Shown: positions 1 to 64,000 of the stretch, in pieces
Layout: each line of letters opens with the position of its first letter
Position numbering within the stretch: the stretch's first letter is position 1
Virus record (IMG/VR): IMGVR_UViG_3300042305_001773
Coordinates: 124,001 to 188,000 of that record
DNA length: 64,000 bases
Direction: 5' to 3' (one strand)
Program-made: the position numbers and the translations under genes
The notes under the pieces: model-generated
The model's input: only the letters and a program-made list of their open reading frames with translations
Told to the model about the DNA's origin: nothing
The model's database searches: none

Positions 1-6
1 GTTGCC

Positions 7-1167
7 TTAATAAATAACGGTCAATGAAACGGCGCAATCGGTGAGCGGGAACAAATACACACCGCGCGCAGAGAATTGCCTTGGGCGCTCCAACCGCATA
101 ACAACGCGACCAGAGTGCAAAAGTGTCGCTACAACATAGGGCCCGGTTGACGAAACCGAAGCGTCGAGCGAGATAACATAATCTGTACCGGGAACAGGCA
201 CCTGCACAGACGCTCCGTGCGGGCCGGAGGCGCCAGTGATTCCCAGCCTAGCGGCTTCTTTGCCGCCGTCAATAACGCGCTCAAGTGACGCCACATCTTC
301 GCGCGGCACAAATGCCCAGTGTACGGGCTTTGTAAACTCTCCAAGATACCCAGCACGCTCAATCTGTTTGCGCTGCTCTTCGCTGATGATTGCCGCAATC
401 TCAAGATGCCGCGCGGCGATGTTTACGTACGCCAACAGCGCCGGCGAAATAGACGCGTAGTCTTCAGCCGTGTTGGTGCCGGTTATTACCGGCGACGAGC
501 GCGGCCGAACAGGAAAGAACTCGCCAGTCTCCAAAAAGACAAAATGTGTGTTGGTGCCGTTGTCGAACGAGATGCCACGATACGCCGGGCCTAGCTCGCC
601 ACTGGGCAGCTTGTCACGAAAGTTGACAAGGCTAGCCGACAACGCAGATGCCATTGTGTCGGTGAACTGGGCCGGAGCGAACACCCGAGACAGCATGCGC
701 TCGTTGTAAATCTCAGGCGCAACCGGGTGCACAATTAGCGGATTTTTTGGAGACTCCGCGACCTCTGCGATTACGGCATCAAAGATATCTTGAGCCGGCA
801 CGTCCGCATCAGCTAGCCCGTTCTCGATCAGATCGGCGAACAGAACGAGCGCCGCGCTAACAATTGCCGGCGCCGTTTGATCCGTGGCGCCGTATTGTTT
901 TGCGACTGTGATACCGCGCGAAAGCGCCGCCTGCGTAATTGAAAAAGGTACTGCGCCCCAGTTGATGTTGCCCGAAACTTGAGCAAGCTGCCAAAGCGCT
1001 TTAAAGAACGCCGGATCTTTCTTCGGCGTGCAGGACTGGCGAAACAATTCGAGCGTGCAGGCCAGTAGCCGCAACTGCCCAAGGTCGTCAGTTGTGCGAA
1101 ATTTACTTAGAAACTCCCGAACATGAACTGATGGTTTTGGTGATTTGTCCACTGAATACTCCGTCAC
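7..1167 (-). CDS. hypothetical protein (386 aa)
   Basis: Long ORF continuing the minus-strand operon; no motif recognised. Confidence 0.6.
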   Translation of the reverse strand: MTEYSVDKSPKPSVHVREFLSKFRTTDDLGQLRLLACTLELFRQSCTPKKDPAFFKALWQLAQVSGNINWGAVPFSITQAALSRGITVAKQYGATDQTAPAIVSAALVLFADLIENGLADADVPAQDIFDAVIAEVAESPKNPLIVHPVAPEIYNERMLSRVFAPAQFTDTMASALSASLVNFRDKLPSGELGPAYRGISFDNGTNTHFVFLETGEFFPVRPRSSPVITGTNTAEDYASISPALLAYVNIAARHLEIAAIISEEQRKQIERAGYLGEFTKPVHWAFVPREDVASLERVIDGGKEAARLGITGASGPHGASVQVPVPGTDYVISLDASVSSTGPYVVATLLHSGRVVMRLERPRQFSARGVYLFPLTDCAVSLTVIY

Positions 1168-2320
1168 AAGCGTTTAAAAGTGTCATCACGTTCGCTTTAA
1201 AAGTGCCTAAAATGTTGTGCGCTGTGCCGTTATGGCTATCCACATATGACGCAAAAGAAGGTTGAACGTGACTGTCGATAAGGACAGCGTGAAAATTCGG
1301 GGCGCGCTCGCTGTCGGAAAGCGCGCACCGAGCCTGAAGAAACAACTGCAGGCCGCGCATAGCGTCGCCGATAAACAACACTACGCCACATTGTGTCTGA
1401 CATAGCTGACGTACCTGCTCCGCAAACACGAGAAAGTCTACGTACGTCGCAGCACCAAACGCGGCGCCGATCTCTGCTCCCGGACCATCAGGATAGATGT
1501 GCCCAGCCATCTCGCCCAACTCGACGTGCACGGTGGCGGGAACACCCAGCGTGTAAGCAGAGTGCAGCAAGCTGCGCTCCGTTGTCGCCCGCGGAGAATA
1601 CGCCCAGCGCCCGACAGCCTCGCCGTAACCAAGACCCTGATTGGCGGCTAGCCGCGCAACGTAGTTCAAGTCGTGCGTCATGCCGCGCTCTGCCAAGCGT
1701 ACATCGGCCACCAGCCCAGCGCCGGTGGTGGCAACAGCCGTGACATACTTCTTGCGCAGCAGCTCAACTGCGGCGATACCCGCGCCAGAATGAATCGCCG
1801 GCGCCGAAATAAATAACATTACCGGCTGGTCTTCAACGCGAGCTGTGTGAATCAGGCTTGCGGCGTTGACGTGAACTTCTTTGATTAAACACAGCGCATC
1901 GGCAATCTCTGGTGGCATGGCGTCACACGGCGGTGTCGCCGCTCGAAGGGTGTCGAAAACAGGGAACGCGCTGTTTAAGCGTTGAGGTAATACAAGCGCG
2001 CCGGGATGTTCAGTGGTCGGCGTGCGCAGCATCGGTCCGCTGCCCCACAACAGCCAGTCAGCATTGACGTGCGTGTGGCTAAGAATTTGCGCCAGCAGTT
2101 GCGCAGACACCGCGTACTGCCGCTTGAATACTTTGCCAAGATGCGTTGATTCTAGTTCGATGGCGCGCGCAAACGCCGGCACATTGTTATTAAAAAGAGT
2201 CGCGCACAGATACTCCAACCTCTGCAGCCATGGCTGGTCCGCGTGCGCGATCTTGCGCCTGCGCAATTCGCGCCTCTGCCGCTGCCGATCGCTCAGGTGA
2301 CTGCGTTTTGGTCTTGGCAT
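1103..2320 (-). CDS. XRE/CI-like HTH fused to a deoxyhypusine-synthase-like domain
   Basis: N-term FARAIELESTHLGKV...VNADWLLWGSGPM resembles a phage repressor HTH. C-term VTAVATTGAG...GLGYGEAVGR...SLLHSAYTLGVPATVHV...DFLVFA resembles the bacterial DHS-like family. Confidence 0.6.
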   Translation of the reverse strand: MPRPKRSHLSDRQRQRRELRRRKIAHADQPWLQRLEYLCATLFNNNVPAFARAIELESTHLGKVFKRQYAVSAQLLAQILSHTHVNADWLLWGSGPMLRTPTTEHPGALVLPQRLNSAFPVFDTLRAATPPCDAMPPEIADALCLIKEVHVNAASLIHTARVEDQPVMLFISAPAIHSGAGIAAVELLRKKYVTAVATTGAGLVADVRLAERGMTHDLNYVARLAANQGLGYGEAVGRWAYSPRATTERSLLHSAYTLGVPATVHVELGEMAGHIYPDGPGAEIGAAFGAATYVDFLVFAEQVRQLCQTQCGVVLFIGDAMRGLQLFLQARCALSDSERAPNFHAVLIDSHVQPSFASYVDSHNGTAHNILGTFKANVMTLLNACDGVFSGQITKTISSCSGVSK

Positions 2321-3311
2321 CGTCGCCCTTTCGTTTCTGCGAGTCTACAAGTCCGCGACCTACAGCGCGCAGAATACCGGTTCCGGCCAGTAGTCGCATA
2401 CCGTGTACGGCACGCAAGTAAGCAGCGACAAGCTCATCGTAACCGTCCAGCAGCGGCATTGGATATTTGTTGAACTCGCCGAACAGATAGAAAAACTCTG
2501 TATCAGGCTGCTCGTAACACTCGGCGACTTTGAGTGACTTGATATACGTTACTCGGCTCCCGCGAACACGAACACACGGCAGCTTTGTTTTTGGGGCGTG
2601 TAAAAAAAACTGCCGGGCCTCGATCAGCCAGCCATTGTCCTGTGGAACAACAGCCAACCGCCACATCGAGCCCATCGTTTTACGCCCGAGCTGCTTTGTC
2701 TGCTTGTTGTATGCGTTGCGCTCGCGCTGCAGCTCGCCCCACACTAAGCGCTCGTACTGCTTTACCACGTCCAGCCCACAGCCAACGCGCGGGTCCCATT
2801 CCGGCGCGGCGATAAATCGAGTGGCAACGCGGCAAGTGACAATAAGCTTAGTGTCTTTATTGTGACGTCCCAGCGCCCGTAATTTGTTTTTAACGTCACG
2901 ATACTGCGCCGTACTGATACGCGCGTAGCAAAACGGACAGATGTGTGCCCAGTTACACGGCCGCAACGCCACATCTTTTTTCCAACGAAAAAACATATAC
3001 GTCGGACGGCAGAACAGACACCGCTGAAACGACAGCCGAAACTTTTTGAAATCAAAATCAGCGTCGTCAGGATGTGCCAGCCGCGCCACTGGTAACCACA
3101 GCGCGCGAATTGCTAACTCTTTCAGTTTGAGAGCCCAGCGCTGCCGCACCGTATTTGTCCGGCTGATTACGGCGTCGTGTGTCTTGGCGCTAGTCAAGCC
3201 CAGTACAAAGTGCTGCGCAAACACATGCGCCATACGGACGCTGACGCGATTAACGCGCCACGGTTTTAATCGGTAGCGACGGACAAACTCCGCAAAGGCG
3301 ATAAGCGCCAT
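2190..3311 (-). CDS. Zn-finger protein resembling a degenerate rolling-circle Rep (Rep_1-like)
   Basis: CLFC...CNWAHICPFCYAR zinc motif and C-term AVHGMRLLAGTGILR recall Rep_1; no HxH motif seen. Confidence 0.4.
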   Translation of the reverse strand: MALIAFAEFVRRYRLKPWRVNRVSVRMAHVFAQHFVLGLTSAKTHDAVISRTNTVRQRWALKLKELAIRALWLPVARLAHPDDADFDFKKFRLSFQRCLFCRPTYMFFRWKKDVALRPCNWAHICPFCYARISTAQYRDVKNKLRALGRHNKDTKLIVTCRVATRFIAAPEWDPRVGCGLDVVKQYERLVWGELQRERNAYNKQTKQLGRKTMGSMWRLAVVPQDNGWLIEARQFFLHAPKTKLPCVRVRGSRVTYIKSLKVAECYEQPDTEFFYLFGEFNKYPMPLLDGYDELVAAYLRAVHGMRLLAGTGILRAVGRGLVDSQKRKGDDAKTKTQSPERSAAAEARIAQAQDRARGPAMAAEVGVSVRDSF

Positions 3312-3514
3312 TACAGCGTGTCTTTCACCGGTAATGTGTCCATATCCAGAATTGCGTTGCGCACATTAACGTGCTGAGCAATTTCTGCGCGCTGCGTTCG
3401 GATCTCTGTGCGTAAAGACTCAATGTGCGCCGCGGCTTCTAACGCCAGCTGCGCGCCGTCTGCGCGTGGTTGTTTAGCCGCCCACAACGTCAAACGTTTT
3501 ACAATGTCGCGCAT
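3311..3514 (-). CDS. small phage protein (DIVxRL...EAAxxIExLR family)
   Basis: Common small phage-protein motif; coupled to neighbours. Confidence 0.6.
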   Translation of the reverse strand: MRDIVKRLTLWAAKQPRADGAQLALEAAAHIESLRTEIRTQRAEIAQHVNVRNAILDMDTLPVKDTL

Positions 3515-3765
3515 TTTGTCACCAGCGCGCCGCTAGAGTAGTCACCGCCGGGCGTCACAGTCTTTGTGCTTAACACCTGCACCTTCGGCTTTGGCGGAAT
3601 ACGACCAAACCAAATACCGCAGCCGAACAAGCAGAGCCGCATGGCCGGCGCGGTAGATAAGCCGATATGCAAAATACAGCCAGTACCCATCCATTCAAAT
3701 CTAGCGCCCCATCGGCGCGTCGTATCGAAGTGCGTTGTTGTAACAGTCCATGCGTTTGCAGTCAT
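3499..3765 (-). CDS. hypothetical protein
   Basis: ORF fills the operon slot. Confidence 0.45.
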   Translation of the reverse strand: MTANAWTVTTTHFDTTRRWGARFEWMGTGCILHIGLSTAPAMRLCLFGCGIWFGRIPPKPKVQVLSTKTVTPGGDYSSGALVTKCATL

Positions 3766-3768
3766 TGC

Positions 3769-3939
3769 TTATACTTTTTTACGTTTTCGTGAAGGTTTGG
3801 CGGCTGCGTACATCTGATCGATCAGGTCGTGCACCATTGGATCGCAATCGACGTGGCGATACGGTACGTACCGCGTTTCTTTTAAGAACTTGCGCACAAG
3901 CGTTTTTAAACTTTTCAGCTCTTCTTTTGCGCTAATCAT
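3769..3939 (-). CDS. small basic protein (56 aa, MISAKEELKSLK...RKRKKV)
   Basis: Translated by hand; ATGA overlap with the upstream stop; below the ORF-track cutoff. Confidence 0.55.
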   Translation of the reverse strand: MISAKEELKSLKTLVRKFLKETRYVPYRHVDCDPMVHDLIDQMYAAAKPSRKRKKV

Positions 3940-4250
3940 TCGTGTTTTTCCCGCAAGCGGTCTAACGTTTTGGCTAAGTTCATAATGTTTTCAACAGCCT
4001 CTGCGTTAGATAGTTCACCGGCGTGCATCCGAAGACTAATCGCGCCGTGCATGGTCGCGCGCAACTCCTCGTCGGTGAGGGTCTGGGTTCTTGCGAAATC
4101 CGTCAGGTTTTGGATCGCCACACGCAGCGAATCCGTTTCCCTCTCCATACACGCCAGCCGGCCACGCAGTCGCTCAATCTCGGTCCGTTGATCCTGAATG
4201 ATCTGGTCGGCCTGCTCCCACGACATAATCGCAGCATTCGGGTCAAGCAT
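3936..4250 (-). CDS. hypothetical coiled-coil protein
   Basis: EIERLR and LTDEE motifs common in small phage proteins. Confidence 0.6.
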   Translation of the reverse strand: MLDPNAAIMSWEQADQIIQDQRTEIERLRGRLACMERETDSLRVAIQNLTDFARTQTLTDEELRATMHGAISLRMHAGELSNAEAVENIMNLAKTLDRLREKHE

Positions 4251-4253
4251 CGT

Positions 4254-4343
4254 TCACCTGTCGTATCCGCGAAAGTAAAAATAGATAAACGCGATGGCTA
4301 TAGCCGCGCCGCAAATCTCAGATACCCAACTGCACACGATCAC
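4254..4343 (-). CDS. putative 29-aa membrane peptide (MIVCSWVSEICGAAIAIAFIYFYFRGYDR)
   Basis: GTGA overlap with the MazG-like stop; fills the gap exactly; hydrophobic. Confidence 0.4.
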   Translation of the reverse strand: MIVCSWVSEICGAAIAIAFIYFYFRGYDR

Positions 4344-4648
4344 GACGCCTCCTTCACAAATATTCCTTCGGGCGTTAATGTGCCCTTGCGGTCTTTGATC
4401 TCGTCGTAGGCGCTGGCTAAACAGTCCGTAATATTTGCGCCGTACAACTTGCAGTACAAGATCAGCGTGACCAGTACGTCGCCGACGCCGTCTTTCACGC
4501 CGGGCATATCACCCTTGAGCGTCGCGTCGGCCAGTTCGCCCAGTTCCGACATTGTCTTCATCAGCTGCGCGGTTGGGTTGCTGTTGGGGATGATCTTTCG
4601 GTCCATCGCCCACTGCACCACCTTCGTTTCCAGTTCGTGAAACGTCAT
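4340..4648 (-). CDS. MazG-like NTP pyrophosphohydrolase
   Basis: QLMKTMSELGELADA...DGVGDVLVTLI...AYDEIKDRKG, the typical phage MazG-like signature. Confidence 0.9.
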   Translation of the reverse strand: MTFHELETKVVQWAMDRKIIPNSNPTAQLMKTMSELGELADATLKGDMPGVKDGVGDVLVTLILYCKLYGANITDCLASAYDEIKDRKGTLTPEGIFVKEAS

Positions 4649-4673
4649 GTCAGTCGTTGCCTCCGGTGCGGGT

Positions 4674-5120
4674 TTATTTTTGTAAAATAGATTTCAATAA
4701 GTCTGCTGCTATTTTTGTTTCTTTGATTCCCACTCTGTCATAAGAATCTGAGTCATCAATAAAATATTGTATTGCTTGTTTTTGTTCCTCATTTAACAAT
4801 GCGCCAATTCTTGTGTCTGCGTCATTGCCTTTTAACTCCCTGATTTCTTTCGTTAAGGTTTCGACCTGCGCCTCAAGCTGTTTGATGCGCTTTCTAAATC
4901 GAACTTCAGTTGGGTCGTCGTGCAGGCCCCAATCCTGTTCGTGAACTGATAACAAATCGAGCGCGTACAGCCGCAGCTGCTTGCGCATGTCTTCGCGCTC
5001 TTGGCGCAACATGTTAAGCAGCGCAAGAACAGTCCGCATTTCTTGCGGAGTCAGCTCGCCCATCGCCAACCGTATGGCCTGCCTGTCGCCGGCCCAGATA
5101 GCTTCAAGGTTGATTGGCAT
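4674..5120 (-). CDS. hypothetical protein
   Basis: ORF; AT-rich 3' part; coiled coil. Confidence 0.6.
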   Translation of the reverse strand: MPINLEAIWAGDRQAIRLAMGELTPQEMRTVLALLNMLRQEREDMRKQLRLYALDLLSVHEQDWGLHDDPTEVRFRKRIKQLEAQVETLTKEIRELKGNDADTRIGALLNEEQKQAIQYFIDDSDSYDRVGIKETKIAADLLKSILQK

Positions 5121-5123
5121 GAC

Positions 5124-5363
5124 TCACCACGTTGGCGTCCACGTTGGCGTCCACGGACCAGACGGCCAACCCGGCGTGTCTTGCTTTTGCGGGTGCGGAT
5201 ATGGATATGACAGCGGCAAACGCGTAACCGCAAGCTCGACGGCAGTCAGCCGCTGCTGCAGTGTTTCAATCTGCGCTCTCAGCTGCGCTATCTCCGCCGC
5301 TAGTTGAAGCATCGGCGACGGCTTGCGGATTTTCTTCTTTGTTTTCTTGGCTTTCTTCGCCAC
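5124..5363 (-). CDS. small basic coiled-coil protein ending in WTPTWTPTW
   Basis: GTG start after CAGGAG RBS. Confidence 0.5.
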   Translation of the reverse strand: MAKKAKKTKKKIRKPSPMLQLAAEIAQLRAQIETLQQRLTAVELAVTRLPLSYPYPHPQKQDTPGWPSGPWTPTWTPTW

Positions 5364-5799
5364 TGATCTGCTCCTGCATCTTGTCAATTCGAGCACGCAC
5401 TAACTCTATGGCTTGCTCGACACTTTCAACTTCAATAAACGGAAGCTTGGTTTGTAAGTGTTCCCACTTCGTCGGACCTACGCCGGCTACGTTGATCTCG
5501 CCGGGCTCTTGGCTGCCAAATTCGTCAAGCAGCGCCACGGCGGTTGCAGTCTCTCGCGACGGAAACACCAGAATCCTGTTGTCAACGTCGGAGAAGAACT
5601 TCACACCCGTCCGATCACAAATGACATAGCGCACGGCTGACTCGCCCGTATCAATGTAGCTCATCGCCTTAGCCGGCGCAGAATAACTCACGCGATTTTG
5701 CGGTGCGTCAGGGCTGTGGCACGCTTTAAACTTTTTGCCGCTGTTACAGGGACACCGGTCGTTACGTTTGATAATGCTATCTTTGCGAATCGTGCTCAC
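5266..5799 (-). CDS. SEC-C metal-binding motif protein
   Basis: RNDRCPCNSGKKFKACH is a SEC-C motif at the N-terminus. Confidence 0.8.
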   Translation of the reverse strand: MSTIRKDSIIKRNDRCPCNSGKKFKACHSPDAPQNRVSYSAPAKAMSYIDTGESAVRYVICDRTGVKFFSDVDNRILVFPSRETATAVALLDEFGSQEPGEINVAGVGPTKWEHLQTKLPFIEVESVEQAIELVRARIDKMQEQISGEESQENKEENPQAVADASTSGGDSAAESAD

Positions 5800-6085
5800 G
5801 AAAAACCTCCGTGTTGCCGTTGAGCTGGATTAACCTCCGGCCAGCCGGACCGGGTTGGGCCATTGTCTCTTTTTCTCTTGCTTGTGCAATACGTAGCCAG
5901 TTCAACCGAAACTCTTCAATCGTGACCCCTTCCCGCGGCAGCAGTAGGTCGAGCGACATGCGCGTTTGGCGGGCGCTGACGTCGTAATTCATTGCAACGC
6001 CAATAACCTGAGCATTAAACAACAGCGCAATACCTTCCTGCAGCTGTTCTAGCGGGTCGGGGTTCGATTCAAACGGCGCCCTCAT
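5777..6085 (-). CDS. hypothetical protein
   Basis: Start MRAPFES overlaps the upstream stop (ATGA). Confidence 0.55.
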   Translation of the reverse strand: MRAPFESNPDPLEQLQEGIALLFNAQVIGVAMNYDVSARQTRMSLDLLLPREGVTIEEFRLNWLRIAQAREKETMAQPGPAGRRLIQLNGNTEVFREHDSQR

Positions 6086-6348
6086 GGTTCGACCGTCACC
6101 TGCGCCGTTGTCATGAGCAAGCCGGCACGCATGGTCGAGACGCCGTGAATGGTGATGCGGTCGCCCACAACAATCGTCTCGCGGCACTGGACGCTGAGCC
6201 GATCAGGCGCGGTCGGGTCAGGGTAGATCAGCTTGGGCGTGCCCTCAGCAAGTACCGTCGGCAGGCTTGGCGGCGTCGGGGGCTGCTTGCGAGGAATCGT
6301 CACTACGCCGGGTGTTGTCATGGTCGAGACCTCGGTTGAAGAAGACAT
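6082..6348 (-). CDS. hypothetical Pro/Thr-rich protein
   Basis: ORF coupled to the downstream gene; start uncertain. Confidence 0.45.
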   Translation of the reverse strand: MSSSTEVSTMTTPGVVTIPRKQPPTPPSLPTVLAEGTPKLIYPDPTAPDRLSVQCRETIVVGDRITIHGVSTMRAGLLMTTAQVTVEP

Positions 6349-6484
6349 GGAAACACAGCTTACCGGGATTGCCCCGCAGGCTGACGTTCGGCGGAAACGG
6401 AGAGTCGCTAGGCGTCGGCTCGTTCGAAAACTGATGAATCGCGTGAAACGTGTTGGAGTCGTTGGACATGCTTTGCTCGCTTTG

Positions 6485-6744
6485 ACGGCAGGATTATGTT
6501 GTCATAATCCGAGATTTGCCGTTTGTAGGGGGGTAAAATGGGTCAAAAATTGCCCGTAACCTATTGGCGTTATTGGGTTTGCAACAACGCGTTCAAGCAT
6601 TTTTTGTCCGAATTACGCGGACCTAGAGTAAGTCCTTCGGACTTACAAGGCCGGCATTTTTTTGGAAATGCCGGCAACTTTGGATGTCTACTGCATGATC
6701 GGGGGGTTGTTCAATTAACGTTGGGCAAATTGGGTAATTTGCCC
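6485..6744. promoter_or_regulatory. inverted-repeat-dense intergenic region
   Basis: Hairpins at 6485-6522, 6606-6622, 6628-6646, 6650-6675 and 6723-6744. Confidence 0.55.
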
Positions 6745-6759
6745 TGACGTTTGGATAGC

Positions 6760-6815
6760 AAAAAAAGAGATAGCGTAGGGGCGGGATTTCCCCGCCCCTA
6801 CGCGTAGAATCTCTT
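6760..6815 (-). terminator. Rho-independent terminator
   Basis: 13-bp GC stem GCGTAGGGGCGGG/CCCGCCCCTACGC (6773-6803) followed on the minus strand by a T7 tract, just after the 6825 stop. Confidence 0.8.
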
Positions 6816-6824
6816 CAACTCGGC

Positions 6825-7946
6825 TCAGCGCTTCTTCTTGCGCTTCAGAATGCTGTTGCGGTCATTCTGGCGGCCGGTGCGGCGGACATTGTCTTCTGTC
6901 AGGTAGACGTCCAGATCTACACCCACAACGGTGGTGATGCTGATCGGCGGGAAGTAGCTGCTCTTGCCGTTTTCATCCCGGGCGTTGTAGTTGCCCTGCA
7001 TGTAAACCTCAATTGCAGCAAGGATTTTTACCACGCAGCCGAAGTGCTCGGCGCGCGCCTGACCTACACGCTCGTGCAGCAGCCACTCGGTGTAGCCAAT
7101 CGGATCCCGTTTGCGGCCCTTCTGCATGCCGCAGTTGCCGTCCTGCATCTTTTCAAAGAAAGACAGCGTATTTCTGGCGCCGTACTTCTTGGCTGCCAGC
7201 AGATAAGCCGTCAGCAGCGGAGACCGGAACAGCATGGTCGTGCCGCGCTTGGCGCCCGGGTTCAACCCGTCAAGCGCCGTCAGCTCTTCCTTGAACGCCG
7301 CAACGTAATCAATCGCAGTCGCGCGACTGACCGGCGCAAACGTAGCCAGCAGCTCCTGCATCTCGCGAAGCGGGCTCTGCCGGTAGCACGCCAGCATGAT
7401 CTCGTACGCGTACGACAGCGGCGTGGGCAGGCCCAGCGACTTCTGCAGCAGCGGCGAGTTCATCGGCACGCCATGATACAGCAGCGCGCCGTGGATCAGG
7501 TCCGCGGACGTGTTGACCGCATCGCGGCTGTCATAGAACAGGCAGAGCTTGCCCGCTTCTTCAGCGTTGCGCACGGGCACAACCGTAACGCACACGCGTT
7601 CGGGGATTACATCGGACAGGCCCTGCCACCAGACCTCGCCGCGGGTGTGAGCCGTGAGCTTCCACCTGTTTCCGCGCGGGTCCTCCGCCATAAACACATC
7701 TTCGTGCAGATTCGGCACGAACTTGTGGAGGTGCTTCGCCTTCGGGGCGCGCACGACCTGATCACGCGGCTGCCGCGGGTTAGCTGGCACAGCATGCCAC
7801 TGCGCTACGGACATGTAGCGCACTTCCTTCTTTTTGGTTTCAACCTTGGGCGGCTTACGCACCGCCTCAATCTTGATCTTGCGCGCAGCTCGTCGCTGCC
7901 GCTCTTCGTCGCCGGGGTTATCAGCAGCAATCGTCTTGTCTGACAT
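6825..7946 (-). CDS. ParB/Srx-like N-terminal domain protein
   Basis: VPANPRQPR...WKLTAHTRGEVW resembles the ParB-N (DG)HTR motif region. Confidence 0.45.
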   Translation of the reverse strand: MSDKTIAADNPGDEERQRRAARKIKIEAVRKPPKVETKKKEVRYMSVAQWHAVPANPRQPRDQVVRAPKAKHLHKFVPNLHEDVFMAEDPRGNRWKLTAHTRGEVWWQGLSDVIPERVCVTVVPVRNAEEAGKLCLFYDSRDAVNTSADLIHGALLYHGVPMNSPLLQKSLGLPTPLSYAYEIMLACYRQSPLREMQELLATFAPVSRATAIDYVAAFKEELTALDGLNPGAKRGTTMLFRSPLLTAYLLAAKKYGARNTLSFFEKMQDGNCGMQKGRKRDPIGYTEWLLHERVGQARAEHFGCVVKILAAIEVYMQGNYNARDENGKSSYFPPISITTVVGVDLDVYLTEDNVRRTGRQNDRNSILKRKKKR

Positions 7947-7963
7947 TTTGCTCTTTCTTTTGG

Positions 7964-8302
7964 TTAAGTTGCAGCTACTTCCGGTTCGCTGCTTGGTTCG
8001 GATTTAGCCGGAATTTCAGCTTCCGGCAGCATGTCGTACAGCCCCATTTCCATGTCAAGGATCATGGGGTTTGGCACGTCAGGACCGCCGTAGATTAGGC
8101 AGCGCACGTGCGGGTCAGCTGGCTTACCGGCAATGTGCTCGTGCAACATTGAGAACGTGATGATATAAAACCGTTCTTCCGGCAGTCGGTCGATGAGGTC
8201 CTGCGGTAGCGCGCGATTGTATTTCATCACGTCGCGCGAAATGTGATTGATGCGGTTGAGAAATTCTTTGTCTAGGTACTTGTATTTTGTGACTTCAGCC
8301 AT
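7964..8302 (-). CDS. hypothetical protein
   Basis: Likely start MAEVTKY right after the upstream stop. Confidence 0.6.
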   Translation of the reverse strand: MAEVTKYKYLDKEFLNRINHISRDVMKYNRALPQDLIDRLPEERFYIITFSMLHEHIAGKPADPHVRCLIYGGPDVPNPMILDMEMGLYDMLPEAEIPAKSEPSSEPEVAAT

Positions 8303-8309
8303 TGGATGT

Positions 8310-8564
8310 TTAGCGCTGGCGCGCTTTTTGTGCGTTGTGAAATTTGAGAACGGCATCGGCCGCCTGCTTTGATTCCGCGTCGCTATATCCTTCGAGCTTG
8401 AATCTGTTTTTGACGTAGTTATGTTCAGCTGACGACGGGTCTGGTTTGAACGTCGCCTGTTGCGGCGGTACGGTTGCCGCGCCGAAGATAGCCGCAATAA
8501 TGCCGATAACAAGCGCTACGACAAATACCGGCCATCCAAAGCCGCCGCTGTTGTTTTGATTCAT
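8310..8564 (-). CDS. single-TM membrane protein
   Basis: Hydrophobic FGWPVFVVALVIGIIAAIFGA. Confidence 0.65.
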   Translation of the reverse strand: MNQNNSGGFGWPVFVVALVIGIIAAIFGAATVPPQQATFKPDPSSAEHNYVKNRFKLEGYSDAESKQAADAVLKFHNAQKARQR

Positions 8565-8905
8565 GCGTTTGCCTTTCTGTGCGCTTTGTCTAGCGCGTCA
8601 ATTGCCTTTGTTAGCTCGGGCATCCGTTCATCCTCTTCAAACATTCCGTCGCCTTTTGTGTTGGCTTCGTACACAGTTTCGTCGCCGCAGTCGGGGTAGT
8701 CGGCGCGGAAGTAGCCGTGACGCAAACGCAAGTAGCCCGCTTGTTTGCCGTTATCGTCTAGCACGTCGTACTGTTCTGGGCATGCGACAGATGTTTGTTT
8801 AAGTGTGTAACCGCCGATGCAAAGATCGGGCTCGTCCCAGTTGGGGTCATTCTGCGCCATTTGGGGGCTCCATGCCGCTAGTGATGATGTTGGGAAATTG
8901 CTCAC
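8561..8905 (-). CDS. conserved phage hypothetical protein
   Basis: ACPEQYDV...GYLRLRHG motif seen in phage proteins. Confidence 0.65.
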   Translation of the reverse strand: MSNFPTSSLAAWSPQMAQNDPNWDEPDLCIGGYTLKQTSVACPEQYDVLDDNGKQAGYLRLRHGYFRADYPDCGDETVYEANTKGDGMFEEDERMPELTKAIDALDKAHRKANA

Positions 8906-9110
8906 GAAATTGCTTTTTGGTCCAGAAGATATCTTTATGCCCTTCGGCGGCCAGTTCCATTTCGCACTCCATAGGGTAGTGCCGAAGGACGCTCAATGCC
9001 CGCTGGCGAATTGCTTTCGGGACCTTTGGTGTTTTTTTTGGATCTAATAGGTCGCGCATAAACTCGCGGGCGTATTGTACGGCTCTAAAGCGCTCGTCGG
9101 GCATTGTCAT
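8847..9110 (-). CDS. BPSL0761-like protein
   Basis: MTMPDERFRAV...TPKVPKAIR...LRHYP. Confidence 0.65.
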   Translation of the reverse strand: MTMPDERFRAVQYAREFMRDLLDPKKTPKVPKAIRQRALSVLRHYPMECEMELAAEGHKDIFWTKKQFREQFPNIITSGMEPPNGAE

Positions 9111-9112
9111 TT

Positions 9113-9316
9113 TTAATCTCCTGTTTCGTCGTCGTCTTCTTCTTCGCCGTCTCGGTAGTAGCCCTCGCGTGCGTCGACCAACTCCATAACGCACACCGAA
9201 TGCTCTACGATATTTTGGTCGTCAATCCAATCTTGCGCTTGCGCGTCATCGGCAAACGGGCCGTGAATTGAATATCCCATATCAGGATTACCAATTACGG
9301 CAACATATTGCGTCAT
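9113..9316 (-). CDS. small acidic protein
   Basis: Coupled ORF; GPF motif. Confidence 0.55.
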   Translation of the reverse strand: MTQYVAVIGNPDMGYSIHGPFADDAQAQDWIDDQNIVEHSVCVMELVDAREGYYRDGEEEDDDETGD

Positions 9317-9762
9317 TCGCTCTCCTTTGGCTCGTTTTCAAGTTCATCGCCGCTGCTCTTTTTTATCGGCGTGTATCCGTTCTTTTCAGCCTCAGCCGGC
9401 GACAGCGTGCGCAGCCAGTGTCCCGTCGAGCACAGCTGCCCGCGTTCGCCTGTGACTTCGCAAATCTTGTACGACATAGCTTCTGCCGTGCTGCACACGC
9501 CAGACGTGAACTCGTCTCCGCCGTAACTGTACAAACGCAACCCGCCAAACTTTTCTTTGATTTGGCTGAAACGAAAAGGAGGGCATTCTGGTCTGTATTT
9601 AATGTGATTCTGAATCACACTGCACGCGGTATAGATCAAATCAAACCAACCGTCGGAGCACTCACAGCCGAAACAGATCAGGGTTTCTGTTGGCGGTTTG
9701 TCGTGATCTTTGAACAGATCCGGGAACTCCGCGATAAGCCGCTGTTCAAGTTCGTCTCTCAT
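9313..9762 (-). CDS. conserved phage protein (GWxxLI...QIKEKFGGLRxY family)
   Basis: Widespread phage motif, plus CEVTG...C. Confidence 0.75.
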   Translation of the reverse strand: MRDELEQRLIAEFPDLFKDHDKPPTETLICFGCECSDGWFDLIYTACSVIQNHIKYRPECPPFRFSQIKEKFGGLRLYSYGGDEFTSGVCSTAEAMSYKICEVTGERGQLCSTGHWLRTLSPAEAEKNGYTPIKKSSGDELENEPKESE

Positions 9763-10030
9763 TTTTTCCGTCCTTGGGTTTACGTTTCTTTACCGGTTTT
9801 TCTACCGTTCGTTCAAATTTTCGCAGCAGGTCAGTTACGGCGTCTTGTACGTCAAACGTTTTGCCCAGCTCGTCAAATGCAGATGGTTCGGGTAGGTACG
9901 GGTCTTCTTTGCCTTCTTTAAGCGCGGCGTTGTACTCCCGGATTAGTTCAATTTTGCGCGAGCCGAGCGCAGTGTTAACAACCCGGAGGGCTTCGTAGAC
10001 CAGCTGCGCTTCTTGCGCGGTGAGTTTCAT
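9746..10030 (-). CDS. hypothetical protein
   Basis: Coupled ORF. Confidence 0.55.
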   Translation of the reverse strand: MKLTAQEAQLVYEALRVVNTALGSRKIELIREYNAALKEGKEDPYLPEPSAFDELGKTFDVQDAVTDLLRKFERTVEKPVKKRKPKDGKNERRT

Positions 10031-10031
10031 G

Positions 10032-10556
10032 TTACTCCGCCATTGCTACAACGCGGCGTCGGTTTTTCTTTTCGGTCAACGTTGCCGGTTCAACGTGTTT
10101 GAGTTGTGACCCCGGAATCAGCGCGGCCATGTGGTGCAGAAACGTCTGTTCAAACTCGTCTTTAGTCAGGTCAGAGTAGGTGCCCATGCTACCTTTGTGG
10201 TACACCATCTCGCCGCGGTAGAGCAGCTTGCCTTCCTTGGTCATTCTGCATTTCCACGAGCACAAACAACCAGACCGCCGATTCCACACCTCAAGTCCGA
10301 CTATGACGTCTTCTTTTCTGACGTATTTGCCGCACTTACCGACCGGGATTTCTAGCTCTTCGAGATCCTGATCGTAGTGCGGGACAATGATATCTTTGGC
10401 GCTGTCCCAAACCGCTGGGATACATGTGTCCATAAAAGCCGCGTGCTGCCGGGCGAGCTGGTCGTCTTTCTTTTTTTCTTTAGCTATCAGCTCGTCGCAA
10501 ATTTTTCTTTGCTGAGCCACGATCAAGCCTAAAAGCTCATGGTTTTGTTGTTCCAC
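10032..10556 (-). CDS. hypothetical protein
   Basis: Probable GTG start after GAGG. Confidence 0.55.
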   Translation of the reverse strand: MEQQNHELLGLIVAQQRKICDELIAKEKKKDDQLARQHAAFMDTCIPAVWDSAKDIIVPHYDQDLEELEIPVGKCGKYVRKEDVIVGLEVWNRRSGCLCSWKCRMTKEGKLLYRGEMVYHKGSMGTYSDLTKDEFEQTFLHHMAALIPGSQLKHVEPATLTEKKNRRRVVAMAE

Positions 10557-10806
10557 TTTTGTCCTCAATGACATCCCAGCCAATGTGCCCGAATACTCTT
10601 TTGGTGGCGCGAAAATCGTCACCATTGTCTAGCCCGGGCACTATCAGCACGAGGGTTTTGTTTTTCTTATCAATGCGAAACGTGGTGCCAGATCTGGGTA
10701 TTCCCCACACAGCGTCTTGCGCCGTGACCGCCACGAGATTACGGCACCAGTTCAGTACGGCTTCAGACGGATGATCCAGCTCAAAATTGTCATTGAGCGC
10801 TACCAT
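10537..10806 (-). CDS. hypothetical protein
   Basis: Coupled ORF. Confidence 0.55.
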   Translation of the reverse strand: MVALNDNFELDHPSEAVLNWCRNLVAVTAQDAVWGIPRSGTTFRIDKKNKTLVLIVPGLDNGDDFRATKRVFGHIGWDVIEDKSGTTKP

Positions 10807-11314
10807 CGGGTTTCGTTTCTCCGGCGGTCAAGGGTTCAGTTTTAAAGTAGTTGTTAGCAGCCGCGGCCCTGATATAGTCTCCTACCAAGAGGTCATGCCC
10901 GACTTCAAGTTTGGCAAAGTCGCGCAATAGATCGCCCGGGTATGTCGCGTTGTAGTCCAGCACGTCGGGCCAGCTGGCTGCTTCTTCGGCGTAGTTCTGA
11001 TCAAAGCCCGCCTGTTTGTAGCACTCAATGGCCGTGGCGCGATAAATCGTTTCGGCGTTAATGCCTTTAAACGACGTCGGCGCGTCTGGGCGCTGGTCTT
11101 GTTCCAGTTCTTCGTCCAGTTCTTTGTACTGCAGCTCTGCTAAATCGATCAGCGCCGACGCAACAGCCGGAATAACAATACTTGCTTTTTCAACGGTACC
11201 TTCGTCGGCAAAGCTGGCGGCAAACGCGCGCAGCGCAATTTCACGCAGTTCTTCTGCTTCAATCAGCGTTTTATTTGCGACGATATATCGCAGCTGCAAA
11301 TCGTCTTTGTTCAT
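10790..11314 (-). CDS. hypothetical protein
   Basis: Coupled ORF. Confidence 0.6.
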   Translation of the reverse strand: MNKDDLQLRYIVANKTLIEAEELREIALRAFAASFADEGTVEKASIVIPAVASALIDLAELQYKELDEELEQDQRPDAPTSFKGINAETIYRATAIECYKQAGFDQNYAEEAASWPDVLDYNATYPGDLLRDFAKLEVGHDLLVGDYIRAAAANNYFKTEPLTAGETKPDGSAQ

Positions 11315-11685
11315 ACAGAACTCGCTTCTGGTTTAGGATCAAGGCGCGTGTGCAGCTCGTCGCGCCATACGTACGCCTGAGATCCGCGCCCAAACTTGGT
11401 CGGGCAGTTGATATCAAAATCGCGGATCATGCTGGATAGCGCGTCTAGCCCGTAGATTCCTCGCATCTGGTTGACCGGCTTGCCATCGGGCCCGGAGATG
11501 GTGTATTTCGGATTGCTGAAATCGCTCTCGTAAATCGTGGTGCAGCGATCGACCATCTCTTGCGGTACGCCAATGTCCAAAAAAGCCTGCGGTTCAAATA
11601 TCGTGTGGCCGTCACATATGTCTGCGGCGGCGAGCACAATGTGCGCAGGAATATCGGTCCATTTGATTGTGTGGGCGTCAGTCAT
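11311..11685 (-). CDS. hypothetical protein
   Basis: Start MTDAHT after GAGGAG. Confidence 0.6.
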   Translation of the reverse strand: MTDAHTIKWTDIPAHIVLAAADICDGHTIFEPQAFLDIGVPQEMVDRCTTIYESDFSNPKYTISGPDGKPVNQMRGIYGLDALSSMIRDFDINCPTKFGRGSQAYVWRDELHTRLDPKPEASSV

Positions 11686-11917
11686 CTGTTTGCTCCTCGC
11701 ATACGCTGTCGTAGTTTTGCTCGTCGTCGCTGCTGAGTCCTTCGTATTCGGTAATGCAGCCGCCACACACGAGCCGATTGACCCATCGATGCGCGTCGTC
11801 TATGTCGATCTCTTCACCGCAAGCAGCGCACGGAATAATCGTTTCTTCTAGGTAGGCTAGCAAGTTTTCTTCGTCCTGCAACGCCGCGTCTTCGATCGTG
11901 TCGTGGATAGAGTGCAT
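11678..11917 (-). CDS. small Zn-ribbon protein
   Basis: CAAC...CGGC. Confidence 0.6.
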   Translation of the reverse strand: MHSIHDTIEDAALQDEENLLAYLEETIIPCAACGEEIDIDDAHRWVNRLVCGGCITEYEGLSSDDEQNYDSVCEEQTDD

Positions 11918-11931
11918 GGTTGTTCCCCTAG

Positions 11932-11966
11932 TGCCCGGGCGGTAGTTTTTGGCTACCGCCCGGGCA
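11932..11966. other. perfect 14-bp GC hairpin without a U-tract
   Basis: TGCCCGGGCGGTAG-TTTTTGG-CTACCGCCCGGGCA. Confidence 0.7.
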
Positions 11967-11984
11967 GAGACTTCGGTTTAGATA

Positions 11985-12608
11985 TCAGTCCCAGACGCGG
12001 ATGACGGTGTTGTCCCGTGCAACCGTACGCTGGTAGGTGATCCGATACGTGCCCGGCGGCAGCAGCCAGTCGCCGTGCTCGGGGTGCGCGATCGTGTTGG
12101 CCTTGGTCAGCCTGAGAATTGGGCCGGCAAACGCGAGCATTGCGGTCGCGTCTTGCGCTGTCAGTTTGTTCGTCGTCCCACCGCCTTGCGCCCGACGATC
12201 GGCCCACTCGGCTTCCTGCAGACGCGGCCGCCAGTTCGGCTCAGCCGTGGAGATCCCGCGCATTTCGGCCAGCTGAGTAAACATCTCACGCGAACCAGCC
12301 TCAACCGGGCTGTAAACAGTGACGCCGTCTCCGTGGGCCAGACAGTGCCGGCTGCCCTTAGTGTTGCCCTCGGCAAGCTGGAGCGGGAATACCGGCTGCA
12401 GCGTACGCGTGTAGAGCATCGGCGTCTCCGAAACGTCATCAATCTTCTGAATGTAAATATCGCCCTGTCGAACAGCATCGCCTACGCTAGCCGCCTCGGG
12501 AAACTGCTGCGGGGCGTCGTTCTTAATCTGCTCAACAGCCGCGGCGGCAGCACGAAGCCGCGCCACCGTGGCGTGCGAAACCGGGGCGTCAATAACAGCT
12601 GTACTCAT
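11985..12608 (-). CDS. RQGD/HxEH motif protein (usual partner of DUF6745)
   Basis: RQGDI...LAEG..GSRH...HPEHG..LPPGTYRITYQR; AAGGAG RBS. Confidence 0.7.
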   Translation of the reverse strand: MSTAVIDAPVSHATVARLRAAAAAVEQIKNDAPQQFPEAASVGDAVRQGDIYIQKIDDVSETPMLYTRTLQPVFPLQLAEGNTKGSRHCLAHGDGVTVYSPVEAGSREMFTQLAEMRGISTAEPNWRPRLQEAEWADRRAQGGGTTNKLTAQDATAMLAFAGPILRLTKANTIAHPEHGDWLLPPGTYRITYQRTVARDNTVIRVWD

Positions 12609-12628
12609 GAAAAACTCCTTTGGTTGAT

Positions 12629-14059
12629 TTACGATGCACCAATAACTCGAACCTGATGGGCGGCGTACGGAACACGCGACGTAGTTCCGGCGTCGGCCAT
12701 CCACCGCTGCGCTTCTACGCAGGTGTTAACATCACGCGGCACGCTGATGAAGTAACGCCGCCCCGTAGAGCGGCAGAACAGCACCATTCGATTTTGACCC
12801 GTCCTGTTTTCTTGGCCGTTTGGCGGACCAACCAGCATCTCGGTCGTGTTATCAATATCGTTAACACGGCTGTCGAGCACTGGGCAGTCTGCCTCAGCAA
12901 TAAAGCGATCCCAGCCAAACTTTTCAATAGCGAGGCGGCGCGTTTCCTCGTTACGAATGCGCATGATATGCGCCGTCGACAACCGCTCTGGCTTTGCGAC
13001 AATCGTACGGCCGCCTTCGTTCATAAAGTGCCCGTCGTTAAACCACAGCTTCACGCCGTCGGCCCACTGTACGGCCGGCCCAGTCGTGCTGTGCAGGTTG
13101 TCCGACTCATTCAGCTCGATACGCGGGCGATCGGCAAGAATGATGCACGACGACTGAAACGCGGCAAACGCCGTGCAGTGGTGAAACACTTCGTGTTCCC
13201 ACGTAGTCGTCGGGTCGTCGATCTTCAGGATCTTGCACAGAATTTCGGCGTCGAGGGCCTGCGGCACGCTACCGAGAAACACGCCGTCGTCCGCAATTGA
13301 ATTCGTTGGGTTAACCAACTCATCTATAGCCATGACGCGATTCATTTCGCCAATAGATCCAGCGGTTGAGCTGCTGTCAAAAATGATTTGGCCGCTGATT
13401 TCAGACAGCTTCTTTTCGGTCTTTAATATTTCGTTGTTGCGCATCGTACCGTCCCAGCTACGAAAACTCTCAGTGATCGATTCAAGGCCGATCGTATCGT
13501 TGAGCATGGACCGGAAAAGATTGACGGTAATAGCCAAGTTATTTGTCTTGTACATGACAACGTTTTCTACGTTTTGACCGCGGTTCCGCCACCAGCGACG
13601 ACTCAGGCCAAAAGAGTTCGCGACGAGGTTTTCATTTGTCATGTACTCTGCGCGAATTGCCCGCAACCACGTGCGGGTAAACTCGTTGTTCTGCATGTTG
13701 CTCCACCACCGCCGGCGGTCGCTATTCCATCCGAGCAGCGAGTCTTTGCGTAACGGAATAAGAAACGCGCTGTCAATTTCAAGCTGCTGGCACAACTCTC
13801 GGGCGTATGTCTTGGTCATCCGTCCGCGCACCACCGCCATCGAGATCATGAACGTCACCGGCGACGAGGCAACGTGAAAAGTTACAGGGCTTTTTTTGTG
13901 GCGGTCAGACCGGAACGAGCCTAAACCGCTTGCATAGCCCGCGCGGAGTATGTCCGACGCTTTTGCGACGTTTGGCTGCCCGTTGTGAATAGTCTCAAGC
14001 CAGCGATTGATCGTGTTTTCAACAATGGTTCGAGTTGCTTTGGAGATCTTGGATTTCAT
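12629..14059 (-). CDS. DUF6745-domain protein
   Basis: LHSTTGPAVQWADG...IRNEETRR..IEKFGW...CRSTGRRY. Confidence 0.7.
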   Translation of the reverse strand: MKSKISKATRTIVENTINRWLETIHNGQPNVAKASDILRAGYASGLGSFRSDRHKKSPVTFHVASSPVTFMISMAVVRGRMTKTYARELCQQLEIDSAFLIPLRKDSLLGWNSDRRRWWSNMQNNEFTRTWLRAIRAEYMTNENLVANSFGLSRRWWRNRGQNVENVVMYKTNNLAITVNLFRSMLNDTIGLESITESFRSWDGTMRNNEILKTEKKLSEISGQIIFDSSSTAGSIGEMNRVMAIDELVNPTNSIADDGVFLGSVPQALDAEILCKILKIDDPTTTWEHEVFHHCTAFAAFQSSCIILADRPRIELNESDNLHSTTGPAVQWADGVKLWFNDGHFMNEGGRTIVAKPERLSTAHIMRIRNEETRRLAIEKFGWDRFIAEADCPVLDSRVNDIDNTTEMLVGPPNGQENRTGQNRMVLFCRSTGRRYFISVPRDVNTCVEAQRWMADAGTTSRVPYAAHQVRVIGAS

Positions 14060-14060
14060 G

Positions 14061-14516
14061 TTAGATGGTGGTTGCCATGGTTGGGTCAACAAACCCGCAG
14101 TTCAGCGTGCTGTCTGTCAGCACAATTTCAAATGTTTCAAAGTGATCGCAGTTCTGTACCCAGCTGCGCGGAATATTAATTACTTCGGCAAAGTCATCGC
14201 CGCCGACTAATTCTCGGCTATTGTCGTACCATTCGTCGTCGGTATTTGGGTTGCAGTGTTCGGCGTAAACAACGTGTGAGCCGCTATCAACACCTTCGAT
14301 GTCTCTCGGAATACCGTTGCTCATAAGGTATACGCCGCGATCGTGTACAAATACCAATCCGGGGCCTACTGGCGTACGGTCAGTCGGCGGTTCCAGCCCC
14401 AGCTCCTGAAACTGTTCGTCGGTCATGTTTTCGTGACCCATATCAAATTCAGTCGCGGCGTATGCGTGCTCAATGCAGCGCTTTACTTTCGCGGCTTTAA
14501 ACCGTAACACTGGCAT
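14061..14516 (-). CDS. DUF3085-family protein
   Basis: VHDRGVYLMSN...YAEHCNP...GGDDFAE. Confidence 0.8.
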   Translation of the reverse strand: MPVLRFKAAKVKRCIEHAYAATEFDMGHENMTDEQFQELGLEPPTDRTPVGPGLVFVHDRGVYLMSNGIPRDIEGVDSGSHVVYAEHCNPNTDDEWYDNSRELVGGDDFAEVINIPRSWVQNCDHFETFEIVLTDSTLNCGFVDPTMATTI

Positions 14517-14871
14517 CAGATAGCTCCTTCTCTAAGTTTTTACCTCTCCCAAACATCCACGAATCGCCCTCTTCTGGCTGAATACGGCGCAGCCAATCGG
14601 CAACGCTGGGGATGCGGCCAAGGTCTTCGTTGACGTGCTGCTCGCCGATATACCGTACCGGTACGACGCGTCCGGCAGAATTTGTGATTACTTTTCCAAA
14701 AATTCGTTCTGATAAGAAAATACCTTCGGAGTGGTGCCGCAGCGCGCGGTGGCGAAAGTCTGCCATGTGCGCTTTGGATCCATCAAACCATTCGTGGATA
14801 GCGAGATAATCGTCTACCTCGCCGCCCCACTTGCGCACTGACGACAGCGCGTGGTGATACGGATGTGCCAT
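14497..14871 (-). CDS. DUF6915-family protein
   Basis: MAHPYHHALSSVRKWGG...RHRALRHH...EQHVNEDLG. Confidence 0.8.
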   Translation of the reverse strand: MAHPYHHALSSVRKWGGEVDDYLAIHEWFDGSKAHMADFRHRALRHHSEGIFLSERIFGKVITNSAGRVVPVRYIGEQHVNEDLGRIPSVADWLRRIQPEEGDSWMFGRGKNLEKELSDASVTV

Positions 14872-15032
14872 TATTTAGCGTCGTACTCTTGGAAAATTTG
14901 AATGGTTTTACGTTCAGCCGCTTTCCAGTGATAGCCGCTGCTAATTAACGTCGCATAGTGGCGCTGCATGGCCGGGTCATTGAACCTTATTTTCAATTTT
15001 GTTTTGTGCGGTTTTTGCGCGCTGGTCGCCAT
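14871..15032 (-). CDS. small hypothetical protein
   Basis: Start MATSAQK; coupled. Confidence 0.45.
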   Translation of the reverse strand: MATSAQKPHKTKLKIRFNDPAMQRHYATLISSGYHWKAAERKTIQIFQEYDAK

Positions 15033-15034
15033 AG

Positions 15035-15268
15035 TTATTCCACAACAGTTGCTGACGACCATACGAAACGTTCAAATAACCAAGCCGGCCCGTCGTTCTC
15101 GTCAAAGACGACAAATGGACCCTCGTAACCTTCGGCGGTTGCGGCGTTAATTGCGTCTTCGTAATGTCCGCCGTCGTTATATTCTGGGTCCGCGCACCTG
15201 ACTTTACAGAAGTAAAAATCAGGTTCGCCGGCCGCGTTGTGCGCGGCTACGACGCATTTGATGTCCAT
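15035..15268 (-). CDS. hypothetical protein
   Basis: GAGGAG RBS; coupled. Confidence 0.6.
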   Translation of the reverse strand: MDIKCVVAAHNAAGEPDFYFCKVRCADPEYNDGGHYEDAINAATAEGYEGPFVVFDENDGPAWLFERFVWSSATVVE

Positions 15269-15610
15269 CTATCTCCTCGTTGCTTTTTCGATGGTAGCGA
15301 TCGCGTGGTCGATAACGAGCGTCGTGTCGTTGTCAGACTCGTTATCGGGATACAGCCGCTCGTATAGCGCGATTAGTTCGTCTTTGGTGTTACGCAACGC
15401 GTCAAGTAGTTCTGGCGCCGCAGCAATTAACCGCCCATTTGCGCGATCTTCGTCGGTGATAATTTCAGCGCCGTATCCGTCGTCTGCGTCGGCGTCGAAC
15501 GTGTTGCTTGTCCACGCAATAACGCGGCGCCCGCCGGACGCGACGATTTCTTCGGCTTCGATGTCGTTACCGGAGTCGCCGCCAACTTCCCACGGTCCGG
15601 GTGTGTGCAT
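15269..15610 (-). CDS. phage HTPGPW...ANxRLIAAAPELL family protein
   Basis: Widespread phage motif. Confidence 0.8.
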   Translation of the reverse strand: MHTPGPWEVGGDSGNDIEAEEIVASGGRRVIAWTSNTFDADADDGYGAEIITDEDRANGRLIAAAPELLDALRNTKDELIALYERLYPDNESDNDTTLVIDHAIATIEKATRR

Positions 15611-15612
15611 TG

Positions 15613-15822
15613 CTAGTCTCCTGTGTACAAGTCAAGCACAGAGGTCAGATCGCTGTGCGTAGCTGACCAGTCCATTTTGTCTTCGGCTATTTCAGAAGAA
15701 CGTTCCCAGTCGGCGTCGTCGGGTCTGCCGAACATGTCAGCGCTCCACCAAGCCAGAATGACGCTTTTGACGCCGTTCTTTTTCGCTCGTCTTAGATTGT
15801 CAATCGCCTCGTCAATAGTCAT
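15613..15822 (-). CDS. hypothetical protein
   Basis: Coupled ORF. Confidence 0.55.
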   Translation of the reverse strand: MTIDEAIDNLRRAKKNGVKSVILAWWSADMFGRPDDADWERSSEIAEDKMDWSATHSDLTSVLDLYTGD

Positions 15823-16112
15823 GCTAGCGGTTTCACTGTTGGTTCGGTTGCGCCTTCTGCAAACTCTATGTCTGCTTCGCCGCGCATCACCTGTTTAATG
15901 ATGTTGACGTCGTTGAGCACCCGTTCGATCCACGGCTGCATGCGCAAGATAAGCGGATCATCAGGCGGTCGCTTTGCCTTATACATCAGCATCATCGACA
16001 TACCCACGACCACCATTTCGAGCGGCGGACAATCAGCGGCCCAGTCGGCGGTATACGTGATTGGCGCCATCACCTCTTTAACGTCTTCTTCTGTCCATTT
16101 ATCTGCCGCCAT
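15819..16112 (-). CDS. hypothetical protein
   Basis: Coupled ORF. Confidence 0.55.
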   Translation of the reverse strand: MAADKWTEEDVKEVMAPITYTADWAADCPPLEMVVVGMSMMLMYKAKRPPDDPLILRMQPWIERVLNDVNIIKQVMRGEADIEFAEGATEPTVKPLA

Positions 16113-16559
16113 TTACCACTCTTGCTGGCTGGTGTTGGTCTCGACAATTCGCTCGTTGTGTACGAGCTTGACTTTGCTTTTAATGACGTCAATTGCGATA
16201 TCGCCGTAGCTACCTTCGTTGATCTCCCAGCCGCCGGGAAGTAGTTCAAAAAGCAGTTCGTAGAACTCGTCAAGTTTTTCTGCCGTGATCAACGGGTTTG
16301 GGTTGCTGCCGGTCGGAATTGCGTGCGTGCTTTTGAACTGATCAAAATACATGTAGCGCCCGTTCGTATTCGAATCTACTGCTTCGCTATCGTGCTCTGT
16401 GTACCTGTCTGCGAAACAGAACCGGGTGTCAGACAGGTCGCCAGAGTCGCCGCTGCCGTCGTAGGTTGTTACAACGCGCGTCACACCAATTGCCGCGAGT
16501 AATGGGCACAATGCTTTAAGCTTGTCAGCCGGGGAAAGAATTTTTTGGGTTTTAGCCAT
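16113..16559 (-). CDS. DUF6878-family protein
   Basis: YDGSGDSG...GWEINEGSYG...HNER. Confidence 0.8.
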   Translation of the reverse strand: MAKTQKILSPADKLKALCPLLAAIGVTRVVTTYDGSGDSGDLSDTRFCFADRYTEHDSEAVDSNTNGRYMYFDQFKSTHAIPTGSNPNPLITAEKLDEFYELLFELLPGGWEINEGSYGDIAIDVIKSKVKLVHNERIVETNTSQQEW

Positions 16560-16562
16560 AGC

Positions 16563-17066
16563 TCAGTAGGATGCGTATACAGTGCAGGGTTTTCCGGTCT
16601 GGCGCTCTTTCTCTTCCGCGAGCGTTACAAAATCTCGGAATGATTTAACAACTCGATCTATATGCGCTTCATCTTCGCCGTAAAGTCGTCGCTGGCGCTC
16701 GCGTACAGCCTCTTCGACGGTCATGGGTCTGGTGGTATCGCTCTTGATACCGCCGCCTGACACGACCTCAGCGCCCGTGTCTTGAATCATTCCAACAATC
16801 CTCTGCGCGAGTTGGTGACCTTCTCCAGTCATCGCGGGCTCGGTGACGTGAGTTAGCCGTTCACGCATAATCTCTGCTGGGATCTGCGCGCGGCAATCAT
16901 CCGCCTCGAACGCCTCGCGAACAAGGATACGGGTGGCGTACGGGCCGCCGTGGTAGGCTTCTCGCAGGTACCCAACGTCGCCGGACGTAATAGAGAAGCC
17001 AGTCGCTTGCGCGCTCTTCTCCTCTTCTTCCATCCCGTCCCACTCAAGATAGATATCAATACCCAT
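16563..17066 (-). CDS. hypothetical protein (MGIDIYL... family)
   Basis: Start MGIDIYLEW overlapping the upstream stop. Confidence 0.65.
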   Translation of the reverse strand: MGIDIYLEWDGMEEEEKSAQATGFSITSGDVGYLREAYHGGPYATRILVREAFEADDCRAQIPAEIMRERLTHVTEPAMTGEGHQLAQRIVGMIQDTGAEVVSGGGIKSDTTRPMTVEEAVRERQRRLYGEDEAHIDRVVKSFRDFVTLAEEKERQTGKPCTVYASY

Positions 17067-17296
17067 TACTTGTTTACCTTTTGCCGTTTGAGGGTGTCGA
17101 GCCACGCAGATTTGTCTGTTTCTGAAACGGAAATTGCTGAACTGCGGTTAGCCGGTAGTTTGACAATTTTTTTGTTGTCACATTTGCCGGTGGCGGCGGC
17201 AGTCATGGCAATCAATTCAGCCGATTTTCTATCTGTCGCATTGACAACAAATTGCTGGTTTTCGCTGTCGGTAATATCAATGTGGTAATAGGGCAT
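17066..17296 (-). CDS. hypothetical protein
   Basis: GGAG RBS; coupled. Confidence 0.55.
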   Translation of the reverse strand: MPYYHIDITDSENQQFVVNATDRKSAELIAMTAAATGKCDNKKIVKLPANRSSAISVSETDKSAWLDTLKRQKVNK

Positions 17297-17315
17297 GTGT
17301 GCTCCAGTTAAATGA

Positions 17316-17349
17316 GGAGGGCGCCGGGGCCGAAACCCCGACGCCCTCC
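17316..17349 (-). other. GC-rich RNA hairpin with a UUCG loop
   Basis: Minus strand GGAGGGCGUCGGGG-U-UUCG-G-CCCCGGCGCCCUCC; mismatches become G-U pairs only on the minus strand. Confidence 0.7.
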
Positions 17350-17383
17350 ATGGCGTTTAAAGTCGGTACCTACAGCCGGTAGT

Positions 17384-17713
17384 TCACCGGCAGCAGCGGC
17401 AGCCGCGGCAGCTGCGGCAAGCGCGGACGGCGCGAACCGGAGCGGCTACAACCTGCACCGGGACTTCTACCACGGCGCGGGTCACGGTGCGAGTCTTCTC
17501 GATCGTCCGCCCGAAAAGCCCCTCGCGGCACGAGCTGCGGCACGAGCTTTCCGTGCAGCAGGTGCCGTTGGCGCAAGCCGTGGCGGGGGCAGCGGCGATT
17601 ACGGCCGCGGCCTCCGGGGCCTGCTTCAGCACGCTCTGCGGCTCACCGGCATCGCCAGCGAGAACGACGGACGAAACGAACGCAAGAACAACCGCTGCAA
17701 CACAAGACTTCAT
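17384..17713 (-). CDS. secreted Cys-rich small protein
   Basis: Signal peptide MKSCVAAVVLAFVSSVVLA; CANGTCC and CRSCRGCRCCR; AAGGAG RBS. Confidence 0.7.
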   Translation of the reverse strand: MKSCVAAVVLAFVSSVVLAGDAGEPQSVLKQAPEAAAVIAAAPATACANGTCCTESSCRSSCREGLFGRTIEKTRTVTRAVVEVPVQVVAAPVRAVRACRSCRGCRCCR

Positions 17714-17763
17714 GTCAATCTCCTTGAACTACCGAACAAATACTCCGACACGCGTCGGTGTAA

Positions 17764-17798
17764 CCTGCTCAGCTGTACTATCTGTATAGCTGAGCGGG
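17764..17798. promoter_or_regulatory. imperfect inverted repeat upstream of the secreted-protein gene
   Basis: CCTGCTCAGCTGTAC-TATCT-GTATAGCTGAGCGGG. Confidence 0.45.
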
Positions 17799-17859
17799 AT
17801 TTGATTGCAACCCCAAAAATCAACATAGATTATGGGGAGTTTTGGCAAAATGCGTAACG

Positions 17860-18126
17860 CTATTCGCGCACGACGTGCACGTTGTACCAACGCATTTGAT
17901 TATTCAACCACCTAGCTTCGGCGTCGAGGGCTTCGGCGCGCGAGGTAAACCCTGTGAACAACGGACCACCGACGGGAGCCATATCAGCTATCCATTCGCC
18001 GGGTCTGCGTGCATCTGGTTCGACGTGGCTCGCTCGTTTGATGTCCAACGCGCCGAGCGCTTTCAAATCAATCTCTTCGCCGTAAAGGCATTGAGCCGCG
18101 CCGTTAGGTCGCACAAAAATTTGCAT
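17860..18126 (-). CDS. conserved protein of the DUF1257/AAA module
   Basis: CLYGEEIDL..LG...IKRASHVEPD...W.ADM.PVGGP. Confidence 0.7.
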   Translation of the reverse strand: MQIFVRPNGAAQCLYGEEIDLKALGALDIKRASHVEPDARRPGEWIADMAPVGGPLFTGFTSRAEALDAEARWLNNQMRWYNVHVVRE

Positions 18127-18133
18127 GGGCGCC

Positions 18134-19135
18134 TCACATCGAGATTAAACGGCGGGTTGGAATCAATTCGTTCATATTTACAGGCGGCCGCAGATTAGCC
18201 GCAGCGGTGGGCCTGTACAGGTTTTGCTGCCGCTGGTCGGAACGCGACACGTTAAACGCGTTAAACTGATCTATCCGATCAATAAACGTGTTTGCAAACA
18301 GCGCCTGATCGTGGGTGTCTACTCGCGTATAACGACCAACAGTCGAGTCGTGCTGCGGGCGGAAAATGATATGCCCGCCGGCAACGACCGAGTGGCCGCA
18401 AAACGCGATAAGCGCATTGATCTGGTCGGCGTTTGCGATGATTGCGTAATCAACAACTTTGAGTCGCGACATTTCAATCGTCGGGTCATCCTCGGCGCGC
18501 GAATAGATCGACACCTGCATCAGCTTGCTTCCAACTACCTGCGCTTTTCCGGCAACAGTTACAAAACCGCGCAATGACGAGCTGCTGACCTGTGCTTCGC
18601 CGCCGATGTACGACATGCCGTCTAGCGCTACTTGGATTGCTACTGCGCGGCCGGCAACGCCGCTGCTGCCGCGAATTGTACAGCTGATTACACGCGCGGC
18701 GTCACGCACAAACGCGTCATCGTACACGTTAGTAGAACCAGATACGGTGCCGCCATATGCGCGAGAGTTGCCCCACAGCTGGCTGTCTTCACCAACGTGC
18801 GCACGACCGCTCACAATAGCGTTATTTCGTACGCGCACATTATCGCGAACGACCGCGTTGCCGCACACGTGAGATCGGTCCATCACGCTGACTCGGCCCT
18901 CTACGGTGGCGTTGTGGTACACCTGCGCCCATTTAGTGACTAGTACAGAATCAGCCACTTTTGCTGTGTCGGCGACCCAGCCATTGCCGTTTACGTGGCG
19001 ATGCGCAAACACGCGTCCACGCCCGTCTTTGAAATCGTGTTTAGATGCTCGCTTTTTTCGGGGTTTTACTGCGGGCATCTCGACCGTCGGCGCTTCAAGT
19101 ACGCCGACGGCCCCGTTTTTCTGTTCCTCCATCAC
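18134..19135 (-). CDS. left-handed beta-helix (hexapeptide repeat) protein
   Basis: AHRHVNGNGWVADTAKV followed by hexapeptide repeats (V.GNA.V). Confidence 0.8.
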   Translation of the reverse strand: MMEEQKNGAVGVLEAPTVEMPAVKPRKKRASKHDFKDGRGRVFAHRHVNGNGWVADTAKVADSVLVTKWAQVYHNATVEGRVSVMDRSHVCGNAVVRDNVRVRNNAIVSGRAHVGEDSQLWGNSRAYGGTVSGSTNVYDDAFVRDAARVISCTIRGSSGVAGRAVAIQVALDGMSYIGGEAQVSSSSLRGFVTVAGKAQVVGSKLMQVSIYSRAEDDPTIEMSRLKVVDYAIIANADQINALIAFCGHSVVAGGHIIFRPQHDSTVGRYTRVDTHDQALFANTFIDRIDQFNAFNVSRSDQRQQNLYRPTAAANLRPPVNMNELIPTRRLISM

Positions 19136-20079
19136 GACTCCATGGGAAGTACACGACGCCGCGGGGCGTTCGTGATCAGGTTGTCCAGCGCGGTCTTGAC
19201 TTCGCCCATCTGCTGGGTCAAGTTCTGCCGCAAGTTGGTGTTCTTGCGCAGATCTTTCACGTCGACACCCGAAACAATGTCAGTAGCGCGCTGAATTAAG
19301 TTATCCAGCTGCGCGTTTGAGCGAATATTCATTTGCCGGAAGTTGTCATAAAACTCTTTAAAGTTTTCGATTGCAGAGTTTTGAAACTTCTTTTTCGTGC
19401 CGTCCGGTTCGTCGGTTAGCCGCTCGATCAGGTGCGAGATCATGTCCTGTAGCTGCTCGGCAAACGCGTTTTCAGCCATGACTACCGCTGTCTCGAACCG
19501 ATGCTGCACGCGCTGCTGTTCCTGCTGATACAGCTCAGGATTGAACGTCATCAGATAGTTCGGCGGATCGACCGGCGGGTACTCCCACCGAAGATCAAAC
19601 ACGCCTTCTAGCGACGGCGGATAGTCGTTGGGGTTGTACAGATCGCCTAGCTTTTCGCGGGCGGCGACTTTGATCGCTTCGTATTCCAGCTGCAGGTTTG
19701 CGGCCGCCACCACAAGCTGCTCTTTGTATTCGCGCATCCGGGTTTCAAACGCGCCGATGTCAGCCTGCTTGATGAGGCGCACGCCTTCCTGCGGATATGG
19801 CAGCGTCATGGAGCGCCAGTACGCCGACGCCTGACTTTTGAGCGTTGTCAGTACACGATAAGTTGTATTCTTAGTATCAATCAGGCGCTTGGATGCCGTG
19901 ACCAGATCCGTGGCTGCGTGAAACGTATCCGCGGCTTGCTTGGTCTGCGCGTCCGAAAGCTTGCGCTGCGTTCCTAGCCACGAGAACGACAGCTTGACCG
20001 CACCCATCGTCTGACGCAGCTCGCTTGCAGTCTGCTCGACTGTTGTGTTTTCTTCGGGCGTTGTGTCGGCTGTAGACAT
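19132..20079 (-). CDS. DUF3150-like helical protein
   Basis: AVKLSFSWLG...ASKRL...TLPYPQEGVRLI...LGDLYNPNDYP. Confidence 0.6.
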   Translation of the reverse strand: MSTADTTPEENTTVEQTASELRQTMGAVKLSFSWLGTQRKLSDAQTKQAADTFHAATDLVTASKRLIDTKNTTYRVLTTLKSQASAYWRSMTLPYPQEGVRLIKQADIGAFETRMREYKEQLVVAAANLQLEYEAIKVAAREKLGDLYNPNDYPPSLEGVFDLRWEYPPVDPPNYLMTFNPELYQQEQQRVQHRFETAVVMAENAFAEQLQDMISHLIERLTDEPDGTKKKFQNSAIENFKEFYDNFRQMNIRSNAQLDNLIQRATDIVSGVDVKDLRKNTNLRQNLTQQMGEVKTALDNLITNAPRRRVLPMES

Positions 20080-20679
20080 TCAGTCTCCTTCTTCGTCTGT
20101 GTCAAGTTCTTCTTCAATTGTTTGCTCCACCCATTCGTCTATCGCAAACGCCTTGACGAGATCGCGCGGTAATTTCGCTAGATCTTCAAAGTCGCTTGGG
20201 ATGTTGAAATCTGTAAGCTTTCCGTCGCGGTACACACCACAGAACCCTACGCCCGGCTCGAAGCAGTAGGCTGTGATATCAAAACCCTCAACGGTCCGCA
20301 GGTGGTCAAAGAATTGAATTGGGGGCGACCACGCGGAATCAAACGTTAGCGTCAGCTGCGTAGCTTTTGCCGGAAGTCGGCGGGGCGACTGATCTGTCTC
20401 GCGCCCTACGTCCCACTTTGTCCCCCAATGACCGACCTGCCAGTCGTACCAGTTTCTCGCTCCGTACAACTCGATGTTTTGCCGTTCTTGCGCCTCTAAA
20501 GCCAGTTGTGCGTCAGACCCGGTAGGGCCAGCACAACCGGCGATAGTCGCTTTTAATTCGGCTGGGCACGGCAGAAATGTACCCATCAGACAACCACTGT
20601 TCCATGCGCGCACCAACTTGTGCAACTGCTCCGGGTCGTTGTGTTTAAACGTAACTCTGTTGGCGCACCAGTTAGGCAT
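20080..20679 (-). CDS. DUF1281/YubB (Api92-like) ferredoxin-like protein
   Basis: MPNWCAN...WYDW..HWGTKWD...FDSAWSPP...EPG.GFCG. Confidence 0.8.
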   Translation of the reverse strand: MPNWCANRVTFKHNDPEQLHKLVRAWNSGCLMGTFLPCPAELKATIAGCAGPTGSDAQLALEAQERQNIELYGARNWYDWQVGHWGTKWDVGRETDQSPRRLPAKATQLTLTFDSAWSPPIQFFDHLRTVEGFDITAYCFEPGVGFCGVYRDGKLTDFNIPSDFEDLAKLPRDLVKAFAIDEWVEQTIEEELDTDEEGD

Positions 20680-20700
20680 AATGTTTGCCGGCAATCCGCA

Positions 20701-20726
20701 GCTGCGGGGCAGTTACGCCCCGCAGC
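20701..20726. other. 10-bp GC hairpin after the AAA gene
   Basis: GCTGCGGGGC-AGTTAC-GCCCCGCAGC. Confidence 0.6.
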
Positions 20727-20743
20727 CGCAGTATTGCTAGCAC

Positions 20744-22228
20744 TTAGCCTTTCGCCGGCGCCGCGACACGGCGCGGGCGCTGCGTTGTAACCGCCGGCTT
20801 ACCAACACGCGTGTAAATACCGCGGTTGTCAGCCGACAGGCAGCGACCTTCAGCCCAGCCGCGCAGACGCTCAATCTGCTCGGCCGACGTCACCGAAATC
20901 GGTACCACGTTCTGTGCCGCTTCAACAAGCGGGATATCGAGCAGCGCCGCGAGCCTGCAGCACGACTTGATCTCGGCGCCGGTCCAGTTGGCGTCATCCG
21001 GCTTTTCCTGCGACTCGTCTACGCCGAAGTGCTTCAGGTAGATATCCCAGATCGCCGCGCGCTGATCGGCGCCGGGCAGATCCACAAAGAAGATACCGTC
21101 GAAGCGCTCGGCGCGGGCAAACGGCGCCGGCAGCTGGCTGGCGTCGTTGCAGGTGCCGATGAAGAACACATCGGACGTGTGGTCGTTGAGCCACGTCAGC
21201 AGCGTGCCGAAAAGACGCGCCGAGACGCCCGAGTCTGTCTGGCCGGAGCTTCCGACGCCGGCAAGACCCTTCTCGATCTCGTCGACGAACAGAACGCACG
21301 GGGCCATGGCGTCGACCTGCTTGAGTGCACGCCGCATATTACCCTCGGACTCGCCCACGAACTTACCCATGAGCGAACCGAAATCCAGCATTACGGTCGG
21401 ACGGCCGACCTCGTTGCCAAGTGCTTTGGCAAACTGCGACTTGCCGCAGCCCGGAGGCGACAGCAGTAGCACGCCCTTGGGGCGCTTTTCTACGTTGGTC
21501 TCACCCTGTCGTCGCATAGCGCGCAGGCAGAAACTCTTAAGGTTTTCGAGACCGCCAAGGTTCTCGAAGTTCGCGTCGCCACGATACAGCGTCATCGTTC
21601 CGCTCTTTTCGAGCGTCTGTGCCTTGATGCCCCAGATCGTATCCGGCGACAGCTTGTTATTGCGCACCAGCGACAGCGCGAACGCGTTCTCGGCCTCCTG
21701 CCGCGTCAGGCCGCGTGAGGCGTCGACGACAGCAGCTACGTCCTGCTCGGCCGGCTTGGCGAACGGAGAGCCGTCCGGGAACAGCTCGTTGCAGACCGTG
21801 GTCAGCTGCGGGAGATCCGGCAGCTCGTGATGCACTACCGTGAACAGCTTCTCAACCTCGGGCTGCAGCTGCAGCACCGGCGCCACGATAATGATATGTT
21901 TGCCCTCGCCCTTGCCCTGCACCACACGATTGGCCAGAGCCTGCAGCACCTCGGGGTTACCAAGGAAGCGATGAAAATTCTTCAGGACGAGCAGCATCGG
22001 CTGCTTGGGCTGCGGCTGGTCGAGAAACCGCAACGCCTGAAGCGGGCCGGGAGCCGGGGCGGCACCCGAATACAGCTGGCGGTCGATGTCCCACACATCA
22101 AAACCCCAGTCCTTTTCTTCAGTTACGCGGCGAATCGACGCAATTGCGTCATCGCACTCCTGTGATTCAACCCAGATGCCGGAGAAGCCGGCGCAAACCA
22201 GCTCCTTGATTTCTTTTTCGAGCGACAC
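20744..22228 (-). CDS. AAA+ ATPase (Ycf46-like)
   Basis: Walker A PPGCGKS, Walker B VLFVDEIEK, pore loop KFVGESE, arginine finger RAERFD; degenerate N-terminal AAA. Confidence 0.92.
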   Translation of the reverse strand: MSLEKEIKELVCAGFSGIWVESQECDDAIASIRRVTEEKDWGFDVWDIDRQLYSGAAPAPGPLQALRFLDQPQPKQPMLLVLKNFHRFLGNPEVLQALANRVVQGKGEGKHIIIVAPVLQLQPEVEKLFTVVHHELPDLPQLTTVCNELFPDGSPFAKPAEQDVAAVVDASRGLTRQEAENAFALSLVRNNKLSPDTIWGIKAQTLEKSGTMTLYRGDANFENLGGLENLKSFCLRAMRRQGETNVEKRPKGVLLLSPPGCGKSQFAKALGNEVGRPTVMLDFGSLMGKFVGESEGNMRRALKQVDAMAPCVLFVDEIEKGLAGVGSSGQTDSGVSARLFGTLLTWLNDHTSDVFFIGTCNDASQLPAPFARAERFDGIFFVDLPGADQRAAIWDIYLKHFGVDESQEKPDDANWTGAEIKSCCRLAALLDIPLVEAAQNVVPISVTSAEQIERLRGWAEGRCLSADNRGIYTRVGKPAVTTQRPRRVAAPAKG

Positions 22229-22267
22229 GTGTGACCTTTGGTTTGGTTTGGAAAAGACCCGCTATTG

Positions 22268-22459
22268 TCAGTTGCTTTCAGCGATCTGCTCGTCGTTGCT
22301 GGCGGCGTAGAACTCGCCCGTCAGCTGCTCGTCCACTTTTGCGCCCAGCGCTTGCTCAAGCGCGCGGGTTGCGTCCTGACAAGAGCTACCGGTAAAGCCG
22401 CTCGTTTCGATCTTGGTGCCGCCCTTGGGGTCGACAATGATTTCGATGGTCTTCGACAT
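22268..22459 (-). CDS. DUF2997-family protein
   Basis: IETSGFTGSSC..ATRALEQALG...T.EFY. Confidence 0.85.
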   Translation of the reverse strand: MSKTIEIIVDPKGGTKIETSGFTGSSCQDATRALEQALGAKVDEQLTGEFYAASNDEQIAESN

Positions 22460-22461
22460 GC

Positions 22462-22827
22462 TTAGAAACCTCCCGTCAGGCTGAGTTTGACCGAACCGTC
22501 CGGCAGCATTTCCTCGAACACCGAGTAGCCGCCCTTCTGCGCCTCATAGATCGCCTTTTCCACCGCGTACGCCTGCAGGAAATGATCCAGCTCTTCCTGC
22601 TTGCCCCACGCGCCGTTGTAGTTGTCGTACGCCGCGGCACCCGTCTCCGTGTTAAACACGGCCGGATACTGCCAGCCGGGAAGCTTTACAGCGAGGCCGT
22701 CCGCCGACTGCCCGGCAAACAGCACATGGTGCCCGGCTTTCGGGGCCTCAAGCCCGAGACGCTTGCAGGCCGCTTCAATCGCGGCGGCGTCCTTTACTTC
22801 CGTCTTGATCTGAACAATGTGAGACAT
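22462..22827 (-). CDS. DUF1257 (Ycf35-like) protein
   Basis: MSHIVQIKTEVKD...LPGWQYP...YDNYNG.WG...LQAYAVEKA. Confidence 0.85.
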   Translation of the reverse strand: MSHIVQIKTEVKDAAAIEAACKRLGLEAPKAGHHVLFAGQSADGLAVKLPGWQYPAVFNTETGAAAYDNYNGAWGKQEELDHFLQAYAVEKAIYEAQKGGYSVFEEMLPDGSVKLSLTGGF

Positions 22828-22851
22828 GTTTAGCCTCTTCTGTCCTTTGCT

Positions 22852-23151
22852 TTAAGGTAGTTCTTGAAGTGCACACACAATTGTGTTTTCAAATTGTTCC
22901 GGCGAGATGTAATCATTGCCGGCAAAATATTCCAATACAGCAACCGCGGTTTTGCGGTCATAAACCTGTTTAAATTCGCGAGGGCCGCGCGGCGTATCCA
23001 GACGATACTCAGTTATGTCGTGAAGTGTCACAACTTCTGGTATCGCCAGCACGTCTTTGTATTTCGTGCGTATCGCGTCTAACTCATCAAGCGCGGTCAG
23101 GATTCGCTCGCGATCGTTAGCATAAGAACTATCGTTCGCGTACGGTGTCAT
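22852..23151 (-). CDS. hypothetical protein
   Basis: Start MTPYAND overlapping the upstream stop. Confidence 0.55.
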   Translation of the reverse strand: MTPYANDSSYANDRERILTALDELDAIRTKYKDVLAIPEVVTLHDITEYRLDTPRGPREFKQVYDRKTAVAVLEYFAGNDYISPEQFENTIVCALQELP

Positions 23152-23456
23152 CTGTAGGCTACGACCTCGGCGCGGGTTTCCACCCAAACGTGCGCGCCAC
23201 AAGAAAGCGGCGAGTCGGGAGAATAGACAACCCGCGACTCGCCGCGCACGTCAACGGTTTTGGCCGCGTATGTTTTATTACGCCACTTAATAGTCAGCGG
23301 CGGTACGCGCAGGTTTTGATTTTTGTTGCTGCGAATAATGTGCTGGTTGACGTGTATGCGTTTAATTGTCCCAGCCGGCATTGTCATTTCATCAGCGTCC
23401 CCCGGGAAACGCAGCGGAATACGGGGCTCTAGCAGGCAGACGTCTTCTGTCGCCAT
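23148..23456 (-). CDS. conserved phage protein (IHVNQH.IR.N...PLSCGAHVW.ET family)
   Basis: Widespread phage motif. Confidence 0.75.
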   Translation of the reverse strand: MATEDVCLLEPRIPLRFPGDADEMTMPAGTIKRIHVNQHIIRSNKNQNLRVPPLTIKWRNKTYAAKTVDVRGESRVVYSPDSPLSCGAHVWVETRAEVVAYR

Positions 23457-23528
23457 TGTGACGTTATTTATTCCGCGTCGGCTTGGTCGTCCGTGACCGT
23501 CGCCGAACGCGGTTTAAATAGACAGGCG

Positions 23529-24410
23529 TCAGGTCGCCATCATCGAGCGGAGCTGCTTGTGCGCCGAAAGAATCTCGGCGGCCGTCGTGTAACAGCCGTC
23601 GCACGTCTCCAGAAACGCAGACGCGGCGTTCAGCTGCTCCATCGGCAGCGTCGTCGTGCCGCTCGGCGCTTTCGCGACCGGGCGCTTCGGCGCAGCCTTG
23701 GCGGGTTCTGCCGCCTTGGTTGCGTGCTTGCGTCGCGCGGCGTCACGGCTGCGCTCCTCGCCGGCGGCCACAGCCACCGCACCGCGCTTCGCCGGGGCAA
23801 CGCCCGCCTTCTTCAACAGCTGGCTCACCTGAGCCGGGCTGACCGTTACACGCTTCTTGGCGAGCGCGGCCACGATGTCAACACCGCGGAGCGAATCGCC
23901 AGACTCCTGCCGACGCTCGATCTCCTCGCGGATGTGATCGGCGCCGCTCTTCTTCTCGGCCATGTCCTTCACCTTCCCTTTTGGGGTCTTGGTCGCCTTG
24001 GGCGCCTCGACCGGGTCATCGTCTTCGTCGGTCTCCACAGTGGAGTCGACAGCTTCGTCAGAAACCTCGTCGCCTTCTTCTGGCGCGTACTCGGTCTCGT
24101 CGTCGTCTTCGTCGATCTCTTCGTCGGGCAGCTTGGCAGCCGTCTCACGAACGTCTGTGCTGCCTTCGTCTTCGTAGTCGGCGTCTGCTTCCGCGTACGC
24201 CGCTTCGTCATCGACCGTGTCTTCTTCAAGCTCGGCGTCAACATCTGCGTCAACGTCTTCGTCGTCGTAATCTTCTGGTGTCGCGAACCGCATCCGTGTG
24301 GTTCCTTTCTCCTTCTTCTTTTCTTTCTCTGCAGGCGCCTTGCTGGTTGCGCCCGGTAGTGGCTTCCCCCACAAATTTGCCGGACTCACAAACTCTTCAG
24401 CTTTGGCCAT
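23529..24410 (-). CDS. acidic low-complexity N-term plus basic HTH-like C-term (nucleoid-protein-like)
   Basis: D/E tract of ~100 aa, then SGADHIR...DIVAALAKKRVTVSPAQVSQ and a K/A/P-rich linker. Confidence 0.65.
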   Translation of the reverse strand: MAKAEEFVSPANLWGKPLPGATSKAPAEKEKKKEKGTTRMRFATPEDYDDEDVDADVDAELEEDTVDDEAAYAEADADYEDEGSTDVRETAAKLPDEEIDEDDDETEYAPEEGDEVSDEAVDSTVETDEDDDPVEAPKATKTPKGKVKDMAEKKSGADHIREEIERRQESGDSLRGVDIVAALAKKRVTVSPAQVSQLLKKAGVAPAKRGAVAVAAGEERSRDAARRKHATKAAEPAKAAPKRPVAKAPSGTTTLPMEQLNAASAFLETCDGCYTTAAEILSAHKQLRSMMAT

Positions 24411-24518
24411 AGCGTCCTCTCCTAAAGCGCCGCCGGCCGAAACGTTTCGGCCTCGTCGTGCGGCTAAATGAAAAATACACCGCCGGAAACAAAAAGCAAC
24501 TACCGTAGAAAACAGCGG

Positions 24519-24881
24519 TTATTTGCTGCTTCGGTAGTTGTCCGGCACGTTGCCGTCTTTGGTGCGAAGTACGCCGGCGTTTAGTTCTGGCCACTTTTCT
24601 AGCGAATGAATAGCGCCGATGACATTCCACGCCGCGTGCCCCAGATGGTCTTCGCTGCGGTCGCCGTTCAAAAAATTATAGATGTGCGCGATCGCGTGAT
24701 TCAGCAGGTCAGAGACGGGCATGCCGTTTTCCCAGTTGTATGGGCCAAATTTTTCAGCCCCTTCGTGGTAGGTCTGCGCGAGCGCCCGCAGACCGATCGG
24801 CGAAATTAGATCGTAACGCACGGCGTCACAATCAGCGCTGCGTACCGCGCCAGTGTCGTACTCGTGACGTTCGTTACTCAT
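24519..24881 (-). CDS. dATP/dGTP diphosphohydrolase-domain protein (DUF5664)
   Basis: TGAVR...RYDLISP...GAEKFG.YNW..G...EDHLGHAAWN. Confidence 0.85.
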   Translation of the reverse strand: MSNERHEYDTGAVRSADCDAVRYDLISPIGLRALAQTYHEGAEKFGPYNWENGMPVSDLLNHAIAHIYNFLNGDRSEDHLGHAAWNVIGAIHSLEKWPELNAGVLRTKDGNVPDNYRSSK

Positions 24882-25189
24882 TAGAGATAACCTTCTTGTC
24901 GGAAAGCAAAATAGAGCCGCGGGTTGTCGTTGAACGCGACTGTGCCTCGAACACCGTCGACTTTTCTAATTACGTGTACGTAAGGCGGTTCAAAGTGCGA
25001 CACCTCAAATGTGTCCAGTAATTGCTCGCTGCTCCAAACATGTTCGCCGTACTGCTCTTGCAATACTGTACGAATTTCGTCTAGCCCGCGGCGGTCAAGT
25101 TGTTCTTTGATAACATTACGCAACATCACGTGCCCGATGTCGAGCGGTATCTGCGTTGCCAGTTCTTTAACTTTGGGTGGTGTCGGCAT
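24881..25189 (-). CDS. conserved hypothetical protein (planctomycete mobile-element type)
   Basis: YG..VW...FEV..F.PPYV.V.RK.DG..G...F...PR.YF. Confidence 0.6.
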   Translation of the reverse strand: MPTPPKVKELATQIPLDIGHVMLRNVIKEQLDRRGLDEIRTVLQEQYGEHVWSSEQLLDTFEVSHFEPPYVHVIRKVDGVRGTVAFNDNPRLYFAFRQEGYL

Positions 25190-25565
25190 TTGATTGTGCA
25201 AGCTTGTCCAGTTCTTCTTTCTGTTGTTTGATTTGCTCTGCGACATGCGCCGCATACTGGTCAAGCATCCTAAGCTGGCCGACAAGATCTTTGTGCACGT
25301 CAACGCTAAACAACGAAAGCCGCCGCATCAGCATGAGTAGGCTTGCGGTAAAAGGCGGTTCTTTGCTGCGTAAACTCAGTAGGCCGGGCGGGGCGTTTTC
25401 GGGTTGCGAAGTCCACAGCGGGACAAGCGCAAGTCCGTGTAGTTCTGGAACAGCGGCCATTACTTCGTTACAAAACTCTTCGCCGCGCCGCATAAACTCG
25501 ACGTCAAACGGGAGGCGGTCAGATTGAATTTCAGGTTGCTGATCAGGTTGCTGCGGCGTATCCAT
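25167..25565 (-). CDS. hypothetical protein
   Basis: AAGGA RBS; coiled C-terminus. Confidence 0.6.
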   Translation of the reverse strand: MDTPQQPDQQPEIQSDRLPFDVEFMRRGEEFCNEVMAAVPELHGLALVPLWTSQPENAPPGLLSLRSKEPPFTASLLMLMRRLSLFSVDVHKDLVGQLRMLDQYAAHVAEQIKQQKEELDKLAQSNADTTQS

Positions 25566-25578
25566 TAAACATCCTTTG

Positions 25579-25926
25579 TTATTGTGCGTAGCGTGATTCT
25601 TTTGGAAGCACGCCGTCGATTACGTTACCCAGTCGTGTAGCGGCAAGGCTGTAGATCACCACCCTAACGGCAGTCTCGACCATACCGCCAATTCCTGTTC
25701 CTGCCAAGAGCAGCAGAAACAAGTACAGCGGCGCGTGATATGACTTGCAAAACGGGCAATTGATCAGCTCTAGCAGCTTGCCTTTTGCCGTGTTGTATGG
25801 TGTCACATCTTGAAGCGCCTGCGCGTAGGCTCGCGCTGTTTCAAACAGAGAACCTTTGTGCCACACCTCGATGATTGCGCCAGCAGCGAGTGTGACAGCC
25901 AAAAAGTCTAGAGCACTGATTGTCAT
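25579..25926 (-). CDS. DUF1360-like membrane protein (possible holin)
   Basis: TM helices plus ELINCPFCKSYH. Confidence 0.6.
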   Translation of the reverse strand: MTISALDFLAVTLAAGAIIEVWHKGSLFETARAYAQALQDVTPYNTAKGKLLELINCPFCKSYHAPLYLFLLLLAGTGIGGMVETAVRVVIYSLAATRLGNVIDGVLPKESRYAQ

Positions 25927-26105
25927 CGCCGTCTTCGTTTGTGTGTTGTTGATGTGGTGCCGCGTACAAAGCACGCGCCACTATAGATCGCCGCGCCCGC
26001 CACCACGAGCCCGGCAACGCCAATTTGCGGTATTGCGCAGATTCCGGCAAGAAGCATAAGCGCAGCGTAACCGGAAAACGTGGCGTGAGGATCTGGTTGT
26101 GACAT
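25923..26105 (-). CDS. small two-TM membrane protein
   Basis: Hydrophobic stretches with a basic tail. Confidence 0.5.
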   Translation of the reverse strand: MSQPDPHATFSGYAALMLLAGICAIPQIGVAGLVVAGAAIYSGACFVRGTTSTTHKRRRR

Positions 26106-26329
26106 TAGGGTGCCTGACTGTCGCCGTGCGGCCACACCTGTGTTCGAGTTGTGTCCGGCGCGGCTGGGTTAAATTGATATTGCGGTAGCGGCAACGGCGC
26201 CTCAAGTTTAAGATGGTTTACTGCGTTATCAGGGAAATAGAGTTGCGGGCCGGGGCCGCGACGCGTGCCCTCGACGTAGTGCTGTTTTCGTTCCTGATAC
26301 AATTTTGCGGAGCGTCCGACGTTTGCCAT
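26105..26329 (-). CDS. hypothetical protein
   Basis: GGAGG RBS before the ATG. Confidence 0.6.
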   Translation of the reverse strand: MANVGRSAKLYQERKQHYVEGTRRGPGPQLYFPDNAVNHLKLEAPLPLPQYQFNPAAPDTTRTQVWPHGDSQAP

Positions 26330-26550
26330 ATAACCTCCAGAAAGTACGTGGCCGGGTCACCGTTTAGTATACCCGGCCGCGCAGCTATCACTTGCGAGTC
26401 GTTTCTTTGGCGGCGGCCGCTGCAACCTGACACATGTAACCGAGTACATTTGCCAGTCCAGCAAGACCGTATATGAAAACATGCCCAGTGTATTTGAGGC
26501 TGTCTTCAACCCATTGAAATTCAGACTCGCTACCGTTGTTATTGTGGTTC

Positions 26551-28467
26551 ATGGATAAACCTGATCAAACAGTTACTGAAGCAGTTGACATGCCTTCCGT
26601 AGGCGTGCAATCACTTCTACAAGAATTAATCTCGATCGACGTGACGGATGTGCATTCTGTTCACGCGCGTGCCGCTGTTTTGCAGCAGCTCGCGGGTCGG
26701 CATGCTTTCCCGTCGCTCGAACCTATTTTGCCTTTGGTTCTGAACCTTAATGGACGCCCGTACAGCATTCAGAATCATATGCCTTTTTCCCCACTTTTCC
26801 GGCTACTGACGCCGAAAAATCAAGTGTGGTGCACGGGGCGTCAGGTATCAAAATCGACCAGCCTAGCAGCGCACGGAGTTGTAGTTGCCAACTCTATCCC
26901 GTTCTTCAAAACGTTATTCATCACACCGTTGTACGAACAGATACGCCGGTTCTCGAATAACTATGTGCGTCCGTTTATCGATCAGTCTCCTGTGAAGTCG
27001 CAATGGAGCGGCACGACGACCGAGAATTCAGTTCTGCAAAGATCTTTTAAAAACAACTCAATGATGTTGTTTAGCTTTGCGCTTTTAGATTCGGATCGTG
27101 TGCGTGGTGTTTCTGCAGACCGCGTGTGCATCGACGAAGTTCAGGACATGGATCCTGATCACGTGCCGATCATTCAAGAAACGATGTCTTACTCCAAATG
27201 GGCGACGAGTTATTACACAGGAACGCCGAAGACGCTAGATAACTTAATTTACGGATTGTATAAACGATCATCACAGGCCGAATGGTTTATACCTTGTCAT
27301 TCATGCAAGCACTGGAGCATCCCTTCGCTTGAGTATGACTTAGATAAAATGATCGGCCCATACAGCATTCATATCAGCGAGAACTATCCGGGCACCGTCT
27401 GCGCTAAATGTCAGAAACCGATCAGCCCAAGGCATGGTCGGTGGGTGCATAGATATCCCGAACGCCGCTGGCAATTTGCCGGGTATCACGTACCGCAGAT
27501 GATACTACCGCTTCATTTCTCCGACCCTGAAAAGTGGTCAACTCTATTGTTGAAGAGGGAAGGCTTTGGGAATATGACCCAAGCGCAGTTCTACAACGAG
27601 GTAATGGGAGAAAGCGTTGATACCGGTCAGAAGCTCATCAGCGAAACTGATTTGAAGGCTGCGTGCGTGCTAGACTGGGAAAACAAGAAAGAACCAGACC
27701 CTAAGTGCTTTGCAAATCTCTCGAACTACAAACATCGCATCCTTGCGGTCGACTGGGGCGGTGGCGGAGAAGCAGGTATTAGTTTCACCGTGCTTACTGT
27801 GCTGGGGTTCCGCCCAGATGGGACCATCGACACGCTGTGGGCCAAGCGCCTGCTTATTGGCGGCGATCATTTGGCCGAAGCGGTTGAATGTATGCGCTGG
27901 TCTAACTTGTTTAATTGCGATTTTGTCGCTCACGATTACACGGGCGCCGGCACGGTCCGCGAAACGGTCATGGTGCAGGCTGGGTTTAATCTAGAGCGAG
28001 TCTTGGCGATGCGACTTGTTCGTTCCGCGTCGCAAGATTTGATGGTGTTCAAACCGCCGACAGAGATCAATCATCGAGCGCACTATAGCCTCGACAAAAC
28101 GCGGTCGTTGCTGTACACGTGTCAGGCGATCAAGCTGAAGCAAGTCCGCTTCTTCCAGTATGACTGGGCGTCGCAGGACTCGCCGGGCTTGGTGTCGGAC
28201 TTTCTTGCGCTGGTAGAAAGTAAAGCCGAGTCTAGACTAGGCGGCGATATTTATACCATTACAAGGAACACGTTGTTGACTGACGACTTTGCGCAAGCTG
28301 TTAACCTAGGCTGCGCCGCTCTTTGGCACGTGAATAACGCGTGGCCTAATTTCGCGGAGATAGCTGGCGTAGCCCGGTTAAGCGAGCGTGTTGTTAAGGC
28401 AGAGACGCCGATGGATGACGACTGGGCGGATGATTCCATCGGGCGAAACTACTTTGGCGGGTATTAA
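26551..28467 (+). CDS. terL: terminase large subunit (lambda GpA-like)
   Basis: Walker A-like GRQVSKST, Walker B CIDEVQD, motif III GTP, CxxC..CxxC Zn finger, nuclease AVDWG and C-terminal DD. Confidence 0.88.
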   Translation: MDKPDQTVTEAVDMPSVGVQSLLQELISIDVTDVHSVHARAAVLQQLAGRHAFPSLEPILPLVLNLNGRPYSIQNHMPFSPLFRLLTPKNQVWCTGRQVSKSTSLAAHGVVVANSIPFFKTLFITPLYEQIRRFSNNYVRPFIDQSPVKSQWSGTTTENSVLQRSFKNNSMMLFSFALLDSDRVRGVSADRVCIDEVQDMDPDHVPIIQETMSYSKWATSYYTGTPKTLDNLIYGLYKRSSQAEWFIPCHSCKHWSIPSLEYDLDKMIGPYSIHISENYPGTVCAKCQKPISPRHGRWVHRYPERRWQFAGYHVPQMILPLHFSDPEKWSTLLLKREGFGNMTQAQFYNEVMGESVDTGQKLISETDLKAACVLDWENKKEPDPKCFANLSNYKHRILAVDWGGGGEAGISFTVLTVLGFRPDGTIDTLWAKRLLIGGDHLAEAVECMRWSNLFNCDFVAHDYTGAGTVRETVMVQAGFNLERVLAMRLVRSASQDLMVFKPPTEINHRAHYSLDKTRSLLYTCQAIKLKQVRFFQYDWASQDSPGLVSDFLALVESKAESRLGGDIYTITRNTLLTDDFAQAVNLGCAALWHVNNAWPNFAEIAGVARLSERVVKAETPMDDDWADDSIGRNYFGGY

Positions 28468-28790
28468 AAAATCCGCCAGCAGTAGTCCTCGATAAATTTT
28501 TTCATCGCCGCGTAATCTCTAATCTTGGCGGTTTCAATAACGTCAACGACGGCACAAGCCGCGGTATACAGCGCGGTCGCCGCTTCCGTACAATCCATTG
28601 AGGAGTCATACAACTCCCAATTAGCGCCAGAGCGCGGCACGGCTGGTTCCTTGCCTTCAAACGCGTCGGCGACGATTCGCTGAAATACGCCATCTGGTTC
28701 GGTATCCATCGCGCCAAACGAGCGATACTTTTCTTGAACTTTTTCGAATCTACGAATCGCTTCTTTGAGCGTCGTCACGGCAAGTGTCAT
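28464..28790 (-). CDS. hypothetical protein
   Basis: Stop overlaps the terL stop (TTAA). Confidence 0.6.
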   Translation of the reverse strand: MTLAVTTLKEAIRRFEKVQEKYRSFGAMDTEPDGVFQRIVADAFEGKEPAVPRSGANWELYDSSMDCTEAATALYTAACAVVDVIETAKIRDYAAMKKFIEDYCWRIF

Positions 28791-29232
28791 CGGATTTACC
28801 GCCGGCGTTGACAATCTCCATACCCTTTTCAGTTATCGAGAAATTGAAATCGTTTTTTTCGCAGTCATACTCAGCGTCTAGCAAACCACGCTGTACGCCG
28901 ACACGCATAATGTTCGATATGACACGAGCACCGAGCGCGCGAAATAACCGAAGCATCTTTTCTTTGTACTCTTCAAACGAGTTTGCGCCGATGCCGTACG
29001 CGCCGTCTGTTTGAATATCTGACAGGTCGCGTACAATTTGCTCGACCTCCCATATCTCCAAGAATTGACGCTGGTAGTCCAGATCGCATTCGGCTTCAGT
29101 CGGCTTTTCGTTTTGCATCTTTGCGATAAAGCCAGCAAACATCATAAGCACGTGATCGCGCAAATCTTCAATCGATCCGCAAATGCGGCGAGACGGCTGC
29201 TCGTCGTTTTCGTCTTCGTAGTCTTCGAACAT
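28750..29232 (-). CDS. hypothetical protein, possible winged-helix C-term
   Basis: GAGG RBS; RGLL...FSITEKG. Confidence 0.55.
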   Translation of the reverse strand: MFEDYEDENDEQPSRRICGSIEDLRDHVLMMFAGFIAKMQNEKPTEAECDLDYQRQFLEIWEVEQIVRDLSDIQTDGAYGIGANSFEEYKEKMLRLFRALGARVISNIMRVGVQRGLLDAEYDCEKNDFNFSITEKGMEIVNAGGKSDDTCRDDAQRSDS

Positions 29233-29239
29233 GTTTACC

Positions 29240-29554
29240 TCAGACAGCCTCGGCGGCAAGGCGGGCCGTCGCTAGTGCGGCGTCGTAGTTGCCGCGCGCA
29301 ATCATACGCGCGTGGGCCGCATCGCGGCACTGACCTAGATAGTCCGAGTAGGCGGCGTCTGTGTTGACCAGCGCTTCGGCCGAGCTGAAGCTGTGCGGTT
29401 TGCTGGTCAGCGGATTGTCGCCGCTACGCATGATCCGCTCAACGGCGGACATCTTGACCGAGATCCGGTTGTCTTCCAATTCCGACTCGCGCCGGACAGC
29501 GTCCGCGAGGGCGGAGGCGGCAGCAGTAATGTTATCAGCAAAGTTCTTCGACAT
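29240..29554 (-). CDS. helical protein, possibly UvsY-like
   Basis: AAGGAG RBS; SAEALVNTDAAY pattern; weak. Confidence 0.5.
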   Translation of the reverse strand: MSKNFADNITAAASALADAVRRESELEDNRISVKMSAVERIMRSGDNPLTSKPHSFSSAEALVNTDAAYSDYLGQCRDAAHARMIARGNYDAALATARLAAEAV

Positions 29555-29563
29555 GGTCACTCC

Positions 29564-29830
29564 TTATTTATCTATGGCGCGACGAACACGAAGTATGTCG
29601 TCTAGCGCGCGGTCGAGCATATGGACTGCTTCTTCGCGGTTACCCGCGTCAACCAACTCAAATATCAAAAACGCAAATAGTGTGTCACCGCATTCGCGAA
29701 TTTGTTTTTTGCCTTGGCGATTAATGTAGTCTTGAAACGTTTCGCCAATTTCCGGCGGATCAATTGCTAACAGATCGGACGCCGGGTATGAATCGTATAT
29801 TTCTTTCGGAGTTAGCGGATTATTCGTCAC
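29564..29830 (-). CDS. hypothetical protein
   Basis: Probable GTG start after GGAG; CGDTLF motif. Confidence 0.55.
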   Translation of the reverse strand: MTNNPLTPKEIYDSYPASDLLAIDPPEIGETFQDYINRQGKKQIRECGDTLFAFLIFELVDAGNREEAVHMLDRALDDILRVRRAIDK

Positions 29831-30077
29831 TTCTCCAGTTTTGTTTTTCTTGCCGCGTCGGAATGCGTTTTGGATATTTCTCTGGGTGGCAAGCCTGACA
29901 GCGTGCGCGGGTGCACCCAGCACAGCGCAAAGCTTTACGGTAGTGACCGTCGTCGATTACATGCGCGGGCTTGCCGTCTTGCAGGCTTTGCCGCCATATA
30001 TCCATACCGGCGTTAAGTTGCTTACGCTTTTTAATCCGGCGTTCGATGATGTGCTTTTCGCTGTGATATCGTTTCAT
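29820..30077 (-). CDS. small basic Cys-motif protein
   Basis: CAGC...CQACHP. Confidence 0.6.
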   Translation of the reverse strand: MKRYHSEKHIIERRIKKRKQLNAGMDIWRQSLQDGKPAHVIDDGHYRKALRCAGCTRARCQACHPEKYPKRIPTRQEKQNWRSDE

Positions 30078-30400
30078 TACATAAGTCCTATGTCGCGCAA
30101 GACGCCGTACTGCATAGCCAGCCGTTCCTGCGCTGTGTGTTTCATACGCCCGTGCGCTGATTGAGACACGTCAAGCGAACTGGCCGCGCGCCATTTTGCT
30201 AGGTCTAAACGTTTGCGTAATTTCAACGGGTTTTTGTCGTCAGTATTTCCGTGCTGCAATCCGCGGCGGAAACTGGCTTCTGAAATGCGCGCTATTAGCC
30301 GCACTAACTTTTTTTTCGTCGCGGCTGGTAGATTATCAAACTCTTGTCGCCGCAAACCGTTTGCGACCGACATGCGAGAAAAATCCGTTTTTGTTTTCAT
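30077..30400 (-). CDS. basic hypothetical protein
   Basis: Coupled ORF. Confidence 0.55.
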   Translation of the reverse strand: MKTKTDFSRMSVANGLRRQEFDNLPAATKKKLVRLIARISEASFRRGLQHGNTDDKNPLKLRKRLDLAKWRAASSLDVSQSAHGRMKHTAQERLAMQYGVLRDIGLM

Positions 30401-30404
30401 TACC

Positions 30405-30848
30405 TTAAGCTTCGCAGTAAATAACTACTTTGCAACCGCATTGCTCGGCTAATTTGATAACGTCGGGCGAGTACACCGACACGATCTGGTCGCGTTTAAC
30501 CGCGCCAGCTGTGATCAGCGCCTGCAGCCCGAGCTTAGCGATACCGCGTCGCCGGTATTCTGGGTCTACAAAACATTCGATTGTTTGCGCTGTAACCGCG
30601 CGACCTTTGAACTTCTCTGGCCACGGGCGCGAACCAACCCAGCCTACTAACGTCTCGTCAAACCAGACAAGGGCCATAGCCATTTCCGGGTGCGGCTGCT
30701 CGTGGTTAACGTGCAGATACCGCTTAGCGAGTTCTTTTCGAATTGAGCTGTCGCTACCCGAATCCGGCCACGACAACCTTGTCATAATGGCCGTCACATC
30801 GACCAGTCCAAGCCGGTTGATGTCTTTGATTTTGATAGAAATATCCAT
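30405..30848 (-). CDS. GNAT-family acetyltransferase
   Basis: FVDPEYRRRGIAK acetyl-CoA-binding motif A; GGAGG RBS. Confidence 0.85.
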   Translation of the reverse strand: MDISIKIKDINRLGLVDVTAIMTRLSWPDSGSDSSIRKELAKRYLHVNHEQPHPEMAMALVWFDETLVGWVGSRPWPEKFKGRAVTAQTIECFVDPEYRRRGIAKLGLQALITAGAVKRDQIVSVYSPDVIKLAEQCGCKVVIYCEA

Positions 30849-30883
30849 GCCGCGTCCTCCGAGACACAGCATGAAGTATACAA

Positions 30884-30956
30884 AGCCGGCGGTCGGATTC
30901 GAACCGACGACAGGCAGTTTACAAAACTGCTACTCTACCAACTGAGTTACGCCGGC
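30884..30956 (-). tRNA. tRNA-Thr(UGU), CCA not encoded
   Basis: GCCGGCGTAACTCAGTTGGTAGAGTAGCAGTT-T-TGT-AAACTGCCTGTCGTCGGTTCGAATCCGACCGCCGGCT folds as a cloverleaf. Confidence 0.95.
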
Positions 30957-30961
30957 AAATA

Positions 30962-31429
30962 TCAAACAAGTTCAGTGATTAAACCAGTTGGCCAGTAGTA
31001 TGGCATGTCGATTGGCTCCTGCCAACCAAACCGCGAATAGTGGCGGAAATCTTTGCGGAGAAGATTGCTGCGGTGGCTCGCGTGAAATTGCTCGTCACCA
31101 ATCCACGGCGGATATACGTTGCGCTCAATAGTGTCGCGCAGTGTGGTATAGCTGCCCATGAACTGCGGGCAGAGCGTGTCGTTAAATCCGCGGCGTATCC
31201 ATTCGCGGCACACGACTATGGCGTATACAGCTAGCGCAGTTTCATATCCAACCCACATGCGGACGGCGGGGTGATTGCGCCAACTACTTGTCCCGGGTTC
31301 GTGCTCACCAACCGGGACGCCGAGACATAATAAGATCTGTTTACATTCAACCCGTTGTTTGCCGAGCCTTTTGTTATCAAGGCAGGCAGCCGAGTGTTTG
31401 AATCTCGGCAGGGGTAAGAATGTCTGCAT
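30962..31429 (-). CDS. pyrimidine-dimer DNA glycosylase/EndoV-like (MSMEG_6728 family)
   Basis: MQTFLP...LDNKRLGKQRVE...HPAVRMW...HASHRSNLLRKD. Confidence 0.88.
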   Translation of the reverse strand: MQTFLPLPRFKHSAACLDNKRLGKQRVECKQILLCLGVPVGEHEPGTSSWRNHPAVRMWVGYETALAVYAIVVCREWIRRGFNDTLCPQFMGSYTTLRDTIERNVYPPWIGDEQFHASHRSNLLRKDFRHYSRFGWQEPIDMPYYWPTGLITELV

Positions 31430-31433
31430 TTAA

Positions 31434-31748
31434 TCAATCGTCAAACTCGTCGTCAAAATCTTCTTCGTATTCTGGATCATTGTCTTCTTCGTCCTCGTAC
31501 TCTTCGTCCCACTCTTCGTCATCGTCGCCCCATTCTTCTTCCTCTTCTTCATCATCATCGTCGTCATCGTCGTCTGTGAATACGTAATTCGGCTTGGGAA
31601 TGGCTATGTCGCTATCGTCATCGTCATCGTCGTCGTCGTTTACAAACTGCCACTCTTCTTCGATGAAATCGTCGTCGAGACCGTCGTCATGGCGGCCGGC
31701 GCGTTCGTTGGGCATGTCGCGAAACAACGGAGATTCAAAGTAGCGCAT
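31434..31748 (-). CDS. highly acidic small protein
   Basis: More than half of the residues are D/E. Confidence 0.65.
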   Translation of the reverse strand: MRYFESPLFRDMPNERAGRHDDGLDDDFIEEEWQFVNDDDDDDDDSDIAIPKPNYVFTDDDDDDDDEEEEEEWGDDDEEWDEEYEDEEDNDPEYEEDFDDEFDD

Positions 31749-31750
31749 AG

Positions 31751-34384
31751 TTATCCAATGTCCCGGGCAAGGTCAGCTGCAGGTAACAAATATTGATCGC
31801 ACCAACTGCTGTCAACAAGAATACCCGGCAGGTTGCGCACCGCTTCCTCTCCGCCGAAAACTCCGCGACGCGTCAATAGTTTAACAAGCCAGAGCCAGTT
31901 TGGGGCTAGTGCTTTTCTATCGTAAAAGTAGCGATTGACCGCACGCTGGTTCAACCACCAATGCGTTTTTTTACGCACAATGTAGTTATTGGGCTGGCCG
32001 ACCTTTCTTGCCCGCGGCAATACAGCTAACGCGCCGGTTTGAACAGCGGTTGTTAACTCTGCAAAAAACGACAAATCAGCTTCGTTTTGCGTGATTAAAT
32101 GTTTGCAGGCGTAGTCGAGCTGGAATGCGCTGCCATACGTTTCTTGCAGCCAGTCGTGCAGGTCGGTAAGCACGGCTAATGCGGTCACCGGATTTGTCAG
32201 GCTAATGCGCATACGTTGACGCATCGCACGCTGAATATAGCCGGGCAAAATATACGCCAGCGGCGCAAAATCAGTTTTAAGCGGCGCCGCACCGCAAATA
32301 ATCTGCCAGCCATACATTGGCGCAATTGCCGCAGCCGTATGCGCCAGATGTACAAGCACGGGCCGGTTATGGCAGCGCGGTATCGTCAGACTCAGGCTGG
32401 TCGCGTCGAATACGCTAGCAACAGTTGTCGGCCACGCTAACTCCGCTGTGCGAGAGTACACTGCAGCGCTTGCGGACGCCCGGTGCAAAATATCAATACG
32501 CTGATGCGGGCAGCCAAGGACAGTCGCGATTTGTTGCGCGACGGCAAAGCTGTCGCCTGTAAAACCAGTGGCTACAGGATCGCGCCGCAAGATCGGGTCT
32601 ACAAGATCCGCGATAATGGTTGCCGCAACAGTCCAGACAAATGCGTTCTCTTGGCTAGGCGTTAAGAACTGGCGGATGGCCGGCGGGGCAACTGCCACCG
32701 GTTCAGGGAATATGGCATGTTTGTTTTTTTCGCTTGGCTGGTTTGGCGCTGATGGCGCGCCGTCAGCGGCTAGCTCGTAGTTTGCAAAACGAAATACGCT
32801 TGCGCGGTCATCCCAACCCAACCTGTTGGAGACGCACACCAGTTCTGGTTTACTCAAACCGATGGCGAGCAAATGGCTTCTGCTGTTCCACCGACTGTCG
32901 TACAGCATCACTTTTTTGTGTGACGCCACTACGCCAGCTGCATACGCCAGCAGCCCAGCCCGTTCGATTTTAAACGCGTTGTCGGCAAAATTGATTTCTT
33001 CGCCGTTGAGATAGATTGTACCGGCGTATGTTTTTTCGCCGTCGTCGGCTTGCGTGATCTTACTGATAACAATGTTCGCGTCGCAGATGTGGTGATTTGT
33101 AACGCTCCACCAGCCGTCAGCCTTTGGAATAACGGTATGTCGCCACGGCTGGGGCGCGGTTGGGGTAATGTGCTTGGACGTCTTGACGTGTGTTAACACT
33201 CGATCTGAAAAGCCGGGAGAAAAGTTACTACCAATTTTGTTTAAGAACGGCACTAACTTGTCTGGCGGTATTGTGAGCCGCGTCGCAAACGAGTGCGCCG
33301 CGATTTCATTCATCTGGCCAAGCGCGTTGCTCAGCCGGCTTTGCCACGTCTCGGCATTTCTACGAATTGAGACTAGCCGCGTCATTGCGTCTGTAGCCAG
33401 CCTGTTTTTTACGCGCTGGTTTTGCGCGACGATAGCGACGTAGCCACGGGCGTTGGCTGTACGGCTGATTAGTTCCGGCGACACTAAATGACTCTGAAAG
33501 ATTCGCGGGACTGGCGCAAATGAACACCAGCTACCGCCCCAGCTATTTGCCTCGACACCTGTATAACTCGCCATGACAGGCAGCAACGACTGCCCGCGGC
33601 GCAACATTTCACACTGCATACTCAGCGCCCACATCGGATCGTCTACGACGAATTGCGTGCTCTTTAGCGGTTCGGCGGCGGGAAGAAGTGCCGTACGCAA
33701 TAAGAAGTAACCGGCTTCTGGGCGACTGCGCTTGTACTGGTTTAGCGAGATAAAGTTTTGCTTGGCCATAAACTGCTCGTCGTACTGCACGACCAGAAAG
33801 CCGGTTATACGCCCGGGTAGGTCATAATACGGGAACACAAGGCTGGCGCCGTTTTCGCGCACGGGGCTAATAAGCGGCCGGCGCACAAAGCGTTGGAGTG
33901 TGTCTATCTGTTCTTTGTACGCCACACCGACAAGTCCGGCAGCGTCTATTTCTGGATATACACCAAGCTCGCGCAAGCGGCAGGCAATAACGTCGTCGTG
34001 GTGTCCCCAAATTTGCGCTTCGGCGTCAAACCAGAACTGCTCAAATTTTTCAAAGCGTTCAATTGCCCGGGCGTACTCGACGACCGCATTATCTTTTTCG
34101 GCCGGGTTTATAGCGTTTAACTCGATAAAACGGGCGATCGCTACATCCGGGCTTGTATTCCATAATGCCGCGCCAAACGTTATGATATCTCCATGGGCCG
34201 AGCACGAATTACAGTGCAGCCAAATACCGTTAGTGCTTGCGTCGTCGAACAGGTGTAGCGTATTTTTTTGACATAGCGGACAACTGACGACAGCCGGGAA
34301 AACCAACTGGTCCGGCGCAATGCCCAACGCCGACAGGGCAATCGCGTGGTGTTGGCGGCCAATTAAACAGGTAGGAAATCCCAT
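31751..34384 (-). CDS. primase/helicase-like protein, apparently degenerate
   Basis: N-term CPLC...CNSC Zn finger; LVFPYYD.PG.ITGF (DnaG-like); RLGWDD (DUF927-like); canonical TOPRIM and Walker A not seen. Confidence 0.55.
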   Translation of the reverse strand: MGFPTCLIGRQHHAIALSALGIAPDQLVFPAVVSCPLCQKNTLHLFDDASTNGIWLHCNSCSAHGDIITFGAALWNTSPDVAIARFIELNAINPAEKDNAVVEYARAIERFEKFEQFWFDAEAQIWGHHDDVIACRLRELGVYPEIDAAGLVGVAYKEQIDTLQRFVRRPLISPVRENGASLVFPYYDLPGRITGFLVVQYDEQFMAKQNFISLNQYKRSRPEAGYFLLRTALLPAAEPLKSTQFVVDDPMWALSMQCEMLRRGQSLLPVMASYTGVEANSWGGSWCSFAPVPRIFQSHLVSPELISRTANARGYVAIVAQNQRVKNRLATDAMTRLVSIRRNAETWQSRLSNALGQMNEIAAHSFATRLTIPPDKLVPFLNKIGSNFSPGFSDRVLTHVKTSKHITPTAPQPWRHTVIPKADGWWSVTNHHICDANIVISKITQADDGEKTYAGTIYLNGEEINFADNAFKIERAGLLAYAAGVVASHKKVMLYDSRWNSRSHLLAIGLSKPELVCVSNRLGWDDRASVFRFANYELAADGAPSAPNQPSEKNKHAIFPEPVAVAPPAIRQFLTPSQENAFVWTVAATIIADLVDPILRRDPVATGFTGDSFAVAQQIATVLGCPHQRIDILHRASASAAVYSRTAELAWPTTVASVFDATSLSLTIPRCHNRPVLVHLAHTAAAIAPMYGWQIICGAAPLKTDFAPLAYILPGYIQRAMRQRMRISLTNPVTALAVLTDLHDWLQETYGSAFQLDYACKHLITQNEADLSFFAELTTAVQTGALAVLPRARKVGQPNNYIVRKKTHWWLNQRAVNRYFYDRKALAPNWLWLVKLLTRRGVFGGEEAVRNLPGILVDSSWCDQYLLPAADLARDIG

Positions 34385-35564
34385 GACAAATATCCCGCTC
34401 GATCAAGCGCACGACGTCAGTGGCCGCGAAACCCACAGGCTGACTACCCTGTATCCGCAACCTGACTTTGTAAAAAATGCCGCGCACGAAAAACTAAGCA
34501 GTGCCGCGGATTTACCACGCCATCTATACGCTGATCAGCGCCATAAACTTTATCCGTGCCATACTGCCCCTGCAACATGGATGTCGGCGCTTTTCTTTGC
34601 TGACAAGCAAGCGCAGTTCGACGCCAAGGAGGCAGCGGCTATTCAATCTAAGATACACCAAGCCGCCGAGTATTTTGGTATTCGCGGGGCTGTGGCGGAA
34701 CTAGAAGAGAAGATTGCGGCCAGCTCGGCGCAGGATATTAACAGTTTGCCGGACTCGGAGTTCGCCATCGTGTGGGTCAGCGAGGTGGGCGGTAAAGAGC
34801 GCCACTGGCCGCTGCGGAACGCCGAGGAAGTCAAGTTCGCTGCGGCGCATTTTAAGACATTCCGCGACAACTTTGTGTTCGACGACCGGCACGTGATCGC
34901 CACCAAGATCCTCGAAAAGGCCGCGCAATACGGCGCCGACGTTTCGGGCGCTGAGGGCTCGCTAGAGCTGGCGGCTGGTCTGGGTGCGTGCGCCGCCAAG
35001 GTCGCGAGCGACATGATCAAAGACCGCGTAGGGCTCACCCGCCGGCAGCATTCGCAGCTGGCAGGCGAGTTGTCCAAGTTAGCCGAGGTTATCGACCAGA
35101 ACCCTGAAAGGGCTCGTACGGTCGAGATGCGGCTAAAGTTGGCGAGCGCGGTCGATAATTTCGATAGAAGCACCAACCTCTATCGCCTGTACGACGCCGG
35201 CGGCCTACCGCGGCCGGAAGAAGTCCTGTTTGCCATTACTGAAAAGGTGGCGCGCGACTTTTTAGATAGCAATGTCGAAACCACCACCGGCAACGTCTAC
35301 GCCCTCACTGATTTAGAGAAACTAGCGGTTGAAGACGTACGCGAGTGGCTTGGCGACGACTTTGCAGACGCGGTAAGTGCCGGCGGCGTATACATGGACC
35401 GCGACAAGCTGGCGGCGATTGTGCCCACGCTTGACCGTGGCATGGCTACCATGCTGGACCGGCTCATGCAGGACAAGTCTGCTGCGCCGGTTGTGAAGTC
35501 AGCGTCGGCGGCCAGTAACCTTCTTTCGCTTGCTCGCCTGCACGAGCTTGCGGCTGGCGGTTGA
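34383..35564 (+). CDS. protein with two DUF6582-like motifs
   Basis: LPRHLYAD..HKLYPC and LPDSEFA...ERHWPL..A..V..A..HF. Confidence 0.7.
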   Translation: MTNIPLDQAHDVSGRETHRLTTLYPQPDFVKNAAHEKLSSAADLPRHLYADQRHKLYPCHTAPATWMSALFFADKQAQFDAKEAAAIQSKIHQAAEYFGIRGAVAELEEKIAASSAQDINSLPDSEFAIVWVSEVGGKERHWPLRNAEEVKFAAAHFKTFRDNFVFDDRHVIATKILEKAAQYGADVSGAEGSLELAAGLGACAAKVASDMIKDRVGLTRRQHSQLAGELSKLAEVIDQNPERARTVEMRLKLASAVDNFDRSTNLYRLYDAGGLPRPEEVLFAITEKVARDFLDSNVETTTGNVYALTDLEKLAVEDVREWLGDDFADAVSAGGVYMDRDKLAAIVPTLDRGMATMLDRLMQDKSAAPVVKSASAASNLLSLARLHELAAGG

Positions 35565-36029
35565 CGCTTTCTTTTTTGGCTTACGCTTTTTGACAGGCGG
35601 ATTAAACAACGTCCGTATGCGACTGAGCACGGCGGTGTCGGCGGTGCGTTTGTAATTCACCACGTCCCACGCTTGATCAACGTGATACGTAAGCGCGCCT
35701 TCTAGGCGGCCAACACGACGCTGGTGTTCTAAGTCGTGAAGCAAGCTATACGCCGGATTGTACCACTTCCACGCGGCGTTCTTTACCTCATCAGCCGCCG
35801 AAATTTCAAATACCTCATGCGTGCGCTTGTCGATAATCATCTGCGCGCTGGCGGTAACTTTCGCGGGTGTTCCCGGTCGACGCTGTTGATCGTAAACCGC
35901 GTCAATAATGATTGCGTTCTTGCCGTAGCAGTTCCACAAAAATTGCGTAACTTCTTGAATGCGATAATTGCATGCCCGGAAAAACTCGGCTATCCGCGCT
36001 ACACCCGCGTGGTCTATTTGAATGCTCAC
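35499..36029 (-). CDS. hypothetical protein with a basic tail
   Basis: Coupled to the upstream gene (GTGA). Confidence 0.6.
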   Translation of the reverse strand: MSIQIDHAGVARIAEFFRACNYRIQEVTQFLWNCYGKNAIIIDAVYDQQRRPGTPAKVTASAQMIIDKRTHEVFEISAADEVKNAAWKWYNPAYSLLHDLEHQRRVGRLEGALTYHVDQAWDVVNYKRTADTAVLSRIRTLFNPPVKKRKPKKKASTASRKLVQASKRKKVTGRRR

Positions 36030-36274
36030 TGGAAAACTAACTCCTTTAGCTTTGTAAGTAACCTACGCACACTCCAGCGCGGAGTTGCGGTAACCGGCTG
36101 CGTACTCACAGTGCCGGGCTCAACGTTCTGAGAAGATAAGCCGCCCGTTTGTTCGTCTAACTCGCTGCGGCAGTATTCGAGATAGAGTTGCCAGTTGTCG
36201 TAGGCATCTCTGTCTTCGGCTCGTTCGTATGGGATGTAGGGGGGTTCGTCAGGGACTCTGTCGTTCCAGCCCAT
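36026..36274 (-). CDS. hypothetical protein
   Basis: AAGGA RBS inside the csrA tail. Confidence 0.55.
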   Translation of the reverse strand: MGWNDRVPDEPPYIPYERAEDRDAYDNWQLYLEYCRSELDEQTGGLSSQNVEPGTVSTQPVTATPRWSVRRLLTKLKELVFQ

Positions 36275-36447
36275 TGTTTGGTGTCCTTCTTTTTGCTCCC
36301 GTCAATTAATTCGCCACGCACGATTGATGTCGTTTGCGGCGCCGTTAGTCCAATCTTGACGCGATCGCCTGTGATTCCCAAAACCTTCACGACGATCCCA
36401 TCGCCAATTACGACTTCCTGTTCTTTCTTCCTTGAGAGTACAAGCAT
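36157..36447 (-). CDS. csrA: carbon storage regulator CsrA
   Basis: MLVLSRKKEQEVVIGD...VKIG.TAP...I.R.EL. Confidence 0.92.
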   Translation of the reverse strand: MLVLSRKKEQEVVIGDGIVVKVLGITGDRVKIGLTAPQTTSIVRGELIDGSKKKDTKQWAGTTESLTNPPTSHTNEPKTEMPTTTGNSISNTAAAS

Positions 36448-36457
36448 TGTGTCACCA

Positions 36458-37129
36458 TCATGATGTGGCTGAACCTTGTAACATTTTTACGACATACTCC
36501 GTGTTGCCGTTTTTAAGGTCCAGTGCGGCCATTTGTTTAATAAGTAAACCCGTTTTCAATCGAATCGACTGGTTAATGTCTTCTGTCTTTCCCGCTTCAA
36601 AATCGTAGACCGCATTAAACATCGTTGGGTCATCTGAGAAATCTGTGATGTTGGGGCTGACCCGCGCGGCCCGCAACGCGATACGAAGAATGTCAGGGGC
36701 GTTGATGATCCCCTCGCTGTCTAAAACGGCGCCGATGTAGCCGCGCACTTCGTCTGTGAACGGTTCTTTGTCGTCGTCTTCCGGCGGGCTGATCAGCAAC
36801 GCCTCTGTAATACCCCACGCAACTTCTTCAGCGTCTGCGGGGTCCCACATATCTGGGCGGTATGTGTCACCACCCAGCACGTTGCAGAACGTTACGAAGT
36901 CCGGCAGGCTCTTAAAAAACTTGTCGGTCGTGAGGATCTGGATCGCGACTAACAGCTTGTCGAGCGCTAGCTGCGGTAGTTCGACGTCGAACTCCTCTTC
37001 GATTTCGAGGGTGATCGTCGCCGGGTCCCAGTCCAGCGCTTCGATGCCGAACTTATCCAGAAACAGGGTCAGTAGAACGCTCGCAAACGTCTCCCTGCTT
37101 TTCCAAGCTTCCTGCGCTATTGTCGCCAT
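36458..37129 (-). CDS. acidic hypothetical protein
   Basis: 223-aa ORF in the operon. Confidence 0.7.
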   Translation of the reverse strand: MATIAQEAWKSRETFASVLLTLFLDKFGIEALDWDPATITLEIEEEFDVELPQLALDKLLVAIQILTTDKFFKSLPDFVTFCNVLGGDTYRPDMWDPADAEEVAWGITEALLISPPEDDDKEPFTDEVRGYIGAVLDSEGIINAPDILRIALRAARVSPNITDFSDDPTMFNAVYDFEAGKTEDINQSIRLKTGLLIKQMAALDLKNGNTEYVVKMLQGSATS

Positions 37130-37574
37130 TAAGACCGTTCCTGCTCTTGATGATCTGCACGCCCCGGCGGTACAGCTCTTCTAGATTATACGCAATCGTC
37201 TCCAGTGGTGGCCTAGGCAGCTGCGCTACGCTATCGCCAGACTCCAGCGAAATCCAGCCCGTTGCGCCGGACCACGTGGCGTACCGGCCGTCTGCGAACG
37301 CCAGCTGGTCGCCGCACGGACTGCCAGTCAGGCCCAGCTCGGTTCTGGTGGCGCGCAGCCGCTCTCCGATCAACAGCCGCTGTTCGCTGGATAGGAACTG
37401 GAGGTTTTCTAGCATGTCGGCGAGCAGCAGATAGAACACCGCCTCTTTGTCCACATAGTCGCCGCCGGCGGCAAATCCGCGCTGTAAAACCGCGGTGAAT
37501 ACGCTGCGAATTTGCAACTTGCTAAGTTTTATGACGCGCATTACCATATCAAGCGTCAGGTCTGTTTCTTCCAT
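37053..37574 (-). CDS. hypothetical protein, possible N-terminal HTH
   Basis: Likely start MEETDL. Confidence 0.55.
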   Translation of the reverse strand: MEETDLTLDMVMRVIKLSKLQIRSVFTAVLQRGFAAGGDYVDKEAVFYLLLADMLENLQFLSSEQRLLIGERLRATRTELGLTGSPCGDQLAFADGRYATWSGATGWISLESGDSVAQLPRPPLETIAYNLEELYRRGVQIIKSRNGLNGDNSAGSLEKQGDVCERSTDPVSG

Positions 37575-37584
37575 GGAGGTATTT

Positions 37585-37863
37585 ATGTCCGTTTCCATCA
37601 TTGACGGCCTTTCTAATGTCACGCAGGGTCGCGCCGAGATTATCGTCAGCGGCGATGGTATCGAGGAGCTGCTGTCGGCTGCAACTGCGAATGTTGTGCT
37701 GCAGAAAGCAGCGGAAGCCGGACTGCACCGGCCGGGCGTGTCCAGCGCGAGCGGGCCGTACCCGGTTGACGCCGAGGGCAAGACCGACGATGACTTGCTC
37801 ATGGGCAAGCGCGGGCCGGTCGCGGGCTACCGCCGAGATTTTGTTATCTTGGCGTCGCTCTGA
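37585..37863 (+). CDS. hypothetical protein (92 aa)
   Basis: Strong GGAGGT RBS; fills the gap between divergent and convergent neighbours. Confidence 0.7.
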   Translation: MSVSIIDGLSNVTQGRAEIIVSGDGIEELLSAATANVVLQKAAEAGLHRPGVSSASGPYPVDAEGKTDDDLLMGKRGPVAGYRRDFVILASL

Positions 37864-38193
37864 TCAGACGTCGTCCGGGCGGTCAATGACGAGCATGTCT
37901 GTAGGCATACCGTTGTCAAACGTGATGACGGCAAAGCATACAGGCGTCCTGCAATCTATATCGAGCTTCTTAGCGCGGGCATAGCCGGCGCGGAAGCTCG
38001 TTTTCTTTGCAGCGGTCATCGCGTCTGTTTTTGTTTTGAACAGCCCGATCGGCACGTCGTCCATTGTGTGTCGCCACACGACGAGGTAGCCGGTAAGGCC
38101 GGGCACAACTTCTGTGCCTTTTGGTTTGCGCAGTAGTTTATTCTCACCCGAGGCGCGCGGAGCGCGCCTCTTCTTTTGCATTTTTACTTTCAT
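37864..38193 (-). CDS. hypothetical protein
   Basis: Coupled ORF. Confidence 0.6.
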   Translation of the reverse strand: MKVKMQKKRRAPRASGENKLLRKPKGTEVVPGLTGYLVVWRHTMDDVPIGLFKTKTDAMTAAKKTSFRAGYARAKKLDIDCRTPVCFAVITFDNGMPTDMLVIDRPDDV

Positions 38194-38663
38194 TCTTCTA
38201 CTCCAAACTTGTCGATATGCGCCAGTCTGGCGCAGTAGAACTCCGCTACAAGCCCGGCTACGTTGCCGAACCGTTTGACCATGTCGGGAATCACCTGATC
38301 ATTAAACACGCGCAGAATGACTTTTCGAAATTTGGCGATTGCTTCTTTTGTGTAACCTTCTGCGCGAGCTTTTTCAGCGGCTTTACGAATATCCTCGTTG
38401 CCGTCGAGTTGAAGCTGGAGATACGCCGGATTTACAAACTCGATAATGTGCCCGTAGACCTGCCGGACCGCGTAGGAGCACGGCACGTCAAAAACACCGC
38501 GCCCGGGCCAGCGCTCGCCGTTAACCTCGTCGTCTGACAGGTACCGCAGCTTTCCCAGCGTCCAACCGAATGCCGCTGCGTCATCATTCGGTGCAGCCAT
38601 GACAAAGGCTGGTTTTGGCGCTGGTGGTTGCTTGTCTAGTTTTGCTTTGCTTTTACGCGCCAT
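38190..38663 (-). CDS. hypothetical protein
   Basis: ORF after a structured leader. Confidence 0.65.
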   Translation of the reverse strand: MARKSKAKLDKQPPAPKPAFVMAAPNDDAAAFGWTLGKLRYLSDDEVNGERWPGRGVFDVPCSYAVRQVYGHIIEFVNPAYLQLQLDGNEDIRKAAEKARAEGYTKEAIAKFRKVILRVFNDQVIPDMVKRFGNVAGLVAEFYCARLAHIDKFGVEE

Positions 38664-38697
38664 AATTCACAATAGCTAAGGAAAATTGGGACAGTTT

Positions 38698-38774
38698 TGT
38701 TCTGACCGTGTAGCCGGGAGTCACATCAGCCGTCATAAGACGAATAGATGTGTCCCGACTACACAGTCAGAACA
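38698..38774 (-). ncRNA. long structured RNA hairpin (cis element or processing site)
   Basis: ~28-bp stem whose two mismatches become G-U pairs on the minus strand, plus an apical CGTC-ATAA-GACG stem. Confidence 0.55.
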
Positions 38775-38783
38775 CGCCGAAGA

Positions 38784-39158
38784 TCAGTCTCCGGCGGTGC
38801 AAGCAAGGTACGCATGGTAGCGCGCTAGTTCCTCAATGTTAGGATCAATCTCTCTAAAGACTGGCTCATCATCCATAGTGGCCAGATCACCGCGAAAAAG
38901 TGCCGTCGTGTACTCGTGATACAGCCGAGCCATATCACCACGCAGGTTCTTCTTGGTGAATTTAAGCACGCGCTCCTTCAGAAAGGCGGCGCGTTCCCAG
39001 AAGTTCGGCATCAGGTCGAGCTGATCCCGGAACTTCTCTGCAGTCTTCTCGAAAAGCTTATGCGCCCTATCAGGAACAATCTGAAATTGGGGCACGGCCT
39101 TTTTGCATCGAGAGGTGACTGCAAGGCGGATTTGCTCCGCCGGGGGCGAAAGAAGCAT
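38784..39158 (-). CDS. hypothetical protein
   Basis: GGAG RBS. Confidence 0.6.
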   Translation of the reverse strand: MLLSPPAEQIRLAVTSRCKKAVPQFQIVPDRAHKLFEKTAEKFRDQLDLMPNFWERAAFLKERVLKFTKKNLRGDMARLYHEYTTALFRGDLATMDDEPVFREIDPNIEELARYHAYLACTAGD

Positions 39159-39342
39159 GCGTTAACTCCGTTGTAACGCGGTAGAGAAGAGCTGCTGATA
39201 CGACACAGCAGCGACAATAAATATGCCGCGTTTTTGCCGGAAATTTAGCGGGCGTCCGCGATTCGCGAATTGCGAAAATGCCTGTGATTACAGGACTTAC
39301 GGCAAATATTCCAGATTCCAGAACACGCGTGACCGGTGCCGG

Positions 39343-39645
39343 CTAGAACGTCAACTGGACGACTTGCCCGCCCGCGTTGACATATACGACTCGAACCTTT
39401 TTAGCGTCCAGCAGAGATTTGAGTTGCATCTTTTTTTCGCTGCTCATGCCGGCAAGGCATGATTTAATCTGCGCCATTGCGCTGCGGCGTTTTTCTTGCC
39501 GTTTGTGTGCGCAGGCGCCGCAGCCGTTATTGGTCGTGCGAAACAATTCGCGCTTATTGTAAAAGCATGGAATCGACTCGGCGTACGACGGGTCGTTTAG
39601 TAAAGATATAATTGTGTTGTCTTCGAGCACGACCAGATCGCGCAT
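39343..39645 (-). CDS. small Cys-motif protein (possible fibre chaperone)
   Basis: GCGAC; GAGG RBS; last gene of the tail operon. Confidence 0.6.
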   Translation of the reverse strand: MRDLVVLEDNTIISLLNDPSYAESIPCFYNKRELFRTTNNGCGACAHKRQEKRRSAMAQIKSCLAGMSSEKKMQLKSLLDAKKVRVVYVNAGGQVVQLTF

Positions 39646-39652
39646 GGCAACC

Positions 39653-40183
39653 TCACGGAGGCGGGGCTTGAACCGGCGGCGTACCGATCCACGTCTGTCC
39701 GCCCGGGAGCAGCGTGTCTGCGATATCAAGCGTTGTCTTGAGCCGCTGTACGTCTTCGGCTACATCTTCAATAAACGCTTTGACTTCAGCGCGCGAGCGC
39801 AGCAGCACGTCAACGTAGTTCAGTCGAAACCACGCCGGACGGTAATTCGGAAGCGGGTCGTCTTCCGGGTATTCCTCAAGGTCTGTTGGCGAGCATACGT
39901 GGTCAAACGCCCCGACCCGTTCTTCTGCTCCCGGTTTGAGGGGCAGCATTTGATAGGCGAATATTTTTGTCGGCATATCCACCGCGTCACTTGCTGTAAT
40001 GCGCACGCGAATGCCGTCTGTAGTTTCGTAGTTATACCGGCTGACCTGCCACGTTAATTTGACACGCCGAGGATTGCCCGGCGGAGGGGGCGGCGGATCA
40101 AGATCGGGGATATAGAAATTGAGCCCAAGCGTTTCCGGCAGCTCAATGATTCCCTCAATTGGATCTGGTTGGCAGTCTGGCAT
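39653..40183 (-). CDS. hypothetical (tail-associated) protein
   Basis: Position in the structural operon; Pro-rich. Confidence 0.6.
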   Translation of the reverse strand: MPDCQPDPIEGIIELPETLGLNFYIPDLDPPPPPPGNPRRVKLTWQVSRYNYETTDGIRVRITASDAVDMPTKIFAYQMLPLKPGAEERVGAFDHVCSPTDLEEYPEDDPLPNYRPAWFRLNYVDVLLRSRAEVKAFIEDVAEDVQRLKTTLDIADTLLPGGQTWIGTPPVQAPPP

Positions 40184-40184
40184 G

Positions 40185-40463
40185 TTATTCTTGCTCCGGT
40201 AAAACGCGGGCGGTAATGTTAACAGGCCCCGGCGTTGTGGATCGCACGTACGCCAGCGCTAAGCCCTCGTCGTCGGTTGGTCCCGGTTGTGTTATCTGGG
40301 CGGTCGGTACATCGGCCACGATTTCTGTTTGCCGCCCTACGACGGGCCTGTTCCAGTGATCGCGCAAACGAATTTTGACAACCGCTGCTTTTAGGCCGTC
40401 CGCGAGCACCTGCGGTTTTGAGCCGTACAGGATTTTAGAGTTCTGCGGGCTTACATAGCTCAT
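40185..40463 (-). CDS. stand-alone bacterial Ig-like (Big_1/invasin) domain protein
   Basis: ADG...V...LRD..NRPV.G...TDDEG.A....STTPG...ITA. Confidence 0.8.
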   Translation of the reverse strand: MSYVSPQNSKILYGSKPQVLADGLKAAVVKIRLRDHWNRPVVGRQTEIVADVPTAQITQPGPTDDEGLALAYVRSTTPGPVNITARVLPEQE

Positions 40464-40828
40464 GGATACGAATACCTCTGCGGCGTCTCACCGTTTGGCG
40501 GCGCGTAATATATTGTAACCCCTGTTGTCTCAATACTCGGCGTCTTGGCGACAAATTGAATAAACTGCCGCATTGTTTCGCCGTCGCCGTCTTTGGATGT
40601 ATTTAGCGCTTCAATAAACGCCTGCACGCACGGCGACAATACGTTATTGTCCGCGCGACACCGACAGCCGCGTTCTTTTGCCGAGCGCTCAAATGACTCG
40701 TGGCATTCAGTAAATTTTGCTTTAAGCTCCTGCATCCCCGGCACGGCGTTAAAAAACTCGTCCTGCCGGCCAAACTGCATTATGTTATCTCGACTGATCG
40801 AGATCATGCGCGTAATGCGCTGCGTCAT
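40460..40828 (-). CDS. small Cys-motif protein (possible fibre chaperone)
   Basis: GCRC; follows the collagen genes. Confidence 0.6.
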   Translation of the reverse strand: MTQRITRMISISRDNIMQFGRQDEFFNAVPGMQELKAKFTECHESFERSAKERGCRCRADNNVLSPCVQAFIEALNTSKDGDGETMRQFIQFVAKTPSIETTGVTIYYAPPNGETPQRYSYP

Positions 40829-40883
40829 AACTAGAGTCCTCGCGGGGTTATGGTCGCATTCTAATCAGGACGCAAAAATAGCG

Positions 40884-41783
40884 CTACGACTGCGCAGCGG
40901 CTTTGACAGCCGCGCGGAGGGTCGCGTTGGTTTGTAGTTCCGCAATAAGCTGAGTAAGCGTTAACTCGCCTTGCGGCCCTGTTGGCCCTGTAGCGCCCAT
41001 ATTGCCGCAGGGGCCGGTTGCACCCGCCTCTCCGACGCCTGTGGCTCCTGTCGCGCCACGCGGCCCTGACGGGCCTGTTATGCCGCGAGGGCCTGTGGCG
41101 CCCTGCGGACCCGTCGAGCCTGTGTCGCCTTTAGCGCCGCGGGTGCCAGCCGGCCCGGACTGCCCCTGTGGACCCTGTGCGCCTTGTGGGCCGGCCGTAC
41201 CTTGTGGGCCCATTAAACCCTGCGGCCCAATTAAGCCCTGCGGCCCCGGCGAGCCTTGCTGCCCGCGGTCTCCCTTTGGTCCGGTTGCCCCGCGTGGCCC
41301 GGTGGCTCCTGTGGCGCCCGTAGCGCCTGTAGAGCCGCGCGCGCCGTTTGTGCCGTTTATACCCGCCGGGCCAGTAGGGCCGGTGGCGCCTCTGGGACCG
41401 GTCGGGCCAGTGGGGCCGGTTGGCCCGGTTGGTCCCGTGGGGCCAGACGGACCGGTAGGGCCAGTAGCGCCAGTGGTTCCTTTTGGCCCGGTCGCGCCTG
41501 TTATGCCAGAAACGCCTGTCGAGCCGCGCGGACCTGTTGCGCCTATTTTGCCTGTCGGACCCGTTAAACCTGTCGGGCCTTTGTCGCCTTTGATTCCTTG
41601 CGCCCCCTGCGGTCCAGCGGGGCCTCTGGCGCCGGCGGGACCTTGCGGCCCAATAGGCCCGGGGTTTCCTTGCGGGCCTTGCGGTCCGGCAGGGCACACA
41701 CCGCAGCCACCGCCGCCCTGCGCCATTGTCGTACCGTCATACGGCACAAACTCGATTTCGTCGTTGTTGTCAGTGTCTGCCAT
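40884..41783 (-). CDS. collagen-like fibre protein
   Basis: ~80 Gly-X-Y triplets; N-term CGVC; C-terminal helix. Confidence 0.9.
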
Positions 41784-41785
41784 GT

Positions 41786-47542
<5,757 letters not shown>

Positions 47543-47543
<1 letters not shown>

Positions 47544-48319
47544 TAGACAACACTCCTGCCGACAGTATCAACAACAATTGTCTCGCCGTCAGCGTAAATT
47601 CGCAACACAGCGTCGGCGACTGCTTGATTTGTTGCTGTAAACGTGAAATTACCAAAGTCGTCGGGACCGCAACCGTTGATTGTTTTTAGATATCGCTTGT
47701 TCGGAAAATCGTCGCTTTGTGGTTCGCAGAGGAACCGGCGAAACAGCGGCACGCCCACGATGTCGACACGAATGACGCCCGGCCCGTCTTGGCGCAGCAC
47801 AACACCCTGATCGCCGACTAACCAGATATCGCCGGTCAGGAATTGTTTTGTCTCAGGCCGCACGGCTCGAACGCCCGGCTCGTTTGCGGGAATAGAGACG
47901 CTGCTTACAAATTCTGTCTGATCGATTTCAAACGTATACGTGCCGGGGCCCCAGCCAGAAAAGCGCGCAAGCCCCGTAGTTGTCGAGAGCAGCATTCCGG
48001 CTGGGCGACCGTATTGATCCGCAAACAGCAGTACGCCGTCTGCCGGCGGACTCAGCGGATTGTACGATGCCGACACGCGTGTGCTCAGCTCTTCATCGCC
48101 TACGTTTATTGTGACGCTTTGTGGCGCCACGACGATCGAAGATATGTAAACACGTTGATACCCACCAATAATGAAAAACGACGCGTCAATAAACGTGTCT
48201 GGCGCGATTGAAATGTTTTCTGTAGTTTCGCTTTGCAGCCCGGCCGAGTCTGCAAACGGATACCGCGACGCTTCTTGCTCGTCGCGGAACTCTGGAAATA
48301 GAATTCGTGCGCCTGACAT
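47543..48319 (-). CDS. tail/baseplate paralogue 4
   Basis: EASRYPF...LKTINGCGPDDFGN. Confidence 0.7.
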
Positions 48320-50049
48320 TATTGCACCACAAACTTGTTAAAAAACGTAGACGCTTGATTAGTAAATAAACCAATAGACCCGGTCACTTCGCCCGGGTTG
48401 TTGATACTGGTTGTGCCGCTCACCGGATGTGAGCCATTCAGCTCGGAGACGGAAAAAGAAACAGACAAGCTGCTTCCGTTCAACGACAGGCTTGCGTACA
48501 TCCGGTACCACATGTTTACTTTTGCGCTGTAATTGACTGACAACTCGTCGACGAATATGTCACCGTTGTACCGCAGTACACGCACCTTGCCGCGCGTCCC
48601 GTCGACGATGACGACAACATATCTTGTTACAACTTGCCCCAGTTCCAGCGTCTGCATGTAGTTCAACACAAGGCCGCCGTTTCTGGCTGCTCCGTTTGTG
48701 CCTAGTTTGAACTCGGTCATGATCGAGCGATTCAGCGCCCAGTCAGTTGCGCAGTTTTTAAGCACGGCGATATTCGTACCGCCGATGCCGATAGACAGAT
48801 ATGTGCCGTGATTTGTTAATGCCGCGCCAAGCTCCGGGTCAAACTCGCCCGGTGCGCAGTTTCCGCAAATCGGCGGGGCAAGTGTTTCTTGCGGCGAGAA
48901 CGAACCCGCTTTAGTAACAAAATACGCGTTCGGCTGACACGAGCCAAAATCAACGCAAAGCGGCAGCGGCATGCACGCGTAGTCAGGCGGATCTAGCGTC
49001 TCATCTACAACCAGATCAATTGCCGCTGTCGGATCTGGCCAGCAATATTCGTCAATTACGATATCTGTCTCGACGTAATTTGAACCATCCCATCGATACA
49101 CCTTATTGGTATCAAACGCTAAATACAGTCGTTCAAGTTCGCCCGCCGGTGGAAACGACGCTTGGTTTGCGTACACCGTAATGTTTTCGCCAGTGGGTTC
49201 GCAGCATAGGTCTTTAAACGCTTGCGGCGGTTTGGGTTTGTTAGCGTCACACACCGCGCCTAAACCAATGTCTGTCACTATGTCTGCGCCGCCGCAGTTT
49301 TCAAAGTTCACGGCGGTAAAACCGTCGAATACAATGTCGATATTTCCGTCGCAATCCGGCGCCACGCCGTTGATTGTTTCAATCGGTGTTTTGGGGCACG
49401 TGCCGCTTTCGGGTCGTTGCGCGCACGGCCCTAAGAACGTCGCAAGCGGGTTATAGTCGCCAGTAACAAGCGCGCTGTCTAGGCGAAAGACAATCGCCGG
49501 ATAATCGACAGCGTCGTATTGAATCGTTTCGTATTTTGCCGTAACGGGTGACGTACCAATAAGGTTCACTACCCCCTGTAGCGCCGTGCCAAGATTAATT
49601 TTGCCAATTGTGGGGATAGGTAGCGGGCGATACGGGCGCGCGTTTCTCGGTTGCACAAGTGTTTGTCGTGCTGCGCTGTATCGGCCGACAAATGGCGTAT
49701 CTACACCGGGGCCGAACACCACCCACCCAGAGACGCCAGACGTCATAGCGGTCACAGGATAATTTACGTATGGCGCGACAGGTTGCGGAACTGACACGGC
49801 GCACACGGTCTGCCCGCTTGAATCAATCTCTGTCGCCGCGCCGAATAAGATCGTGACAATACCGGCTGATACCGTCATCCCCTGAACGTATAAATACTCG
49901 CCCAGCGTTGAAGGAAAACGGATATGGCAATCAACGAGCACGTCTTCGCGAATAAACGCGCCACGGTCGTCGACGCCCGTTGAAATATCGTCAAGCGGGT
50001 ACCGTCGTGTGGACTGCAGGTTGTACCAGTTTTGATTGCGAATAGACAT
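48319..50049 (-). CDS. tail/baseplate paralogue 3 with a C-terminal concanavalin/LamG-like beta domain
   Basis: QSTRRYPL...IETINGVAPDCDGN; C-term beta-rich WYRM...GSIGLF...FNKFVV. Confidence 0.7.
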   Translation of the reverse strand: MSIRNQNWYNLQSTRRYPLDDISTGVDDRGAFIREDVLVDCHIRFPSTLGEYLYVQGMTVSAGIVTILFGAATEIDSSGQTVCAVSVPQPVAPYVNYPVTAMTSGVSGWVVFGPGVDTPFVGRYSAARQTLVQPRNARPYRPLPIPTIGKINLGTALQGVVNLIGTSPVTAKYETIQYDAVDYPAIVFRLDSALVTGDYNPLATFLGPCAQRPESGTCPKTPIETINGVAPDCDGNIDIVFDGFTAVNFENCGGADIVTDIGLGAVCDANKPKPPQAFKDLCCEPTGENITVYANQASFPPAGELERLYLAFDTNKVYRWDGSNYVETDIVIDEYCWPDPTAAIDLVVDETLDPPDYACMPLPLCVDFGSCQPNAYFVTKAGSFSPQETLAPPICGNCAPGEFDPELGAALTNHGTYLSIGIGGTNIAVLKNCATDWALNRSIMTEFKLGTNGAARNGGLVLNYMQTLELGQVVTRYVVVIVDGTRGKVRVLRYNGDIFVDELSVNYSAKVNMWYRMYASLSLNGSSLSVSFSVSELNGSHPVSGTTSINNPGEVTGSIGLFTNQASTFFNKFVVQ

Positions 50050-50052
50050 GAT

Positions 50053-51663
50053 TTAACACGGCGCCTCTGTTTTACCTTCCGCGTTACAGTGCAGTGTTTG
50101 CACGGTTTCAGCTATAGCTGGTAATGGCGGCAGTCCGTCATCAAGGTTGTTACCGCAATTTGTCAAAATAGGTTGCGCGCTGCTGAGATATGTTCCAGTA
50201 AGCGTGCCGGTGATCACATACGGTCCGCGGGCGCGGGTGTACTCCGCGGCTGGGTTAGTCGGGTCGTACTGATTGAATTTAACCCGAAACTGCACGTACG
50301 CCGAATCACCGGGTTTGATTTGCGGAAACACAGCTGAATACTGGAAACCGCCACCAGTAACGTTGATACCGACGGCCGAGCCGCGAATGCCCGGCGCGTA
50401 CATGGCTGTATACCCGCATTCTAGTTCCGGGCGTACGGCAACCGATGTTTGCGTTTCCGGGTCGGCTGGCACGAGGTCGCCGCTGACTGAAAGGTTTACA
50501 GTCAGGCGTGTCGGCTCGGCGCACGTTTCGCACGGGTTGCAAAGCATCATCACGATATCTAAATACGAGCAACGCTGCGGCACCATAAACAAGCGTAGCG
50601 GGCGCTGTACGCTGCACGACCGTTGATCTAACCAGCGCGCGATGTTGTTCTCGTGCTCTGTGCGCACATTTTCGGCACGCTGCCCGATCAGCTTGTATCG
50701 GTAACTTGTCTCATTCATGTACTGCGCAGTATTTGCATAGTCGTCGCAACCGCAGCACGGAACGCAGTCTGCGCCGACTTGTTGATGCGCCGTCGTAGAC
50801 GGGTTTACCGGGTGCGGCGTCGCGACGCCAACGGTAACGGGGCGTCGAACCCAGAGGCAGTCCGTCGCGCCGAGCCTGAAATCTCCATCTGCGCCAGTCA
50901 CGCCGTTAATCTTTGTGATAGGTACTGCAACGCCACCGGGACAATTGCTGTAGCGCCCCAATCCCGTACCAGCCACCGCGCTAAAATTAACACTCGTAAT
51001 GTTGCGAAAGTTTTTTGTGGCTGGCGGTGTAGTGGTAATTTCTGTGTTGTATCCGTTGTTGAATGTGAACGCGCCGGTATACCGCGGCGAAGTAGTTTGT
51101 CCGTTGCGAACACGCAACGACAATAACCGGCGCGGCATTTTGTATACCGCACGCTCGTCGAGCCGGGCGTTTATAGGCGTCAAAAATTTGTCGTAGTTTC
51201 TGCGCGTATCGTCGTCGGTTTCGCCGTTGTCGTCGTCTGGCCACGTTGTGTAAACAACAAGCCGGCACACCGCCCGCGCCGTTTTCCACTCGTAGATGCG
51301 ATAATCGCCGCTCCACGGTTGGCTGTTAAACGTAGTTCCTGCTGACGTCGTATCGATGATTACGCGGTCGTTTTCGTCGACAATGACGATATCGGCTGCG
51401 TGGGTCGGTGTCGGAAAACCAGCGGGCGGTGCGTTCTCTATGCAACCAATTCCGTATAAATGTTTAATCCGTAGCGGGTGGGCCGCGGGCACAATTGCAG
51501 TGTCGTACTCTCCGTCGTCGTCATAGGCGAGATGCAAGTCGGCTATCAAATAGCGGATATCGGCCGACGGCGCTACGAGCGGATAGTCCAACCCACTTTG
51601 TGGCTGGACGACACCGATACCCGCGCGGCCGTATTTTGATGTTTGAAAGTCGGGGCATGTCAT
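50053..51663 (-). CDS. Cys-rich tail/baseplate paralogue 2
   Basis: SGLDYPL...ITKINGVTGADGDF...CVPCCGCDD. Confidence 0.7.
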   Translation of the reverse strand: MTCPDFQTSKYGRAGIGVVQPQSGLDYPLVAPSADIRYLIADLHLAYDDDGEYDTAIVPAAHPLRIKHLYGIGCIENAPPAGFPTPTHAADIVIVDENDRVIIDTTSAGTTFNSQPWSGDYRIYEWKTARAVCRLVVYTTWPDDDNGETDDDTRRNYDKFLTPINARLDERAVYKMPRRLLSLRVRNGQTTSPRYTGAFTFNNGYNTEITTTPPATKNFRNITSVNFSAVAGTGLGRYSNCPGGVAVPITKINGVTGADGDFRLGATDCLWVRRPVTVGVATPHPVNPSTTAHQQVGADCVPCCGCDDYANTAQYMNETSYRYKLIGQRAENVRTEHENNIARWLDQRSCSVQRPLRLFMVPQRCSYLDIVMMLCNPCETCAEPTRLTVNLSVSGDLVPADPETQTSVAVRPELECGYTAMYAPGIRGSAVGINVTGGGFQYSAVFPQIKPGDSAYVQFRVKFNQYDPTNPAAEYTRARGPYVITGTLTGTYLSSAQPILTNCGNNLDDGLPPLPAIAETVQTLHCNAEGKTEAPC

Positions 51664-51666
51664 GTG

Positions 51667-52611
51667 TCACCCCGACGCTGAGCAGCCCGAGTCGCCGAGC
51701 TGGCTCCCCAGTACGACCAGACTCATCTGTGTTACTTCAGAACCGAGCCGCGTAATAAAGTTTTGCAACGTTGTCACGCCGTCGCCAAACCGGTTGATTT
51801 GATTGACAATAGCGTCCAGCTCCGTGCAGCCGCAGCAAGGTTGCGCGCACGTGTCAGAAAACTTTAAACCGTTGCTCATCGGCGTGATTTGAATGCAATC
51901 GTCTGGAGCAAGAATAAAATTACCGTCTGTGCTGCACACGCCGTTGATACACCGAATACACGATCCAATTTCTGGTGTTTCGCAGTAGCACTCTTCGTTT
52001 AAGTTTGTACCCGAGATCGCGTCAAAAACGATTTCAGTTTCCGTGGCAAATGACACAGCGGTGATGCGCACGTTGTTTCCAGCGACAAGCGTTACGTCGC
52101 CGTAAATAGGCGCGCTCATTTCGCCGTTGTTTGATATGCGCAGCCGCGTGACCGCGCGCAGCATCGGGCGGATCGTATCCGGCTCTAGCTCGCCGGCTGC
52201 AAATGTAAACTCGTACAAACCCGGCGGCATTTGATCAATCTCATCAAGCGTGCCGAGTACGACCCGCCCGACACAGTCATCAAAATCGTCTAAGCCGCCG
52301 AGCGCGTACGACCGATTAGGCTGGTAATTACTTCGGACAATGTTCGCCGCCGCCACGTCAACAGCTGTGCCGTTGTTGTCGTATCCGATAGTGATATTGA
52401 AACCGGTCGGGGCTATTAACAGGCTTTTGATAAAAAAACGATTGGGAGCAAACGCCAGCCCGGAATGAATTGGCAGATACAGCGCGACGATAAAACTATC
52501 GGGCAGTCTGACCGTGCCAGTCGGGTCTGTTTTGGTGGCGCGCTCGGTTAGCGGGTACGACCGCTGCGAGTTGTGATTGAGCCACTGTAGATTCCAGTTT
52601 CCAATCGGCAT
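51667..52611 (-). CDS. Cys-rich tail/baseplate paralogue 1
   Basis: NSQRSYPL...IRCINGVCSTDGNF...CAQPCCGCTEL. Confidence 0.7.
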   Translation of the reverse strand: MPIGNWNLQWLNHNSQRSYPLTERATKTDPTGTVRLPDSFIVALYLPIHSGLAFAPNRFFIKSLLIAPTGFNITIGYDNNGTAVDVAAANIVRSNYQPNRSYALGGLDDFDDCVGRVVLGTLDEIDQMPPGLYEFTFAAGELEPDTIRPMLRAVTRLRISNNGEMSAPIYGDVTLVAGNNVRITAVSFATETEIVFDAISGTNLNEECYCETPEIGSCIRCINGVCSTDGNFILAPDDCIQITPMSNGLKFSDTCAQPCCGCTELDAIVNQINRFGDGVTTLQNFITRLGSEVTQMSLVVLGSQLGDSGCSASG

Positions 52612-52624
52612 GGTGGCTCACCTG

Positions 52625-54484
52625 TTATGTCGCGCTATAGATGATACCCGTAACGCGCAATACGCCGATTTCGCCGTAGGCGTTGTCCTCGGTGCGGCCG
52701 ATGGTGACCAACACGGTGTCGCCCTGTTCTACGTTAAACGGCGCGCTATCGCGCGTGATAACATGATTCATAAACAAATCCGCGCCAGAATTAAATGTGA
52801 GCGAATTGTCTGTTGTTATCAGCGGCTCACCTTCGGTAGACGTCAACGCAGGGGCCGGTAAAATACGTTGAGTCATATACAGCGACGGCATTACTTTTTT
52901 ACTGTTATTTGGTCCGCTGTCGCGCCCAAACAACTGCACGCGAATTTTCATTTGCAGATTATCGCCGAGATTGCTGCCGGGCACATTAAACCGCAAGCGC
53001 AGCAACGACGCCTGATCACCCGGAAAACCGAGATAGGGAATGTCCATATACAGCCGCTCAACGGCATCGCTCAGCCGAATGATCTGCGGCGAAATCTCGC
53101 GTTCGACTAGCTGATCCGTGTAATCTATTTTTAGAATCCCTTGGTGCAGCGTGATCGGCGTTGTTATTCCGTCAAGGTTGAACTGCGCTTTTTCTTGCTC
53201 TGTTAACGCGCGCGGGTTTGCACGTGAACCTGTAATAGCAATCTGATTTGACAGCGTAAACGCACCCTCAGCGATCCAGCCGCGCGTTAACTGGTGCCGG
53301 TTGATTACGCCCTTAAGCGCCTGCCCGCCGGCCGTATCGGCGGCTGCAATTTGCAAATCTAAGTTGAGTTGCAGGTCGCCAGTCGACGCCGGATCATCTG
53401 CGCAGTTCGAAATAGCAATTGGGCTTGTAACTGTTGCGGCAGCGGGGGTAACCACCGTCTCGGGTGTTGTTCCGTCGACGTCTTTTACGAGGCTTGTGAC
53501 GACGTTACGATCATTGCCTGTGAGCATTCGGAGATACACCACAGATACGCGCATATGCTCGTAGCGCGGGCATTCAGCTGTTTCTTCTGGGTGCTCCGTA
53601 GGTGGTGTAAACGGTACGTCATCTTCGCAATCGCTCATCCACCAAATGCCGTTGGTGTCACAAATCGCAAGGCCGGTCGAACCAAGCGGGATCTCGGTCG
53701 CGCCGACGTGATTCACGCCTTTGTCCCACAGCATGGCGACAGACTGAATCGGGAGCGGCGGCCAGACGTTTGAAAGCGCCGGATGCTGACTCAGGTTGTA
53801 ACCAAACACGGCGCCATTCGGCGCTTTGCCGTTAAAGCTCGCGTGGTTTGCCGGCAACCAGCCCGGGTCGTTTGCCGTTGCGGCTTGCAGTGTTACAAGA
53901 TCAAAACGATAGTGCGTGTGGTCGTCAATGAAGTCCCGAATGTGCGGCATGACAACGACGCGCGGTACAGTCGTGCAACTGTCTTTCGGCCCTTGCACGT
54001 GGCATACACTGACAGTTACAGCCGGGCGCTGCTTTACGAGTTTGCCAGCTTCAGCGGCCGACAGGTAATAGCGGCCCGGCGTGATTGCGCCGTCAATAGC
54101 GTTGGCTAATTCGGGGATATCGACAATCCCGCGCAGCACGATATCGCCAAGTGTTTCGGAGCGTTTGCGTACGCAGATACCGACGCAATCCGACGACGGT
54201 TGCACGACAAGCGTTTGAGTGTTGGCGTCTGGCTCGACAGCTGCCATTGCCCGCTCATACCGATGCTCGGCCCAGTTCCAGTAAACTGGCTGCCCGGGTA
54301 GTACGGAGCTACAGATAGTCGCGTTGCTATCGACTAGTACCTTGCCAAGCTCAGCCGCGTCGAGGCGATCTTTGAGGTAATCCGTGCGGTCTTCAAGCGT
54401 ACGGTCTGGGCGCGAAACTACGCCAGCCTGTACGGGCTCACCCGGATTAACGTGTTTGATGTTGTGCAGCCAGTTCCCGGACAT
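52625..54484 (-). CDS. tail fibre/baseplate-anchoring protein
   Basis: N-term RP...LEDRTDYLK (fibre-anchor-like); ITPGRYYLS...GKL. Confidence 0.65.
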   Translation of the reverse strand: MSGNWLHNIKHVNPGEPVQAGVVSRPDRTLEDRTDYLKDRLDAAELGKVLVDSNATICSSVLPGQPVYWNWAEHRYERAMAAVEPDANTQTLVVQPSSDCVGICVRKRSETLGDIVLRGIVDIPELANAIDGAITPGRYYLSAAEAGKLVKQRPAVTVSVCHVQGPKDSCTTVPRVVVMPHIRDFIDDHTHYRFDLVTLQAATANDPGWLPANHASFNGKAPNGAVFGYNLSQHPALSNVWPPLPIQSVAMLWDKGVNHVGATEIPLGSTGLAICDTNGIWWMSDCEDDVPFTPPTEHPEETAECPRYEHMRVSVVYLRMLTGNDRNVVTSLVKDVDGTTPETVVTPAAATVTSPIAISNCADDPASTGDLQLNLDLQIAAADTAGGQALKGVINRHQLTRGWIAEGAFTLSNQIAITGSRANPRALTEQEKAQFNLDGITTPITLHQGILKIDYTDQLVEREISPQIIRLSDAVERLYMDIPYLGFPGDQASLLRLRFNVPGSNLGDNLQMKIRVQLFGRDSGPNNSKKVMPSLYMTQRILPAPALTSTEGEPLITTDNSLTFNSGADLFMNHVITRDSAPFNVEQGDTVLVTIGRTEDNAYGEIGVLRVTGIIYSAT

Positions 54485-54508
54485 CCTTGTCCTCCGGCAG
54501 TTAGTTGA

Positions 54509-55141
54509 TTACAAGAACGCGACATCCCAAGTGATGCCGATTTGCGATGACGCTTCCTTGGTCACCTGATTTCCGCCGCTAAAAACTGTTCGCGCAAACA
54601 CGACGTCTTTTGATCGATCGCTTAACACCGGCGCGGCTATGAGAGCGGCGGCGTACACGCGGCTGTTGTTTGCGCTGTTAAACTGCCGCTCTTCACCTTC
54701 GTACACAACGCGCGCTTCGGAGGTCTGCGCAAAGAACGTGAGCTGATTGCCAGATTGATTAACGGGTAGGTTGGCGTCGTAACCGGCCGACACGCTTAAG
54801 GCTGGTTCAATGCTCAGCGGGACGCGAATAAAATTGCGCGTCTGAGAGTCGACTAGCGAGTTGTAGTACGTGATATCTACGTTACGGCCGAAGCTGGGTG
54901 TCGAGACAGTCAGCTCGGGATCGATGTTTTCGTACTCGATGTACATAGCCGAAATGTGATAATCCAGCCGGTCAGGCTGCCGACGATAGCCCAGCTGTTT
55001 GGCAGCGATAAACCCCCAGCCGTATTGGATCTGGTTTGCTTGCGAGAACAACGGCAGCTTTAGGCCGGTCTTCTCGTCAATGCGCCACACCGACACGTGT
55101 CCGCGTACGCCAAAAGCGGGGGTAATGTTATCGGCAGCCAT
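54509..55141 (-). CDS. baseplate wedge/fibre-attachment protein
   Basis: C-term FARTVF...TK......ITW.V.F typical of fibre-attachment proteins. Confidence 0.6.
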   Translation of the reverse strand: MAADNITPAFGVRGHVSVWRIDEKTGLKLPLFSQANQIQYGWGFIAAKQLGYRRQPDRLDYHISAMYIEYENIDPELTVSTPSFGRNVDITYYNSLVDSQTRNFIRVPLSIEPALSVSAGYDANLPVNQSGNQLTFFAQTSEARVVYEGEERQFNSANNSRVYAAALIAAPVLSDRSKDVVFARTVFSGGNQVTKEASSQIGITWDVAFL

Positions 55142-55150
55142 GTGTTGTCC

Positions 55151-56872
55151 TTATTGGCAGGTACCGGACACGAGTCTGGCGGTGGCGCCCAAATCGTGCA
55201 CTAAAGATACCGGTACGTCGTCGTTTGCGGGGTTCATTCCTGTAAAGCGCGTTACGGCCTCAAAAACGGCGTCCTCTGGCGTTATCTTATCTTTATCGGC
55301 CGCCAGCTCGAAAATCACGATCATTGCCGTTTGCGGCGGTAATAACTGACGTAGATGCCTAATATTGTACAGTCCCAGATGATTTAGCCCTAGCGCACTT
55401 ACCGAGATTCTTACCACAAATACGTTATTTCTCAGCACGTTTTCAACTAGGAAACGTAACGGGTTAATTGTCTTCGGTAAATGCGCCACCGTCGGTTCCG
55501 TGGCGGCGTTAACTCGTTTATCGAGCAACTGCGCCAGCGTGCCAATTTTGGGTTTAAGCGCGCAATCTGGCTGCGCTTTTCGAAACTCAGCAGCCTGTAC
55601 GCCGCGCTCATGAATCTCGTCAAAGAACTGTTGCACGTCTGCCGGATAACCGCCTAAACGGAATTTTACGTATGTGTAGCCGGTGTGGTGTGCGGTGTTT
55701 ACTTCAAGCGGCACGTTTTGGTTTTCAAAGACAAGGTCGCCGTAAAAGCACGACGAAAGGAATCCGCTATCCAGTGCCAGCGCCGTAATAGCTCGACGAA
55801 CCGGTTGACAAGAATCTGCGTTCGGATCAAGCAACAGCTCGTCTTCTGCTTCGGTCGCTAGCGGTTCCCATGCGTTGCTGGCCAGAATGTTGTTAGGCGG
55901 CGGGCAGCAAATAATCTCGCCCGGCGTTTCTCGCGCGTACGTATTGCCAACAAAGAACTCGTATACGTCGATGCCGTGAACGAGCGGCGTACCAGCGGAG
56001 ATTGTCTGCCCGACTTCAACGCGCGGTACAGTGTTTTCTGCAAAACGATAGACAGCTTTGTCTGTCACAATAAGAATGCCGCGTGCATCGTCGTCAACAA
56101 GCTCGACGGTCTCTACAGGCCCAATACTGACTGGTACGCCGCAGATCGCGGCGATTGCGGCGTCGAGCACGGTCGCTGTTGCGCCGCCCTCTACGAGCCC
56201 GGAGATGACGGCGTTTGTTAAATCTTTGTACGCCTGACTGGTGCGCAGCTTTATACCGACCGCGTAGGCAAATTGATTAAAGACTGTGTTGTAATCGAAC
56301 TGGCCGCAAAACCCCCACAGTGTCAGCTCTTCGTCGTCGGAGTTGTTGGGTGACGGGCGCTTTGTGAACACCGGGTTTTCAAACGGGTCTTTGGCAAAAA
56401 CAATGGCGTTTCGCGTTGTGTCGATGAGGAAGTCCGAGTTTTTGATCAGTACGCCCGTGGGGTACGTAATGCGGTTAAACAACTGCATCACGTCTGTTAA
56501 CCCAGCCGGAAGCGGGAACGAGAAGAAAGTTGTCGTTGGTGGCACGTCAAACCGCAGCCCAGAATCAAACGTAGCTGAATTGCGGTCAAACTGTGTAATT
56601 GTCGTGCGCGCGGTGTTACGCTCAGATTTCTTTAAGACAATTGGAGTCAGCGTTTCCGCGTGAAACAGCGGTACGTCAAAACGGCTCAACGCCTCAATAG
56701 TTTCAATGAGGTTTTGATACGTTTGATTTACAACTTGCGCGGTTGCAATTGCGTACGAATGCACCTGATCTACGCCCGTGTACGTGCGCGCCCAGAAACT
56801 ACCCAGCGCCGCGATCAGGTTGCGGCTGCGGTCAAAGTCAGACCCGGGGTATACAAATTCTGGTTTGTTCAT
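55151..56872 (-). CDS. baseplate wedge protein (gp7/gpI position)
   Basis: Directly after baseplate J; LGSFW at N-term, LRQLLPP near C-term. Confidence 0.6.
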   Translation of the reverse strand: MNKPEFVYPGSDFDRSRNLIAALGSFWARTYTGVDQVHSYAIATAQVVNQTYQNLIETIEALSRFDVPLFHAETLTPIVLKKSERNTARTTITQFDRNSATFDSGLRFDVPPTTTFFSFPLPAGLTDVMQLFNRITYPTGVLIKNSDFLIDTTRNAIVFAKDPFENPVFTKRPSPNNSDDEELTLWGFCGQFDYNTVFNQFAYAVGIKLRTSQAYKDLTNAVISGLVEGGATATVLDAAIAAICGVPVSIGPVETVELVDDDARGILIVTDKAVYRFAENTVPRVEVGQTISAGTPLVHGIDVYEFFVGNTYARETPGEIICCPPPNNILASNAWEPLATEAEDELLLDPNADSCQPVRRAITALALDSGFLSSCFYGDLVFENQNVPLEVNTAHHTGYTYVKFRLGGYPADVQQFFDEIHERGVQAAEFRKAQPDCALKPKIGTLAQLLDKRVNAATEPTVAHLPKTINPLRFLVENVLRNNVFVVRISVSALGLNHLGLYNIRHLRQLLPPQTAMIVIFELAADKDKITPEDAVFEAVTRFTGMNPANDDVPVSLVHDLGATARLVSGTCQ

Positions 56873-56874
56873 GG

Positions 56875-58596
56875 TCAGTTAGCCCAGCCGGCAGAGACAA
56901 CAGACACCGACACGTCTTGCGGTCCGGTTAAAAACACAGTTGTGCGGCCGGTAACGAGGCGGGCGATGTCCGTAGGTAGTTTCAAAATTGTGTTGTCACG
57001 CACATACATGATGCTGCCGTCGGGGCGGCGAATACGGCCAAACATATCAATACTGCCGAGCGCCTGCTGACTCGATAGGTGTTTGTGCGCGGCGTTACTG
57101 ATGACCGACGCGTGCAGCTGCCCGGAGAACCCAACACTGGCGACCGCGGCGCTGACGCTCTTTTGAATAGCTTCAATATCAGGCGTAGCGACGGCGGGGC
57201 TTTTGCGGATCTCAAACGAAATCTTTGTGAAACACGGCACAGCAGCTTTTACAAGCACGTCGGCAGCACGGGGGCGAGTATCGCGTCCGGCAAAATAGTC
57301 TTGTAACTCGCCGATCAGCGGCATGCCCGTCGTGGTGATGGCGTACCACTTTTTCGTCTGGTTTGGAATCAGCGCTGTCGCCGGTTGGATGTCGGTGTTC
57401 ACAAAACGGATGATGGCAGTCTGATATCGTGTATACGCGCTTTCGTGGAGATACAGCACGTCGGGCACGAAATCGAGTTCTAAGAAATCAGCCGTTCTTG
57501 TGTCTTGCAGCACGGAGTAATTTGCTTGCGGCACTCCAGCCAGCGCCGGATCCACGATGCGCGTGACTTCGTAAAACCCGGGGGCAGTGTTTCGACCAAT
57601 TGAGACCTGCCAGACAGTGCCGGTTGGTGTGCCGCCAACCAGAGCCTGTTCGTCGCAATTCCCGGCTGGAGTCGTCGGCGGCGTGTATGGTCCGACGTAA
57701 GTTGCCTCTAGCAAGTGCTCAATTTCTTGCGCGGACGCGTTGGTCTGCGCGTAGATGTCAACTTTTCCGCCACCCGAGATCGGGAACAAGGAGTGCTGGT
57801 CGCGCTGCTGCTCCGCGTCGCCGCAACCTAATACAGACAGGTGCTTGGTGTTTTTGAAGACCGGCTGCGCCATCACGGCCGCGACGTAGCTGGCGCGGCT
57901 GCCGATGGTCTTTGCCGCTAACCCTGTTGACAACCGCGCTAAATATTCTTCGTTGGTGGCTGGATCGCGACCGTCAATAAAATCTGCGGCTGCAAACGCG
58001 GCCGCTACGTTATTTAAAAGGTTGTCAGGAATCAGATTGACGCCGCGTTTAATGTTGCCAGCCGCACCAATTGAAAGTGCAACCACGTTGACCGTGGCGG
58101 CAAAAGTCCCGTCACCGACCGGGATCATTTTGCGTTGATTTGCGTCAGTCAGCGCTTCTGTCGTTGTTGTCGGTAATATGAGAAACGCCCCAGTTGGCAC
58201 AAAAATGGTTTCAGCGTCTTCGGCCGTAAACCGCACGGTGGCGGGAATCTCGGTGCGTACATCCGCGTTGAAAATGATCGTAATCGACCCGACGGCCGGA
58301 GTGCCGTTGTCGCGCTGCACGTTGAAGTTAGACAGCACCTGATCAACGATGTCCGTGTCAGCGAGCGTCGGGTCTTGCGTAATCTTTAATAGGCTGTTGC
58401 TTTGCTGAACGCGCGCAATGTTTTCTTGAATCGCCGCGTTTAACAGGCCGTCAAAATACAACACAAGATCGTGAAATACGCCGCGCGTTAGCTCGACCTC
58501 TGGGTGGCGTTCCACCATAAGCTGCGACAACGTCGCAACCATTTCTTGCACTTTAGTTGGGCTAAGCTGCGTTAAACTGGTTATTTCAATCGGCAT
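56875..58596 (-). CDS. baseplate J-like (gp6/gp47) wedge protein
   Basis: VVALSIGAAGNI...GRDPATNEEYLARL...GGKVDIY. Confidence 0.85.
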   Translation of the reverse strand: MPIEITSLTQLSPTKVQEMVATLSQLMVERHPEVELTRGVFHDLVLYFDGLLNAAIQENIARVQQSNSLLKITQDPTLADTDIVDQVLSNFNVQRDNGTPAVGSITIIFNADVRTEIPATVRFTAEDAETIFVPTGAFLILPTTTTEALTDANQRKMIPVGDGTFAATVNVVALSIGAAGNIKRGVNLIPDNLLNNVAAAFAAADFIDGRDPATNEEYLARLSTGLAAKTIGSRASYVAAVMAQPVFKNTKHLSVLGCGDAEQQRDQHSLFPISGGGKVDIYAQTNASAQEIEHLLEATYVGPYTPPTTPAGNCDEQALVGGTPTGTVWQVSIGRNTAPGFYEVTRIVDPALAGVPQANYSVLQDTRTADFLELDFVPDVLYLHESAYTRYQTAIIRFVNTDIQPATALIPNQTKKWYAITTTGMPLIGELQDYFAGRDTRPRAADVLVKAAVPCFTKISFEIRKSPAVATPDIEAIQKSVSAAVASVGFSGQLHASVISNAAHKHLSSQQALGSIDMFGRIRRPDGSIMYVRDNTILKLPTDIARLVTGRTTVFLTGPQDVSVSVVSAGWAN

Positions 58597-58597
58597 A

Positions 58598-59071
58598 TTA
58601 CACCTGTGGTAGCGTGGCTACCGGTAAAATCACAACCCGCTCGTCGCCGGCAATGCTTGTAATCATAACACGCATGTTTAGATATCCCGGCAGGATTGCA
58701 ACAGATAACAATTCAGCGTCGTCAAATCGCTCGTCGTCAGGCATTCCTTCGTATTCTTCGTTTTGTAGCGTAACGCGTAACCGTAGATTGGCGGCATAAA
58801 AGTTCTGAGTAACGTCAAGCTGGCTGCGCATCTGCCCCTGTCGGACCAGCGTCATAAAATCGGTGCCGCGATCTGGGAGGCCGGGCATTGAACCGATCTC
58901 GGTCAGAAACTCTAGCGCCCAGCGCTGCGCCAACTTTTGGATACCGACGCAAATAAGCCCGCTGTTGTCTTCGTCATATAGGACTAGACCAAGTTTGTTG
59001 TCGCGCGCAGTGTTGACATTCTGCAACGCGAGATAGTCGTATTTGCGGTTTGCAAAGTCAGCTAGGCTCAT
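58598..59071 (-). CDS. gp25-like baseplate/sheath initiator
   Basis: GIQKLAQR....LTEIGS.P..P.RGT.F; upstream of J. Confidence 0.7.
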   Translation of the reverse strand: MSLADFANRKYDYLALQNVNTARDNKLGLVLYDEDNSGLICVGIQKLAQRWALEFLTEIGSMPGLPDRGTDFMTLVRQGQMRSQLDVTQNFYAANLRLRVTLQNEEYEGMPDDERFDDAELLSVAILPGYLNMRVMITSIAGDERVVILPVATLPQV

Positions 59072-59073
59072 TG

Positions 59074-59556
59074 TTAACCTCCGGCCGCGCCGGCATCAAT
59101 GTGAGTTTGTACGTTGTCTTTGAAGAACGAAAACACGCTGACTTTCGCTTTACCGTGCCCGTTTAGGCGCCCGTGCATGAACGACATGCACCGCGCGTAA
59201 CTTGCATGCCGCGTCCGCCACGCCCGCTCTTCTACGGCCATAAAGTCCGCCTGCCATTTCATTGCTATTAAGTCACCGGTCGTTCCGCCTTGCTTCTCCG
59301 GCCCCGCGAGCACTGAGTCCGAGTAGATTTGATTAATGTTGTTGCGGTCCCAGCTCGGAAAACTCATGCCGGGAACGTCGAGCAGTTCTTTTGTTTTGAT
59401 CTCTTCTGGTGTGTGCCACGGGCGCCACTCAGTCATGTAGTTTTTGAAGACTTCGGCCATTTTCTTGGCGCGCTCTTCCAGCTGGTCGATACGGGCTTGA
59501 AACTTTCCGTCGACCTGCCCTTTTTTTGCGCCGAGGCCGGGTTTTTCTTCTGCCAT
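59074..59556 (-). CDS. hypothetical protein
   Basis: AAGGAG RBS; inside the baseplate cluster. Confidence 0.65.
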   Translation of the reverse strand: MAEEKPGLGAKKGQVDGKFQARIDQLEERAKKMAEVFKNYMTEWRPWHTPEEIKTKELLDVPGMSFPSWDRNNINQIYSDSVLAGPEKQGGTTGDLIAMKWQADFMAVEERAWRTRHASYARCMSFMHGRLNGHGKAKVSVFSFFKDNVQTHIDAGAAGG

Positions 59557-59565
59557 GACAGCTCC

Positions 59566-60387
59566 TTAAAAATTGCCTTGCGTATATTGTTTGTCGAGCA
59601 TTGCCTGAATCTTGGCGGCGCGCTGACTTACAGCGCCGGGCGTGATGTTTAATCGTCGCGCAATTTCTTGTGTGCTGGTTTTTCTTCGTCCGTTGCGGCC
59701 AAGTGTCATATCCGCAATTAACTTGTCGACCGGACCAAGATCTTCATAGACAAAGTTAAACCACGCGTCGGCGGATCGATTGCTGTTTGGAATCGTGCTC
59801 GCGACATCACCGCCGTAGCTTTCTTCGTCGGTGACTTCGCGCGTTGTCATGCCCTCTGATACCGGCTGGTTAAACGCGCGGATTTTCTGAATACGGCGTT
59901 TTGACAGCCCGGTGTGATCCGCCAGCTCGTCGTCCGTAGGGTCACGACCTAGCTGGTCGTACAGCTCGGATTCGCTCTCCGTTAGCCGTCCGTAATCGAG
60001 GCCGACCTGCTCAGGAATCGAGATGATGTTTTGCGCCTGCGCAGACACGCGGCGCAAACTCTGCAACTGCGACAGCAAGTGTGTGCGCACGTTACCGCGC
60101 TGCGGGTCGTATGTATCCAACGCTTTGAGCGCCATAAGCCGCGCCTTGGAGCGGGTTGTCGGGCTGGCGTTTTGGCCGGCGTAACTCATCACGGCCGTGT
60201 CGATAACCGGCTGAAGCGTCCCCAGCAGCGCCGTATTCGTTTCCGGCGTTTTAGTGCGCTGCCATTGCGCATAAGCGTTGTCAAAGTCGGTGCTGACGCC
60301 AGTCGGCATTCGGGCCGAGAACGGCGCGGGCACGTCGCCTAAAATAGACGGCATGCCGGCTGGCGTACTGGTTTTGTTATCAGCCAT
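59566..60387 (-). CDS. RNA polymerase sigma-70-family factor (FliA/SigF-like)
   Basis: Region 2 ALDTYDPQRG; region 3 LGRDPTDDELAD; region 4 STQEIARRLNITPGAVSQR. Confidence 0.88.
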   Translation of the reverse strand: MADNKTSTPAGMPSILGDVPAPFSARMPTGVSTDFDNAYAQWQRTKTPETNTALLGTLQPVIDTAVMSYAGQNASPTTRSKARLMALKALDTYDPQRGNVRTHLLSQLQSLRRVSAQAQNIISIPEQVGLDYGRLTESESELYDQLGRDPTDDELADHTGLSKRRIQKIRAFNQPVSEGMTTREVTDEESYGGDVASTIPNSNRSADAWFNFVYEDLGPVDKLIADMTLGRNGRRKTSTQEIARRLNITPGAVSQRAAKIQAMLDKQYTQGNF

Positions 60388-60389
60388 GA

Positions 60390-61997
60390 TTATGCCTTCT
60401 TGAGTGGGCCGCCGGGCCATTTAATGCTATCTTTGTACAGCGGCGCGTACGTCTGTGAAATAAGTGTCGTGTCTTCGTCTTCTTCTTCGGTGCGGATGTA
60501 TGACAGCGCAAACGACGTACCAGCCAACGCACGTTCGGCGTTGATGGCGTACGACACCTGCGTGACGGCTGCGATCATTGCGCCGTCTGATTGAATTTCT
60601 GAGTCTGGTAGCTCAATTCTAACAATACTACCCGGGGCAATATCGAACCGCAGTTTGCCCGATAGTTCTCCGTAGCGCTGGCTCAAAAACTCGGTTTTGT
60701 AAAAGTGCTCTGCAAAACGTTTACTCACGCCGTCCGCCATTCCGGTCGCGACGTCCGCCGGCAATAACCACTCTGGCGGCGGGTCACCCTCGCCGGTCGC
60801 GGGCGCAATGCAGTCGCCGGGACGCTTTCCTTTTACGCCGGTTGTTGCGCCCGTAAAAATGGGCCATGGCGACATATTTGTCAGCCACGCGGGCAAGTCT
60901 TTAAACAGCTTCAACCCGGGACGTTCTTCTCCGGGTTTAAACGGGTACTGCCCGGCGGGCTGGGTGTATACGTCTGCCATACGAACTTGCCCGCCGGCCG
61001 ACAACATCGGGTCCATTTGTTGCGGCCAAAACACGACCACGCTGTCAATGAGCTGGCTCATAGACGCGTTAAAGTTGGCGTAGCTGTATTCATCGCCTTT
61101 GATGACGTACTTTTTATTACCGTCATGTTTGAGGCCGCCAAAAAACGGAACCACGTATGCGTGCTCGATTGCTGGCGACACGGCAAAGAAAAACTGCGAC
61201 GCGTACTCGCCAACAAGCTTTCCCCAGAACGACGTGTACGCAAACGACTCTAACGCGTCTTTTGTTAGCGCCGTTCGCACCGACATTTCAATGTTGTTGC
61301 CGTTTAAGCCGTCAAGGTTCAAAGCGAGCTTGGCGTTACCCGGCGCAACGGGCATGCGTTTCAGCGCTTTTATTGCTGCTTCGTTTGGGCGTGATTGCGG
61401 TAATTTATATTCAGCCATTTTGTTGAAGATCGGCTTGATAACCTCGCCCCACAAATCGCGCGAGATTTTGTCTTTGCGGATTAGATCGCCGTTGGCGTCA
61501 ATAATCGGAACGCTGGAGTGCGCGTTACCTTCAGTCTGCAGCGCCACAAAGGCTGCGTTTGTGGCCATAAGGAACGGCGCGTTTTGAAACCACTTGCCGT
61601 TGAGGGCTGACGAGTTGTTCAAGTCGTCGAGCCAATGGATGAGTTGCAGCACGTAATTAGCGCTGTTGTGTGAGCGTTGATACCCGATGCCGGCAAGCAT
61701 GCCTTCAAATATCACAAACCGGCCGTTCTCCATTTTGTCTTTCTGCCCGGCTTCAGGGATAATTCTGAGCCAGACAGTCACAGGATCGCGCGGTTTGATT
61801 TGTTTACGTAGTTTATGAATCGTCGCTTCGCGCGTTTTGCCGGACGCCGCGTCGTAACCTACTGCGACTGTAAGCGACGCAGTTGGAATACTGTTCAACC
61901 CAAATGTGGCAGAGATAGCAACAATGTCGTCAAACACGGTGTCTTTGATCTTGGCCGTGATTTCAAACTTCGAGTAAACGTACGGCTGTTTAGCCAT
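60390..61997 (-). CDS. baseplate hub (gp27/late-control-D-like)
   Basis: VIFEG at N-term; GELSGKLRFDIAPGSIVRI...VTQVSY at C-term; position. Confidence 0.65.
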   Translation of the reverse strand: MAKQPYVYSKFEITAKIKDTVFDDIVAISATFGLNSIPTASLTVAVGYDAASGKTREATIHKLRKQIKPRDPVTVWLRIIPEAGQKDKMENGRFVIFEGMLAGIGYQRSHNSANYVLQLIHWLDDLNNSSALNGKWFQNAPFLMATNAAFVALQTEGNAHSSVPIIDANGDLIRKDKISRDLWGEVIKPIFNKMAEYKLPQSRPNEAAIKALKRMPVAPGNAKLALNLDGLNGNNIEMSVRTALTKDALESFAYTSFWGKLVGEYASQFFFAVSPAIEHAYVVPFFGGLKHDGNKKYVIKGDEYSYANFNASMSQLIDSVVVFWPQQMDPMLSAGGQVRMADVYTQPAGQYPFKPGEERPGLKLFKDLPAWLTNMSPWPIFTGATTGVKGKRPGDCIAPATGEGDPPPEWLLPADVATGMADGVSKRFAEHFYKTEFLSQRYGELSGKLRFDIAPGSIVRIELPDSEIQSDGAMIAAVTQVSYAINAERALAGTSFALSYIRTEEEDEDTTLISQTYAPLYKDSIKWPGGPLKKA

Positions 61998-62883
61998 TTG
62001 TATGCCTTCTTACGCTTTCCATACGGTAAATAAACGCCAGCACTAAACCGGCAAGGCGGTACGCCGGTAGCGGATGATCAAACCACAGATTTTTGAATGT
62101 CGCATATGGTTGTGCATCGTCAAGGCCAAACAGCTCAATAAATACGGGTTCGCCAATCAGCTCCAATGTCGGAAACAACGTTGTGATAGCGGGAGCCGGA
62201 TTAGCGTTTAGCGCGACGTACCACCGGCCGTTGAATGTCGTTGGATCTGTTATCAGCCGCTCTAGTCGCAATTTGATATCTGTTTCTGGCAGCGTCACAA
62301 CAGGTAGCTCTCCGGCTGAACGCGCGCTTGTTCGCGGGGCCGGGTCGTACACGGTTTGCGTAGTTAAAAATACTTCAGCGTCTGGATCAAGTTCTTTGAT
62401 TAGCACGCCGCGATTGTCTTCAAGTGTTAAAAAAGCATCTTCTTCGGCAGCCAGCGGATCGGGCGGCGCGGGGTACAAACCCAACGTGTACTGGCGATTT
62501 GCGCGGCCGGTGCTGTTGCTGGCAATAAACTCGCCGCCAATTGCGACATTCCTTGGCGCGCCGGCCATTTGGGTAACGCGCAACGACGGTTGATATTTAA
62601 ACTCGTTTTCTGCCGGTTCTGGCCAGTACGTTACACGTTCATCGAGTTTGTACAGATACTCGACCGCTGGTGTTTGATGGATGTAGCTAAGCAGCTCTCG
62701 CGCACGAAGATTCAAAAACCGCTGATCGGGACTGCTGCCAAACAATACGCGCCGCACCGTGGTCAATACGGTCGGCAACACTAACGGCCGAAACTCTGGC
62801 GGGATGTATTCATATCCTGCCTGTTGTTTCTGCGCGCTTTGCGCCCAAATGTTTAACAGCAATGTGCGGCCGTGATTAATCAT
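61990..62883 (-). CDS. hypothetical virion protein
   Basis: Position in the tail cluster. Confidence 0.6.
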   Translation of the reverse strand: MINHGRTLLLNIWAQSAQKQQAGYEYIPPEFRPLVLPTVLTTVRRVLFGSSPDQRFLNLRARELLSYIHQTPAVEYLYKLDERVTYWPEPAENEFKYQPSLRVTQMAGAPRNVAIGGEFIASNSTGRANRQYTLGLYPAPPDPLAAEEDAFLTLEDNRGVLIKELDPDAEVFLTTQTVYDPAPRTSARSAGELPVVTLPETDIKLRLERLITDPTTFNGRWYVALNANPAPAITTLFPTLELIGEPVFIELFGLDDAQPYATFKNLWFDHPLPAYRLAGLVLAFIYRMESVRRHTNG

Positions 62884-62884
62884 G

Positions 62885-63349
62885 TTATTTTTTAGGCACG
62901 ATGTTAAAACGAAGTGACCACTGGCCGACCAGCGTCTGCGGATCTTGCAGTTCTAATCGCATGCCGGTTAGAAAGGCCCAAAACGTGGAGTTTGAGCAGT
63001 CGCCGATTGTGACAGACATCTTGCCGTTTTCTTTAATGCGATTTTTTTGATAGAAGTCGTAGACGTTACAGATTTTTGCGCTGTCTGCGCCGGGGCAGGG
63101 TTTTACAAAACCAAAACCAGACACAGTTAATTCACCCACGCGATCGCCGAACGCGTACACGTAAATAAAATCATTTACGGTGTGAAGGAACTGATAGTTT
63201 CCGTTTAGTTCTAACGCAAAACCGCTAGTCGGCGCTGTCAGCTGACCGCCTTTAACGCCACCAAACTTGATTTTGAAAATATCGCCAGTGCAGTTCTTGG
63301 GCTTGATAATCGCCACAGCGCCGGCGCACGGGGTAAAAGCTACTGGCAT
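62885..63349 (-). CDS. tail-tube-like / tube-initiator protein
   Basis: YVYAFGDRVGELTVSG pattern; follows the tape measure. Confidence 0.55.
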   Translation of the reverse strand: MPVAFTPCAGAVAIIKPKNCTGDIFKIKFGGVKGGQLTAPTSGFALELNGNYQFLHTVNDFIYVYAFGDRVGELTVSGFGFVKPCPGADSAKICNVYDFYQKNRIKENGKMSVTIGDCSNSTFWAFLTGMRLELQDPQTLVGQWSLRFNIVPKK

Positions 63350-63352
63350 GGG

Positions 63353-64000
63353 TTACTTTCCGTAGTTTGCGCCGGTGCCGCCAGCCATATCGACTGCCGG
63401 TCCGTTGTCTGGGGTATCTTCCATGCGGTGACCGGTTGCCGCCAGCACCGCCTCCGACAGCCCGTGCAGCGTCAACGTGCCGTTCACGTTCATATCGCCA
63501 CCACCCCCGCCGCCCATACCTCCGGCTGATCGCGCGGCATCGTATTGCGAGATCGTGTCGCTGAGGTAGTTGTAGCGGGCTTGATCTTTTTCATCGTCAA
63601 AGTATTCGCCACTCCACCAGCTCGTTTTCTTTTTCTTTTCTAGCTCGCCGAGACGTTGCCGTGCCGATTGAATAGGATCGGCTGACTGCGCGTCTAGCAG
63701 CGCCTGTTCGGCGACCAGCCGCATATGGGGTTTTTCAATTACTTGCTGTACCGACCCATCCGCCCCAGTAACGTTGACTTTTTTAGCGCCGCCGCGCCGT
63801 TTAAACTCCGCTTTTTCTTCAGCTGTGCCGAATCGTTCCACGTCCGCGGCGGCTTGCTCTTCGGTGTACTCTGGGTTGTACGGAATAAATACGCGCTCAG
63901 AAACATCTTGATGGCCGCCAAAAAGATGCCAATCAGCCTCGCCACGAATTTCGCGCATCGACATCGTCGTTCCGGCCATTTGACCCATTCTGTTAAACGG
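63353..64000 (-). CDS. C-terminus of a probable tape-measure protein (runs off the window)
   Basis: Frame open to the window end; Gly-rich end with a VNGTLTL motif; position. Confidence 0.5.
   Translation of the reverse strand, partial: PFNRMGQMAGTTMSMREIRGEADWHLFGGHQDVSERVFIPYNPEYTEEQAAADVERFGTAEEKAEFKRRGGAKKVNVTGADGSVQQVIEKPHMRLVAEQALLDAQSADPIQSARQRLGELEKKKKTSWWSGEYFDDEKDQARYNYLSDTISQYDAARSAGGMGGGGGGDMNVNGTLTLHGLSEAVLAATGHRMEDTPDNGPAVDMAGGTGANYGK

What the first reader, a model, noticed from the sequence alone, without database searches (positions are those of the whole stretch)
1103..2320. Repressor-type HTH fused to an apparently degenerate deoxyhypusine-synthase-like domain
Seen: a CI/XRE-like HTH ending in NADWLLWGSGPM, then a domain whose motifs follow the bacterial DHS-like NAD-binding family in order (TAVAxxGAG, GLGYGEAVGR, SLLxxAYxLGVPATVHV, HxxP..GAxxGAA.YxDF, GVxLxIG). 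The segment between the GAG and GLGYGE motifs looks shortened and conserved His/Asp/Ser residues look substituted. Inference: an enzyme fold re-used as a ligand sensor (NAD+ or polyamine) controlling phage transcription. NAD+ depletion is a common anti-phage output, so such a sensor would matter.
Basis: partly seen in the sequence, partly recalled or inferred. Interest (0 to 1): 0.7.

Follow-up and report, generated by a model that had tools for sequence, protein, structure and literature searches.

The report
Jumbo-phage HTH fused to dead enzyme fold
A conserved gene of an uncultured ~200-kb phage lineage encodes a repressor-type DNA-binding head fused to a deoxyhypusine-synthase-fold domain that has lost most conserved enzyme residues; it is always paired with a replication-initiator-like gene, and what it senses or controls is unknown.

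Summary
Window 1103..2320 (-) is a real 405-aa gene with at least 93 family clusters. It has a basic arm (aa 1-33), an XRE/CI-type HTH (aa 34-97) and a DHS/LOR-SDH-fold domain (aa 112-392; Z 17.8-19.6).

The nearest family is not DHS itself but the bacterial GSU2086 family (NF052581; hhalign E 1.8e-45). That family sits in, or is fused to, ADP-heptose/LPS-core genes.

Compared with GSU2086, the phage clade:
- is monophyletic on a long stem;
- lacks a ~19-aa segment;
- has lost 13 near-invariant polar residues and all three motifs that align with the DS family's conserved Gly-rich motifs;
- has no conserved lysine, so no DHS catalytic Lys;
- keeps a strongly conserved central block (aa 218-300).

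The fused domain therefore looks like a constrained pseudoenzyme.

The gene always follows a Rep_1-like zinc-ribbon gene whose stop overlaps its start. Both sit at the head of the phage's replication/recombination block.

My preferred reading is an oligomeric DNA-binding regulator or adaptor of that module. This is a new variant of a known kind, of moderate interest.

The parts
1103..2320 (-). Whole gene: 405-aa HTH + GSU2086-like (DHS-fold) fusion protein; the stop codon is 1103-1105.
   Evidence: ORF list. Homologues. The same protein is found in its own genome at G000:C1:125106-126320.
2326..2330 (-). Shine-Dalgarno-like AAGGG, 5 nt upstream of the ATG at 2320.
   Evidence: Read directly from the sequence. 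It supports the long (405-aa) start over the 371-aa call of the collection's own entry (P0001).
2222..2320 (-). N-terminal basic arm (aa 1-33, MPRPKRSHLSDRQRQRRELRRRK...). It overlaps the 3' end of the upstream gene by 131 nt.
   Evidence: Where the arm is present in homologues it has a net charge of +3 to +14, at low sequence identity. tblastn matches in distant loci start at residues 1-5. AF2 predicts a helix at 11-27 with modest pLDDT.
2030..2221 (-). XRE/CI-type five-helix HTH domain (aa 34-97), ending in the WLLxGxGPM motif.
   Evidence: Helices at 30-43, 47-53, 58-65, 73-82 and 87-92. Profile matches to 4ich, 186 CI and 434 repressor. hhalign to an HTH_3 unit of P0148. W89, L90, G93 and G95 are invariant.
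1988..2029 (-). Flexible linker (aa 98-111).
   Evidence: pLDDT is below 50 at residues 102-106. Mean pairwise identity is 15%.
1145..1987 (-). GSU2086-like domain with the DHS/LOR-SDH fold (aa 112-392), catalytically degenerate.
   Evidence: hhalign against 42 bacterial GSU2086-like proteins: prob 100, E 1.8e-45, aa 112-405. NF052581 E 3e-29. Structural Z 17.8-19.6. Conserved polar residues lost.
1421..1669 (-). Most conserved block of the protein (aa 218-300: DLNYVARLAA.QG.GYGEA.GRW ... S ... P.TVH.E.GE...H..P...GAE.GAA.GAA.Y.D.L).
   Evidence: Mean pairwise identity is 42%, against 35% for the HTH and 25-28% for the Rossmann halves. D206, E234, S250, H274 and D295 are shared with the bacterial family.
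1679..1684 (-). Junction (G213/M214) where the phage family lacks the ~19-aa G.TSEDV...G.FGM..ET segment of the bacterial relatives.
   Evidence: hhalign alignment.
2190..3311 (-). Upstream partner gene, always adjacent: a 373-aa Cys4 zinc-ribbon protein with a Rep_1-like (rolling-circle initiator) fold and no HUH histidines.
   Evidence: Synteny in all 27 viral loci and in the most divergent members. Atlas feature score 0.96 and structural TM 0.51-0.58 to Rep_1 clusters. Invariant C101, C119, C125, C128; Y283 near-invariant. No Pfam hit.
7..1167 (-). Downstream partner gene: a 386-aa protein with no recognisable family or fold, overlapping the fusion gene's 3' end.
   Evidence: Syntenic in all 27 viral loci. 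No Pfam, PHROG or Atlas match. The AF2 model has pLDDT 85.6 but no fold match.
6470..6803 (-). Likely start of the operon that contains the gene: a strong terminator (6803-6773), then a ~300-nt non-coding region with four hairpins or palindromes.
   Evidence: Terminator with a 14-bp stem. The non-coding region is 78-88% identical between phages whose adjacent coding DNA is 67-79% identical. No Rfam match.

Best explanation
The protein is a non-enzymatic, sequence-specific DNA-binding protein and a core gene of an uncultured ~200-kb jumbo-phage lineage.

Shown:
- A basic N-terminal arm plus an XRE/CI-type HTH is fused, through a flexible linker, to a domain homologous to the bacterial GSU2086 family (DHS/LOR-SDH fold).
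- That domain arose once, on a long stem branch. It lost a ~19-aa segment, 13 near-invariant polar residues and the three motifs that align with the DS family's conserved Gly-rich motifs. It remains under strong constraint in its central block.
- The gene always directly follows a Rep_1-like zinc-ribbon gene, with overlapping stop and start. It lies at the head of the SbcCD / helicase / DnaB / primase block.

Inferred:
- The pseudoenzyme domain acts as the oligomerisation module, as DHS-fold proteins are oligomers, and possibly as an effector-binding module. It would present two or more HTH heads to repeated or palindromic DNA sites.
- The protein thereby regulates transcription of the replication/recombination module, probably together with the Rep-like partner.
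- Any ligand is more likely to be related to the sugar-nucleotide chemistry of the bacterial parent family than to spermidine.
For: Architecture and homology.

Degeneracy. H174, K177, H205, E208, D271, N316, S319, E325, K329, R335, N336, D349 and R358 of the bacterial family are not conserved. No lysine is conserved at 50% or more anywhere in aa 108-405.

Continued constraint: the central block has 42% mean pairwise identity, higher than the HTH.

Single origin on a long stem: the phage clade has 100/100 support and a stem of 1.13 substitutions per site, and groups with bacterial GSU2086-like proteins to the exclusion of DS at 100/100.

DNA binding: the HTH matches, the invariant WLLxG motif, and an arm that is basic wherever it is present.

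Partnership and module: synteny in 27 of 27 viral loci and in the most divergent members, with overlapping stops and starts. The upstream protein is Rep_1-like. SbcD, SbcC, helicases and primase lie downstream. A terminator and a conserved non-coding region lie upstream.
Against: - No operator was found. There is no recurrent palindrome in the genome, and GGCAAAT occurs 29 times against 21.6 expected.
- Oligomerisation and ligand binding could not be tested; the complex job was not folded.
- The gene sits mid-operon with no divergent promoter, which is atypical for a classical repressor.
- The retained residues D206, E234, S250, H265, H274 and D295 could still form a catalytic or binding site.
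- The Rep_1 assignment of the partner rests on language-model features and TM scores of about 0.5-0.58, with no sequence-profile hit. The partner also lacks HUH histidines.
Confidence: 0.4

Rival explanations
1. Targeting or origin-recognition subunit. The HTH fusion is not a transcription factor. It recruits or positions the Rep_1-like partner (and perhaps the downstream protein) at a specific DNA site for replication initiation or DNA processing. The DHS-fold domain is the protein-protein interface.
For: - Strict adjacency to the Rep-like gene, with overlapping stop and start, even in members about 30% identical.
- Position at the head of the replication/recombination genes.
- The Rep-like partner lacks HUH histidines and so may need partners.
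Against: - The Rep_1 assignment is only a lead.
- XRE-type HTH domains are overwhelmingly transcription regulators (general knowledge).
- No origin-like iterons were seen near the genes.
- No interaction test could be run.
Confidence: 0.22
2. One reading: a repressor whose degenerate DHS-like domain senses NAD+ (or ADP-ribose, or spermidine) and couples phage transcription to NAD+ depletion by host defence systems.
For: - The fold class binds NAD in DHS and AgrE (PDB titles 1dhs and 6lrg).
- The window's own protein keeps a TTGAG stretch that aligns with the TGA motif of DS, and an aligned Asp (D206).
- The central block is conserved.
Against: - The three motifs aligned with the DS family's conserved Gly-rich motifs are not conserved across the phage family. 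G200 is 40% and H205 is replaced. The counterpart of the DS GGG.PkN motif (GSAV..PE in GSU2086) is lost.
- The Rossmann halves are the least conserved structured parts, at 25-28%.
- The parent family is tied to heptose genes, not to polyamines or NAD metabolism.
- The genome has no NAPRTase-type NAD salvage gene.
- No DS SWGK motif or spermidine-type Lys chemistry is present.
Confidence: 0.1
3. Bifunctional enzyme-regulator, in the manner of BirA or NadR. The C-terminal domain is still an enzyme with a reduced or altered active site built from D206, E234, S250, H265, H274, D295 and Y293. The HTH autoregulates according to substrate occupancy.
For: Several polar residues shared with the bacterial family are kept at 85-100%. 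The block around them is the most conserved region.
Against: - About half of the bacterial near-invariant polar set and a whole conserved segment are gone.
- All conserved basic residues (K177, K329, R335, R358) are lost.
- The stem branch is long.
- The phage has no pathway context: no SIS, PfkB-adjacent or cytidylyltransferase genes.
Confidence: 0.1
4. Pure scaffold. The DHS-fold domain binds nothing and serves only as a dimerisation or tetramerisation domain for a constitutive DNA-binding (for example nucleoid-organising or silencing) protein.
For: The motifs aligned with DS Gly-rich motifs are lost. Conserved positions are dominated by Gly/Ala structural residues.
Against: The conserved polar residues (E234, S250, H274, Y293, D295, C385) are hard to explain by packing alone.
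Confidence: 0.15

Closest known systems
GSU2086 family (NCBIfam NF052581): uncharacterised ~320-aa bacterial proteins
   Same: Homologous over aa 112-405 (hhalign prob 100, E 1.8e-45). All 29 phage family members tested hit the model. Both share the G.GYGEA.G, S..L..A...P.TVH, G...H, GAA.G...D and GGV motifs. The two groups cluster together to the exclusion of DS in the tree.
   Different: - The phage protein scores 102 bits against a curated cut-off of 250.
- It lacks the TSEDV...FGM..ET segment and 13 near-invariant polar residues.
- It carries an N-terminal HTH.
- The bacterial members sit next to GT9 heptosyltransferase, PfkB kinase, SIS/GmhA-like and DUF3108 genes, or are fused to SIS or cytidylyltransferase-like domains. 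The phage genes never do.
Deoxyhypusine synthase (Pfam PF01916 DS)
   Same: Same fold (Z 17.8, about 230 aligned residues). Remote homology (hhalign prob 94.6, E 7e-8 over aa 151-322). Aligned TGA...D motif.
   Different: Below the Pfam threshold (15.2 vs 27 bits). No counterpart of the SWGK catalytic-Lys motif and no conserved Lys at all. The GGG.PkN motif is not kept. About 11-13% identity.
LOR/SDH-type C-terminal domain of ArgZ/AgrE (PF21570) and the 3c2q protein
   Same: Best structural matches (Z 18.4-19.6). Five family members hit PF21570 weakly. The bacterial GSU2086 profile hits AgrE at E 8e-7 through the shared G..vI.tG...HD.E motif.
   Different: In the phage family the HD.E motif is reduced to the Asp alone. 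No arginine dihydrolase domain is present. There is no evidence of ornithine or NAD chemistry.
XRE/CI-type phage repressors (434 repressor, 186 CI; PF01381, PF07022)
   Same: Five-helix HTH with the WLLxG tail. The basic N-terminal arm recalls the arm of lambda CI (own knowledge).
   Different: - The window's own protein reaches no Pfam HTH model.
- The C-terminal domain is neither an S24 peptidase nor a CI-type dimerisation domain.
- No divergent cro-like gene or lysogeny module was seen in the surrounding genes; the gene lies in a replication block.
One-component regulators built on re-used enzyme folds (RpiR HTH+SIS, NrtR Nudix+wHTH, NadR) - a functional analogy only, from own knowledge
   Same: The same logic: a DNA-binding head fused to an enzyme-derived domain that reports a metabolite.
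   Different: Different folds. To my knowledge no DHS-fold effector domain has been described in a regulator, and two literature searches found none. Ligand binding is not shown here.

Membership tests
Deoxyhypusine synthase (PF01916 / TIGR00321) | Score above the curated family threshold | tested here: not met
   PF01916 scores 15.2 bits against a cut-off of 27, and only over aa 153-207. TIGR00321 E 0.11.
Deoxyhypusine synthase (PF01916 / TIGR00321) | Catalytic lysine in the C-terminal SWGK motif | tested here: not met
   27 true DS proteins conserve GgLSg.T..Ea.SWGK. The phage family has no Lys conserved at 50% or more anywhere in aa 108-405. The hhalign match to DS stops at aa 322.
Deoxyhypusine synthase (PF01916 / TIGR00321) | The three Gly-rich motifs conserved in DS (laGa..ag; sTGA...hD..e; gGGvPkN). 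That these are the dinucleotide-binding loops is my own recollection of DHS structures. | tested here: not met
   The aligned positions are variable in 100 phage family members; only the Asp (D206) is kept at 85%.
Deoxyhypusine synthase (PF01916 / TIGR00321) | DHS-like alpha/beta fold | tested here: met
   Z 17.8, rmsd 3.3 A, 224-232 aligned residues against 7cmc, 6dft and 1dhs.
GSU2086 family (NF052581) | Score above the curated threshold (250 bits) | tested here: not met
   102.5 bits, E 3.1e-29. The best of 29 members has E 5.6e-31.
GSU2086 family (NF052581) | Homology over the whole domain | tested here: met
   hhalign prob 100, E 1.8e-45, 288 columns. The two groups cluster together in the tree at 100/100.
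GSU2086 family (NF052581) | Near-invariant polar set (H174, K177, H205, D206, E208, TSEDV segment, E234, S250, H265, D271, H274, D295, N316, S319, E325, K329, R335, N336, D349, R358; window numbering) | tested here: not met
   Only D206, E234, S250, H274 and D295 are kept, with H265 at 61%. Thirteen residues are lost and the TSEDV segment is deleted.
GSU2086 family (NF052581) | Genomic association with heptose / LPS-core genes | tested here: not met
   Bacterial loci carry GT9, PfkB, SIS_2 and DUF3108 neighbours. The phage genome has no SIS_2 or CTP_transf_like gene, and the phage neighbours are a Rep-like gene and an unknown gene.
XRE/CI-type HTH (PF01381 / PF07022) | Sequence-profile match to the HTH | tested here: inconclusive
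   The window protein itself has no Pfam HTH hit. One family member hits HTH_3 at 1.8e-5 and two hit Phage_CI_repr at 0.03. The family profile hits 4ich at 7e-4, tandem HTH_3 proteins at 1e-22 to 1e-29, and gives hhalign prob 84.
XRE/CI-type HTH (PF01381 / PF07022) | Five-helix bundle with helix-turn-helix | tested here: met
   AF2 places helices at 30-43, 47-53, 58-65, 73-82 and 87-92, with pLDDT 87-92.
XRE/CI-type HTH (PF01381 / PF07022) | Sequence-specific operator binding | not testable with these tools
   No recurrent palindrome was found. This needs EMSA or DAP-seq.
Ligand-sensing one-component regulator | Small-molecule binding by the C-terminal domain that changes DNA binding | not testable with these tools
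   The complex job with NAD was not folded and is not evidence either way.

The most novel reading that the evidence does not exclude
The pseudoenzyme domain still binds the substrate or product class of its bacterial parent: a nucleotide-activated or phosphorylated heptose of the LPS-core pathway, or a related dinucleotide. A jumbo phage would then read the host's envelope-precursor or nucleotide state through a dead enzyme and gate its replication/recombination module accordingly, together with a Rep-like partner. A corollary is that the bacterial GSU2086 family is an unrecognised enzyme of ADP-heptose biosynthesis.
Probability: 0.12. Interest if true: 0.75.

Novelty: new variant of a known kind. 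Interest (0 to 1): 0.45.

Why it matters
This would be a previously undescribed regulator architecture: an XRE-type HTH on a DHS-fold pseudoenzyme. It is fixed as a core gene, paired with a Rep-like gene, in a whole lineage of uncultured ~200-kb phages. That makes it a handle on how these phages control, or target, their replication module.

It is also a clean natural example of an enzyme fold converted to a non-catalytic role.

As a by-product, it draws attention to the bacterial GSU2086 family. That family is widespread (at least 593 species hits) and embedded in ADP-heptose/LPS-core gene clusters, yet has no assigned function.

If the domain does sense a metabolite, it would link phage replication control to host metabolic state. 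Nothing here shows that yet.

Tried and rejected
- Complex prediction with two copies of aa 108-405 plus NAD was returned 'NOT FOLDED'.
- tblastn of the protein against 50,697 phage records found no match. The terminase is at most 31% identical to any isolate, so no cultured relative is available.
- phmmer against PDB sequences found nothing.
- Operator search:
  - Direct and inverted repeats in 1-9000 gave only chance-level pairs.
  - Genome-wide gapped palindromes showed no recurrent arm.
  - GGCAAAT half-sites occur 29 times against 21.6 expected.
  - The sigma-70 scan was below the shuffle expectation.
- Pfam scans of 18 upstream and 19 downstream orthologues found no family.
- The downstream protein folds confidently but matches no known fold.
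- Rfam on 1-9000 found nothing.
- The first genome-contig scan with the 42-sequence alignment failed for lack of a conserved stretch. It was repeated with 16 closer sequences.
- Rejected: membership in DS (fails the threshold, the catalytic Lys and the Gly-rich motifs).
- Rejected: a classical lysogeny repressor. No divergent partner or lysogeny genes were seen nearby, and the setting is a replication module.
- The AgrE structural paper was not in the library, so NAD-contact residues of AgrE could not be mapped.
Full report

The minus-strand ORF 1103..2320 (405 aa, ATG) is present. An AAGGG Shine-Dalgarno sequence lies five bases upstream of the ATG. The window is bases 124001-188000 of a 205,044-bp IMG/VR virus record. 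That record encodes a large terminase, a collagen-like tail fibre and a baseplate wedge protein. The terminase is at most 31% identical to that of any isolate, so this is an uncultured jumbo phage.

The protein has 56 homologues in the 5.8-billion-protein collection, nearly all from contigs of about 200 kb. It also has 27 loci in IMG/VR. A profile of 29 members finds 93 cluster representatives at E <= 1e-30 among 1.84 billion proteins.

**2. The N-terminus**

AF2 (pLDDT 83.4) gives a helix at 11-27 followed by five helices at 30-92.

- The family profile aligns to the HTH of the solved regulator 4ich (E 7e-4). It also aligns to the 186 CI and 434 repressors, through the shared WLLxG tail.
- One member reaches Pfam HTH_3 at 1.8e-5.
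- The profile picks up proteins built of 5-7 tandem HTH_3 units at E 1e-22 to 1e-29.
- hhalign to one such unit gives prob 84, E 7e-6.
- The window's own protein reaches no Pfam HTH model, so this is a divergent XRE/CI-type HTH.
- Residues 1-33 are poorly conserved in sequence, but wherever the arm is present it is basic, with net charge +3 to +14.
- tblastn matches in distant loci begin at residues 1-5.

I therefore take the ATG at 2320 as the start. This means a 131-nt overlap with the upstream gene.

**3. The C-terminus**

- Pfam DS is hit only weakly (15.2 bits against a cut-off of 27; aa 153-207).
- NCBIfam NF052581 'GSU2086 family protein' is hit at E 3e-29, and by all 29 members tested.
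- hhalign of the phage family against 42 bacterial ~320-aa GSU2086-like proteins gives prob 100, E 1.8e-45 over aa 112-405. The apparent 'linker' 112-147 therefore belongs to the domain.
- Structurally, residues 142-392 superpose on ArgZ/AgrE C-terminal domains (Z 19.3-19.6), LOR/SDH 3c2q (Z 18.4) and DHS from four organisms (Z about 17.8).
- I fetched 27 bona fide DS genes. hhalign gives prob 97.5 (E 8.7e-12) for the bacterial GSU2086-like family against DS. It gives prob 94.6 (E 7e-8) for the phage family against DS.
- A tree of 31 phage, 28 bacterial and 10 DS rows was built. These were random samples of 100, 43 and 27 sequences; the rest were left out.
  - The phage clade is one group (100/100) on a long stem of 1.13 substitutions per site.
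  - It joins the bacterial GSU2086-like proteins to the exclusion of DS (100/100).

**4. Degenerate?**

Yes, relative to its nearest relatives.

- The phage family lacks a ~19-residue segment (G.TSEDV...G.FGM..ET) that is nearly invariant in the bacterial proteins.
- Of the bacterial near-invariant polar residues, H174, K177, H205, E208, D271, N316, S319, E325, K329, R335, N336, D349 and R358 (window numbering) are not conserved in 100 phage members. D206, E234, S250, H274 and D295 are kept, with H265 at 61%.
- The HD.E motif is shared by GSU2086, AgrE/ArgZ, 3c2q and bacterial DS, so it is ancestral. In the phage family it is reduced to the Asp.
- The three motifs that align with the DS family's conserved Gly-rich motifs are variable.
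- No lysine is conserved anywhere in aa 108-405. DS-type chemistry through the SWGK lysine is therefore excluded.
- The domain is not decaying. Its central block (aa 218-300) is the most conserved part of the whole protein, at 42% mean pairwise identity. The HTH is at 35% and the Rossmann halves at 25-28%.

This is the signature of a constrained pseudoenzyme.

**5. What the parent family is**

- Relatives occur in at least 593 species.
- In 47 loci the recurrent same-strand neighbours are DUF3108 (16 loci), GT9 heptosyltransferase (12), PfkB kinase (11), a CTP_transf_1 cytidylyltransferase (9) and a SIS_2 protein (7).
- Fusions to SIS or cytidylyltransferase-like domains exist (top AFDB hit).

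The parent is therefore tied to ADP-heptose/LPS-core biosynthesis, not to polyamines. Its function is unknown. That it is a missing enzyme of that pathway is my inference.

**6. Context in the phage**

- In all 27 viral loci the order is [about 355-373-aa protein] -> [fusion] -> [about 370-390-aa protein].
- The most divergent members keep this order, with 4-14-nt stop/start overlaps. hhalign confirms the upstream homology (prob 100). The downstream homology is confirmed only weakly (prob 37).
- The upstream protein has an invariant Cys4 zinc ribbon and a near-invariant Tyr283 but no HUH histidines.
  - The ESM Atlas places it with Rep_1 (PF01446) rolling-circle initiators, by features (0.96, 187-193 shared features) and by structure (TM 0.51-0.58).
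  - No Pfam model is reached, so this remains a lead.
- The downstream protein folds confidently (pLDDT 85.6) but matches nothing.
- Further downstream on the same strand lie SbcD, SbcC, a DNA helicase, a DnaB-like helicase and a primase. MazG lies upstream.
- A strong terminator (6803-6773) is followed by a 300-nt non-coding region. That region is better conserved (78-88%) than the adjacent coding DNA (67-79%). This probably marks the start of the operon.

**7. Mechanism**

Shown: the architecture, the homology, the degeneracy with continued constraint, the single origin, the obligatory pairing with the Rep-like gene, and the location in the replication module.

Inferred: the protein binds DNA specifically through the arm and HTH. 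The DHS-fold pseudoenzyme supplies oligomerisation and perhaps effector binding. The protein regulates, or helps target, the replication/recombination module together with the Rep-like partner.

My estimates are:
- regulator: 0.4
- Rep-targeting subunit: 0.22
- pure scaffold: 0.15
- still-active enzyme: 0.1

Against a canonical NAD site:
- The motifs aligned with the DS Gly-rich motifs are lost.
- The parent family is heptose-linked.
- The genome has no NAPRTase-type NAD salvage gene.

The only docking job was not folded and says nothing.

**8. Comparison with known families, and novelty**

It works like a one-component regulator built on a re-used enzyme fold (RpiR, NrtR and NadR are analogies from my own knowledge). 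It is not a member of DS: it fails the threshold, the catalytic Lys and the Gly-rich motifs. It is only an outlying, sub-threshold branch of NF052581.

Two literature searches found no description of an HTH-DHS-like fusion. A survey of viral polyamine enzymes reported no DHS-like SpeY homologues in phages (PMC9992855).

I rate it a new variant of a known kind, with interest 0.45. The domain architecture is robust, conserved and undescribed, and its pairing with a Rep-like gene is intriguing. Its function is still unknown.

Noticed in passing
window 2190-3311 (-): The upstream gene encodes a 373-aa protein with an invariant Cys4 zinc ribbon (C101, C119, C125, C128) and a near-invariant Tyr283. 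The ESM Atlas groups it with Rep_1 (PF01446) rolling-circle initiators by features and by structure. It lacks HUH histidines (it has GW.IE.RQ.F instead) and reaches no Pfam model. Its 3' tail overlaps the fusion gene by 131 nt.
   Followed up: partly
window 7-1167 (-): The downstream 386-aa gene is syntenic in all 27 viral loci. It folds with pLDDT 85.6 (helical N-half, beta-rich C-half) but has no family or fold match in Pfam, PHROGs, Atlas, PDB or AFDB, so it may be a new fold combination.
   Followed up: partly
loci L032-L111 (bacterial genomes); proteins P0141, P0161, P0194, P0196: The bacterial GSU2086 family (NF052581) is found in at least 593 species. It recurrently sits beside GT9 heptosyltransferase, PfkB kinase, SIS/GmhA-like and DUF3108 genes, and is sometimes fused to SIS or cytidylyltransferase-like domains. 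It is a candidate unassigned enzyme of ADP-heptose/LPS-core biosynthesis.
   Followed up: partly
window 6470-6803 (-): A strong intrinsic terminator (14-bp stem, 6803-6773) is followed by a ~300-nt non-coding region with four hairpins or palindromes (GGGCAAATT-ACCC-AATTTGCCC, GCCGGCATTT...AAATGCCGGC, GTAAGTCC-GAA-GGACTTAC, GGATTATG-ACAA-CATAATCC). This region is more conserved between phages (78-88%) than the adjacent coding DNA (67-79%). There is no Rfam match. It could be a regulatory region or an ncRNA.
   Followed up: partly
proteins P0148, P0152, P0163, P0181, P0192: Proteins of 484-667 aa made of 5-7 tandem XRE-type HTH_3 units match the N-terminal domain profile. This is an unusual poly-HTH architecture of unknown origin and role.
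   Followed up: no
protein P0135 (679 aa): This protein appears to carry two GSU2086/DHS-like domains in tandem: ArgZ-like_C_2nd at residues 58-115 and DS at 409-456.
   Followed up: no
G000:C1:110892-123440 (locus L112), just outside the window: The replication/recombination block on the same strand holds SbcD-like and SbcC-like proteins, a DNA helicase, a DnaB-like helicase and a primase. It also has three unannotated genes (524, 206 and 313 aa).
   Followed up: partly
window 4340-4648 (-) and 5266-5799 (-): A MazG-like pyrophosphatase (phrog_1992, E 2e-35) lies in the same operon. So does a 177-aa protein with a SEC-C-like CPCNSGKKFKACH motif (recognised by eye) that is syntenic in most loci but has no PHROG hit.
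   Followed up: no
window 6825-7946 (-) vs locus L004 1381-2502: Mosaicism. The 373-aa phrog_2615 protein is 100% identical in L004, while its neighbours there are only 70-87% identical. In L005 the positional counterpart is only 26% identical. This indicates recent exchange of that gene.
   Followed up: no
window 41786-46390 (-) and 30884-30956 (-): A 1534-aa tail-fibre protein with collagen-like repeats in its C-terminal third (many PHROG tail-fibre hits), and a tRNA-Thr (TGT).
   Followed up: no

What the first reader, a model, noticed from the sequence alone, without database searches (positions are those of the whole stretch)
34382..34385. Two divergent genes start within the same palindromic CATG
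Seen: the minus-strand 877-aa gene's start (CAT 34382-34384) and the plus-strand gene's likely start (ATG 34383-34385, after GGTAGGA) overlap. There is no intergenic space, so each promoter and RBS must lie inside the other gene. Inference: obligatory antisense 5' leaders giving mutually exclusive (excludon-like) expression of a replication-type gene and a probably late gene.
Basis: partly seen in the sequence, partly recalled or inferred. Interest (0 to 1): 0.6.

Follow-up and report, generated by a model that had tools for sequence, protein, structure and literature searches.

The report
Two phage genes sharing one CATG start
In an uncultured 205-kb lake phage, a primase-helicase gene and an opposite-strand gene of unknown function really do begin inside the same four bases (CATG). 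The layout is kept in every relative found and recurs at the terminase gene, so it is a real, rare gene arrangement, but its regulatory meaning is still untested.

Summary
CATG at 34382-34385 holds the ATG of the minus-strand 877-aa gene (31751-34384) and the ATG of the plus-strand 393-aa gene (34383-35564).

Evidence that both starts are real:
- All 53 related loci keep the junction, down to 34% identity of the 877-aa protein.
- Other in-frame starts are not conserved.
- Codons 8-28 of the 877-aa gene show coding periodicity.
- The plus gene's Shine-Dalgarno AGGA is the reverse of codons 3-4 (Pro4 is always CCT).

By fold, the 877-aa protein is a DnaG-type primase joined to a Cch/SaPI-Rep-like helicase domain that lacks a Walker A motif. 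The 393-aa protein is a virus-only helical protein, with only a weak lead to head assembly.

Context changes the picture. About 209 genes lie on the minus strand and three on the plus. The terminase large subunit is also reversed and starts head-to-head with a small gene at CATG 26550-26553 (CATATG in many relatives). The layout resembles a noncontiguous operon or divergent excludon.

The overlap of the two translation-initiation regions follows from geometry. Mutual exclusion is inference only, because no stranded RNA data were available. Prodigal forbids 5'-5' overlaps, and 61 of 100 public gene calls truncate the primase gene.

The parts
34382..34385 (.). Palindromic CATG that holds both start codons. 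The minus ATG is the complement of 34382-34384, the plus ATG is 34383-34385, and 2 nt are shared.
   Evidence: It is kept in 53 of 53 loci with both genes, including L032, where the 877-aa homologue is only 34% identical.
31751..34384 (-). 877-aa gene. It has an N-terminal zinc ribbon (CPLC...HCNSC), a DnaG-type primase RNA-polymerase domain (residues about 4-402) and a Cch/SaPIbov1-Rep-like helicase-fold domain (about 415-873) without a Walker A motif.
   Evidence: Model pLDDT is 87.5. Foldseek and VIA give 2au3 Z 13.4, 5dgk_A Z 13.4 and 8tch_A Z 12.7. No GK[ST] motif is present. Coding periodicity holds from the first codons.
34383..35564 (+). 393-aa gene for a virus-only, mostly helical protein of unknown function. 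It is more conserved than the primase gene (64-98% identity). Its N-terminal ~125 residues are DUF6582-like.
   Evidence: About 95 of 100 public gene calls start at this ATG.
34370..34376 (+). GGTAGGA, the Shine-Dalgarno site of the 393-aa gene, with AGGA 6 nt before the ATG. It is also codons 3-5 (F-P-T) of the 877-aa gene on the other strand.
   Evidence: Pairing with the anti-SD gives dG -6.5 kcal/mol, in the top 5% of background. An AGG/GGAG core is kept 6-12 nt upstream in all relatives. Pro4 is always CCT, Thr5 is ACC in 92% and Cys6 is TGT in 91%.
34393..34400 (-). GAGCGGGA on the minus strand, a weak SD-like stretch 8 nt before the 877-aa gene's ATG. It lies inside codons 4-6 (I-P-L) of the 393-aa gene.
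   Evidence: dG -4.9 kcal/mol, about the median for this genome's genes. Synonymous constraint on the plus gene's first codons is only slight (0.67-0.71 against a mean of 0.74). This is a weak assignment.
34320..34322 (+). Upstream in-frame ATG of the plus ORF. It is rejected as the start.
   Evidence: It has no SD (dG -2.7). It is absent in at least 12 of 24 relatives, and several have a stop between it and the CATG.
34325..34327 (-). TTG at codon 20 of the 877-aa gene. This is the kind of downstream start behind the N-terminally truncated public calls, which use various non-conserved starts. It is rejected as the true start.
   Evidence: It has no SD (dG +0.3). It becomes TTA or other codons in relatives. 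The truncated public calls use nine different offsets.
35499..35564 (.). A 66-nt tail-to-tail overlap between the 3' end of the 393-aa gene and minus ORF 35499..36029, whose C-terminal tail is KRKKxVxRRR. The plus gene therefore has no free flank on either side.
   Evidence: An overlap of 54-78 nt is kept in about 17 relatives, while others have a different neighbour or a small gap.
26550..26553 (.). Second head-to-head CATG. It holds the terminase large-subunit ATG (26551-26553, gene 26551-28467, plus strand) and the ATG of a conserved 54-aa membrane-like ORF (26388-26552, minus strand).
   Evidence: TerL matches PF05876. Among unique relatives, 20 have CATG, 33 have CATATG and 3 have gaps of 4-12 nt.

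Best explanation
SHOWN. The window comes from a 205-kb uncultured freshwater phage in which nearly every gene lies on one strand. The 393-aa gene is a single reversed gene wedged into that array with no spare DNA. Its ATG shares two bases with the ATG of the primase-helicase gene (CATG), and its 3' end overlaps the next minus-strand ORF. Its Shine-Dalgarno site is written in codons 3-5 of the primase gene.

INFERRED, origin. One tightly packed gene was inverted precisely. That gives CAT|ATG, the CATATG form still seen at the terminase junction, and loss of two bases then gives CATG.

INFERRED, function. Neither gene has a private 5' region, so any SD-led mRNA of one is antisense to the other's ribosome-binding site and first codons. 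The primase mRNA either starts inside the reversed gene or reads through all of it from upstream. The pair should therefore behave like a noncontiguous operon or divergent excludon: polymerase collision and RNA duplex formation would make the two genes anticorrelated. The two reversed genes (the 393-aa gene and the terminase) bracket the replication/repair module at 28.5-34.4 kb.
For: Both starts are real and conserved.

The SD is embedded in the neighbour's codons, where synonymous diversity is the lowest of the 877-codon gene: 0.44 against a mean of 0.79.

Genome layout: about 209 minus-strand genes and 3 plus-strand genes. Both embedded reversed genes abut their divergent neighbour at -2 or 0 nt, while the third plus gene has a normal 166-nt gap and a strong SD.

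The second junction occurs as both CATG and CATATG, never more than 12 nt apart, in 56 unique relatives.

The 3' overlap is 66 nt.

The genome is not maximally compact elsewhere: the crude gene call leaves about 9% of it uncovered.

Noncontiguous operons and divergent excludons are documented, including in phages (PMC7154746, PMC12288877).
Against: There are no transcript data. The only RNA signal is two short unstranded contigs inside the 393-aa gene, and DNA carry-over cannot be excluded.

No promoter was found for either gene. Beyond the first ~10 codons there is no clear block of synonymous constraint that would mark an embedded promoter.

Once formed, a shared start is self-locking, because both N-termini are constrained. 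Conservation alone therefore does not prove a regulatory role.

The 3' neighbour varies among relatives.
Confidence: 0.5

Rival explanations
1. Historical accident with no regulatory role. A gene-sized inversion in a tightly packed genome left the two ATGs abutting, and the arrangement persists only because both N-termini and both start codons are under ordinary purifying selection. On this view expression timing is set elsewhere and antisense effects are negligible.
For: CATATG and CATG are exactly what a precise single-gene inversion, followed by a 2-nt loss, would give. Mutating the shared A or T would destroy both starts, so the junction is self-stabilising. No conserved promoter-like block was detected. 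Spacing at the terminase junction drifts a little, with gaps of +4, +11 and +12 in three relatives.
Against: The genome tolerates many gaps elsewhere, and the third plus-strand gene has a normal 166-nt upstream region, so compaction alone is not enforced. Two independent junctions keep a spacing of 12 nt or less across a family in which the primase protein has diverged to 34% identity. Overlap of the initiation regions is unavoidable for SD-led mRNAs.
Confidence: 0.3
2. Bidirectional leaderless initiation. The phage's own RNA polymerase starts transcription at or next to the palindromic CATG/CATATG in both directions. The mRNAs would then begin at, or within 2 nt of, their AUGs and would not overlap, so the design would be a compact two-way promoter with competing polymerase binding.
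For: TerL has no SD in any relative (dG -2.3). A -10-like hexamer (TATAAT, CATAAT, GATAAT, TATAGT or TATTGT) sits at the right distance for a start at or 2 nt before its AUG (this is my reading of the sequences). The phage encodes a non-canonical RNA polymerase whose promoters are unknown. Both junctions are palindromes.
Against: The 393-aa gene keeps a good SD 6-12 nt upstream in all relatives, and the small ORF at the terminase junction has AGGTG 6 nt upstream in the CATATG group. Both need a leader. The -10-like hexamers are also codons 3-4 (Asn-Tyr) of the small ORF, so they may reflect protein constraint. There are no TSS data.
Confidence: 0.12
3. Annotation artefact. One of the two proteins really starts further in, as in the 858-aa gene calls, which would leave a normal intergenic gap of about 55-80 nt.
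For: 61 of 100 public gene calls for the 877-aa family start 6-22 codons downstream. The SD of the 877-aa gene at the CATG is only average.
Against: The truncated calls use nine different, non-conserved starts, and Prodigal forbids overlapping 5' ends by rule (PMC2848648). Codons 8-28 show coding periodicity, indels only in threes and no stops. Residues 4 onward align to the N-terminus of the DnaG zinc-binding domain. The CATG ATG is the only start kept in every relative.
Confidence: 0.03

Closest known systems
Noncontiguous operon (S. aureus menE-menC-MW1733-ytkD-MW1731; also reported in staphylococcal phages), as reviewed in PMC7154746
   Same: A single gene on the opposite strand is interspersed in a run of co-oriented genes. 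Its mRNA would necessarily be antisense to the array's transcript. No room is left for separate control regions.
   Different: Co-transcription of the flanking minus-strand genes across the reversed gene is not shown here. The head-to-head ends share bases of the start codons themselves, and the arrangement occurs twice (393-aa gene and TerL), bracketing a replication module. The polymerase is probably phage-encoded.
Divergent excludon (overlapping 5' UTRs of divergent neighbours; Listeria, E. coli, S. aureus), PMC12288877 and PMC7154746
   Same: Divergent neighbours whose leaders must overlap, so each mRNA doubles as an antisense RNA to the other.
   Different: Known excludons have an intergenic region and long UTRs that are defined by RNA-seq. 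Here the coding sequences themselves overlap and no RNA evidence exists. Reciprocal repression is untested.
Face-to-face promoters of divergent genes with transcriptional interference (coliphage 186 pR/pL; Ecl18kI R-M system), PMC3675496 and PMC2760811
   Same: Divergently oriented genes whose promoters must lie beyond each other's start, so transcription is convergent over the junction. This is a phage precedent for switching by interference.
   Different: Those systems have mapped promoters, repressors and a non-coding spacer (62 bp in phage 186, from my own knowledge). Here there is no spacer, no mapped promoter and no known regulator.
Divergent (5'-5') overlapping gene pairs in prokaryotic genome surveys (PMC4161906; PMC2478687)
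   Same: The same formal class: start regions of opposite-strand genes overlap by a few bases.
   Different: The class is very rare (2 of 663 overlapping pairs in E. coli) and often suspected of misannotation. This pair is validated by deep comparative evidence and a fold match to the N-terminus.
DnaG primase fused to a helicase (T7 gp4, Twinkle) and Cch/SaPI Rep helicases. This comparison concerns the 877-aa protein only.
   Same: Zinc ribbon plus TOPRIM primase fold (Z 10-13) followed by a helicase-fold domain (Z 12.7-13.4).
   Different: The C-terminal domain is Cch/MCM-like, not RecA-type as in gp4, and it lacks a Walker A GK[ST]. There is no Pfam or PHROG hit.

Membership tests
Divergent (head-to-head) overlapping gene pair | Both reading frames are real protein-coding genes | tested here: met
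   Hundreds of homologues exist for each. Both use synonymous codons from codon 2-3 onward. The genes show coding periodicity. The 877-aa model is confident and the 393-aa model is moderate (pLDDT 77.5).
Divergent (head-to-head) overlapping gene pair | The true start codons overlap or abut on opposite strands | tested here: met
   The CATG ATGs are the only starts kept in 53 of 53 loci. Alternative starts are not conserved and lack an SD. The fold alignment begins at residue 4.
Noncontiguous operon | One or more genes on the opposite strand interspersed among co-oriented genes | tested here: met
   A crude whole-genome gene call gives about 209 minus and 3 plus genes. The 393-aa gene and TerL are single reversed genes flanked by minus genes on both sides.
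Noncontiguous operon | Flanking co-oriented genes are co-transcribed across the reversed gene as one mRNA | not testable with these tools
   Only unstranded Logan contigs were available. The RNA run X23 has two short contigs inside the gene.
Excludon (divergent type) | The transcripts of the two neighbours overlap | tested here: inconclusive
   Overlap follows from geometry if translation is SD-led, and the plus gene's SD lies in the neighbour's codons. No transcript ends were observed, and a leaderless alternative is not excluded for the 877-aa gene.
Excludon (divergent type) | Reciprocal, mutually exclusive expression that depends on RNase III or transcriptional interference | not testable with these tools
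   There is no expression time course. The phage is uncultured, and the nearest cultured TerL is at most 31% identical.
DnaG-type primase (877-aa protein, N-terminal half) | Cys/His zinc ribbon followed by a TOPRIM RNA-polymerase-domain fold | tested here: met
   C35, C38, C58 and C61 are invariant. Residues 4-402 match 2au3 with Z 13.4 over 352 residues, and several DnaG RNA-polymerase domains match with Z 11.7-13.1. Catalytic residues were not checked one by one.
Replicative AAA+/Cch-type helicase (877-aa protein, C-terminal half) | Walker A P-loop (GxxxxGK[ST]) for ATP hydrolysis | tested here: not met
   The protein has no GK[ST] anywhere. The fold still matches Cch and SaPIbov1 Rep (Z 13.4 and 12.7). 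It is therefore helicase-like in fold, but activity is doubtful.
Leaderless mRNA / bidirectional promoter | Absence of a Shine-Dalgarno leader, with the transcription start at the AUG | tested here: not met
   The feature is not met for the 393-aa gene, which keeps a conserved SD (dG -6.5). It remains open for TerL (no SD, dG -2.3) and for the 877-aa gene (dG -4.9). TSSs are not testable here.

The most novel reading that the evidence does not exclude
In this family of uncultured jumbo phages, the palindromic start junctions (CATG/CATATG) may be functional two-way initiation sites for the phage's own fused beta/beta'-type RNA polymerase. On this reading, one gene of each pair (TerL, and perhaps the primase-helicase) is made from a leaderless or 2-nt-leader mRNA, while its partner uses an SD written in the other's first codons. 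The reversed genes would then act as built-in switches or insulators around the replication module. This would be a new way of coupling promoter, start codon and antisense control.
Probability: 0.1. Interest if true: 0.8.

Novelty: new variant of a known kind. Interest (0 to 1): 0.45.

Why it matters
Head-to-head gene overlaps are the rarest class of overlap in prokaryotes and are usually dismissed as annotation errors. This is a clean, deeply conserved case, found twice in one genome, in which the ribosome-binding site of one gene is demonstrably encoded in the first codons of its divergent neighbour.

It gives a natural system for testing how far antisense and collision effects can time phage genes (replication against packaging or assembly) when no intergenic DNA is available.

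There is also a practical point. Prodigal-type callers cannot output this arrangement, and 61 of 100 database entries for the primase-helicase family are N-terminally truncated and lose part of the zinc-binding domain. Similar pairs are probably undercounted in viral catalogues.

Tried and rejected
- Close relatives among cultured phages: megablast and tblastn of both proteins against INPHARED found nothing. TerL reaches at most 31% identity to cultured phages.
- Family scans: Pfam and PHROGs gave nothing for the 877-aa protein and only a sub-threshold DUF6582 hit for the 393-aa protein.
- Function of the 393-aa protein: Foldseek on PDB, VIA wide, BFVD, a PDB profile search and the ESM Atlas gave only generic helical-bundle matches, uncharacterised viral clusters and a weak DUF6582/Peptidase_S78 association. 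No function is assigned.
- Sigma-70-type promoters: none in 33600-36300. The two terminator-like hits are below the number expected by chance.
- Repeated element: the conserved AAACAGGTAGGAAA is not a repeat or promoter motif, because it occurs only once in the genome.
- Invertible segment: one 17-nt imperfect inverted repeat flanks the gene in the window (34401-34417 and 35662-35678), but nothing comparable is kept in five diverse relatives, and no relative has the other orientation.
- RNA structure at the junction: folding of either strand is no better than shuffles.
- RNA evidence: one search and one lay of reads gave only unstranded contigs. X24 is probably DNA of a relative. This is inconclusive, not negative.
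- Embedded promoters from synonymous constraint: apart from the first ~10 (weakly ~25) codons of the 877-aa gene, dips such as codons 56-70 coincide with the Cys/His/Trp-rich zinc ribbon and were not taken as evidence.
- Tools not used: the large representative-protein search and complex prediction, because no claim here rests on them.


Full report
**Where the window lies.** The window is bases 124001-188000 of a 205,044-bp IMG/VR virus record that CheckV rates as complete. GC content is 55%. No cultured phage is close. Megablast and tblastn of both proteins against INPHARED found nothing, and the terminase is at most 31% identical to any cultured phage. Near-identical DNA is present in many lake and freshwater metagenomes.

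**The observation.**
- The plus strand reads caggtaggaaatccCATGacaaatatc, with CATG at 34382-34385.
- On the minus strand, an 877-codon ORF (31751..34384) starts at the ATG complementary to 34382-34384. An in-frame stop lies 7 codons upstream with no start in between.
- On the plus strand, the ORF is open from ATG 34320 and contains ATG 34383 in frame. From ATG 34383 it encodes 393 aa and stops at 35562-35564.

**Are these the true starts? Loci examined.** I fetched 24, then 51, related IMG/VR loci with the plus protein (64-97% identity), plus one locus (L032) whose 877-aa homologue is only 34% identical. The first set overlaps the second, so counts below use the 51 plus L032. Every locus that carries both genes has a CATG from which both long ORFs start. 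That makes 53 including the window, or 45 unique sequences.

**Are these the true starts? The plus gene.**
- The upstream ATG 34320 is missing in at least 12 of the first 24 loci, and several have a stop 9-11 codons upstream of the CATG.
- ATG 34320 has no Shine-Dalgarno pairing (dG -2.7), whereas ATG 34383 has AGGA 6 nt upstream (dG -6.5, top 5% of background).

**Are these the true starts? The minus gene.**
- The alternative TTG at codon 20 has no SD (dG +0.3) and mutates to non-start codons in relatives.
- Codons 8-28 show the coding pattern of variability (position entropies 0.99/0.51/1.38; Wilcoxon p = 2.6e-5).
- The distance from the ATG to the invariant FP...CPxC anchor changes only by whole codons (27, 28 or 29), and none of the 45 sequences has an in-frame stop.
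- In the AlphaFold model (pLDDT 87.5), residues 4-402 align with the Aquifex DnaG zinc-binding and polymerase domains from DnaG residue 5 (Z 13.4, 352 residues). The first helix (residues 10-19) is therefore part of the fold.

**Each gene's initiation region lies inside the other gene.**
- The plus gene's SD core AGG (34373-34375) is the reverse complement of Pro4 CCT of the minus gene. Among relatives with Pro there, CCT is used 100% of the time. Thr5 is ACC in 92% and Cys6 is TGT in 91%.
- The first ten codons have the lowest normalised synonymous diversity of the whole 877-codon gene (0.44 against a mean of 0.79).
- Distant relatives replace AGGTAGG by GGAG 9-12 nt upstream, so the function is kept rather than the sequence.
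- The minus gene's SD is only average: GAGCGGGA at 34393-34400, dG -4.9. The matching constraint on the plus gene's first codons is slight.

**What the genes are.**
- The 877-aa protein has no Pfam or PHROG hit. By fold it is a DnaG-type primase (zinc ribbon plus TOPRIM domain) joined to a domain like the Cch and SaPIbov1 Rep helicases (Z 13.4 and 12.7). It has no Walker A GK[ST], so ATPase activity is doubtful. 'Replication-type' is supported.
- The 393-aa protein is virus-only and mostly helical (pLDDT 77.5). It is more conserved than the primase. It has no informative match in PDB, BFVD or the Atlas.
- The only lead for the 393-aa protein is that its first ~125 residues resemble DUF6582, a domain that occurs in one viral cluster of prohead proteases (Peptidase_S78). 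'Probably late' is therefore weakly suggested, not shown.

- A crude codon-usage gene call puts about 209 genes on the minus strand and three on the plus strand. A fourth long plus ORF at 17312-17857 looks spurious.
- One plus gene (genome 50416-50746, outside the window) has ordinary gaps and a strong SD.
- The other two are the 393-aa gene and the terminase large subunit (26551-28467; PF05876).
- The terminase also starts in a CATG (26550-26553). It shares it with a conserved 54-aa ORF that has an E[FL]QW[VL]ED motif followed by a hydrophobic stretch.
- Among unique relatives of that junction, 20 have CATG, 33 have CATATG (the two ATGs abut exactly) and three have gaps of 4-12 nt.
- The 3' ends are also tight. 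The terminase stop overlaps its neighbour's stop (28464-28467). The 393-aa gene overlaps ORF 35499..36029 by 66 nt, and this is kept in about 17 relatives.
- The two reversed genes bracket the replication/repair module at 28.5-34.4 kb, which holds the primase-helicase, a pyrimidine-dimer glycosylase and a GNAT acetyltransferase.

**How it most likely works.** Three things are shown: the starts are shared, the SD is embedded in the neighbour's codons, and the reversed genes have no private flanks. The rest is inferred.
- *Origin.* CAT|ATG is what a precise inversion of one gene in a tightly packed array gives. CATG follows by loss of two bases with both starts kept.
- *Function.* An SD-led mRNA of the 393-aa gene must start inside the primase gene. 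The primase mRNA must either start inside the 393-aa gene or read through it. Each mRNA is then antisense to the other's ribosome-binding site. This is the geometry of noncontiguous operons and divergent excludons, in which polymerase collision and RNase III cleavage give reciprocal expression (PMC7154746; PMC12288877).
- *Confidence.* I put about 0.5 on this having regulatory effect.

**Rivals.**
- The main rival (0.3) is that the layout is a self-locking relic without regulatory use.
- A third reading (0.12) is leaderless, two-way initiation at the palindrome. TerL lacks any SD and has a -10-like hexamer at the right distance. The phage also encodes its own polymerase: one 1468-aa ORF carries both a beta-type and a beta'-type domain. 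No sigma-70 region 2 domain was found. A T7-type polymerase search also found nothing, but its control was uninformative.
- The conserved SDs of the 393-aa gene and of the small ORF argue against a fully leaderless design.

**What could not be settled.**
- No sigma-70-like promoter is present, and that scan does not cover a phage polymerase.
- No conserved inverted repeats flank the gene.
- RNA folding at the junction is unremarkable.
One metatranscriptome (X23) has two ~100%-identical contigs at 34763-34965 and 35235-35399, and none from this phage (99% or more identical) elsewhere in the 5-kb stretch laid.

**Comparison and novelty.**
- Divergent overlaps are the rarest class: 2 of 663 overlapping pairs in E. 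coli (PMC4161906).
- Prodigal explicitly forbids overlapping 5' ends (PMC2848648).
- In line with that rule, only 39 of 100 public gene calls of the 877-aa family start at the CATG Met, and 61 are truncated at nine different positions. About 95 of 100 calls of the 393-aa family are correct.
- I rate the finding a new variant of a known kind. It belongs with excludons and noncontiguous operons, taken to the limit of shared start-codon bases, duplicated in one genome and conserved across a phage family.
- Interest is moderate (0.45) because the regulatory claim remains untested.

Noticed in passing
window 26550-26553, with genes 26551-28467 (+) and 26388-26552 (-): The terminase large subunit and a conserved 54-aa membrane-like ORF (E[FL]QW[VL]ED motif) start head-to-head in a second CATG. 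Unique relatives have CATG (20), CATATG (33) or gaps of 4-12 nt (3). TerL has no Shine-Dalgarno site in any of them.
   Followed up: yes
relatives of the CATATG group, e.g. L105:1515-1545, L110, L094 (about 15-35 nt inside TerL): A short hairpin with compensatory changes (GCAGGttgaaCCTGC, GCGGGatcaatCCCCGC, GCGAGGtaagtCCTCGC, CGGACacaagGTCCG) lies just inside the TerL coding region, which is upstream of the small ORF on the other strand. It is not present in the window's own CATG group.
   Followed up: no
same loci, 9-14 nt before TerL's ATG; window 26540-26545: A -10-like hexamer (TATAAT, CATAAT, GATAAT, TATAGT; TATTGT in the window) sits at a distance that would start TerL mRNA at or 2 nt before its AUG. 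The same bases encode Asn-Tyr at codons 3-4 of the small ORF (Asn-His in the window's CATG group), so the cause of the conservation is ambiguous.
   Followed up: partly
genome G000:C1 about 13,560-16,010, minus strand (outside the window; loci L162, L163): One 1468-aa open frame carries both an RNA polymerase beta-type domain (PF00562, E 5e-53) and a beta'-type domain (PF00623, E 8e-24). This suggests a fused multisubunit-type phage RNA polymerase. No sigma-70 region 2 domain was found; a search for a T7-type polymerase also found nothing, but its control was uninformative.
   Followed up: partly
genome G000:C1 about 46,800-71,000, minus strand (outside the window), e.g. 55,212-55,160, 53,876-53,825, 51,627, 47,598: A repeated composite motif, often right after a hairpin plus T-run and TTAGCTAT: CTAAATAA, 16 nt, then ATATCTAGT. 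It looks like a phage-specific (early?) promoter class. None lies near the two head-to-head junctions.
   Followed up: partly
window 31751-33140 (residues about 415-873 of the 877-aa protein): The Cch/SaPI-Rep-like helicase-fold domain has no Walker A GK[ST] motif. At the place where I expect the P-loop, from my own reading of the sequence against the model's strand-helix pattern, it reads GFTGDSF. The domain may be an inactive or scaffold version.
   Followed up: partly
L010 / L035 / L007 (IMGVR_UViG_3300022752_000023): In this relative the primase-helicase gene is broken by a frameshift after about 317 codons (the match is 1 nt shorter). This may be an assembly error or a pseudogene. The CATG junction is intact.
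   Followed up: no
window 35499-35564 and 35505-35580: The last 22 codons of the 393-aa gene overlap, tail-to-tail, the basic C-terminal tail (KRKKxVxRRR) of minus ORF 35499..36029. On the plus strand, a large stem ending at the stop codon is followed by CGCUUUCUUUUUU (z -2.1), which may be a terminator.
   Followed up: partly
window about 28448-28486: A strong hairpin (z -3.2) has the overlapping stop codons of TerL (TAA at 28465-28467) and of minus ORF 28464..28814 in its loop (ATTAAAAAA).
   Followed up: no
window 34383-34760 (residues 1-125 of the 393-aa protein): The N-terminal domain resembles DUF6582: Pfam 21.7 bits, below the cut-off, and an Atlas row with TM 0.62 by the match. DUF6582 also occurs in a viral cluster of Peptidase_S78 prohead proteases. 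This is a weak lead that the protein acts in head assembly.
   Followed up: partly
window 40884-46390, minus strand: Two large proteins (299 aa and 1534 aa) carry collagen triple-helix repeats and are probably tail fibres. A Baseplate_J protein lies at 56875-58596.
   Followed up: no
crude intergenic gaps of genome G000: GGTTCGA, the tRNA T-loop core, is enriched in regions left uncalled by the crude gene finder. This hints at tRNA genes. No tRNA scan was run.
   Followed up: no
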